Position numbers and translations under genes: made by a program
The notes under the pieces: generated by a model
The model's database searches: none
What the model was told of the DNA's origin: nothing
The model's input: only the letters and a program-made list of their open reading frames with translations
Shown here: positions 1 to 9,154 of the stretch, piece by piece
Position numbering within the stretch: the first letter of the stretch is position 1
Layout of the letters: each line of letters begins with the position of its first letter
Origin: a virus
Taxonomy: Duplodnaviria > Heunggongvirae > Uroviricota > Caudoviricetes
IMG/VR virus record: IMGVR_UViG_2695420871_000007
Reading direction: 5' to 3' (one strand)
Length of the DNA stretch: 9,154 nucleotides

Positions 1-33
1 GTGGAAAGCGGACAGCATCAGTAACGAAAGTAT

Positions 34-366
34 TTAGCGGGCATGAAAATGGCAAATAACGGTCAAACATCGTGGCGTTGACAGAGAAACACGATCCACC
101 CAGAATGTCTCACCATTAATGGTCAGCGTGTCACCACGCCGCACGGCACGAACCGTATCCGTCCGCACAAATAATGACGGGCTGCTTCCTTCAATACGGA
201 CCCCGCTACCGGCAAACCCCAGCGACTCCGGATCGTCAAAAACCCCCTGAACTTCGCTGCCACACTGTGCCCCCGAGGTGAACTGCGCACAGAGCCCCAT
301 CACTTCAACAATCGTTCTGTCCACCCCGGCAAGGGCAGCATCAAAGGAATTCTCAAAATCATGCAT
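34..366 (-). CDS. FII: Head-tail joining protein, lambda gpFII-like
   Basis: 110-aa ORF from the track. From recollection it aligns with lambda FII over most of its length, e.g. shared blocks GVFDDPE, GVR(I/V)EGSSPSLFVRTD and RRGDTLTI followed by FWVDRVS. The start codon overlaps the FI stop by 8 nt, the expected position after FI. Confidence 0.85.
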   Translation of the reverse strand: MHDFENSFDAALAGVDRTIVEVMGLCAQFTSGAQCGSEVQGVFDDPESLGFAGSGVRIEGSSPSLFVRTDTVRAVRRGDTLTINGETFWVDRVSLSTPRCLTVICHFHAR

Positions 367-727
367 AAACGGCCATTCCGCTCCTGACCATGTCTTTTGC
401 CACTGAGGGGGGCATCAGAATTACTCTGCCAGCATCAACATGCTCAACAGGCTCACCTGTTTCATCGTCAACACCGCACAGGTAAAAACACTTCAGAAGC
501 CTGATACGTTCCAGAATACCAACGTCATCCTCACCGGTGTGCCTGCATGCCTGCTCATGAACGGTATCATCAACATCTGCGATTTCATTTTCCGAGGCGC
601 AAACCTCCTCTTCCCACTCTGCCACACGCTGTGCGATATCCGCAGCACTCCCCGACATATCCGCCTCGCGCCCCAGCAGACCAGCCAGTTCACGAAGACG
701 TTTCTGATTTTCTTCTTTTGTTGCCAT
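359..727 (-). CDS. FI: DNA-packaging / head assembly protein, lambda gpFI-like; start moved to the internal ATG at 727
   Basis: The track ORF runs 359..775, but the lambda FI-like sequence begins at Met17 (MATKEENQKRLRELAG vs lambda MTKDELIARLRSLGE). That ATG (727..725) is preceded by a GGGAG Shine-Dalgarno-like motif. The longer start would run through the upstream hairpin and abut the E stop codon. Confidence 0.72.
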   Translation of the reverse strand: MATKEENQKRLRELAGLLGREADMSGSAADIAQRVAEWEEEVCASENEIADVDDTVHEQACRHTGEDDVGILERIRLLKCFYLCGVDDETGEPVEHVDAGRVILMPPSVAKDMVRSGMAVYA

Positions 728-741
728 ATCCAGCTCCCTGT

Positions 742-770
742 GAAAAAAACACGGGGGCATTTCGCCCCCG
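742..770 (-). terminator. Intrinsic-terminator-like hairpin plus U-tract between E and FI
   Basis: Minus-strand transcript reads CGGGGGC-GAAAU-GCCCCCG (7-bp all-GC stem at 764..770 and 752..758, 5-nt loop) followed directly by UGUUUUUUUC (751..742). It lies 8 nt after the E stop codon and just before the FI ribosome-binding site. Confidence 0.5.
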
Positions 771-778
771 CTCACGGA

Positions 779-1807
779 TTATTTCACCTGTACCACCACA
801 AACTCATCCGGATCCGGCAGCACCATCAGCGGCGCGGACTGCGTCATGGTGAATTCACAGGACGGATCGCCCACGGTCAGCCAGTGTTTCGGGTAACGGG
901 AAGAAGCCACCACTCCTTCAGACAACGCCTGTGCATCCTTAATGGCTCCATAGCAACGAATCCCCTCTGCCGCCGTATTCCCCAGCACCAGCGTGCCCTC
1001 CGGCAGATAACGTTTTTCGGTACCGTCCTCTGCCACATAAGACGTTTTCGCTACCACAATAGCCAGATCGCCGTAATACCCCTTGAAGGATACCACTGCG
1101 CCCAGATCTTTCACTGCCGTTTCGAGTTGTGAATTTGAACCGCGACGGGTATCCAGTTTTTCGCGGAAAAGCTTAAAGCCATTCAGCAGACGCCAGACGG
1201 TACCGTCCATAATGGCAATATTCACAAGACCACTGGCCTGATCACAGAAAAGGTCGATATCATATGTCGGGTCGAACGTGTCACGATCCTGTTTTGACCA
1301 CTCCTTACCGCTACCCTGTATGATGTTATTCTTCGTCGATCGGCCAAAATCGACTTCAATTTTCTCGAACTGGTCTCCTTCCATCGTATATTTGCCATAC
1401 AGCACGGCATTCACCGCCTGCATTTCTTCCACCTGCACAATAGCGTGCTCTTCCTGTTTGAGGTTATCAGTGATGATACGCAGACGACGGTAGGCCGGGT
1501 CGTTCAGCTGAGCCGGATCTTCACCGGGAAGGCGTTCAACCGCCTGCTGGTAATTAAATTCGTGTTTCGGCTTGACGTAGCCCGGACGTAACACGCGGGT
1601 TTCACCCCCACGATGACGCAGCACTTTTCCTTCAACGACCGGGGAGACATAGGCCGCCACCGGCGTTTTTCCGGTAATTTTGTCCAGCATCACCTCTTCG
1701 GTGTGGAAATTCACCGTACGGCGGAAAAACAGTTCCAGAAACAGCGCACGAAATTTAACTTTTTGTTCGGTATAACCGAGTAACTGGCGGGTCGTAAACA
1801 ATCCCAT
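779..1807 (-). CDS. E: Major capsid protein, lambda gpE-like
   Basis: 342-aa ORF, near-collinear with lambda E (341 aa) as I recall it. Long shared blocks include PGYVKPKHE, DPAYRR, AIVQVEEMQAV, KGKYTM, EKLDTRRGSNS(Q/E)LETAVKDLG, DPDEFV. An AAGGA Shine-Dalgarno motif sits about 9 nt upstream of the ATG. Confidence 0.93.
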   Translation of the reverse strand: MGLFTTRQLLGYTEQKVKFRALFLELFFRRTVNFHTEEVMLDKITGKTPVAAYVSPVVEGKVLRHRGGETRVLRPGYVKPKHEFNYQQAVERLPGEDPAQLNDPAYRRLRIITDNLKQEEHAIVQVEEMQAVNAVLYGKYTMEGDQFEKIEVDFGRSTKNNIIQGSGKEWSKQDRDTFDPTYDIDLFCDQASGLVNIAIMDGTVWRLLNGFKLFREKLDTRRGSNSQLETAVKDLGAVVSFKGYYGDLAIVVAKTSYVAEDGTEKRYLPEGTLVLGNTAAEGIRCYGAIKDAQALSEGVVASSRYPKHWLTVGDPSCEFTMTQSAPLMVLPDPDEFVVVQVK

Positions 1808-1835
1808 AAATCAGTTCCTTTCATTCAGAAATCAG

Positions 1836-1857
1836 TCAGGCCACCATGGTGGCCTGA
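1836..1857 (-). other. 22-bp perfect palindrome (GC-rich hairpin) in the D-E intergenic spacer
   Basis: tcaggccacca|tggtggcctga is a perfect inverted repeat. In RNA it gives a 9-bp stem with a CAUG loop, 8 nt after the D stop and ahead of the E ribosome-binding site. No strong U-tract follows, so it is not a canonical terminator. Confidence 0.4.
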
Positions 1858-1864
1858 TAACGTG

Positions 1865-2212
1865 TTACGGCAGAGCCGCGTGACTCAGGGCTGTGCCGGC
1901 AAAGGCATTTGCCTTTTTGTGTTCATCCACACTGTCAGGCCAGCGGATTGCCTCCGTCGCAAAGGTCCCCGACTTGTAATAGGTCAGCACCGTCTCTGTG
2001 CCTTCAAGCGGCAGTACCAGTATGCCAACCGCACTACCGGCTTTCTGTCCATCCCAGACCACCAGTTTCCCGGTGGCTTCATCCAGCATCAGGGGCGTCA
2101 GAGCCGGTGTTGCAGAAGAAATCCCGCTGCTGCCTGTGGCGGTATGAGCCGGATCATTACCAGCAAAAATACGTACTTCCGCACGCTGTTCAGTGATGGT
2201 TTTCGTCACCAT
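1865..2212 (-). CDS. D: Head decoration protein, lambda gpD-like
   Basis: 115-aa ORF. Recalled lambda D shares DPAHTAT, PA(L/M)TPLMLD, KLV(V/A)WDG, AAVGIL, YKSGTF and AFAGTA blocks. It sits between C and E as in lambda. A GAGG motif lies about 10 nt upstream of the ATG. Confidence 0.9.
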   Translation of the reverse strand: MVTKTITEQRAEVRIFAGNDPAHTATGSSGISSATPALTPLMLDEATGKLVVWDGQKAGSAVGILVLPLEGTETVLTYYKSGTFATEAIRWPDSVDEHKKANAFAGTALSHAALP

Positions 2213-2248
2213 TTTGTTAAAACCTCATATTGATGGTCAGCACTGACT

Positions 2249-2851
2249 TCATGGCATGGCCATGAGCATTTTCACGTCCGCATCACCGTCTGCTGACGTC
2301 TGTGACACGCCACCCCGCACCGCTGCCGGTGAATGATTCGCCATGAAATGTTCAAACAGGGCGGTTGTGGATGCAGAGACCGGTTCGGCCTTACCTGATC
2401 CCGCAGCCAGCACAGCCCGGGCGTTCTCCACGGTCATTCCCGGGCAGGCCGCCAGTTTTTCAGCCTGCGCTTCTGCCCCTTTTGCCTCATCCAGGGCCAT
2501 GATCTGATCACGAAGTGAGGGCCCGGCATCCGCCAGTGGTGCAGCCGCCAGGATCGGGCGTGCTTTTTCCACCGTCATCTCCGGCATCGCCGCCAGCGTT
2601 GCCGCCAGTTGTTCACGACCTTTCGCTTCTTCACACGCCATAATGCGATCGGCTTCACTCTGCGCGGATGCCACCGGCTGCTGTGGTGCCGCCGCGGCCA
2701 GAATCGCCCGGGCCTGTTCAATGCTCATGCCCTGTTGTCCTGCCAGCATCGTGGCAAGCTGTTCACGTCCTTTCGCTTCCTGACACGTCAGGATCCCCAT
2801 CACTCGCTGGTTCTCCTGCGCGGCAGCTTCCGTTGCAGTTAATTGCGGCAT
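2249..2851 (-). CDS. Nu3: Nested in-frame scaffolding protein, lambda Nu3-like, initiated inside C
   Basis: An in-frame ATG at 2851..2849 is preceded by a perfect AGGAGG Shine-Dalgarno motif with a 4-nt spacer, inside the C reading frame. The position corresponds to the lambda Nu3 start (ours GGTMPQLTAT vs lambda GGRMTKETQST). The 200-aa product carries the scaffold motif RxMGIL..EA.GRE..GMT...AR.ILAAA seen in lambda Nu3. Confidence 0.6.
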   Translation of the reverse strand: MPQLTATEAAAQENQRVMGILTCQEAKGREQLATMLAGQQGMSIEQARAILAAAAPQQPVASAQSEADRIMACEEAKGREQLAATLAAMPEMTVEKARPILAAAPLADAGPSLRDQIMALDEAKGAEAQAEKLAACPGMTVENARAVLAAGSGKAEPVSASTTALFEHFMANHSPAAVRGGVSQTSADGDADVKMLMAMP

Positions 2852-3754
2852 AGTGCCTCCTGTATCATGAGTGTTCAGCGCCGCAGCCATCACGCTGATG
2901 GCATCCGACGCATTGATTAATTCATCCGCCAGCCCGGCCTCAATGCCGGACTGACCTTCAAAAACGGCGGCCTCTGTTCCCGTGACCGCATCCACAGACA
3001 ACCCGGTATACATCGCCACTTTTTCGGCAAACATCCGGTGCGCCGCATCAATCCGCTGCTGCATATCCTGGCGAACCTCTGCCGGCAACGCTTCAAACTG
3101 ATTGCCATCCACCTTGTGCGCCCCGGCATAAATCAGCGTGATATCCACACCGGCCTGCGCCAGATGACCGGCATAGCTGACATGGCTCATCATCACGCCA
3201 ATGGAGCCGATACGGGATGTCTGGGTAACCAGCCGTCGGGAGCAGGCCGACGCCAGCAGCATGGCTGCAGAACAGGCCGTGTCATTGCACAGTGCCCAGA
3301 CCGGCTTCTGCTGACGGAGGCGGTAAATCATGTCAGCGCAGTCAAACGCGCCGGCGGCCTGCCCGCCCGGACTGTCAATGTCCAGCAGTACGCCCCGCAC
3401 CTGGCTATCTGCCATTGCCTGCTGAAGACAGGCGACAATGCCGTCATAGCCTGTCATTCCGGAAAATGGCCGCATACCGCCCAGCCGGTGCACCAGCGTG
3501 CCGGTCACCGGCAGTACAGCAATACCGTTCACCACCCGGTAAACACGGGCCGGTCGTTTACCTCCGGCCATGTACTCGTCCGTTTCAGCCAGCATTCCGG
3601 GAGCATCAAGCTGTACCTGTTGTTGTGGTACCGAAAGACTTGCTGCCCCCATCTCGCGCCCGAGCGCGCAAAAGAAAACCCGCGCATAGGCGGGCTCCAG
3701 AAGCAGCGGTTCATTGAATGCTGCGGCAATAATGTGTGAAAGATTACGTCTCAC
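2249..3754 (-). CDS. C: Prohead protease / minor capsid protein, lambda gpC-like (S49/ClpP-type N-terminal domain fused to a scaffold-type C-terminal domain)
   Basis: 501-aa ORF. The N-terminal two thirds are collinear with recalled lambda C (AFNEPLLLEPAYARVFFCAL, MNGIAVLPV(T/S)GTLV, SGMTGY(D/N)GI, QQA block, GAFDCAD, KPVWAL, SRRLVTQT(S/A)R(I/T)GSIGVMM, ITLIY(A/S)G(A/S)HKVDGN, AYTGLSV, TEAAV). The C-terminal part is scaffold-like and longer than in lambda because of an internal triplication. Confidence 0.88.
   Translation of the reverse strand: MRRNLSHIIAAAFNEPLLLEPAYARVFFCALGREMGAASLSVPQQQVQLDAPGMLAETDEYMAGGKRPARVYRVVNGIAVLPVTGTLVHRLGGMRPFSGMTGYDGIVACLQQAMADSQVRGVLLDIDSPGGQAAGAFDCADMIYRLRQQKPVWALCNDTACSAAMLLASACSRRLVTQTSRIGSIGVMMSHVSYAGHLAQAGVDITLIYAGAHKVDGNQFEALPAEVRQDMQQRIDAAHRMFAEKVAMYTGLSVDAVTGTEAAVFEGQSGIEAGLADELINASDAISVMAAALNTHDTGGTMPQLTATEAAAQENQRVMGILTCQEAKGREQLATMLAGQQGMSIEQARAILAAAAPQQPVASAQSEADRIMACEEAKGREQLAATLAAMPEMTVEKARPILAAAPLADAGPSLRDQIMALDEAKGAEAQAEKLAACPGMTVENARAVLAAGSGKAEPVSASTTALFEHFMANHSPAAVRGGVSQTSADGDADVKMLMAMP
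2393..2806 (-). repeat. Three tandem in-frame copies of a roughly 40-47 aa scaffold motif within C/Nu3
   Basis: Protein repeats: RVMGILTCQEAKGREQLATMLAGQQGMSIEQARAILAAAAPQ; RIMACEEAKGREQLAATLAAMPEMTVEKARPILAAAPLADAG; QIMALDEAKGAEAQAEKLAACPGMTVENARAVLAAGSG. The first two are also visibly similar at DNA level (ctgttcacgtcctttcgcttc near 2760..2780 vs ttgttcacgacctttcgcttc near 2610..2630). Lambda Nu3, as I recall it, has one copy. Confidence 0.65.
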
Positions 3755-5336
3755 GTGGTGTTGTCTCCTCTTCCGGCCTGCGACTCTCCGCTATCTGCTG
3801 CTGATACGCCTGCGCTATCCACACCGGGCGTGAGAGTCCGGCTTTTTCCCGCTCTGCAGATTCCCTGACCTGCTGGCGGAAAATGTCCTGATAATCCTCG
3901 CCCATCAGCGCCAGCTCTTTCTCATACGTGCTCAGTCCGGCCTCAATGCGCATCACTGATTCCTGGACTTCCTTGAGCCCGTCAATGGCCATTCTTCCGG
4001 CACCAATCCACTCTGCCCGTGACCAGGCTGATCGCGCCTGATAAAAATCAAAACGAGCCCGTGGCGGACGAATAATCCCCCGAAGAAGTGCCTCTTCCAG
4101 CCAGCAGGAAAACATCTGCGTGGCCAGTCGGGCCGCAATAAATTTTCGCCGCCCCATAAAATAGCGCCACGACTCATTGGCGGAGGCGCGGGCACTTGAG
4201 TAACTGACCTTCGAGTAATCACGGGACAACTGTTCGTAGGAAACGCCAAGACCGGCGGCGATATACCGCAGCAGCGCCTGTTCAAGCGCCGAAAATCCAT
4301 TGTCTGAATCCTGCGCTGTCTGCAGTTTCAGATCATCACCAGGGAAAAGGTGCGGAATTTTGACACCGCCCAGCGTCACGTGATTCGTGTCATACCAGCT
4401 GGAGAACTTCTCCAGAATATTAATAAGCGGATTATCCTTCTGCCCCTGCGGCGCACCGGCGATATATTCAAAGGCCTTTTCGGTATCCAGTTCACTTTCA
4501 ATCGTCGCTGCATACATCGCCTTCACTATGGCCGACTGAAGCTGTGTTGCCTGCAGGGAATCGAGCATCTTCAGCCGTTCCATGACGCTGTAAAACTGAT
4601 TGGCCCCACGGGTCTGCCCGTCCTCCACCGGCTCGAAAATATGCAGCATGGCCGGACGCCCGGTGGGTAGTTCACGCGGGATCCGTTCCCATCGTCCACT
4701 CCCGGAGCGAGGAAAATCATCCTCACAGATATGGTACGCAACGGCACGGCCATATCGATCGACCTCCACACCGGCCCGCAGAAAACGGTTCCCGATACCG
4801 TGTCCTGGCGTGTCCACCCGTTTCGGACTCACGGCTTTAAAACGCGTACGGAATAACTGCGTGGTTTCCGTATCCCAGACCGGCTGCACAAAGATTTCGC
4901 CGTTAAACGCATGAACGCCCACACCTTCACGGATAAATTCCGTAAACGTGCGTTTCCCTTCCACGTCGATCTCACCAAACATCCCTTCTGCGTATTCTGA
5001 CCAGGCCGCCTCCACCTCATCGACAAAACTTTTTGCCGCGGTCTCCCGCATCCCCAGCCAGCGCCAGTTCGGACGGTAGCTGATAAGAAACATATGCCCG
5101 ACAATGTGATCCTTATGCAGGGCCACCGCATTGGCCGCTATCCCGTTATTGCGCACCAGATCATCTGCCCGGGCATTCCCCAGACGCAACGCGGGCAGCA
5201 GGGCCGCATCGGCACTCTGCGAGGGTGGCAACCACTCCGCCATTTGCCCGCCAAATCCTGCGCCGCCCCCGTTGTAGCTGAGGCTCTCCCGAAGCGGAAC
5301 GCCGTTCACATCAATCAGGACAGGCGTTCGTTTCAT
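3744..5336 (-). CDS. B: Portal protein, lambda gpB-like
   Basis: 530-aa ORF (lambda B is about 533 aa). Shared blocks with recalled lambda B include GNARADDLVRNNG, FEPVEDGQTRGAN(Q/V)FYSVME, KMLD(S/T)LQ, QLQSAIVKAMYAATIESELDT, LRYIAAGLGVSYEQLSR, ARASANESW, GRMAIDGLKEVQE, IEAGLSTYEKE. The start overlaps the W stop (ATGA). Confidence 0.93.
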   Translation of the reverse strand: MKRTPVLIDVNGVPLRESLSYNGGGAGFGGQMAEWLPPSQSADAALLPALRLGNARADDLVRNNGIAANAVALHKDHIVGHMFLISYRPNWRWLGMRETAAKSFVDEVEAAWSEYAEGMFGEIDVEGKRTFTEFIREGVGVHAFNGEIFVQPVWDTETTQLFRTRFKAVSPKRVDTPGHGIGNRFLRAGVEVDRYGRAVAYHICEDDFPRSGSGRWERIPRELPTGRPAMLHIFEPVEDGQTRGANQFYSVMERLKMLDSLQATQLQSAIVKAMYAATIESELDTEKAFEYIAGAPQGQKDNPLINILEKFSSWYDTNHVTLGGVKIPHLFPGDDLKLQTAQDSDNGFSALEQALLRYIAAGLGVSYEQLSRDYSKVSYSSARASANESWRYFMGRRKFIAARLATQMFSCWLEEALLRGIIRPPRARFDFYQARSAWSRAEWIGAGRMAIDGLKEVQESVMRIEAGLSTYEKELALMGEDYQDIFRQQVRESAEREKAGLSRPVWIAQAYQQQIAESRRPEEETTPRET

Positions 5337-5539
5337 AACCTCACTCCCAGCGGACGACGGCGACGCCGGGTTGTCCCCAGTACCGACTCCGCATCATTGA
5401 TCGCCCGGTTAAGCTCATCCAGAGAAGCCGCCGTATATTCAATTCTGCGACCATCTTTCTGGACAGACACCACCCGTTTACCGGTTAATAAATCAAGGCG
5501 CGCCTGACGCAGCGCCTGCAGTTCAGCGACTGTAACCAT
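5333..5539 (-). CDS. W: Head-tail connector / head completion protein, lambda gpW-like
   Basis: 68-aa ORF. It resembles recalled lambda W: L.TGKRV(V/A)(S/T)VQKDGRR(I/V)E(Y/F)TA.S. and the C-terminal RRRxxP(L/A)G. It sits between A and B as in lambda. Confidence 0.85.
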   Translation of the reverse strand: MVTVAELQALRQARLDLLTGKRVVSVQKDGRRIEYTAASLDELNRAINDAESVLGTTRRRRRPLGVRL

Positions 5540-7451
5540 TCACTCCTCCGGACAGCTTCGCTGCCAGTTCTTTAAGGGGTGGCCGGGTCGTCTCTTCTTC
5601 CCGGGATTTTGCCAGTACAGCCAGATCAAGCTGCCAGCGTTGCACGGACACACGTAATGCCGCGTAGGCATACACCAGGCAGTCCAGCGCTTCGTTACGC
5701 CGCTTTTTGTTATCCCACAGCAGACGCATCTTTCCTTTTTCCCACTTCTCCACAAGCTCTTCCGCCACCAGTTGCTGCGCCTCTGTCTGCGAAAAAATCT
5801 CCGGCTCATCAGGAAAACGGATGGCATACGACGTGGCTTCATCCGCAGGCGTGGGATCGGCTTTCATACGGGCATAGAGAATTTCTTTTGCGGTGTCCGT
5901 CCCCACTTCGCACAGATACACGCCCCGCTGATTGCGGGTTTTTGGCATGGTGATCACCGGCTTGCCATAAACAGATGCACCTTTTACCGGCAGCACCCGG
6001 AAAACACCGTGTTTTTTTGACCTCTGATAAACGATTTCGCCATCGATCCCCCCGGTGTCCCAGCAGACACGGGAAATGGTCATCTCGGTGCCATCCGCAT
6101 GGCGGTATTTTTTGTTGATCGCCGCATCCACACGTAACAGCGTCTCTTCCTCATCAGGACGCCCCATAATGATGATTTTATCCACCAGAAAAGCTTCCTC
6201 TCCCGGTGCCCATCCCCAGACATACATCTCAAAACGGTTTCGCTGCGAGTCAATGCCCGCCGTCAGATAAACCACCCGGGCAGGTACCGCCGCCGTATAA
6301 TGCACGACCTTATCCATCAGCACCTGGTGATCAAGTTTTTCGCCCACGGCCTCTTCCCAGGTCTCGCCCAGCGTGGTGTTCACAAAGGTTTTCACGCCGT
6401 TGGGATCTTTCAGTGCATCCAGCCAGTCATAGACTATCTGTACCCAGGTGGTAAACGGACTGTACGCCGTCCAGATATGGAACGTGATGGAGCGCGGCGG
6501 CGGAATTTCATTACCCGCAGCGCTGAAAAACGTCAGACCGTCACGGGTCCACATGCCCGTGTTTTCACAGATCCACCGCCCGTTGCTCTGGTCCAGTTCA
6601 GACTGATGGATCACGCAGCCATGATGTTCACAGAGGTAGAAAACACTTTCGGGACTGTCCTTCTCCCATTTAAGCCCAAAAGGCGTGGACTCATCGCCAA
6701 ATTTCAGATACTGCTCCTCCCCACAGTGTGGGCAGGGCACATAAAAACGCATAAAATGCGCCGACTCGTTGGCCGCTTTTTCGATCTGGCAGGTGCCTTT
6801 GATTTTAGGCGTCGAGCCGCGAATGGATTTGGGCCATACAGAGCCCTCAATACGTTTATCCCCAAGCAGGGTTGGCGACCCCTCTTTTTCGACATCCGGT
6901 TCGAACGAGGAAAGTTCGTCATAGCAGACCACGTCCACGGATTTTTCACGGTAGTTTTTAGCGGCAGCCCCGCCCAGGCACCAGAAGCCCACGCCCGATG
7001 AAAAACGTTTCAGCGTGAGGGTATTATCACGATGTTTACGACCCAGCCATGGGGAAAGGTCTTTCAGGCATGGCACATCCCGAATCGTCGCCTCCACGTG
7101 AGACTTCATAAAATCTTCAGCGGCAGAATCCGTGGGCTGAAAAAGCAGACTGTTTCGTGATTTATGCTCAATAAAATACCCGACCACCCCCAGCAACATC
7201 TTTGTATAGCCAACACGGGCAGATTTAATCAGGTTAACCGTGCGAACCTGGTCGTTACCCATACAGTTCATAATGGCGACCTGGAACGGCAGCGTTTTCC
7301 ATTCTCCCTCACCATATGAAGATTCTTTAGGCAGATAATAATTTTGATCAGCCCATTCAACTGGCGTCACCGGCAATGCCCTTATCAGGGGCTGTAATGC
7401 TGTTGTGACAGCACTCATCATATTATTCAGTTGTTGCTCTGATATATTCAT
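5523..7451 (-). CDS. A: Terminase large subunit, lambda gpA-like; start moved to the internal ATG at 7451
   Basis: The track ORF is 661 aa from 7508, but lambda-type A begins MNIS..., which here is Met20 (ATG at 7451..7449), giving 642 aa versus about 641 in lambda. Extensive shared blocks: VEWAD.NYYLPKES, TLPFQ.AIMN.MG, SARVGY(T/S)KMLLGV, KKHRDNTLT.KRF, GFWCLGG.AAKNYREKSVDV, EGSPT(L/F)LGDKRIEGSVWPKSIRGSTPK, CPHCGEEQYLKFGD, FHIWTAYSPFTTWVQIV, KTFVNTTLGETWE, YLTAGIDSQ, CWDTGGID, KGASVYGKPV, WD.KKRRNEALDC.VYA.AALR.S.QRWQLDL. Confidence 0.93.
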   Translation of the reverse strand: MNISEQQLNNMMSAVTTALQPLIRALPVTPVEWADQNYYLPKESSYGEGEWKTLPFQVAIMNCMGNDQVRTVNLIKSARVGYTKMLLGVVGYFIEHKSRNSLLFQPTDSAAEDFMKSHVEATIRDVPCLKDLSPWLGRKHRDNTLTLKRFSSGVGFWCLGGAAAKNYREKSVDVVCYDELSSFEPDVEKEGSPTLLGDKRIEGSVWPKSIRGSTPKIKGTCQIEKAANESAHFMRFYVPCPHCGEEQYLKFGDESTPFGLKWEKDSPESVFYLCEHHGCVIHQSELDQSNGRWICENTGMWTRDGLTFFSAAGNEIPPPRSITFHIWTAYSPFTTWVQIVYDWLDALKDPNGVKTFVNTTLGETWEEAVGEKLDHQVLMDKVVHYTAAVPARVVYLTAGIDSQRNRFEMYVWGWAPGEEAFLVDKIIIMGRPDEEETLLRVDAAINKKYRHADGTEMTISRVCWDTGGIDGEIVYQRSKKHGVFRVLPVKGASVYGKPVITMPKTRNQRGVYLCEVGTDTAKEILYARMKADPTPADEATSYAIRFPDEPEIFSQTEAQQLVAEELVEKWEKGKMRLLWDNKKRRNEALDCLVYAYAALRVSVQRWQLDLAVLAKSREEETTRPPLKELAAKLSGGVNGYSR

Positions 7452-7932
7452 CGAGTAAATCCGGTAATTTATCCCCTGCCCGCGCACACTGATTTGCCCC
7501 CTTCGCAATAAGGGTTTTCAGATGGTCAAGATGGCGTGGTGTTAAATCAGGAAACTGTCGTTGCATGGATAAAGGGATGGAATCAAGCGTACTGGATAAC
7601 GCCATTGCCAGCTTGCTGAGGGCAAAAATACAGAACCCGGTGTCAATAAGTTTTCCTTTTGACACCTCATTTTTTAACTGCTGTGTAACAGCCTGTTCTG
7701 CTGTCAGTTCCCATCTGGCAATAAGCAATTTTTCCTCATAGTCGTCTTCGCTATCGCCATCAGGCACATCGTTTTTACTTCTTCTCAGATACGATATGTA
7801 AAAATCGCGCCAGGCATCCAGATCCAGTTGCCCTCGCTTATTCGATATCGGGGCACCCGGCAATTTCTGCAATCTGCGAAGCTGGCGATCGGTCAGACTT
7901 AAATGCCTGGCAACTTCAGTCTGCGTAGCCAC
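7423..7932 (-). CDS. Nu1: Terminase small subunit, lambda gpNu1-like (N-terminal HTH DNA-binding domain, C-terminal gpA-interaction region)
   Basis: 169-aa ORF with an apparent GTG start at 7932..7930; a GAGG motif lies 6 nt upstream. The C-terminal half matches recalled lambda Nu1 (T(G/A)FC.F.LS..A....S.LD..PLS.QR.FP.L..RH.D.LK and ...LL.EYI). The N-terminal part diverges but keeps the pattern of a DNA-binding helix-turn-helix. The 3' end overlaps the A start by about 29 nt, as in lambda. Confidence 0.85.
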   Translation of the reverse strand: MATQTEVARHLSLTDRQLRRLQKLPGAPISNKRGQLDLDAWRDFYISYLRRSKNDVPDGDSEDDYEEKLLIARWELTAEQAVTQQLKNEVSKGKLIDTGFCIFALSKLAMALSSTLDSIPLSMQRQFPDLTPRHLDHLKTLIAKGANQCARAGDKLPDLLDEYIRATTE

Positions 7933-7972
7933 TCCTCACCTCGCAAAAACTCTCACCTCACAATCACAACAA

Positions 7973-8048
7973 AACCGGTCATGTCCGGTTCACAGAAGAC
8001 CTGTTTTTATATTTTTCATATAGTTAACTTGAAGATAAACCGGACATG
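7973..8048. repeat. cosB-position repeat set: three copies of an 11-bp motif AACCGGWCATG (candidate terminase small-subunit binding elements) flanking an AT-rich tract
   Basis: AACCGGTCATG at 7973..7983 (top strand), AACCGGACATG at 7980..7990 (bottom strand, overlapping the first to form a near-palindrome) and AACCGGACATG at 8038..8048 (top strand). The interval 7991..8037 is AT-rich. They sit between cosN and the Nu1 start, where lambda has R3-I1-R2-R1. Confidence 0.5.
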
Positions 8049-8130
8049 GATCCAGGAAAATTTTCATAAATAGCGAAAACCCGCGAGGTCGCCGCCCCGT
8101 AACCGGTCGGATCGCCGGAAAGGACTCACG
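8045..8130. other. Cohesive-end site (cos): cosN 12-nt overhang at 8086..8097 with lambda-like flanks
   Basis: The reverse complement of 8045..8097 reads GGGCGGCGACCTCGCGGGTTTTCGCTATTTATGAAAATTTTCC, which as I recall is the first 43 nt of the lambda genome (cosN overhang GGGCGGCGACCT plus the proximal flank). The far side (8098..8130, reverse complement ...GGCGATCCGACCGGTTACG) also resembles my recollection of the lambda right terminus (...GATCCGACAGGTTACG). Confidence 0.85.
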
Positions 8131-8132
8131 AA

Positions 8133-8149
8133 ATGATAATTATTATCAT
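8133..8149. promoter_or_regulatory. 17-bp perfect palindrome ATGATAAT-t-ATTATCAT, Fur-box-like (GATAAT/ATTATC hexamers); candidate operator
   Basis: Perfect 8-bp arms around a central T. TGATAATtATTATC matches the 3' 14 nt of the classic 19-bp Fur consensus GATAATGATAATCATTATC at 13 of 14 positions by my hand count. It is followed by TATATAAG, a possible -10 region. Function is not established. Confidence 0.3.
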
Positions 8150-8303
8150 CTATATAAGGTTTATCACAACATGTGTGTACGCCATCAAACCACGAGAAAT
8201 AATCAATTATGACGCAGGTATCGTATTAATTGATCTGCATCAAATTAACGTAAAAGCAACTTCAGATAATACAAATCAGCAACACTGAATATGGGGAAAC
8301 ATT

Positions 8304-8489
8304 ATGTCATCAAAGAACAGAACCCGCAGAACAACAACCCGCAACATCCGATTTCCAAACCAGATGATTGAACAAATTAACATCGCTCTTGATCTGAAAG
8401 GTTCAGGAAACTTTTCAGCGTGGGTTATTGAAGCCTGCAGAAGAAGGCTGTCAACAGAGAGTTCGGGTATGAATTACATAATTAAGTAA
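8304..8489 (+). CDS. Small basic ribbon-helix-helix-like protein (61 aa), possibly of the YlcI/YnfO type found next to nohD/nohA in E. coli cryptic prophages; likely DNA-binding accessory (moron) gene
   Basis: The ORF has a GGGGAA Shine-Dalgarno-like motif 5 nt upstream of the ATG. After a basic N-terminal tail (KNRTRRTTTR) comes IRFPNQMIEQINIALDL....GNFSAWVIEACRRRL, the strand-helix-helix pattern of Arc/CopG-type repressors. Its position next to cos and Nu1, on the opposite strand to the late genes, matches where ylcI and ynfO lie in DLP12 and Qin. Family assignment is from memory only. Confidence 0.6.
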   Translation: MSSKNRTRRTTTRNIRFPNQMIEQINIALDLKGSGNFSAWVIEACRRRLSTESSGMNYIIK

Positions 8490-8621
8490 CATGGTGTTCA
8501 CAGAACACGCAGTTACCGGACACATCAGTTTTCCATTCGCTCCCTGGCAGTACAGGCTTCCCCTCTGACGGGATAGCCTGAAAAAATAACACAGAAAATT
8601 ATTTGTTATAATTAATATAAC

Positions 8622-8762
8622 TTACTCAAAAAAAAGCGACGAGAAAATCAGCATCAACGAACAATAAGCGCCAATACGTGATAACAAATGGCAGCCATAT
8701 TTATCTGCAGTATAAGCAATGGACAGGATAACCACACCAGAAACCGTCAGCATAAAATCCAT
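8622..8762 (-). CDS. Unlisted small ORF (46 codons) encoding a predicted two-helix hydrophobic membrane peptide
   Basis: Hand translation of the minus strand: ATG(8762..8760) GAT TTT ATG ... GAG TAA(8624..8622) gives MDFMLTVSGVVILSIAYTADKYGCHLLSRIGAYCSLMLIFSSLFFE. A GGGGAAG Shine-Dalgarno-like motif lies 5 nt upstream. Two hydrophobic stretches are separated by a short polar DKYGCH..SR turn. It is below the size cutoff of the supplied ORF track and is in the late-operon orientation. No homolog recognised. Confidence 0.35.
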   Translation of the reverse strand: MDFMLTVSGVVILSIAYTADKYGCHLLSRIGAYCSLMLIFSSLFFE

Positions 8763-9018
8763 TTGAACTTCCCCGGACAAAATCGACTCATCTAAAGATT
8801 TACAGCTCTTTTTATTATTAATATGTTAAAAGCAAAATAAACAGATGTTCAATAACACGAATACAAAAACGTGCTGAAATTCAATGAATCCATTTCTGTG
8901 TCATCAATTAATAGTGATAAACATCCGGCTTCTTCCACCATCGCACCGGACAGGCGACTATGAGGGGACAACGCCGCGCTCCGTTAACGCGGTAAACCCC
9001 GGTGTGTATCGTTTTTGA

Positions 9019-9154
9019 TTATCCCCGCACACTCGCGCAGAGGAGTCTCCCTGTCGGGCTGCGGTCTCTGTTAATGAGGGAATACAGCGACGATACGGCG
9101 CATTGAGGTGTACTGGCAATAGCGGACACTACCATTTGTTCTTTTTTTAAGCAG
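9019..9154 (-). CDS. Possible 3' end of a minus-strand gene entering from beyond the window (unidentified)
   Basis: One minus-strand frame is open from the window edge to a TAA at 9021..9019 (...KKEQMVVSAIASTPQCAVSSLYSLINRDRSPTGRLLCASVRG*). This region is more GC-rich than the adjacent AT-rich tract. No recognisable homology; it could equally be non-coding. Confidence 0.2.
   Translation of the reverse strand, partial: CLKKEQMVVSAIASTPQCAVSSLYSLINRDRSPTGRLLCASVRG

Follow-up and report, generated by a model that had tools for sequence, protein, structure and literature searches.

Three tandem modules in the scaffold region of a phage 21-type prohead protease gene correspond to the annotated Tri boxes of phage 21 and are old

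Introduction

In bacteriophage lambda, the scaffold protein Nu3 has E, C, B and Nu3 itself as interaction partners; the interaction with E was seen in two-hybrid assays that did not map it to the module described below (PMC3224144). Nu3 is needed for incorporation of the portal protein (B) and is degraded by C (PMC3224144). Helical or helix-turn-helix motifs of the scaffolds of P22, SPP1, phi29 and 80alpha direct assembly, and a helix-turn-helix at the C-terminus of the P22 scaffold is its coat-binding domain (PMC11565965).

The closest described system is that of phage 21. A tblastn search of a phage collection with the C-terminal 200 residues of the protein studied here led to GenBank record M81255.1, “Bacteriophage 21 head gene operon”, whose features include gene 5 (501 aa) and, nested in it with a separate RBS, gene 6 (200 aa); gp5 is a head-tail preconnector that contains the scaffold gp6. 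The same record carries three repeat_region features, “Tri1 box”, “Tri box” and “Tri3 box”, with the note “function unknown; putative”. Full-text literature searches returned no paper describing the Tri boxes.

Here we analyse a 9,154-nt stretch of phage DNA (“the window”), for which a first-pass annotation had claimed that a C/Nu3-type protease-scaffold gene carries three in-frame copies of a motif present once in lambda Nu3, and that they arose by a fairly recent tandem duplication.

Results

Gene block and identity of the repeat-bearing gene

The window is a lambda-type head-gene block with all head genes on the minus strand (Table 1). The gene carrying the repeats is flanked by the lambda-family portal gene on one side and by the D-like and E-like genes on the other, as in the phage 21-type gp5/gp6 arrangement, and shares 11 nt with the portal gene's end. 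As it contains a Peptidase_S49 domain and is covered end to end by phrog_53, “head maturation protease” (3e-227), its 501-aa product is a C/Nu3 homologue, in agreement with the first-pass annotation. The SppA structures 3rst and 4kwb match residues 77-289 (3e-16), and the segment CSA..LLASA aligns with its counterpart in lambda C; the Ser in this segment would be the catalytic residue, in line with the lambda gpC literature. An identical 501-aa protein is already recorded as an S49 family peptidase of Shigella sonnei.

Table 1. Features of the window, in order of position
Feature	Position (nt)	Strand	Remarks
FII-like gene	34-366	-	
FI-like gene	359-775	-	
Major capsid protein E-like gene	779-1807	-	
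Decoration protein D-like gene	1865-2212	-	
Prohead protease/scaffold gene (phage 21 gene 5, lambda C homologue)	2249..3754	-	501 aa, GTG start
Nested in-frame scaffold gene (phage 21 gene 6, Nu3 analogue)	2249..2851	-	M302 to stop, 200 aa
C-terminal tail, aa 461-501 plus stop	2249..2374	-	predicted helix TALFEHFMANHS, then disordered end ...MLMAMP
R3, aa 414-460	2375-2515	-	contains “Tri3 box” equivalent 2390-2503
R2, aa 366-413	2516-2659	-	contains “Tri box” equivalent 2534-2644
R1, aa 313-365	2660-2818	-	contains phage 21 “Tri1 box” equivalent 2681-2784
Shine-Dalgarno AGGAGG	2856..2861	-	4 nt upstream of ATG 2849-2851 (M302)
S49 serine-peptidase domain, aa 146-293	2876..3319	-	Pfam PF01343 Peptidase_S49, 1.5e-35
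Lambda-family portal gene	3744-5336	-	
gpW gene	5333-5539	-	
Terminase large subunit (A) gene	5523-7508	-	
Nu1 gene	7423-7932	-	

Two further elements of the window were observed outside this gene. A hairpin with a 9-bp perfect stem, TCAGGCCACCATGGTGGCCTGA, lies at 1836-1857 (minus strand), where 56 nt separate the D-like from the E-like gene, and is followed by CTGATTTCTG, a poor T-run; the N15 record annotates a putative terminator at the matching position. This hairpin may set the ratio of D to E expression, as an attenuator or an RNA-stability element. Past Nu1, where the DNA is AT-rich, an ORF of 61 aa with a DUF3950 domain (9e-19) occupies 8304-8489 on the plus strand, opposite to the head genes, and the cos site presumably lies nearby.

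Three units with strong protein and weak DNA similarity

The three in-frame repeats had been placed at 2393..2806, which corresponds to residues 317-454 of the ORF, and they are borne out: residues 313-460 form three tandem units of 47-53 aa (R1-R3). Pairwise local BLOSUM62 scores between the units range from 83 to 109, where shuffled sequences average about 25 (sd about 5); this gives z = 12-17, and none of 2000 shuffles reached the observed score. The unit profile matches the 501-aa protein exactly three times (iE 1e-27 to 3e-30), and the lambda Nu3 PHROG profile, phrog_8940, matches the repeat region in three stretches. R3 is the most divergent unit and has GAE in place of GRE, with loss of the conserved Arg. 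No Pfam or NCBIfam model lies over the repeat region, which PHROG profiles alone cover.

The units are 52-64% identical in amino acid sequence, while third-codon positions are near random (12-14 of 33 identical) and the codon is shared at only about half of the residues that are identical between units. Over 99-nt cores, DNA identity is 68% for R1/R2, 63% for R2/R3 and 58% for R1/R3, compared with an in-frame background of 28 +/- 5%. A DNA repeat search of the window gave 13-17-nt seeds only, and Tandem Repeats Finder (TRF) detected no DNA array in it. The repeat is thus visible at the protein level only, its DNA similarity being weak. The earlier statement that the first two copies are still recognisably similar as DNA holds for one stretch only, GAAGCGAAAGG(A/T)CGTGAACA, in which R1 and R2 agree at 20 of 21 nt.

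These observations also bear on whether the repeat is an element of the DNA (a site bound by protein, a recombination signal or a regulatory repeat) rather than a protein feature. GenBank does draw the Tri boxes on the DNA, as a “repeat_region”. However, conservation lies in the amino acids and not in the near-random third positions, an Rfam scan of the whole window gave no matches, and the region contains no promoter-like sites, so that we consider a DNA-level element exceedingly improbable.

The repeats are the Tri boxes of a very common prophage gene

The Tri box coordinates of M81255.1 transfer one-to-one onto the window gene, within 2390-2784. By this correspondence, the three repeats are the Tri boxes already annotated in phage 21, and the observation is not new. 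Gene 5 of phage 21 has the same length as the window gene (1506 nt, 501 aa) and is collinear with it without indels, at 96.5% nucleotide identity and with 482 of 501 residues identical (96%). The two share the internal RBS and ATG, the 200-aa nested product and the flanking portal, decoration and capsid genes. They differ by point substitutions only, which change 19 of 501 residues, such as K/N in the EEAKGRE motif of R2 and AAAPL versus AASPQ at the close of R2.

Of 5426 complete E. coli genomes, 2032 have a match to the gene, which is at least 80% complete in 1866; its length is exactly 1506 nt in 27 of 30 evenly sampled records. The window gene is an ordinary copy of a known, very common prophage gene. 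All 20 phage-collection records with at least 80% of the scaffold region match it over about 576-600 nt, the unit count of three being profile-confirmed among them for phage 21, D2 and Gifsy-1.

A nested scaffold gene with a conserved start signal

The scaffold predicted to start at M302 has a mass of 20.5 kDa and a pI of 4.8 and contains all three repeats plus the tail. As a sequence signal, the M302 start with its RBS is identical to the annotated gene 6 start in M81255.1. The same GG-x-M / AGGAGG-N4-ATG signal marks the scaffold start of N15 and phi80 (annotated gene 6), and it is also present in lambda, at M309 of C. Since the internal start lies within gene 5, the protease gp5 and the scaffold gp6 would therefore both carry the three modules.

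In lambda, the M309 ATG is at 5342-5344 of the NC_001416 record (2843-2845 of our lambda locus) and would give a product of 131 aa and 13.4 kDa, whereas RefSeq and J02459 start nu3 at M239 (201 aa), with only a weak GGAG 15 nt upstream. The conservation of the Shine-Dalgarno-ATG pair at M309 suggests that the RefSeq nu3 start may be placed too far upstream. Purified gpNu3 is said to be about 13 kDa.

One to five modules among close relatives

Lambda C (439 aa)/Nu3 resembles the window gene in its S49 protease domain (about 53% amino acid identity over residues 3-344), its gene position, its nested-scaffold arrangement, the Shine-Dalgarno-ATG at GG-x-M and the module motif. It has one module where the window gene has three, as the profile count on lambda C from NC_001416 confirms for the earlier claim, and its Ser/Thr/Ala/acidic linker before the module is 36 residues longer. 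The C-terminal tails (TALFEHFM...MLMAMP in the window, TALDRLM...LLNTPV in lambda) look alike by eye in an unscored comparison, so that the two additional units appear to sit after lambda's unit and ahead of the tail. N15, phi80, 2B8 and the Aeromonas phage phiARM81ld also have one unit only by the unit profile.

The gpC homologue of the Salmonella phage Gifsy-1 (STM2605, 498 aa) has three modules in the same order as the window and a GGTMP internal start context. It is 56% identical to the window protein over the scaffold region, with saturated dS, and its R3 retains the canonical GRE.

A sister prophage lineage of E. coli shares the gene, the head-gene order and the module with the window; its modules number five or four and are near-identical to each other. 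STEC313 (NZ_CP041433.1, L012 1802-3556) encodes 584 aa with five modules, and CEA224S (NZ_CP166080.1, L013 1940-3556) 538 aa with four. Over 35-aa cores, the modules of this lineage are 80-100% identical to each other, and their DNA forms an array with a period of 138 nt, 4.7 copies and 88% matches; the near-identical units and the 138-nt DNA array indicate that the array was recently expanded or homogenised. The lineage was found in 101 of 5426 complete genomes and in none of the phage-collection records.

An earlier homologue search with the three-unit profile had returned 36 short fragments only, and an exhaustive HMM search of 1.84 billion representatives was used instead. This search found the module (E <= 0.001) in 435 proteins, each standing for a 50%-identity cluster. 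In most of them, a single copy ends up about 40-90 residues short of the C-terminus of a 420-550-aa protein, or the protein or fragment has 100-200 aa; a minority have two or three copies, among them two-copy, stand-alone scaffolds of about 200 aa. The consensus of 163 instances is dRIlaCeEAKGREaLA..LA..PGMTVE.A[KR].iLAAAP, in which I3, E8, A9, G11, R12, A16, L19, A20, M25, A30, K/R31 and L34 are 85-95% conserved. A PDB sequence search with the profile gave no match at E <= 1, and no solved structure contains the module.

Age of the triplication and selection on it

Identities between units were computed over 35-aa cores. R1 of the window is 69% identical to R1 of Gifsy-1 and 74% to R1 of a 505-aa protein (P0158) from a different 50%-identity cluster, compared with 60% and 49% to R2 and R3 of the window itself. 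The closest relatives of R2 and R3 of the window are R2 (77%) and R3 (63%) of Gifsy-1, and the three units of P0158 are positional orthologues of R1-R3. The units differ from each other as much as they differ from the lambda unit. Because each unit is closer to the unit at the same position elsewhere and synonymous sites are saturated, the triplication is old. These comparisons indicate that it predates the split between the phage 21 and Gifsy-1 lineages. The first-pass annotation had set against its own proposal the case in which lambda and most relatives carry the same three repeats; lambda does not have three units, but the whole phage-21/Gifsy-1 clade does, so that the three units are ancestral there and not an expansion in the window prophage.

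The claim of a fairly recent duplication therefore fails, in view of the near-random third positions and the positional orthologues in Gifsy-1 and P0158. A recent, lineage-specific event that would make the window prophage unusual might be argued from the single unit of lambda, N15, phi80, 2B8 and phiARM81ld, from the 20/21-nt stretch shared by R1 and R2, and from the occurrence of length variants. However, we think it very improbable, given the saturation of synonymous sites between the units, their unit-for-unit orthology with Gifsy-1 and P0158, the presence of the 1506-nt gene in phage 21 and about a third of complete E. coli genomes, and the lack of a DNA array in the TRF analysis.

For the repeats, comparison with Gifsy-1 gives a dN/dS of 0.11 (dS above 2) and comparison with phage 21 one of 0.155; the corresponding values for the protease domain are 0.155 and 0.125. 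These ratios indicate that the triplication has been kept by purifying selection on the protein.

Length variants and their distribution

The first-pass annotation had also called the repeat a hotspot for length variation. For the family this is qualitatively right: variants do occur, as rare two-unit hybrids, as a 57-nt deletion and as the sister lineage with four or five units, but the three-unit form is strongly predominant in the allele class of the window, in E. coli and Shigella prophages.

In the protein collection, alleles of 451 and 452 aa have two units and are R1xR2 hybrids on different allele backgrounds. The crossovers fall in at least three intervals: within EA(K/N)GREQLA; at QAR|PIL; and within ILAA(A)AP. 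At the DNA level, these alleles correspond to deletions of 150 and 147 nt at short identities between units. The junction of the 452-aa allele is present in one complete genome (O157:H7), and the other 776 matching records fit one flank only. An allele of 482 aa (P0015, UniRef B7N3L2_ECOLU; L014 301-1749) has an in-frame 57-nt deletion between CTGGCGGC direct repeats, equivalent to 2552-2608 of the window, and is without 19 residues of R2; it is clonal but widespread, with 3592 blocks in the assembly collection and 56 of 5426 complete genomes. These natural alleles, with a missing unit or a depleted R2, suggest that at least one unit may be dispensable, or that the prophages carrying them may be defective.

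They are also what would favour the extra units being a redundant, functionally neutral, Ala-rich helical spacer kept by chance, together with the degeneration of R3 at GRE. Such a spacer is improbable, as dN/dS of the repeats (0.11-0.16) is as low as that of the protease domain, Gifsy-1 has retained all three units despite a dS above 2, and three units characterise all 20 phage-collection records with at least 80% of the scaffold region (profile-confirmed for phage 21, D2 and Gifsy-1).

Several candidate expansions and counts were set aside. A 551-aa “4-repeat” allele (P0002) may be a scaffolding artefact, since an N falls on the very junction of its duplication, and a 657-aa form (P0001) is a single record. 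Counts of cluster representatives by length were rejected as estimates of allele frequency, since 501-aa forms collapse into one cluster and length variants remain singletons. The window protein belongs to a 90%-identity cluster of 18,706 members, in which S49 peptidases of 501 aa occur together with portal proteins of 530 aa and whose representative has 530 aa, so that cluster-based counts for this gene are unreliable.

Some short-read contigs consist wholly of near-identical repeat, namely a 237-nt contig (L011, GCA_014050415.1) and the sources of P0129 and P0130. The near-identical array probably breaks or collapses short-read assemblies, and copy numbers from draft genomes would therefore be unreliable. 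Chimeric ORFs were also observed: P0157 joins a DNA-methyltransferase-like N-terminus to a three-module scaffold, and P0084 and P0086 run to ...VLAAGSG, the end of R3, and then into unrelated sequence, Gly/His-rich in P0086. Prophage rearrangement or chimeric assembly, with a break where the repeat array ends, probably accounts for them.

Predicted structure of the units

The 200-aa product was modelled with AlphaFold2 from a shallow 16-row alignment. The predicted helices (H6-40/H44-54, H65-87/H94-102 and H113-134/H141-150) give one helix-turn-helix per unit, each consisting of a long helix, a turn of 3-6 residues and a helix of 9-11 residues, with disordered linkers; the tail has one further helix (160-173) and a disordered end. 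Model confidence is low, with a mean pLDDT of 55.7 and a pTM of 0.23, R1 reaching about 80 and the remainder 45-55. The structure prediction proposed for each repeat thus yields a helix-turn-helix in every case, at a confidence that is higher for R1 alone, and it weakly suggests that each unit folds in this way. A Foldseek search of the model against the PDB gave no meaningful match (best E = 5).

Discussion

Taken as a whole, this locus is best explained as the Tri-box segment of a phage 21-type head gene, an old triplication, with tethering as the proposed role of its units; we put the probability of this overall reading at roughly 85%.

The part of it that concerns function is held more loosely. 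The lambda Nu3 interactions and the helical motifs of other scaffolds lead us to propose, by analogy, that the modules are elements that tether scaffold and protease to the capsid shell and/or to each other, for which we see about an even chance. The protease gp5 and the internally started scaffold gp6 would share the three modules, which would tether both proteins to the inner face of the assembling shell of major capsid protein and/or to each other; and three copies would provide a higher valency than the single copy of lambda. Apart from this, the length of the array changes occasionally, by unequal crossing-over or slippage at short identities between units. The analysis shows homology, repetition, conservation and the nested-gene signal; the fold (weakly) and the binding role are inferred from these and from the literature. 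Literature searches found no experiments on module function, and the low confidence of the model, the lack of a fold match, the 41-aa tail behind R3, the Arg missing from R3 and the natural alleles that have lost a unit or most of R2 all count against the tethering proposal.

The coat-binding domain of the P22 scaffold can be likened to the module as a functional analogue only: both are short helix-turn-helix elements (modelled here for the module) in the C-terminal part of the protein, and the second helix of the module bears a conserved basic residue that may be compared with the P22 domain. No sequence or fold similarity between them is detectable by PDB sequence search or Foldseek. Unlike the P22 domain, the modules are tandem and fused to a protease, and they are not at the extreme C-terminus, as a 41-aa tail (aa 461-501) follows R3.

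The modules might instead serve in portal recruitment or scaffold oligomerisation, or be sites at which the gp5 protease, in removing the scaffold, recognises or cuts it, without binding coat protein. In lambda, Nu3 is needed for the portal protein (B) to be incorporated, undergoes degradation by C and also self-associates (PMC3224144), and the conserved EAKGRE and PGMT motifs could serve as recognition sites. The evidence pointing the other way is indirect: Nu3 and E interact in two-hybrid assays (PMC3224144), and conserved helical C-terminal scaffold elements of tailed phages are typically coat-binding (PMC11565965). On balance, we regard a role that excludes the coat as unlikely.

Returning to the tethering reading, whether the number of modules (1, 2, 3, 4 or 5) is itself an evolvable, functionally meaningful trait of lambda-family scaffolds, changed by unequal crossing-over, is a speculation that we put forward as doubtful.

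For the annotation of this DNA, the value of the finding is small, as the gene belongs to a standard phage 21-type head module whose repeat is already in GenBank. For genome comparison, a gene carried by about a third of E. coli genomes shows real length polymorphism because of the repeats, which probably also break short-read assemblies there. For the biology of these phages, the module is a well-defined family without a solved structure or a Pfam model, and its occurrence in one to five copies in close relatives offers a natural series on scaffold valency in procapsid assembly. If module number is a functional trait, it would tune the binding valency of scaffold and protease, and with it the efficiency or fidelity of assembly or the compatibility with capsid proteins, and would not be neutral noise.

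What the first reader, a model, noticed from the sequence alone, without database searches (positions are those of the whole stretch)
7933..8130. Lambda-type cosN joined to a cosB-position region built from AACCGGWCATG repeats
The 12-nt cohesive end and about 30 nt on each side match lambda as I recall it, but the sequence between cosN and Nu1 then departs from the lambda R3-I1-R2-R1 sequence I remember. In its place are three copies of an 11-bp motif (7973..7983, 7980..7990 inverted, 8038..8048) around an AT-rich tract that could be a bend or IHF site. The Nu1 N-terminal DNA-binding region is also the most diverged part of that protein. Together this suggests a packaging-specificity variant with a lambda cleavage site but a different terminase anchoring site, like the lambda versus phage 21 case. 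The motif also recurs in part on the other side of cosN (AACCGGTC at 8101..8108).
Basis: partly seen in the sequence, partly recalled or inferred. Interest (0 to 1): 0.5.

Follow-up and report, generated by a model that had tools for sequence, protein, structure and literature searches.

The report
Distinct terminase-binding site beside lambda-type cos
This is the DNA-packaging start site of a phage-21-like prophage: it keeps lambda's cutting site but uses different docking repeats matched to a different terminase DNA-binding domain, a common and apparently unstudied packaging type, present here as a damaged copy.

Summary
On the minus strand the window holds a lambda-type cos. The cohesive end GGGCGGCGACCT lies at 8097..8086, and phage bp 1-43 are identical to lambda. 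Downstream is a cosB with the lambda/21 layout but different repeats. CATGTCCGGTT sits at bp 50-60, the R3 position. An IHF-like site sits at bp 72-84. An inverted copy sits at bp 108-118, the R2 position, and CATGACCGGTT at bp 115-125.

The head genes are 93% identical to phage 21. Only the cassette of cosB, TerS and the first ~27 codons of the large subunit (TerL) is replaced.

Relatives in five enteric genera keep TCCGGTT at bp 54-60 and its inverted copy at bp 108. TerS residue 20 tracks the base before the core: Arg with G, any other residue with T (4 versus 17 helix types, no exception).

The class occurs in 1168 of 5426 complete E. coli genomes.

This copy looks decayed. It has a rare 30-bp deletion of one repeat, a cosQ change (GGGTCCT to GAGTCCT) and an IS600 nearby.

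The parts
8121..8127 (-). cosQ position, reading GAGTCCT instead of the conserved GGGTCCT. The changed base is window 8126.
   Evidence: 81 of 81 relatives with the same TerS have GGGTCCT at this offset, -30..-24 from the cohesive end. That cosQ is a highly conserved 7-bp site is stated in PMC4669245.
8086..8097 (-). cosN cohesive-end sequence GGGCGGCGACCT. Phage bp 1 is window 8097, so phage bp N is window 8098-N.
   Evidence: Identical to lambda, 21 and 434. Nicking itself was not tested.
8055..8085 (-). Segment between cosN and cosB (bp 13-43), identical to lambda. It includes TATGAAAATTTTCC, which is kept in all relatives.
   Evidence: 100% identity to lambda over bp 3-43. Conserved in L011-L017.
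8038..8048 (-). R3-equivalent TerS site CATGTCCGGTT, bp 50-60.
   Evidence: 0 of 11 positions vary among 19 unique E. coli variants. CCGGTT lies at bp 55-56 in every enteric relative. Same position as the annotated R3 of 21 and 434.
8014..8026 (-). I1-equivalent IHF-like site TAACTATATGAAA, bp 72-84, inside a 74% A+T tract.
   Evidence: 2 mismatches here. Relatives have 0-1 mismatches at the same bp 72-84 (TAACCAATTGATT, TAACATATTGATT). Lambda-type I1 is annotated at bp 74-86.
7980..7990 (-). R2-equivalent site, inverted relative to R3. It reads AACCGGACATG on the phage top strand, bp 108-118. In this window it is the fusion of R2 and R2' left by the 30-bp deletion.
   Evidence: Inverted AACCGG lies at bp 108-109 in all enteric relatives. 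The long form has a second copy 30 bp downstream.
7973..7983 (-). R1-like direct copy CATGACCGGTT, bp 115-125 here and bp 145-155 in the long form. It overlaps R2 by CATG, giving the near-palindrome AACCGGaCATGaCCGGTT.
   Evidence: It is less conserved than R3 and R2 (3 of 9 remaining positions vary) and is absent in variant L033 and in the Salmonella and Citrobacter relatives.
7423..7932 (-). Terminase small subunit (TerS), 169 aa, GTG start, identical to WP_000235436.1. The DNA-binding domain is residues 1-55 (window 7768..7932) and the predicted recognition helix is residues 15-22 (DRQLRRLQ).
7370..8056 (-). Exchanged specificity cassette relative to phage 21: cosB, the TerS gene and the first ~27 codons of TerL.
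   Evidence: blastn against phage 21 gives 93% identity for window 84..7369 and 95% for 8057..8097, with nothing in between. TerL protein is 88% identical to 21 gp2 from residue 16 onward.
5523..7451 (-). Terminase large subunit (gpA family), ATG at 7451.
   Evidence: Pfam GpA_ATPase and GpA_nuclease. Start codon checked.

Best explanation
The interval is the cos site of a phage-21-like lambdoid prophage. Its packaging-specificity cassette belongs to a separate class from lambda, 21, N15/Monarch and Gifsy-1.

**Proposed mechanism (inferred by analogy with lambda).** Dimers of the TerS winged helix-turn-helix domain bind the R sites, (C)AT(G/T)TCCGGTT. One site is at bp 50-60 and an inverted one at bp 108-118. 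An IHF-induced bend at about bp 72-84 brings the two together. The bound TerS then positions TerL to nick the lambda-identical cosN. Within the class, TerS residue 20 probably reads the base just 5' of TCCGGTT: Arg with G, other residues with T.

**This copy.** It is a degraded version. Slippage or recombination between two direct AACCGGACATG copies removed 30 bp, fusing R2 with R2' and moving R1 three helical turns closer. cosQ also carries a private G-to-A change.

**Shown here:** sequence, positions, conservation, covariation, predicted fold, cassette boundaries and abundance.

**Inferred:** TerS and IHF binding, the Arg-G contact, lack of cross-packaging with lambda or 21, and the functional state of this copy.
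For: 1. **Position.** The motif copies sit where R3 and R2 are annotated in 21 and 434.
2. **Conservation.** E. coli, Klebsiella, Salmonella, Citrobacter and Enterobacter relatives (60-88% TerS identity) all keep CCGGTT at bp 55-56 and inverted AACCGG at bp 108-109, while the intervening sequence diverges. Within E. coli, R3 varies at 0 of 11 positions, R2 at 2 of 11 and R2' at 1 of 11, against 11 of 19 in the R2-R2' spacer.
3. **Covariation.** All 4 helix types with Arg20 have GTCCGGTT and all 17 with D/N/K/S/T at residue 20 have TTCCGGTT. In the loci that carry one, the inverted copy has the same base at that position as R3. All five helix types without TCCGGTT upstream depart from the consensus helix; three lack Arg16. 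The window TerS (Arg20) is closer overall to a D20 protein (81%) than to other Arg20 proteins (60-63%).
4. **IHF site.** A consensus match lies at bp 72-84 in 9 of 11 relatives, perfect in 3.
6. **Cassette.** The exchange runs exactly from bp 42 to TerL codon ~27 on a 93% phage-21 backbone.
7. **Viability of the class.** PhiR12 phages deposited with E. coli K-12 and C as hosts carry the long-form cosB and a 99.4% identical TerS.
8. **Rarity of the deletion.** The junction occurs in 1 of 5426 complete E. coli genomes and 1 of 78 IMG/VR loci.
Against: - No binding, nicking or packaging data exist for this class in anything I could search.
- In the window itself the IHF-like site has 2 mismatches, which is no better than background.
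- The covariation counts helix types that are phylogenetically related, so the effective sample is smaller than 21.
- The third site is inconsistent among relatives: inverted at bp 138 or 151, direct at bp 147-150, or absent. Its role is therefore unclear.
Confidence: 0.8

Rival explanations
1. The site in this window no longer works as a packaging site. It is a decaying remnant in a defective prophage, and the 30-bp deletion and the cosQ change are inactivating lesions rather than tolerated variants. This rivals only the claim that the window's copy is functional, not the identification of the class.
For: Three base changes are private to the window at positions invariant in 80-81 relatives: cosQ -29, bp 44 and bp 62. 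The deletion is rare. An IS600 end lies at window ~9112-9154 in the prophage right arm. The only complete E. coli genome with the same junction (F3113) has a frameshifted TerL and a truncated capsid gene.
Against: All head-gene reading frames in the window are intact. The deletion keeps R3, I1 and R2 at their normal distances from cosN. In lambda, R1 has only an accessory role (PMC4669245).
Confidence: 0.45
2. It is simply phage 21 specificity with drifted R sites. 21-type terminase and this TerS would cross-recognise each other's cosB.
For: The R sites share the 5' half CATGTC with the 21 consensus CATGTCGGnCCT. The head genes are 93% identical to phage 21.
Against: TerS residues 1-63 show no alignable similarity to 21 gp1. 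The 3' half of the site differs (CGGTT against GGnCC). There is no DNA similarity across bp 42-790. The two types occur as separate populations in E. coli, 1194 and 1168 genomes.
Confidence: 0.08
3. The repeats are operators for some other DNA-binding protein, for example a regulator of late genes or of the divergent ylcI-like gene, and not terminase sites.
For: The overlapping pair AACCGGaCATGaCCGGTT resembles a palindromic operator.
Against: The distance to cosN is fixed across genera. The sites co-vary with the TerS helix. In simple forms the motif lies directly between cosN and the TerS start, with no other gene nearby, for example Aeromonas phage phiARM81ld bp 48-68.
Confidence: 0.04
4. 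The three copies are a chance repeat.
For: 2 of 200 shuffles reach three matches.
Against: Conservation of position and sequence in hundreds of relatives.
Confidence: 0.01

Closest known systems
Phage 21 cos and gp1/gp2 terminase (OL657228.1)
   Same: Identical cohesive end. The R3-I1-R2-R1 layout has the same coordinates. TerL from residue ~16 onward, portal, protease, decoration, capsid, FI and FII genes are 93% identical at the DNA level.
   Different: The R sequence is CATGTCGGnCCT against CATGTCCGGTT. The TerS DNA-binding domain is unalignable and the TerS C-terminal part is only 40% identical. The first ~15-27 TerL residues differ.
Lambda and 434 cos with gpNu1
   Same: bp 1-43 and the cosQ-side flank. 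Positions of R3, I1 and R2. The winged helix fold of the DNA-binding domain. The Nu1-type C-terminal region is 46% identical.
   Different: The R sequence is CGTTTCC(G/T)TTCT. The recognition helix differs, and the wing loop is about 5 residues longer in lambda (alignment A2).
N15 (simple cosB) and Monarch-type (complex cosB) pair
   Same: The same dichotomy exists inside this class. Enteric members have the complex R3-I1-R2 form. Aeromonas phage phiARM81ld and many metagenomic relatives have only (C)ATTTCCGGTTCCGGTT next to a TerS start at about bp 78-80.
   Different: The N15/Monarch R sequence is GGTTGTTGTTT, and the DNA-binding domain is MAVLLNKSDMASSLGISVQAFDKWGV.
Gifsy-1 cos
   Same: A complex cosB behind a lambda-like cosQ and cosN.
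   Different: The R sequence is CAGATCC(G/T)TTC, and the DNA-binding domain is of the lambda/21 sequence type.
PICI Rpp proteins (RppC, PDB 6HN7/6HLK)
   Different: Rpp is a separate small protein that heterodimerises with helper TerS. Here the domain is part of a full TerS with its own TerL. Sequence identity is 16%, and a profile search of the PDB found nothing.

Membership tests
Lambda-like cos site (cosQ-cosN-cosB) | 12-base cohesive-end sequence with strong identity to lambda | tested here: met
   GGGCGGCGACCT at 8097..8086, identical to lambda, 21 and 434. Actual nicking cannot be tested here.
Lambda-like cos site (cosQ-cosN-cosB) | Conserved 7-bp cosQ GGGTCCT about 17 bp upstream of cosN | tested here: not met
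   The window reads GAGTCCT (8127..8121), while 81 of 81 relatives read GGGTCCT. The element is present but point-mutated in this copy.
Lambda-like cos site (cosQ-cosN-cosB) | Complex cosB: R3 near bp 50-65, inverted R2 near bp 107-123, with an IHF site between them | tested here: met
   Motif at bp 50-60, inverted copy at bp 108-118, IHF-like 13-mer at bp 72-84. Compare the annotations of 21 and 434.
Lambda-like cos site (cosQ-cosN-cosB) | IHF actually binds and bends I1 | not testable with these tools
   Only consensus matches are available: 2 mismatches in the window and 0-1 in six relatives.
Nu1/gp1-type small terminase | Nu1-type oligomerisation and TerL-binding region | tested here: met
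   Pfam PF07471 at 67.9 bits (cut-off 30) over residues 49-150. PHROG 57 covers the full length.
Nu1/gp1-type small terminase | N-terminal MerR-like winged helix-turn-helix DNA-binding domain | tested here: met
Lambda packaging specificity | R sites of type CGTTTCC(G/T)TTCT and a lambda-type recognition helix | tested here: not met
   Alignment A1 shows no similarity beyond bp 43. The TerS N-terminus does not align.
Phage 21 packaging specificity | R sites of type CATGTCGGnCCT and the gp1 DNA-binding domain | tested here: not met
   Only the CATGTC half is shared. The domains do not align. No DNA similarity to 21 across bp 42-790.
N15/Monarch and Gifsy-1 specificities | Their R sequences and DNA-binding domains | tested here: not met
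   GGTTGTTGTTT and CAGATCC.TTC respectively, with different domains.
Proposed TCCGGTT class | TerS binds the motif, and the class does not cross-package with lambda or 21 | not testable with these tools
   Supported only indirectly by conservation and covariation.

The most novel reading that the evidence does not exclude
This may be an uncharacterised further packaging-specificity family of lambda-like cos phages. In E. coli it is as common as the phage 21 type. Recognition would rest on a TCCGGTT core, and a single residue (TerS Arg20 against Asp/Asn/other) would switch the preferred base at bp 53 (G against T). That would give at least two mutually discriminating sub-specificities. It would help explain how several lambdoid prophages in one O157-type genome avoid packaging each other's DNA.
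Probability: 0.45. Interest if true: 0.55.

Novelty: new variant of a known kind. Interest (0 to 1): 0.4.

Why it matters
In lambda-like phages the TerS-cosB pair sets packaging specificity. Only the lambda, 21 and N15 specificities had been documented experimentally as of 2015 (PMC4669245).

This class is found in about a fifth of complete E. coli genomes, often more than once per genome, including Shiga-toxin-producing lineages. Knowing its recognition site bears on three questions:
- which prophages, satellites and cos plasmids can be mobilised by which helper;
- how co-resident prophages stay insulated from one another;
- how the specificity cassette moves as a unit between head-gene modules.

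The Arg20/G53 covariation gives a concrete protein-DNA contact that could be tested cheaply. The practical value is modest: additional orthogonal cos/terminase pairs for in vivo or in vitro packaging.

Tried and rejected
- **Phage 21 cosB.** I first suspected the region was phage 21's cosB. Reading phage 21 itself (OL657228.1) showed different R sites and an unalignable TerS N-terminus.
- **IHF consensus.** A scan of the window alone was uninformative, with 63 matches against 66 expected. Only the comparative positions helped.
- **Sequence searches for the DNA-binding domain.** These gave nothing useful. Pfam gave only a sub-threshold Sigma70_r3 hit. NCBIfam gave none. A PDB profile search gave no relevant hit.
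- **Genome-contig scan.** A single-protein query returned only 4 loci, two of them IS600-truncated genes.
- **First IMG/VR scan.** It returned only 99%-identical loci. These were useful for counting cosB forms but not for diversity, so further scans used divergent members.
- **Literature.** Searches for the motif string, PhiR12 and phiARM81ld found nothing relevant. Two key Feiss papers (PMC5006951, PMC2815929) are not held, so a prior description in subscription journals cannot be excluded.
- **Self-corrections.** An early note placed cosN at 8083-8094 and the deletion at 31 bp. Both were corrected, to 8086-8097 and 30 bp.

Full report
**What is in the window.** The packaging genes lie on the minus strand:
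- TerS at 7932..7423, a 169-aa protein with a GTG start;
- TerL at 7451..5523;
- then W, portal, protease/scaffold, decoration, capsid, FI and FII homologues.

Read on the minus strand, the cohesive-end sequence GGGCGGCGACCT is at 8097..8086. Phage bp N therefore equals window 8098-N. Phage bp 3-43 are 100% identical to lambda J02459. The other side of cosN is 88-89% identical to lambda-type phages over about 380 bp, window 8055..8438. Identity to lambda stops at bp 43 (alignment A1).

**The observation.** They are the only matches to AACCGGWCATG with up to 1 mismatch in the window, against 0.38 expected; 2 of 200 shuffles reach three. In phage coordinates the layout is:

| Element | Sequence (phage top strand) | Phage bp |
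|---|---|---|
| Direct copy | CATGTCCGGTT | 50-60 |
| Inverted copy | AACCGGACATG | 108-118 |
| Direct copy | CATGACCGGTT | 115-125 |

The last two overlap by CATG. The stretch between the outer copies is 74% A+T.

**Comparison with known cos sites, read directly.** Phage 21 (OL657228.1) and 434 (OL657226.1) are in the phage collection with annotated subsites: R3 at 50-65, I1 at 74-86, R2 at 107-123 (inverted) and R1 at 150-166. The R sequences and DNA-binding domains of the known classes are as follows.

| Class | R sequence | TerS DNA-binding domain |
|---|---|---|
| Phage 21 | CATGTCGGnCCT | lambda/21 sequence type |
| 434 / lambda type | CGTTTCC(G/T)TTCT | lambda/21 sequence type |
| Gifsy-1 | CAGATCC(G/T)TTC | lambda/21 sequence type |
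| N15 and Monarch-like (E. albertii) | GGTTGTTGTTT | MAVLLNKSDMASS... |
| This window | CATGTCCGGTT | MATQTEVARHLSLTDRQLRRLQK... |

The window's repeats match none of the known classes. They share only the CATGTC half with phage 21.

The window TerS aligns to 21 gp1 only over residues 64-166 (40%) and to 434 Nu1 over 73-164 (46%). Pfam Phage_Nu1 covers residues 49-150. The N-terminal 60 residues have no significant sequence match in Pfam, NCBIfam or the PDB.

So the domain is predicted to be the same MerR-like winged helix as gpNu1, despite having no sequence similarity to it. Helix 15-22 (DRQLRRLQ) takes the place of the recognition helix, both in alignment A2 and in the model.

**A cassette on a phage 21 backbone.** blastn of the window against the first 9.5 kb of phage 21 gives 93% identity from 21 bp 791 to 8082 (window 7369..84) and 95% over bp 1-41. 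There is nothing in between. TerL is 88% identical to gp2 from residue 16 on. The exchanged unit is therefore cosB, the TerS gene and the first ~27 TerL codons (window 7370..8056). In lambda this set of parts determines cosB recognition and the TerS-TerL fit; the domain roles are described in PMC9026076.

**Comparative evidence that the repeats are the TerS sites.** Full-length homologues at 60-88% identity occur in Klebsiella, Salmonella, Citrobacter and Enterobacter. I fetched their loci.

- *Fixed positions.* Every enteric relative has GGGTCCT, a cosN-like GC-rich segment and (T/C)TA(T/C)GAAAATTT(T/C). CCGGTT follows at bp 55-56 and an inverted AACCGG at bp 108-109, while the sequence between diverges. 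The E. coli rows need +48 because the script picked a later anchor.
- *Variation within E. coli.* Among 19 unique long-form variants, R3 varies at 0 of 11 positions, R2 at 2 of 11 and R2' at 1 of 11. The R2-R2' spacer varies at 11 of 19.
- *IHF site.* The best IHF-consensus match falls at bp 72-84 in 9 of 11 loci. It is perfect in three (TAACCAATTGATT, TAACATATTGATT). Lambda-type I1 is at 74-86.
- *Simple forms.* More distant relatives have a simple cosB. They include Aeromonas phage phiARM81ld, whose record starts at its cohesive end. One or two direct (C)ATTTCCGGTT(CCGGTT) units lie at about bp 50-68, with the TerS start at about bp 78-80. This parallels the N15/Monarch pair.

**Covariation.** I tallied all loci with a MATQxE(V/I)A-type TerS.
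- The 4 helix types with Arg at residue 20 all have GTCCGGTT.
- The 17 types with D, N, K, S or T at residue 20 all have TTCCGGTT.
- In the loci that carry an inverted copy, it has the same base at that position as R3.
- All five helix types without TCCGGTT upstream depart from the consensus helix; three of them (such as QPAVAKLL) lack Arg16.

The split does not follow overall similarity. The window TerS (Arg20) is 81% identical to a D20 Klebsiella protein but only 60-63% identical to Arg20 proteins from Enterobacter and Citrobacter. I infer that residue 20 reads bp 53. The helix types are not independent samples, so this is a hypothesis and not a demonstration.

**Abundance and viability.** A class-specific query (cosB plus the TerS N-terminal part, without cosN) hits 1168 of 5426 complete E. 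coli genomes, with a median of 2 places per genome. The phage 21 equivalent hits 1194. IMG/VR holds at least 383 relatives. The exact TerS sequence is on at least 1000 contigs. Five PhiR12 phage records, deposited with E. coli K-12 or C as hosts, carry the long-form cosB and a 99.4% identical TerS. The class therefore supports phage growth.

**What is unusual about this copy.** The common form has a fourth repeat: a second inverted AACCGGACATG (R2') exactly 30 bp downstream of R2, abutting R1. The window lacks one 30-bp period, which is the expected product of slippage or recombination between the two direct copies.
- R3, I1 and R2 keep their distances from cosN.
- R1 and the TerS start move 30 bp closer.
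- The junction is found in 1 of 5426 complete E. coli genomes: O157:H7 F3113, in a prophage with a frameshifted TerL and a truncated capsid gene. It is also in 1 of 78 IMG/VR loci.
- The window is only 96.4% identical to the F3113 locus, so it is a different prophage.

The window also has three base changes at positions invariant in 80-81 relatives: cosQ GGGTCCT to GAGTCCT (window 8126), bp 44 G to T (8054), and bp 62 C to A (8036).

From my own knowledge of Wieczorek and Feiss (2001), not checked here, the 7 bp of lambda cosQ are needed for packaging termination. An IS600 end lies at about 9112-9154. Together these point to relaxed selection, although all head-gene frames in the window are intact.

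**The partial motif beyond cosN.** AACCGGTC at 8101..8108 differs from lambda's sequence by one base. It lies in a variable stretch: only 13 of 81 relatives have ACCGGTT there and 25 have ACAGGTT. I treat it as chance.

**Comparison with what is known, and novelty.** The architecture and presumed mechanism are those of lambda-type cos sites. The R sequence, the sequence family of the DNA-binding domain, the shorter wing loop and the extra inverted site differ.

PMC4669245 (2015) states that only the lambda, 21 and N15 specificities had been documented. PMC9026076 (2022) lists lambda, phi80, 21, Gifsy-1 and N15 as the cosB examples. I found no paper containing the motif or describing this class. 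However, several relevant subscription papers are not held.

I rate it a new variant of a known kind, of moderate interest. A specialist would have expected further specificities. The abundance of this class, the clean cassette boundary and the one-residue/one-base covariation make it readily testable.

Noticed in passing
window 8121..8127 (changed base at 8126): cosQ reads GAGTCCT, whereas 81 of 81 relatives with the same TerS read GGGTCCT. In lambda this 7-bp site is needed for packaging termination, so this copy may be termination-defective.
   Followed up: partly
window 8054 and 8036: Two further substitutions private to the window at positions invariant in 80 relatives: bp 44 G to T, and bp 62 C to A just 3' of the R3 motif.
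   Followed up: partly
window ~9112..9154: End of an IS600 (IS3-family) element interrupts the prophage right arm. The same IS end truncates the homologous TerS gene at residue 68 in Shigella flexneri SFBU1023 and E. coli ECMA0423 (L007, L008).
   Followed up: partly
window 7935..7946 and 7952..7963: Direct repeat CTCACCTC(G/A)CAA, which is TTG(C/T)GAGGTGAG on the coding strand, between R1 and the TerS start. IMG/VR variant L024 lacks 17 bp between the two copies, a second repeat-mediated deletion in this leader.
   Followed up: no
window ~7370 (TerL codon ~27): Sharp mosaic junction inside TerL. Downstream of it the window is 93% identical to phage 21; upstream there is no DNA similarity. This fits co-transfer of the TerS-binding N-terminus of TerL with TerS.
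   Followed up: yes
L009 and L010 (Escherichia albertii and Escherichia sp.): TerS with an N15/Monarch-type DNA-binding domain and a complex GGTTGTTGTTT cosB, joined from about residue 26 to a body 71% identical to this family. This shows that the DNA-binding domain plus cosB can be exchanged separately from the rest of TerS.
   Followed up: no
window 8304..8489 (+): A 61-aa DUF3950 (YlcI/YnfO family) gene lies just beyond the cosQ side and is transcribed away from cos.
   Followed up: no
L018, L021, L110-L115, L152-L161: Relatives in Aeromonas phage phiARM81ld and in unassigned metagenome contigs have a simple cosB. It is a tandem TTCCGGTTCCGGTT right before a TerS start at about bp 78-80, without an inverted copy or an IHF-like site, analogous to N15 against Monarch.
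   Followed up: partly
L033 (IMG/VR variant, 2 loci): A long-form variant with the same TerS keeps R3, R2 and R2' but replaces the R1-to-start segment with unrelated sequence. This suggests the direct R1 copy is dispensable.
   Followed up: no

Follow-up and report, generated by a model that had tools for sequence, protein, structure and literature searches.

The terminal part of the analysed DNA, a window of 9,154 nucleotides from a virus of the Caudoviricetes, raises the question of whether the whole interval past cos (8098-9154) consists of horizontally acquired, lineage-specific moron cargo with an undescribed accessory function, as an earlier note made from the sequence alone had proposed. 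The comparative analyses give a composite answer. The interval corresponds to the part of a lambda-type prophage between the lysis genes and cos, its right arm, with the late genes encoded on the strand that is not shown. From cosN to the end of the window it is a mosaic of five pieces: a non-coding spacer (8098-8303), the ylcI/ynfO (DUF3950) gene on the plus strand (8304-8489, 61 aa), an AT-rich exchangeable cargo segment (about 8447-8915), a conserved non-coding element of 188 nt on the minus strand (8916-9103) and 51 nt of an IS600 end, also on the minus strand (9104-9154). We attribute a probability of about 70% to the reading that joins these pieces, namely a conserved backbone with one small cargo slot, a YlcI regulator, an RNA element of the late transcript and an IS600 end.

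Layout of the interval and its cargo slot

The 12-nt cohesive-end sequence is located at 8086-8097, where AGGTCGCCGCCC is the exact reverse complement of lambda cosN (GGGCGGCGACCT), and the surrounding region aligns with the lambda cos region; the stretch delimited in the earlier note therefore starts just past cos, as was claimed. On the cosB side, the Nu1 gene (7423-7932, minus strand; Pfam Phage_Nu1, E 1e-18) reads away from cos, and a terminase small subunit is annotated at its position in the RefSeq relatives. A cosQ-like heptamer, AGGACTC, lies at 8121-8127; its reverse complement GAGTCCT, aligned at the cosQ position, shows one mismatch to GGGTCCT, the lambda cosQ heptamer, which lies beyond cosN at a distance of about 25-30 bp.

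The composition does not switch abruptly at cos, contrary to the initial description, since the G + C content, 0.558 in the structural part (1-7000), begins to drop at about 7050, remains at 0.43-0.48 on through Nu1 and is 0.40 for 7933-8085. Past cos, the description as AT-rich holds for 8098-8915 (0.36-0.41, with 0.364 in 8098-8303, 0.409 in ylcI and 0.362 in 8447-8915) and fails for 8916-9103 (0.574). Exactly one ORF of at least 60 aa is present past cos, as had been counted; it is the 61-aa ORF at 8304-8489, and it corresponds to the ylcI/ynfO-like gene whose presence had been guessed. A scan for tRNA and tmRNA found none, and promoter and terminator scans returned sites no more numerous than in shuffles.

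The 206-bp non-coding spacer beside cosN is under constraint, because its identity with lambda (88%, 176/199) exceeds that of the third codon positions of ylcI (71%). At 8133-8149 it harbours the palindrome ATGATAAT-T-ATTATCAT, and at 8202-8234 the inverted repeat ATCAATTATGACG/CGTATTAATTGAT. A 51-aa ORF of the spacer (8133-8288, phrog_9395) was not counted as a gene because its codon-phase counts (6/3/5) are unbiased and a 7-nt indel shifts its frame.

The right arm of lambda and DLP12 is ordered Rz - bor - ybcV/lambdap78 - ybcW/lambdap79 - ylcI homologue - cos - Nu1/nohD. The arrangement of the window agrees with it in order and orientation (cos, the conserved spacer, the antisense ylcI-type gene, a variable slot, the 188-nt element and the lysis genes), with 88% identity to lambda over 8055-8438. 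The earlier note had rightly placed the interval between the lysis genes and cos of a lambdoid prophage. It differs by its slot, filled with a 470-bp segment carrying a 46-codon orphan ORF instead of ybcW and ybcV, and by the lack of a visible bor in the window. In the nearest relatives the 188-nt element directly abuts Rz, whereas in the window IS600 stands at the element's edge.

This last piece had been included in what was presented as phage DNA, and the final 51 nt (9104-9154, minus strand) belong instead to the IS3 family: they comprise the terminal inverted repeat and the 3' end of the transposase gene of IS600. TGAGGTGTACTGGCAATAGCGGACAC begins at 9104, the IS600 terminal inverted repeat starts with TG, and homology to all relatives ends at 9103-9111. 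The window aligns to one related locus (L004) through 9154, into a RefSeq “IS3-like element IS600 family transposase”. This copy has its insertion point exactly at the 5' edge of the 188-nt element, and it cuts the arm off from whatever was upstream. The other end of IS600 and the target duplication fall outside the window.

The segment at 8447-8915 (about 470 bp) is best described as young, AT-rich, exchangeable cargo, and as the only such part of the interval. It joins the neighbouring DNA on the left at 8438-8458, within the 3' end of ylcI, and on the right at 8916-8924, and mosaic break-points at these joints recur in more than 100 loci. Among 34 haplotypes, variable sites make up 0.04-0.08 of the cargo, compared with 0.16-0.17 of both ylcI and the 8924-9104 block. 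In relatives the slot is occupied by ybcW and ybcV (lambda, DLP12), by a DUF1398 gene (Qin-like loci), by a TonB_C lipoprotein or by PerC. Presence or absence relative to collinear relatives combined with deviant composition, which characterizes morons, is found for 8447-8915 only. Like the morons described for lambdoid phages (Juhala et al. 2000, cited in PMC4104026), this segment is extra DNA of lower G + C content, whose flanking elements in relatives either adjoin each other or enclose other contents, and its one small ORF is antisense to neither neighbour's operon logic. Unlike them, it has no convincing promoter/terminator pair in the scans (the best minus-strand promoter found by eye reaches 8/12, and the scans do no better than shuffles), and its ORF has neither homologues outside E. 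coli nor a coding signature.

This 46-codon ORF (8622-8762, minus strand) is annotated in RefSeq relatives as a hypothetical protein (WP_000347013.1) and encodes two hydrophobic stretches. It retrieved just 13 near-identical E. coli matches among 5.8e9 proteins and had no match in Pfam, PHROG, PADLOC or NCBIfam. Of its six variable sites, two fall at each of the three codon positions; an indel and an altered start codon are among them. It is thus an orphan without coding signal that may or may not be a gene. Folding of single sequences, applied to the spacers and to the 188-nt element, was uninformative, with only 8487-8625 at a z of about -2.1.

The proposal that the entire interval is cargo draws on its AT-rich composition, on the different genes that relatives carry between ylcI and the lysis genes and on the sharp joints and low diversity of 8447-8915. 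It is opposed by the 87-95% identity of 8055-8446 to its counterparts in lambda, DLP12 and Qin-like prophages, by the occurrence of 8916-9103 in 398 phage records, by the matches to some part of 8050-9154 in 4936 of the 5426 complete E. coli genomes, by the orphan status of the sole cargo ORF and by the assignment of the last 51 nt to IS600. Judged by the comparative alignments, which reveal conserved synteny without insertion boundaries for roughly half of the interval and not for the other half, the proposal already stands refuted over about half of the DNA that it covers, and as an account of the whole we give it little credence. The hotspot part of the earlier note is nonetheless partly right, because a slot exists and is filled differently in relatives, but only about 470 bp are exchangeable and the interval is for the most part conserved backbone.

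The YlcI/YnfO protein

The product of ylcI matches Pfam DUF3950 (67.5 bits for a cut-off of 25) and NCBIfam NF041551 (35.2 bits for a cut-off of 30), and is 98% identical to proteins named YlcI/YnfO in the sources. Among the variable sites of the gene, 22 of 32 are at third positions and mostly synonymous, a pattern by which ylcI is a real gene under purifying selection. Its lambda homologue encodes 64 aa and is annotated only as a hypothetical protein in PV340536.1.

The protein consists of about 50 conserved residues followed by a variable C-terminal tail. Residues ~13-50 form a predicted ribbon-helix-helix (RHH) DNA-binding domain, the structural model displaying an N-terminal strand and then two helices, which can be superposed on RHH domains of solved structure. 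Sequence comparison of YlcI with Pfam RHH families and PDB chains gave no significant match; the sub-significant profile matches were to a CopG-family RHH protein, the best in the PDB (E 0.07), to RHH_6 (E 0.09, one member) and to a HicB-like PHROG (E 0.012). A sequence-only search of the PDB with a profile of close YlcI homologues returned no matches, and Foldseek against the PDB gave none that was significant, the best being TCP domains (E ~4). The variable tail has no counterpart in the RHH repressors and antitoxins considered, i.e. P22 Arc and Mnt, CopG, omega, TacA, ParD and the PutA N-domain. If it behaves like Arc, Mnt, CopG and TacA, YlcI should form a dimer that inserts a two-stranded beta-ribbon, made of the conserved RNIRFP strand, into the major groove of DNA.

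The genomic context of the gene is consistent among viruses. In 64 of 80 viral loci ylcI is antisense to long flanking ORFs on both sides, in 10 more it is antisense on the only side with data, and the same placement is found in satellites of E. coli and Xenorhabdus. Being antisense to the flanking late genes, ylcI cannot be driven by the late promoter. A scan for a sigma-70 promoter upstream of ylcI yielded none that is convincing (4 sites, against 2.8±2.0 in shuffles). KilA-N and Ant genes are frequent neighbours of ylcI-type loci. The satellite homologues are directly preceded by two copies of a 12-bp palindrome, TGGTACGTACCA, 33 bp apart, an arrangement observed in two genera that resembles an operator and may be bound by the encoded protein. 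This palindrome is absent from the window, in which the only candidate YlcI sites are the inverted repeat at 8202-8234 and the palindrome at 8133-8149. We infer that YlcI most likely serves as a small regulator of the repressor type, with a promoter of its own and produced probably in the lysogen, which would regulate itself and control a nearby promoter. No study of the function of ylcI, ynfO or DUF3950 turned up in our search of the literature. Control of a nearby antirepressor in the manner of P22 Mnt/Arc was dropped because lambda, DLP12 and the nearest relative of the window have no such gene.

Two other roles were considered for YlcI. The neighbouring hydrophobic 46-aa protein might be taken for a membrane toxin of which YlcI would be the RHH antitoxin, but ylcI and the 46-codon ORF are convergent and not co-transcribed, and the ORF is missing from most ylcI loci (lambda, DLP12, Qin-like loci, L098, L113 and the satellites). 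The C-terminal tail, which is the toxin-binding part in RHH antitoxins, is moreover the non-conserved part of YlcI, the ORF has no codon-position bias, and the PADLOC defence models gave no match. On orientation and co-occurrence, a type II toxin-antitoxin module formed by these two ORFs was rejected, and an antitoxin role of this kind appears very improbable. Alternatively, YlcI could bind DNA next to cos and thereby influence how terminase gains access, how cos is cleaved or how packaging terminates, without being a transcription factor. The position of ylcI at 206 bp from cosN in lambda-type phages, with intervening DNA more conserved than synonymous sites, is in line with this possibility, as is the satellite protein P0264, in which the YlcI domain is fused to a terminase-derived part copied from the first 53 residues of the Terminase_2-type small terminase of an HNH/HK97-type prophage (66% identity). 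Conversely, an HNH gene separates ylcI from the terminase genes in HNH/HK97-type prophages, satellite ylcI lies in the int-alpA-primase region far from terS, and the P0264 fusion could just join two DNA-binding modules. Cos fragments of a few hundred bp without ylcI also suffice for cosmid packaging in trans-complemented systems. A packaging function is thus improbable in our view.

The 188-nt element and its predicted fold

The element at 8916-9103 shares 75-100% identity with its copies in the phage records mentioned above. It is situated between ybcV and bor in lambda (roughly 46.87-47.04 kb) and between borD and ybcV in DLP12, with scores of 141-146 bits in these two, and is also present in Stx1 and Stx2 phages, mEp460 and SPN3UB. 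Neither strand holds a conserved ORF, and the variable columns (22/20/22) display no 3-nt periodicity.

On the minus strand the predicted fold of the element comprises a helix P1 (GUAUCGU/ACGAUAC), inside which lie a helix P2 (UAUUCCC/GGGGAUA, with 4 further bp) and one small hairpin; a short helix comes next, and then a 3' hairpin (GUCCGGU...GCCGGAU) whose GGAAGAA loop is invariant. According to RNAalifold and pair counts, 96.5-97.4% of the positions concerned are paired and 11-14 pairs are changed on both sides, in an alignment (A6) that was itself fitted to the fold model. None of 500 shuffles reaches this level, a statistic that is inflated by the relatedness of the sequences. For the 9-bp P2 stem, five distinct versions are seen, each of them perfectly complementary. 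Read on the minus strand, the helices reach 96.5% pairing and include 121 G·U cells; read on the plus strand, they reach 85.7% and include 8, so that an RNA fold of the plus strand was superseded. Similarly, 17 pairs alternate between Watson-Crick and G·U against 5 for A·C, and the unpaired columns have no transition bias (17 C/T vs 13 A/G). Covariation and G·U asymmetry thus favour an RNA fold in the sense of the late transcript.

These comparative signals have to be weighed against a role at the level of DNA, as a recombination “linker”, a protein-binding site or an ssDNA hairpin signal such as a priming site, and against the remains of a gene. The block is placed exactly at mosaic joints with sharply defined ends, and its single-sequence folding energy is no better than that of shuffles (z -0.84 and 0.18), which fits these alternatives. 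As G·T pairs are tolerated in ssDNA hairpins too, the strand asymmetry cannot separate RNA from ssDNA, but it is not expected of a linker or a duplex protein site, and the compensatory changes, including those of P2, speak against a DNA element. For a decayed gene, a minus-strand ORF of the window (8958-9119) matches phrog_6954 (“Rz-like spanin”, E 3e-16); this ORF is broken in many copies, among them those of lambda, SPN3UB, L007, L041 and L044, and the lack of periodicity is at odds with coding, so it was rejected as a gene. Together, a DNA-level element or a decayed gene is the less likely explanation, though not a remote one.

In the preferred reading, the polycistronic late transcript carries 8916-9103 between its lysis and packaging parts, and this segment most likely adopts an RNA fold there. 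No promoter or terminator belonging to the element was found. The Rfam 15 covariance models, searched with the window and the DLP12 copy at E up to 10, gave no relevant match, only chance-level ones to eukaryotic miRNA and snoRNA families (E 0.28-7.9). The element could act in cis on the late transcript, for example in processing, stability or the insulation of a long untranslated stretch. It resembles the AgvB/AsxR anti-sRNAs, Pas sRNAs, STnc100 and 6S-like/put RNAs in being a non-coding RNA candidate of the lambdoid prophages of E. coli and Shigella. The known prophage sRNAs are located downstream of PR' and Q or near holin genes (PMC4104026; bioRxiv 10.64898/2026.05.13.724894), unlike the 188-nt element, which lies between lysis and packaging genes, is longer and has no Rfam match.

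Significance for lambdoid phages

The region is one more mosaic version of the well-known right arm of lambda, and the original finding is therefore ordinary. A reading that goes further would see in the element an undescribed structured RNA of lambdoid phages (involved in processing, stability or anti-termination) and in YlcI/YnfO a new family of minimal RHH regulators common to lambdoid phages and their satellites, possibly acting at or near cos; we hold it tentatively, at slightly less than even odds. Phage biology has its reference systems in lambda and E. coli K-12, and if true, an unannotated structured RNA in hundreds of lambdoid phages, Shiga-toxin phages included, would add a component to late gene expression, a prediction that is directly testable with existing lambda genetics. 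The predicted RHH fold, the consistent antisense context and the operator-like palindromes of satellites provide a concrete hypothesis for the DUF3950 proteins of ylcI/ynfO, which can be checked by EMSA, and a small regulator of the YlcI type would link lambdoid phages with cf-PICI/P4-like satellites.

Layout and base composition around cos

The late genes of this lambda-type prophage lie on the minus strand of the window, with the large terminase at 5523-7508 (-), Nu1 at 7423-7932 (-; Pfam Phage_Nu1, E 1e-18) and, at 8086-8097, the exact reverse complement of the 12-nt lambda cohesive-end sequence (cosN), so that the interval considered here, 8098-9154, starts just past cosN. The abrupt change from GC-rich to AT-rich DNA at cos proposed in the earlier note holds in outline, without a step at cos: the GC content of 0.558 over 1-7000 declines from about 7050 onward (0.465 in Nu1, 0.399 at 7933-8085). 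Past cos, AT-richness applies to 8098-8915 (0.364 at 8098-8303, 0.409 at 8304-8489, 0.362 at 8447-8915) and not to 8916-9103, which is GC-rich (0.574). As that note had also stated, a single ORF of at least 60 aa is found there, at 8304-8489 (61 aa).

Comparison of the interval with phage records, complete E. coli genomes, IMG/VR contigs and GTDB genomes revealed recurring break-points at 8055/8057, 8295/8303, 8438-8458, 8916-8924 (8987 in some relatives) and 9103/9111. The segment 8055-8446 is common to lambda, DLP12-like and Qin-like prophages at 87-95% identity, and 8295-9103 moves as one unit that also adjoins a wholly different packaging module, composed of an HNH endonuclease and a Terminase_2-type small terminase (TerS). 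The stretch 7738-8054, which spans the cosB side of cos together with the N-terminal portion of Nu1, is unmatched in many relatives, though 7402-7737 (84-90%) and the sequence from 8055/8057 onward match. It appears from these alignments to be exchanged as a separate module, which would be expected were the DNA-binding domain of Nu1 to co-vary with its binding sites.

Between cosN and ylcI, the 206-bp spacer (8098-8303) shows 88% identity to lambda vs 71% at ylcI third positions, indicating that it is under selection. Within it lie a heptamer resembling cosQ, a palindrome of 17 bp and an inverted repeat of 13 nt; the ORF phrog_9395 called there by automated pipelines has no coding signature and was rejected. 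A 7-nt insertion, TAAGGTT, at 8156-8162 is absent from lambda and all other aligned relatives, and yields two minus-strand promoter-like matches (TTGTGA-16-GATAAT and GTGATA-17-AATAAT), both facing cos and Nu1.

The ylcI/ynfO gene and its family

The ORF at 8304-8489 (+) encodes a DUF3950/NF041551 protein (RefSeq WP_001329960.1). Among 34 haplotypes, 22 of its 32 variable sites fall at third codon positions and are mostly synonymous, a pattern that identifies it as a real gene. Lambda carries at the same position a 64-aa homologue, annotated merely as a hypothetical protein in PV340536.1, with a common N-terminal core running from NRTRRTTTRNIRFPNQMIEQINIAL to KGSGNFSAWVIEACRRRL. Residues 1-50 are nearly invariant, while the tail beyond residue 50, in which a mosaic joint is located, varies by lineage. 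The fold is assigned with moderate confidence as a predicted minimal ribbon-helix-helix (RHH) DNA-binding domain.

With 187 representatives at 50% identity in a set of 1.84 billion proteins, the family is small. Once lambda spike-in DNA is excluded, it is restricted to Escherichia and Shigella, plus distant members (45-56% identity) from Xenorhabdus and from one Clostridia MAG. Lambda DNA was found in about 30 assemblies of unrelated organisms (Streptomyces, Cohnella, Pseudomonas, Flavobacterium, MAGs and others; contig matches L008-L034, L038-L040 and L042-L047), often as contigs of about 3.5 kb or 48.4 kb in which some 200-390 nt separate the ylcI homologue from a contig end. This looks like leftover sequencing spike-in or control DNA, and, among the low-identity "family members" from protein libraries, several resemble lambda protein copies riddled with errors. 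Within 1330-4189 of contig L143, a divergent DUF3950 gene lies about 440 bp downstream of cdtABC (cytolethal distending toxin), beside transposase genes, another case of the family adjoining prophage cargo.

Long flanking ORFs lie on the opposite strand on both sides of ylcI in 64 of 80 viral contigs, and on the sole side with data in 10 more. Homologues are also present in phage satellites, namely an E. coli satellite (L133/L134) carrying integrase, AlpA, D5-type primase, TerS and capsid genes, and a Xenorhabdus satellite with AlpA, AntA and primase; there too, the gene is antisense to the surrounding operon. A 2026 survey listed YlcI/YnfO, with function unassigned, among the accessory genes of Enterobacter cf-PICI (PMC13612085). 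Directly upstream of the satellite genes, the 12-bp palindrome TGGTACGTACCA occurs twice, 33 bp apart (L133 4545-4589 in E. coli; L048 4912-4960 in Xenorhabdus), the second copy overlapping the start codon in both genera. This arrangement, conserved across genera, is operator-like, with the layout predicted for a dimeric repressor. In the E. coli satellite, the 120-aa protein P0264 (L133 5001-5363) fuses the DUF3950 domain to a copy of the TerS N-terminus that is 66% identical to residues 1-53 of the Terminase_2-type TerS from an HNH/HK97-type prophage (L113 3742-4305); the remainder of TerS is missing. Such a protein could compete for, or act as a decoy at, the packaging site of the helper.

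A promoter scan found no good promoter for ylcI, and a literature search found no functional studies of ylcI, ynfO or DUF3950. On the basis of predicted fold, orientation and analogy, we propose that YlcI may be a small repressor produced independently of the late promoter.

The cargo slot

The contents of the slot between the ylcI tail and 8916 vary among relatives: lambda and DLP12 carry ybcW and ybcV (DUF1398), Qin-like loci a DUF1398 gene, L113 a TonB_C lipoprotein, and the ylcI locus L098 PerC. The moron idea of the earlier note fits this segment (8447-8915) and not the rest of the interval. It shows 0.04-0.08 variable sites per nt vs 0.16-0.17 in the flanks; AT-richness and low polymorphism together fit a recent, single-origin insertion, and the segment is probably inert. 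Its sole annotated ORF (8622-8762, -; 46 aa) has 13 near-identical E. coli homologues, no family match in Pfam, PHROG, PADLOC or NCBIfam, and six polymorphisms spread 2/2/2 across codon positions; it is at most a putative gene. Between ylcI and this convergent ORF, 8487-8625 folds somewhat more stably than its shuffles, whichever strand is taken (z about -2.1), with hairpins GTGTTC-ACA-GAACAC, directly past the ylcI stop, and CAGGCU...AGCCUG, neither followed by a U-run.

A candidate structured RNA bordered by IS600

The 188-nt element at 8916-9103 (-) matches 398 phage records at 75-100% identity, and its covariance model scores 141-222 bits in lambda, DLP12, Stx1/Stx2 phages, mEp460, SPN3UB and many prophage contigs. 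On one side the closest relative has the Rz stop codon, others a KilA-N gene, and lambda and Stx1 phage the bor promoter region; on the other side lie terminase genes, ybcV or ylcI cargo. Since neighbours vary from phage to phage, it represents a discrete module with sharp ends. One viral contig (L153) holds two full copies about 950 bp apart (5055-5242 and 6005-6192), and another (L180, 10718-10855) a second, far more divergent copy (49.9 bits).

The element is non-coding as judged from its variation: neither strand has a conserved ORF, several lineages have indels that disrupt all frames, and the variable columns (22/20/22) lack 3-nt periodicity. Given this lack of frame and periodicity, the name "Rz-like spanin" that PHROG gives to ORFs within it is unreliable. 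In the late-transcript sense, RNAalifold on 34 diverse copies predicts a helix P1 enclosing P2, itself containing a small hairpin, followed by a short helix and a 3' hairpin. In this alignment 96.5% of cells pair, and 11 pairs (22 cells) changed on both sides vs 3.6 (4.8) in shuffles, a level reached by 0 of 500 shuffles, these statistics being inflated by kinship among the sequences; slid controls gave 33-50% pairing only. With 70 distinct copies the values rise to 97.4%, 14 pairs and 41 cells, in a model-derived alignment biased towards the structure to which it was fitted. The 9-bp P2 stem exists in at least five different versions, each perfectly complementary. Single-sequence folding energy is unexceptional, Rfam 15 holds no matching family, and known prophage sRNAs are located in other parts of the genome.

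The same helices pair at 96.5% with 121 G·U cells on the minus strand and at 85.7% with 8 on the plus strand; 17 pairs alternate Watson-Crick with G·U and 5 with A·C, and unpaired columns show no transition bias. Pairing and G·U asymmetry assign the RNA sense to the minus strand, an asymmetry that hairpins in single-stranded DNA would equally give. The most economical reading of the alignments is a putative cis-acting structured segment of the late transcript, in the interval between lysis and packaging genes, which might serve in processing, stability or insulation.

Homology to all relatives stops at 9103-9111. From 9104 to the window end lie an IS600 terminal repeat and transposase 3' end, as annotated in L004, a prophage contig with an independent IS600 copy 12 nt further in. 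This offset explains why the best full-length E. coli matches are only 93% identical; the exact junction of the window is absent from the complete E. coli genomes of the collection. The two insertions (window 9104-9154; L004 5250-5293) lie at the 5' edge of the element, in prophages differing in packaging module, and may reflect a target preference of IS600; the L004 copy has removed the 5' strand of P1.

The interval as a whole is an ordinary lambda right arm, with the known-family gene ylcI/ynfO, a small cargo and an IS600 end, and the reading of the earlier note finds partial support. Two points, both computational inferences, reach further than annotation. One is the assignment of the DUF3950 family to the RHH fold, together with its consistent gene context; the other is the conserved candidate RNA structure, which lambda and K-12 carry as well.

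What the first reader, a model, noticed from the sequence alone, without database searches (positions are those of the whole stretch)
8304..8489. Small ribbon-helix-helix-like protein encoded antisense to the late operon next to cos
This 61-aa basic protein has a predicted strand-helix-helix fold and its own Shine-Dalgarno motif, and is oriented against the late transcript. It is therefore probably expressed from its own promoter in the lysogen, like lambda bor or the E. coli ylcI/ynfO genes at the equivalent position. Its target and role are unknown; it could regulate a host or prophage promoter or act as an antitoxin-like repressor.
Basis: partly seen in the sequence, partly recalled or inferred. 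Interest (0 to 1): 0.5.

Follow-up and report, generated by a model that had tools for sequence, protein, structure and literature searches.

The report
YlcI/YnfO-family small DNA-binding protein gene
This is a real, strongly conserved small prophage gene of the already catalogued but still uncharacterised YlcI/YnfO (DUF3950) family. It most likely encodes a ribbon-helix-helix DNA-binding regulator driven by a promoter that depends on the host oxygen sensor FNR, so the find itself is ordinary although the function remains open.

Summary
The 61-codon ORF at 8304..8489(+) exists as described. It is 100% identical to RefSeq WP_001329960.1, annotated "YlcI/YnfO family protein". It passes the curated cut-offs of Pfam DUF3950 and NCBIfam YlcI_YnfO_N. 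It is under strong purifying selection (dN/dS 0.04 against the lambda allele). It lies about 200 bp from cos, divergent from the Nu1-like terminase gene, exactly as ylcI/nohD and ynfO/nohA do in E. coli K-12. Phage lambda carries an unannotated copy.

I also found a perfect FNR box (8230..8243). It sits in class II geometry to a GATAAT -10 (8265..8270) and points at the ORF. FNR binds the K-12 homologs in published ChIP and EMSA data. Perfect FNR boxes recur at the same distance upstream of diverged chromosomal homologs in Salmonella and Citrobacter.

More distant homologs sit in P4/PICI-like satellites.

Verdict: an already known family member of unknown function, with low-to-moderate interest.

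The parts
8304..8489 (+). YlcI/YnfO-family (DUF3950, PHROG 949) gene; 61 aa, pI 11.3; identical to WP_001329960.1
   Evidence: dN/dS 0.04 against lambda
8331..8453 (+). Conserved core (residues 10-50). It comprises a basic arm, an extended I15-R16-F17 segment, helix A (19-32), an N35-F36-S37 turn and helix B (37-54). This is the putative ribbon-helix-helix DNA-binding domain.
8454..8486 (+). Variable, mosaic C-terminal tail (STESSGMNYIIK). It differs from the tails of lambda, YlcI and YnfO. DNA similarity to lambda-type phages stops near 8438.
8293..8297 (+). Shine-Dalgarno-like GGGGA, 7 nt before the ATG
8265..8270 (+). Predicted -10 hexamer GATAAT (GACAAT in lambda). The predicted transcription start is about 8277/8278, giving a 5' UTR of about 26 nt.
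   Evidence: inferred from the sequence; not mapped experimentally
8230..8243 (.). Perfect FNR consensus TTGATCTGCATCAA. Its centre lies 67.5 bp before the ATG and about -41.5 from the predicted start, which is class II geometry.
   Evidence: Identical in lambda, DLP12 and Qin. FNR ChIP-chip and EMSA and ChIP-seq at the K-12 homologs. Perfect boxes at -69.5 in Salmonella and Citrobacter homologs.
8134..8148 (.). It is the homolog of the K-12 'nohA -233' and 'nohB' Fur sites.
   Evidence: 0.02 expected by chance; arms invariant while the centre base varies T/G/A among alleles
8142..8169 (-). Best sigma-70-like promoter of the intergenic region, TTGTGA-16-GATAAT. It overlaps the Fur box and reads towards cos and Nu1. 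The spacing is not conserved in lambda because of a 7-bp indel.
   Evidence: the published nohA start falls inside the Fur box (derived)
8121..8127 (.). cosQ-like heptamer AGGACTC (lambda AGGACCC)
   Evidence: sequence and alignment with the lambda right end; the identity of cosQ is from my own knowledge of lambda
8086..8097 (.). cosN cohesive-end sequence AGGTCGCCGCCC (reverse complement of lambda GGGCGGCGACCT)
7423..7932 (-). Nu1-like small terminase gene, divergent from the ORF; first gene of the morphogenesis block
8494..8508 (.). Short hairpin GTGTTC-aca-GAACAC, 5 nt after the stop codon. The scan scores it as terminator-like on the minus strand only.

Best explanation
The ORF is a genuine member of the YlcI/YnfO (DUF3950) family. 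This is the small gene that lambda-type phages and prophages carry about 200 bp from cos, pointing away from the terminase genes and against the late transcript.

Shown:
- Family membership, synteny and purifying selection.
- A conserved 40-residue core followed by a freely exchanged tail.

Likely:
- The core is a ribbon-helix-helix domain that dimerises through the I-R-F strand and binds DNA.
- The gene has its own host-dependent promoter. A perfect FNR box is centred about 41.5 bp upstream of a predicted start, with a GATAAT -10 and no -35, which is a class II FNR-activated design. Such a promoter would be active in anaerobic lysogens independently of phage late transcription.

Inferred:
- The protein acts as a sequence-specific transcriptional regulator, probably a repressor that also autoregulates.
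- It probably acts on nearby control DNA. In satellite homologs this would be the divergent Icd-like/primase promoter region. Here it would be the cos-proximal intergenic region, which also holds a Fur-controlled promoter reading towards Nu1.

Its actual operator and regulon are unknown.
For: Membership and reality of the gene:
- Pfam DUF3950 scores 67.5 bits against a cut-off of 25. NCBIfam YlcI_YnfO_N scores 35.2 against 30. PHROG 949 scores E=9e-32.
- The protein is identical to the RefSeq-annotated protein.
- The layout matches ynfO/nohA in MG1655.
- dN/dS is 0.04.
- The gene is present in 4174 of 5426 complete E. coli genomes.

Fold:
- The AF2 model has helices 19-32 and 37-54 after an extended segment, with mean pLDDT 71.
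- Non-significant Foldseek lists are dominated by NikR, TacA, Arc and ParD.
- hhalign places IRFP on Arc LRWP in the canonical register, P=0.0018, against 0.17-0.61 for non-RHH controls.
- There is a weak HicB-like PHROG hit.
- One member is fused to a small-terminase HTH domain.

Promoter:
- No consensus sigma-70 promoter lies on the plus strand, as expected for an activator-dependent promoter.
- The FNR box is perfect.
- At the K-12 homologs, FNR ChIP-chip, EMSA and ChIP-seq are all positive, and the site has the top motif score (16.68) among the entries seen in the motif table.
- Perfect or near-perfect FNR boxes lie at -69.5 in otherwise unalignable upstream DNA of the Salmonella and Citrobacter homologs. 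Each is followed 21-22 nt later by a -10-like hexamer.
- ylcI is transcribed in K-12 RNA-seq, as part of a ybcW-ylcI convergent overlap.

Regulator role:
- Satellite homologs sit divergent from an Icd-like gene annotated as a repressor family.
- Two or three locus-specific palindromic repeats and an extended -10 lie between the two genes.
Against: - No Pfam RHH family is hit, even at E up to 10.
- The classical G-x-S/T/N turn is not strictly conserved in the family.
- Myers et al. list both K-12 peaks among FNR sites with no FNR-dependent expression change in anaerobic glucose medium.
- Grainger et al. saw low activity and marginal FNR effects, but only for a fusion pointing at nohA.
- No transcription start is mapped for this gene.
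- No operator for the protein is identified in the window.
- In the HNH-type phage PPyecE_EH1910 the same gene has a different 41-bp upstream region without an FNR or Fur box. The promoter design is therefore not universal.
Confidence: 0.55

Rival explanations
1. The protein is a lysogenic-conversion regulator of host genes rather than of phage DNA. It would be made when the lysogen is anaerobic (FNR), and its RHH domain would reprogram a host promoter set, giving a fitness benefit in the gut.
For: The region has low GC typical of a moron: 41% against 55% for the head genes. The gene is oriented against the late operon beside bor-type accessory genes. Solitary chromosomal homologs with their own FNR boxes exist in Salmonella and Citrobacter, and further chromosomal homologs without an FNR box in Pantoea and Rouxiella, all without any phage neighbours. 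The gene is very widespread and multi-copy in E. coli.
Against: No host target is known. No phenotype is reported in the literature searched. In satellites the gene sits inside the element's own control region.
Confidence: 0.2
2. The protein is a packaging or cos accessory factor. It would bind next to cosQ/cosN, or to the small terminase, and modulate cos cleavage, packaging termination or exclusion of related phages.
For: The gene lies constantly within about 200 bp of cos in lambda-type phages. One family member is fused to a Terminase_2 N-terminal DNA-binding domain. Homologs occur in satellites that depend on helper packaging.
Against: Homologs in satellites and in chromosomes are not next to any terminase or recognisable cos. 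In PPyecE_EH1910 the gene sits beside a different (HNH-type) packaging module. To my knowledge the minimal lambda cos needs no such factor.
Confidence: 0.1
3. The FNR and Fur sites serve only the leftward transcript towards cos and Nu1 (nohA/nohB), as the K-12 literature labelled them. On this view the small gene is expressed in some other way, or barely at all.
For: The best sigma-70-like promoter of the region is on the minus strand over the Fur box. A nohA start inside the Fur box is implied by the -85.5 position given for the FNR site. nohA and nohD are about 10-fold higher in a fur knockout. No FNR-dependent expression change was seen in K-12.
Against: The FNR box recurs at the same distance from the ATG in homologs that have no Nu1 or cos nearby, while the Fur box does not. 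A position of -85.5 is not a standard FNR activation position, whereas -41.5 is (own knowledge). The fur-knockout data come from a lambda lysogen in which the whole prophage is induced, so cross-mapping to nohA/nohD is possible.
Confidence: 0.12
4. The protein is the antitoxin of a toxin-antitoxin pair, since RHH antitoxins such as ParD, CopG-like and VapB types repress their own operon.
Against: No co-oriented partner gene exists here or in lambda, DLP12, Qin, the satellites or the chromosomal loci. The only nearby small ORF (8622..8762) is convergent and matches no family. PADLOC gives no hit.
Confidence: 0.03
5. The ORF is a chance reading frame in conserved non-coding DNA near cos.
For: It is short, and the flanking non-coding DNA is itself highly conserved.
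Against: dN/dS is 0.04, with half of the synonymous sites changed. Protein-level homologs at 36-60% identity occur in other genera. Divergence is biased to the third codon position.
Confidence: 0.01

Closest known systems
E. coli K-12 YnfO (Qin prophage, b4533) and YlcI (DLP12, b4589); NCBIfam NF041551, Pfam PF13132 DUF3950, PHROG 949
   Same: Same family above curated cut-offs. About 90% identity over residues 1-52. Same position and orientation between the Nu1 homolog (nohA/nohD) with its cos remnant and the lysis/bor region. Same perfect Fur and FNR boxes upstream.
   Different: The C-terminal tail differs: 61 aa ending STESSGMNYIIK, against the 77-aa YnfO. A 7-bp insertion lies beside the Fur box. 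All are functionally uncharacterised.
Unannotated ORF of phage lambda, complement(48109..48303) of NC_001416/J02459
   Same: 81% identity. Same distance from cos, same Fur box (TGATAATGATTATCA) and same FNR box.
   Different: 64 aa with a different tail. The -10 is GACAAT instead of GATAAT. No feature is annotated there in the reference record.
P22 Mnt and Arc (immI region), the classic small RHH repressors of a temperate phage
   Different: There is no significant sequence relationship. No ant-type target gene lies adjacent in the window. The operator is unknown. Membership of the Arc/Mnt families is not claimed.
CopG/ParD/VapB-type RHH antitoxins and plasmid copy-number repressors
   Different: No toxin or replication partner gene, no Pfam RHH hit and no operon structure.
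YlcI/YnfO homologs in P4/PICI-like satellites of Serratia, Xenorhabdus, Pectobacterium, Brenneria, Proteus, Klebsiella and Pasteurellaceae
   Same: Same family (NCBIfam 47-56 bits, PHROG 949). A single small gene oriented against all its neighbours.
   Different: Only 36-45% identity. Flanked by integrase, AlpA, an Icd-like protein and a D5/P4-type primase instead of cos and terminase. Own extended -10 and locus-specific palindromic repeats. No FNR or Fur box.

Membership tests
YlcI/YnfO family (NCBIfam NF041551; Pfam DUF3950 PF13132; PHROG 949) | Score above the curated HMM cut-offs | tested here: met
   Pfam 67.5 bits against 25; NCBIfam 35.2 against 30; PHROG 949 E=9e-32 over 54 of 61 positions
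YlcI/YnfO family (NCBIfam NF041551; Pfam DUF3950 PF13132; PHROG 949) | Conserved IRF ... NFSAWV.(E/D)AC core in a protein of about 50-80 aa | tested here: met
   I15 R16 F17, N35 F36 S37 A38 W39 V40... C45 present; invariant columns in alignment A1
YlcI/YnfO family (NCBIfam NF041551; Pfam DUF3950 PF13132; PHROG 949) | Syntenic position in lambdoid prophages: between the Nu1 homolog with cos and the lysis/bor region, on the opposite strand | tested here: met
   Window and NZ_CP051001; MG1655 Qin nohA-ynfO; lambda
Ribbon-helix-helix (MetJ/Arc) superfamily | Strand-helix-helix topology with alternating hydrophobic residues in the N-terminal strand | tested here: inconclusive
   Helices 19-32 and 37-54 are predicted. 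Residues 14-18 are extended but are not scored as a strand in the monomer. I15 and F17 are invariant.
Ribbon-helix-helix (MetJ/Arc) superfamily | Structural or profile similarity to solved RHH proteins | tested here: inconclusive
Ribbon-helix-helix (MetJ/Arc) superfamily | Obligate homodimer forming a two-stranded antiparallel ribbon that reads the major groove | not testable with these tools
Needs AF-multimer or an experiment.
Class II FNR-activated promoter | FNR consensus TTGAT-N4-ATCAA centred near -41.5, a -10 hexamer and no -35 | tested here: met
   Perfect box at 8230..8243. GATAAT lies 21 nt downstream. No plus-strand -35/-10 pair is found. The same geometry holds in L043, L044 and L072. 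The start site is predicted, not mapped.
Class II FNR-activated promoter | FNR occupancy of the site | not testable with these tools
   Published for the identical K-12 sites: ChIP-chip and EMSA and ChIP-seq in all datasets
Class II FNR-activated promoter | FNR-dependent transcription of the downstream gene | not testable with these tools
   The published K-12 data are negative in one condition. The reporter tested pointed at nohA only.
Fur regulon site | Fur box and Fur binding | tested here: met
   Perfect 7-1-7 box at 8134..8148. The homologous MG1655 box is exactly the gel-shifted 'nohA -233' site. Which gene it controls is not settled.
Type II toxin-antitoxin (RHH antitoxin) | Adjacent co-transcribed toxin gene | tested here: not met
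   No co-oriented neighbour in any context examined

The most novel reading that the evidence does not exclude
YlcI/YnfO proteins could be a distinct class of host-signal-gated RHH switches. In lambda-type prophages the gene would be turned on by FNR in the anoxic gut. Its product would control the neighbouring Fur-gated promoter that reads across cos into the terminase genes, or a set of host promoters. That would couple oxygen and iron status to prophage packaging readiness or to lysogen fitness. In P4/PICI-like satellites, diverged copies would act as the repressor of the Icd-like/primase operon through locus-specific palindromic operators. This would give a function to an unannotated gene of phage lambda itself.
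Probability: 0.15. Interest if true: 0.6.

Novelty: already known. Interest (0 to 1): 0.3.

Why it matters
The gene is present in about three quarters of complete E. coli genomes, often in several copies. It is also present in phage lambda, where the reference record does not annotate it. Nobody knows what it does.

Its upstream region combines two perfect-consensus sites for global host regulators (FNR and Fur). Both are experimentally occupied at the K-12 homologs, and both were assigned in the literature mainly to the terminase homologs nohA/nohB.

Re-reading the FNR site as a class II promoter for the small RHH gene gives a concrete, cheap experiment. The re-reading is supported by the recurrence of the box upstream of Salmonella and Citrobacter homologs. 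If confirmed, it would add an oxygen-responsive regulator to the short list of lambda genes expressed in lysogens. It would also explain two 'orphan' high-affinity FNR sites of E. coli K-12. As a scan finding, however, it is an already annotated family member.

Tried and rejected
**Structure and fold**
- Sequence and profile searches of the PDB gave only chance hits.
- Foldseek against the PDB and BFVD gave nothing significant. The afdb50 library was unavailable.
- Pfam at E up to 10 on 19 family members gave no RHH family.

**RNA and defence systems**
- An RNA element in the 5' region was rejected: Rfam gave nothing and the folding z-score was +0.6.
- PADLOC defence models gave no hit.

**Fur box**
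- The Fur box as a family-wide feature was rejected. It is absent from all diverged homologs.
- The fur-knockout RNA-seq as proof of Fur control was set aside. The strain is a lambda lysogen whose whole prophage is up about 10-fold, so reads may cross-map to nohA/nohD.

**Other ORFs and gene context**
- The 51-aa ORF 8133..8288 (PHROG 9395) as a real gene was rejected. It starts inside the Fur box and is cut to 18 codons in lambda by the 7-bp indel.
- Long minus-strand ORFs covering the satellite homologs were considered as the true genes. I judged them over-extended Icd-like genes. Their frame shares third positions with the RHH frame, where antisense stops are rare. The RHH frame also shows position 2 more conserved than position 1.
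- Lambda-like terminase or lysis genes next to the diverged homologs: none.

**Literature and motif checks**
- Literature on ylcI, ynfO and DUF3950 holds only incidental mentions. The lambda ribosome-profiling paper and the Vassinova and Kozyrev paper are not held.
- A post hoc ATCAA/TTGAT enrichment turned out to be explained largely by the FNR box.

Full report
**1. The observation**

The window is a lambda-type prophage segment. On the minus strand lie a major capsid gene (779..1807), a decoration gene, an S49 protease/scaffold gene, a portal gene, a W-like gene, the large terminase gene and a Nu1-like small terminase gene (7423..7932). The cohesive-end sequence AGGTCGCCGCCC is at 8086..8097 and a cosQ-like AGGACTC at 8121..8127.

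The region 7900..9154 is 98-99% identical to prophages of E. coli O157:H16 and O55:H7. In NZ_CP051001 RefSeq annotates, in order:
- terminase small subunit (minus strand),
- 'YlcI/YnfO family protein' WP_001329960.1 (plus strand),
- a 46-aa hypothetical protein (minus strand),
- then the lysis genes (minus strand).

The ORF 8304..8489(+) encodes 61 aa identical to that RefSeq protein. Its pI is 11.25 and a GGGGA motif lies 7 nt before the ATG.

**2. It is a real gene of a catalogued family**

- Pfam DUF3950 scores E=9e-19, 67.5 bits against a cut-off of 25.
- NCBIfam YlcI_YnfO_N scores 35.2 bits against 30.
- PHROG 949 ('unknown function') scores E=9e-32.
- Against the lambda allele, codons 1-48 differ at 16 synonymous and 4 non-synonymous positions. 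This gives dS 0.82, dN 0.037 and dN/dS 0.04.
- The gene, or its first 135 nt, is found in 4174 of 5426 complete E. coli genomes, with up to 12 copies. It is annotated 'YlcI/YnfO family protein' in the records listed that carry a feature at the match.
- In MG1655 the layout is nohA (minus strand), intergenic region, ynfO (plus strand).
- The family is small. Only 106 clusters at 50% identity appear in a library of 1.8 billion representatives.
- Literature searches found only incidental mentions, and ynfO is listed among uncharacterised 'y-ome' genes.

**3. Lambda itself**

tblastn finds an 81%-identical ORF at the right end of NC_001416/J02459, with 'none' annotated under it. The feature table of 45400..48502 stops at lambdap79 (47738..47944). 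From the sequence, the ORF is complement(48109..48303) and encodes 64 aa.

**4. Fold**

An alignment of 19 diverse members shows invariant or near-invariant I15, R16, F17, I25, F37, W40, V41, A44 and C45.

AlphaFold2 with that alignment gives mean pLDDT 71. It predicts helices 19-32 and 37-54, preceded by a non-helical 14-18 segment. No strand is scored, as expected for an obligate-dimer fold modelled as a monomer.

- Foldseek finds nothing significant. Its top list is NikR, TacA, Arc, ParD and TCP, and BFVD gives a similar picture.
Cro and Xis controls give 0.61 and 0.17.
- No PDB sequence relative exists, and no Pfam RHH family is hit.

I read this as good but not conclusive support for an RHH domain. 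A dimer model was not possible.

**5. Mosaic structure**

- Similarity to lambda-type phages covers window 8055..8438, and then stops inside the ORF.
- Most E. coli matches share only the first 135 nt.
- From 8304 onward the window resembles phage PPyecE_EH1910. There the same gene lies beside an HNH/terminase module of another type, with an unrelated 41-bp upstream region.
- The conserved unit is therefore the 50-residue core, and the tail is exchangeable.
- Upstream non-coding DNA (8134..8303) is 90-92% identical to lambda. Codons 1-48 are 86% identical, with half of the synonymous sites changed. This is consistent either with constraint on the control region or with a recombination joint at the ATG.

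**6.

TGATAATTATTATCA (8134..8148) matches the 7-1-7 Fur consensus perfectly, with 0.02 expected by chance.

In MG1655 the homologous box is centred exactly 233 bp upstream of the nohA start and 156 bp upstream of the ynfO ATG. This is the 'nohA -233' site (22.3 bits) that Chen et al. 2007 gel-shifted with Fur. It had also been recovered by in vivo Fur titration. The DLP12 copy ('nohB') scores 25.3 bits.

Among alleles the two arms are invariant while the central base is T, G or A.

The Fur box is absent from all diverged homologs. It therefore travels with the lambda-type cos/Nu1 region, not with the gene.

The best sigma-70-like promoter of the intergenic region lies on the minus strand over the box. 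Grainger et al. place the FNR site at -85.5 from a nohA start, which puts that start inside the Fur box.

A fur-knockout RNA-seq shows nohA and nohD about 10-fold up. However, the strain is a lambda lysogen whose entire prophage is up by the same factor, so cross-mapping cannot be excluded.

**7. A perfect FNR box points at the ORF**

TTGATCTGCATCAA (8230..8243) is the full FNR consensus. Its centre is 67.5 bp before the ATG. GATAAT follows 21 nt after the box (8265..8270). A start at about 8278 would put the box at -41.5, the class II position (own knowledge of FNR promoters). It would leave a 26-nt leader carrying the GGGGA motif. The lack of any -35 on the plus strand fits an activator-dependent promoter.

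The identical K-12 sites have published support:
- They were FNR ChIP-chip peaks and shifted with FNR in EMSA. They were labelled 'nohB' and 'nohA/ydfO', because ylcI and ynfO were not named as flanking genes in that table. The only reporter tested pointed at nohA and was weak.
- Myers et al. 2013 found ChIP-seq peaks 'ylcI/nohB' and 'nohA/ynfO' in all datasets. These sites had the highest motif score (16.68) among the entries seen in their motif table. They named ylcI as the estimated target of one peak.
- The same study, however, listed both among peaks without FNR-dependent expression change in anaerobic glucose medium.

New here: perfect or near-perfect FNR boxes occur at almost the same distance from the ATG in diverged, non-prophage chromosomal homologs.

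| Locus | Organism | FNR box | Centre relative to ATG |
|---|---|---|---|
| L043 | Salmonella enterica subsp. diarizonae | TTGATTCAGATCAA | -69.5 |
| L044 | S. enterica subsp. arizonae | one mismatch | aligned with the L043 box |
| L072 | Citrobacter amalonaticus | TTGATATAAATCAA | -69.5 |

The rest of the upstream DNA in these loci is unalignable. Each box is followed 21-22 nt later by a hexamer with A at position 2 and T at position 6. A perfect 10-position match has a chance of about 3 in 10,000 per 300 bp. The FNR box therefore travels with the gene.

ylcI is transcribed in K-12 RNA-seq compilations, as part of a convergent ybcW-ylcI overlap.

**8. Distant relatives**

A scan of one genome per species returned two kinds of hit.

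First, many 90%-identical hits in unrelated phyla are lambda DNA at 99-100% identity, that is, control-DNA contamination.

Second, true homologs at 36-60% identity occur in Enterobacterales and Pasteurellaceae. About half of these lie in P4/PICI-like integrative elements:
- They carry a P4-type integrase, AlpA, sometimes an AntA-type antirepressor, an Icd-like protein (NF033153; PHROG 'transcriptional repressor') and a D5/P4-type primase. Some lie next to tRNA genes.
- All of these genes are on one strand, and the homolog alone is on the other, divergent from the Icd-like gene.
- The roughly 190-bp gap holds two or three copies of a 12-14-bp palindrome that differs between loci. Examples are GGTGCACATACACC, TGTGCGCACA, TGTTTAAACA and TGGTACGTACCA. 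The gap also holds a conserved TGTATAGT extended -10 for the homolog.
- This is the layout of a small autoregulated repressor at a divergent switch. Which protein binds the repeats is not established.
- One representative fuses the domain to the N-terminal DNA-binding part of a small terminase.

Other homologs are solitary chromosomal genes.

No defence-system model matches.

**9. What it most likely does**

- Shown: family membership, coding constraint, synteny, and perfect FNR and Fur boxes whose K-12 counterparts bind their proteins.
- Likely: an RHH fold, and transcription from its own FNR-dependent promoter, hence expression in anaerobic lysogens independent of late transcription.
- Inferred: a dimeric DNA-binding regulator, probably autoregulating, that acts on nearby control DNA or on host promoters.

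Rivals are a packaging accessory role, a purely Nu1-directed use of the FNR and Fur sites, and an antitoxin role. All are less supported, and the antitoxin reading fails its defining test because there is no partner gene.

**10. Verdict**

The finding is correct, and its interpretation is essentially right. It concerns an already annotated, widespread family of unknown function. The added value lies in four points:
- the identification of the palindrome as a known Fur site,
- the FNR class II promoter reading and its conservation in other genera,
- the unannotated lambda copy,
- the satellite relatives.

Interest 0.3.

Noticed in passing
phage lambda NC_001416 / J02459, complement(48109..48303); locus L003: The reference lambda records carry no feature over a conserved 64-aa YlcI/YnfO homolog about 200 bp from the right cohesive end. 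Several newer lambda-like records annotate it.
   Followed up: yes
window 8133..8288 (+): A 51-aa ORF starts at the ATG inside the Fur box and matches PHROG 9395 over its full length. The lambda-type alleles lack 7 bp that the window has beside the Fur box, which cuts the frame to about 18 codons. It is probably an annotation artefact over conserved regulatory DNA.
   Followed up: partly
window 8151..8160 versus lambda, DLP12 and Qin alleles: The window has 7 bp beside the Fur box that the other alleles lack. This changes the spacing of the minus-strand promoter-like elements (TTGTGA-16-GATAAT here, 9 bp in lambda). The patch just after it is the most variable part of the intergenic region.
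   Followed up: partly
window 8622..8762 (-): A small hydrophobic ORF is convergent with the RHH gene and is annotated as a 46-aa hypothetical protein in RefSeq. It has no PHROG or PADLOC match. Whether it is a membrane peptide or toxin-like product is unknown.
   Followed up: no
loci L006-L038, e.g. L014 = CP136411.1 'plasmid unnamed1' of Arcanobacterium hippocoleae (3566 bp), L009, L011, L022: Assemblies of unrelated bacteria (Actinobacteria, Firmicutes, Bacteroidetes, MAGs) contain contigs of about 3.5 kb or contig ends that are 99-100% identical to the right end of lambda. This is most likely sequencing control DNA. It inflates the apparent taxonomic range of this family, and one such contig is deposited as a plasmid.
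   Followed up: yes
loci L046, L048, L049, L054, L057, L063, L069, L073, L076, L077, L079, L080, L082 (about 190 bp upstream of the homolog): Satellite homologs are preceded by 2-3 copies of a locus-specific 12-14-bp palindrome, a conserved stem-loop before the divergent Icd-like gene, and a TGTATAGT extended -10. The repeat sequence seems to change together with residues 11-14 of the homolog, but relatedness of the loci confounds this.
   Followed up: partly
P0193 / locus L084 4714..5103: A 129-aa protein fuses the DUF3950 core to a Terminase_2-like N-terminal DNA-binding region. It sits in a satellite with integrase and a Toprim/AAA_25 primase.
   Followed up: partly
loci L048, L049, L060, L061, L063, L069, L075 etc., minus strand over the homolog: ORFs of 150-430 codons run antisense across the whole RHH gene and into the Icd-like gene. 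Their frame shares third codon positions with the RHH frame. They look like over-extended reading frames, but the 429-codon one in L069 is not explained.
   Followed up: partly
loci L043, L044, L072, between the FNR box and the ATG: An inverted repeat GTAAC-N3-GTTAC (GTTAC-N6-GTAAC in Citrobacter) overlaps the predicted -10/start region of the chromosomal homologs. It is a candidate autoregulatory operator. A GTAAC...GTTAC pair also brackets the hairpin after the stop codon in the window (8486..8516).
   Followed up: no
literature: PMC10219339 supplementary tables (E. coli NCM3722 versus its fur knockout): The strain carries a lambda prophage (rexA and rexB are listed). Nearly all of its lytic genes are about 10-fold higher in the fur knockout, together with dinB. 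This looks like prophage induction in the mutant rather than direct Fur control, and it complicates reading nohA/nohD as Fur targets.
   Followed up: partly
window 8202..8234: An inverted repeat ATCAATTATGACG / CGTATTAATTGAT (13 nt, 85% complementary, 7 nt apart) lies immediately upstream of and overlapping the FNR box. It is conserved in all lambda-type alleles, and its role is unknown.
   Followed up: no

Follow-up and report, generated by a model that had tools for sequence, protein, structure and literature searches.

A probable two-helix membrane peptide gene of the ECs1538 family in a moron-like segment of Escherichia coli lambdoid prophages

Morons are extra gene cassettes in lambdoid phages (Juhala et al. 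2000, as cited in PMC4104026). They are recognized as DNA that is present in some prophages and missing from collinear relatives, that has a base composition unlike that of its neighbors, that has a promoter and a terminator of its own, and that is expressed from the repressed prophage. The bor gene of lambda and of the DLP12 prophage of E. coli K-12 lies as extra DNA between Rz and cos. One moron-encoded protein, gp15 of phage HK97, is reportedly located in the inner membrane and excludes superinfecting phage. Two other classes of small hydrophobic protein are relevant to prophages: type I toxins (Hok, TisB, ZorO, Ldr, Ibs, ShoB), which are shorter than 60 amino acids, hydrophobic, and often found in prophages, and class II holins and pinholins (S21, PF04971), which have two transmembrane domains in about 70 amino acids. 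In yeast, transmembrane microproteins are said to have arisen de novo from thymine-rich sequence.

Here we describe a locus that resembles each of these in part. The window, by which we mean the whole stretch of 9,154 nucleotides that was analyzed (virus IMGVR_UViG_2695420871_000007), comes from a lambdoid E. coli prophage, of which it covers the right end together with the head region; the late genes are on the minus strand. It contains a minus-strand open reading frame (ORF) of 46 codons plus a stop codon (8622-8762), which probably represents a true gene whose product is a small membrane peptide with two helices. It shares the strand of the late genes, and its 3' end faces that of a ynfO gene. 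Like bor and other morons, the segment with this ORF is extra DNA between Rz and cos that some relatives lack, and both the deviant base composition and the prophage expression of morons are seen for it. However, bor is a lipoprotein gene on the opposite strand, whereas the ORF follows the late strand and its product is a peptide with two predicted transmembrane helices.

The ORF starts with an ATG at 8762, ends with a TAA at 8624-8622, and encodes the peptide MDFMLTVSGVVILSIAYTADKYGCHLLSRIGAYCSLMLIFSSLFFE. A purine-rich SD-like motif, GGGGAAG (8768-8774, minus strand), lies 5 nt before the ATG, and translation would begin at this codon behind a weak SD; the motif reads GAGGAAG in the Sakai strain and GGGGAAC and GGGGAAT in the two divergent alleles described below (B and C, respectively). 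The strand is shared with Rz, nu1, and terL. On the other strand, a YlcI/YnfO-family (DUF3950) gene of 61 amino acids (8304-8489, plus strand) converges on the ORF, the two stop codons being 132 nt apart. Re-reading the ORF from the sequence confirmed the coordinates, strand, ribosome-binding-site-like motif, and convergent layout given in a preliminary description of this DNA, and the two hydrophobic segments that it reported are indeed present in the peptide and are both modeled as helices by AlphaFold2.

With a four-sequence alignment, AlphaFold2 places the helices at residues 2-21 and 25-44 on either side of a Y-G-C turn (pLDDT 85). The predicted product is a 46-residue helical hairpin, with two hydrophobic helices of about 20 residues and a tight turn between them. 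Residues K21, H25, and R29 adjoin the turn and D2 and E46 are at the termini; given the positive-inside rule, the placement of the three residues by the turn predicts a cytoplasmic loop and periplasmic N and C termini. A BFVD fold search with the hairpin model returned only generic helical hairpins of uncharacterised proteins, all with E > 0.5.

The preliminary description presented the gene as unannotated, which was wrong. The exact CDS is called by PGAP in every genome sampled (WP_000347013.1): it appears as a “hypothetical protein” in the nearest relative, and the same annotation lies under the match in 40 of 40 genomes sampled across the ranking. The identical protein is encoded by ECs_1538 (NP_309565.1) in prophage Sp6 of E. 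coli O157:H7 Sakai (NC_002695.2, 1561112-1561252), and a further identifier of the peptide is A0A066T8Z3_ECOLX in UniRef. Every source labels the ECs1538 peptide as hypothetical or uncharacterised. In Sp6, the same 46-amino-acid sequence is found in the same gene order as in the window (Rz, a conserved block, the ORF, then convergent ynfO). The packaging modules differ, being of the lambda type (nu1/A) in the window and composed of an HNH endonuclease with terS/terL in Sp6, but the gene itself is the same. The trio of block, ORF, and ynfO thus occurs behind different packaging modules, and the ORF is always downstream of the Rz/Rz1 cassette.

The ORF is an orphan gene of the ECs1538 family, confined to E. 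coli lambdoid prophages. The exact peptide sequence is present on at least 1000 contigs in a large protein collection, and the 241-nt region around the ORF is found in 734 of 5426 complete E. coli genomes (~13%), mostly in single copy and at ≥ 99% identity in 615 of the 734 carriers, which include O157:H7, O55:H7, and O104:H4 strains. Among 50,697 deposited phage genomes, two have the ORF. The peptide had no match in Pfam, PHROGs, NCBIfam, PADLOC, or PDB sequences. Two word-indexed protein searches and an exhaustive profile search of 1.84 billion representative proteins found no homologues outside E. coli and returned only E. coli copies, fragments, and frameshift variants. GTDB species representatives gave no match to either a back-translated peptide scan or an IUPAC DNA pattern. 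A metagenome scan recovered only alleles with 91-100% identity and therefore added no new divergent alleles for codon analysis. In a literature search, WP_000347013 and ECs1538 were absent from main texts, and the peptide was absent from the supplements of “The Cryptic Bacterial Microproteome.” Our analysis changes little: public annotation has included the ORF from the Sakai genome onward, and its ribosome footprints are already in a supplementary table. The ORF exemplifies a common class of orphan microproteins, those with two membrane helices that are encoded by morons of prophages in pathogenic E. coli.

Along the late strand, the window reads from the end of Rz (~9113) through a GC-rich block, the ORF, the convergent ynfO gene, and an ORF matching phrog_9395 to cosN, beyond which are a nu1-like terS, terL, the portal gene, and other head genes. 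The lambda cosN core, GGGCGGCGACCT, is matched exactly at 8086-8097 (minus strand), with homology to the lambda right end nearby, and by this match the ORF and the right-hand terminus of the phage chromosome are about 0.5 kb apart. A 458-bp segment (8459-8916), consisting of the 3' tail of ynfO, a spacer, the ORF, and an AT-rich upstream region, stands where an alignment with the related prophage L089 / IPCEC42 has only 42 nt, and the alignment resumes on both flanks, in the body of ynfO and in the GC-rich block. In K-12, the corresponding DLP12 interval instead holds bor, ybcV, and ybcW. The GC content of the segment is 26-42% versus 54-58% in the adjoining block, and expression from a repressed prophage is seen in published data for uninduced Sakai (PMC5597208), at low read counts. 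Judged by such features, the segment with the ORF has the pattern of a moron.

Three intervals within and beside this segment are useful to distinguish. The spacer between the convergent stop codons (8490-8621) is variable and contains a weak hairpin (8508-8494), the only one from the terminator scan, and no canonical terminator. The upstream part (8763-8916, minus strand), 154 nt in length, is AT-rich with a core GC content of 26-29%, is free of indels, and is the putative site of a lysogen promoter. Between the end of Rz and the segment lies the conserved GC-rich non-coding block (8917-9103), which would belong to the leader of the ORF in late read-through transcripts. This block is 96-100% identical between prophage alleles whose flanks are ~80% alike; 1891 of 5426 E. 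coli genomes carry it, some with as many as 9 copies, and it is unannotated by PGAP but was named ECs1537 in the original Sakai annotation. In K-12, its DLP12 homologue precedes the bor start codon by ~115 nt. The block had no match in Rfam; it may be a promoter, a regulatory site, or a structured RNA.

To assess coding, we compared three alleles of the ORF, A (the window), B (strain SHP24), and C (P0007). Allele C has 89% amino-acid identity to A, and allele B has 80% nucleotide and 74% amino-acid identity to A. The start codon, SD-like motif, frame, and stop region are kept in all three, with no internal indels, and the ORF is intact in 115 of 115 retrieved copies (17 haplotypes). Six of the 115 copies have GTG in place of ATG, a change by which the initiation codon is still preserved. 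NG86 estimates of dN/dS are 0.31 (A-B), 0.27 (B-C), and 0.59 (A-C); there are 4 synonymous changes versus 1 non-synonymous change within allele A, the common one, and the amino-acid replacements are conservative (BLOSUM permutation P = 0.034). The second helix is the better conserved half, with 5 synonymous changes versus 2 replacements between A and B over codons 26-45. A conserved frame with a bias toward synonymous change had been proposed as a check on the gene; the frame is kept in the three alleles and 115 copies, but in a permutation test the synonymous excess gave P = 0.21 for A versus B and only P ~0.09 for all lineages combined.

Diversity across the segment is uneven. The ORF has a pi of 0.012 and zero indels, and the downstream spacer has a pi of 0.036 and 21 gapped columns, with 54-64% identity and indels between alleles. 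The 154 nt upstream, at a pi of 0.014 with no indels, are as conserved as the ORF, so that nucleotide conservation alone does not single out the coding region. The large protein collection also contains infrequent frameshifted alleles (P0004, P0008, P0010). Taken together, these data are moderate evidence for a real gene. The ORF ends in a T8 homopolymer (8625-8632, minus strand); with T9, the final Glu is lost, and further slippage of the T run extends the C terminus to ...FFFLSKLY (P0002, a cluster with 46 members). Slippage in this terminal T8/T9 run therefore makes the C terminus variable, and it is the sole length change among the alleles.

[quoted passage not shown] 2017 (PMC5597208). 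In that study (S2 Table), its RNA and footprint RPKM, RCV, and coverage were 57.6, 26.1, 0.46, and 0.98 in LB; 32.7, 7.3, 0.23, and 0.81 in BHI; and 2.1, 0.6, 0.29, and 0.13 in BHI under cold/salt stress. The authors called translation at a footprint RPKM ≥ 1, an RCV ≥ 0.25, and a coverage ≥ 0.5, and ECs1538 passes all three in LB. Ribosome profiling, which the preliminary description had named as a check, is thus favorable, albeit at low read depth (in BHI, means of 7 RNA reads and 4 footprint reads; S7 Table). The RCV of 0.46 is in the low range, since short annotated genes average 1.55, and the authors state that the reading frame is not resolvable for single ORFs. In their S4 Table, ECs1538 has an SD 4 bp upstream (dG -3.6 kcal/mol) and a promoter predicted by BPROM 248 bp upstream but no terminator, and it is classed as “real” by machine learning; their S9 Table predicts an inner-membrane location and 2 transmembrane helices.

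The same uninduced Sakai culture shows that RNA-seq and footprint signal on the ORF is above that of the upstream late genes, with late-strand RNA RPKM values of 10.1 for ECs1536, 3.0 for ECs1537, and 8.4 for the holin ECs1530 (PMC5597208). The step in RNA (57.6 versus 3.0-10.1 just upstream) suggests that transcription in the lysogen would begin within the 154 AT-rich nucleotides that precede the ORF, although the upstream block is multi-copy and its low RPKM may reflect dilution by multi-copy read mapping. A scan for minus-strand promoters upstream of the ORF found none at its threshold (9/12); the best candidate, read by eye, is a weak one with 8/12 matches (-35 TTGAAC at 8851-8846, -10 TAACAT at 8828-8823). 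Given the low RNA level around the BPROM site, 248 bp upstream, we rejected it as the chief promoter in the lysogen, a rejection made uncertain by the multi-copy mapping. The EDL933 transcription start site supplements (PMC10469882) contained no match to local sequence strings. As no terminator is predicted between Rz and the ORF, the gene would also be read through from the late promoter during lytic growth, and its level would be higher late in infection. The co-transcription with late genes that had been proposed for the ORF would account for only part of its expression, since in the lysogen RNA on the ORF exceeds that of the upstream late features.

Two further signals lie close by. The Ribo-seq “novel genes” XECs148 and XECs147 of the same study map to the spacer downstream of the ORF, at 8482-8592 (minus strand) and ~8457-8618, respectively, and have footprint RPKM values of 18-19, a density similar to that of ECs1538 and past its stop codon (PMC5597208). 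Allele B lacks the XECs148 frame, and allele C has it in altered form. On this allele comparison, XECs148 is probably not a conserved gene, and ECs1538, whose frame is conserved, is the better supported of the two; XECs148 shows that the specificity of the Hücker et al. data set is limited. Upstream, a sigma-70-like site (TTTACA-17-TATGTT; 8799-8827, plus strand) is directed toward the conserved block, away from the ORF and in antisense orientation relative to the late transcript. Its -10 element is kept in allele B, and it is followed by no terminator and shows no sign of a small RNA. The AgvB/AsxR/EcOnc and Pas sRNAs were considered as local RNAs and set aside, as their sites are near Q and the holin, outside the ORF region (PMC4104026; bioRxiv 10.64898/2026.05.13.724894).

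Much of what makes the ORF look like a membrane protein gene would be expected by chance. Its sense strand is 44% T (39%, 46%, and 48% by codon position), a stop-free frame of 46 codons arises in 12.6% of composition-matched shuffles, and its GRAVY of 1.11 equals what the shuffles give on average (1.10; P = 0.48). Each of the three sense frames would yield a hydrophobic product, and the 620-nt intergenic stretch contains four ORFs of 40-53 codons. As T-rich composition explains both the length and the hydrophobicity, neither is evidence for a gene in itself, and the caveat already raised in the preliminary description, that hydrophobicity may be a by-product of base composition, holds. One could therefore read the locus as a transcribed AT-rich spacer, or as an RNA, non-coding or antisense, that extends at its 3' end into the ynfO transcript, with a frame that is a T-rich accident and is annotated only because gene callers accept it. 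Consistent with such a reading, selection is not significant (P ~0.09-0.2), the upstream non-coding region is equally conserved, footprints go on at like density past the stop codon (XECs147/148), the RCV is low and the read counts small, homologues outside E. coli are missing among the 1.84 billion representative proteins, and the RNA folds somewhat better than shuffles (z = -2.5). We nevertheless consider an accident unlikely. The T excess peaks over the ORF and not over the whole module; three alleles and 115 copies all retain the start, the SD-like motif, and the frame, with indels confined to the downstream spacer; and a dN/dS of ~0.3 with conservative replacements, the 5 synonymous changes versus 2 replacements in the second helix (A-B), and a start-codon variant (GTG) that keeps initiation all argue for a translated frame. 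A non-coding RNA would also have to be one with no Rfam family match.

If the ORF is translated, the question becomes one of role, and the preliminary description had offered a toxin, a holin or antiholin, or a superinfection-exclusion factor; none of these is borne out by a family match in Pfam, PHROGs, NCBIfam, PADLOC, Rfam, or PDB. A type I toxin would depolarize the inner membrane and be silenced by an antisense or divergent small RNA, expressed from the site at 8799-8827 or by read-through from ynfO. The peptide does fit that class in size and hydrophobicity (46 amino acids, GRAVY 1.11) and in its prophage location, a divergent plus-strand promoter-like site lies just upstream, and the ynfO transcript could overlap the ORF, there being no terminator between them. 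However, most of the type I toxins characterized in E. coli consist of one helix, and a two-helix hairpin is predicted here. No cognate antitoxin RNA was found: Rfam, which includes some antitoxin RNAs such as Sok, had no match over 7800-9154 on both strands at E up to 1, and no small RNA unit bounded by a promoter and a terminator is predicted. A tightly silenced toxin would hardly have ribosome footprints across 98% of its frame, as the ORF has in cells growing exponentially in LB, and the ORF and ynfO occur independently. A late-expressed modulator that tunes lysis timing in the manner of an antiholin, a pinholin, or a spanin accessory is suggested by the site on the late strand, ~350 nt past Rz with no predicted terminator between, by the constant position downstream of the Rz/Rz1 cassette despite varied packaging modules, and by the predicted membrane hairpin; two predicted transmembrane helices and a place in a lambdoid prophage are shared with the S21-type holins. 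Holins typically have a charged C-terminal tail, which the 46-residue peptide lacks, and searches of Pfam, PHROGs, and NCBIfam at E up to 1 returned no holin or lysis family. The ORF is also outside the holin-endolysin cassette, ~350 nt beyond Rz and not beside the endolysin, and the prophages already have a full cassette (a class II holin of PF04971, endolysin, and Rz). It is missing from many related prophages and from most phage genomes (present in 2 of 50,697), and its expression in the uninduced lysogen is above that of the holin. Both the type I toxin and the holin/antiholin readings are disfavored; we regard a lysis modulator as very improbable and a type I toxin as a shade more improbable still.

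We lean, then, toward a real, translated, moron-borne small membrane protein, most likely an inner-membrane microprotein expressed at a low level in lysogens. As for what it does, cell killing or lysis timing is less likely than an interaction at the membrane: by analogy, the peptide may bind a host or phage membrane protein and thereby act in superinfection exclusion or in the modulation of a transporter or sensor, a suggestion that we make tentatively. HK97 gp15 is a working analogy only, as a small prophage-expressed inner-membrane protein on a moron; no sequence or family relation between gp15 and the ORF was found, and the gp15 moron is in the tail region whereas the ORF is at the right end. 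Homology to exclusion or defense systems was absent from PADLOC at E up to 10 and from PHROGs. A more specific proposal, which we think quite doubtful, is that the ORF is a recent transmembrane microprotein restricted to E. coli prophages that arose de novo from a T-rich spacer at a right-end moron site, is under mild purifying selection that is strongest on the second helix, and has acquired a new membrane-level function, e.g., phage DNA exclusion. The ORF is like the yeast microproteins in its orphan status, T enrichment, and composition-level hydrophobicity, but genome and phage searches found no non-genic ancestral sequence for it; a distant blastn search of the 458-bp module against 50,697 phage genomes returned just two near-identical records and no ancestral non-genic homologue. 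Should phage exclusion, modulation of a host membrane protein, or a de novo T-rich origin prove true, the ORF would be a useful small model.

The preliminary description also drew attention to possible interplay between the ORF and the gene facing it, which it called an RHH gene. The label is plausible: the YnfO protein has a DUF3950 match and a weak HicB-like PHROG match (E = 0.012), and a single-sequence AlphaFold2 model shows two helices at a pLDDT of 58, too low for testing the RHH claim. Since no intrinsic terminator lies between the ORF and ynfO, overlap of the convergent transcripts is possible. However, ynfO is far more widespread than the ORF and occurs without it in L089 and K-12 DLP12, and the ORF occurs without ynfO in allele C (L084-L086). 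As each is found without the other, they do not form an obligate pair, and from this distribution a functional pairing appears unlikely.

Some minor features of the region between the ORF and cosN may be of use to annotators. The left boundary of the moron-like module falls inside the last ~10 codons of ynfO (8459-8489), so that YnfO C termini differ, the protein having 61 amino acids with the module and 66 without it (L089). Between cosN and ynfO, a 51-amino-acid ORF (8133-8288, plus strand) aligns over its full length with phrog_9395 (E = 1.7e-38). At the DNA level it shares 88.6-89% identity with the right ends of lambda and HK629/HK630, where it is mostly unannotated or “hypothetical.” The Sakai RefSeq record has a 90-nt CDS, ECs_1539 (NC_002695.2; L088 31476-31565), on the same strand as ECs_1538. 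Its annotation is inconsistent: ECs1539 was originally 186 nt long, and in other O157 genomes PGAP instead places the 61-amino-acid YlcI/YnfO gene on the opposite strand.
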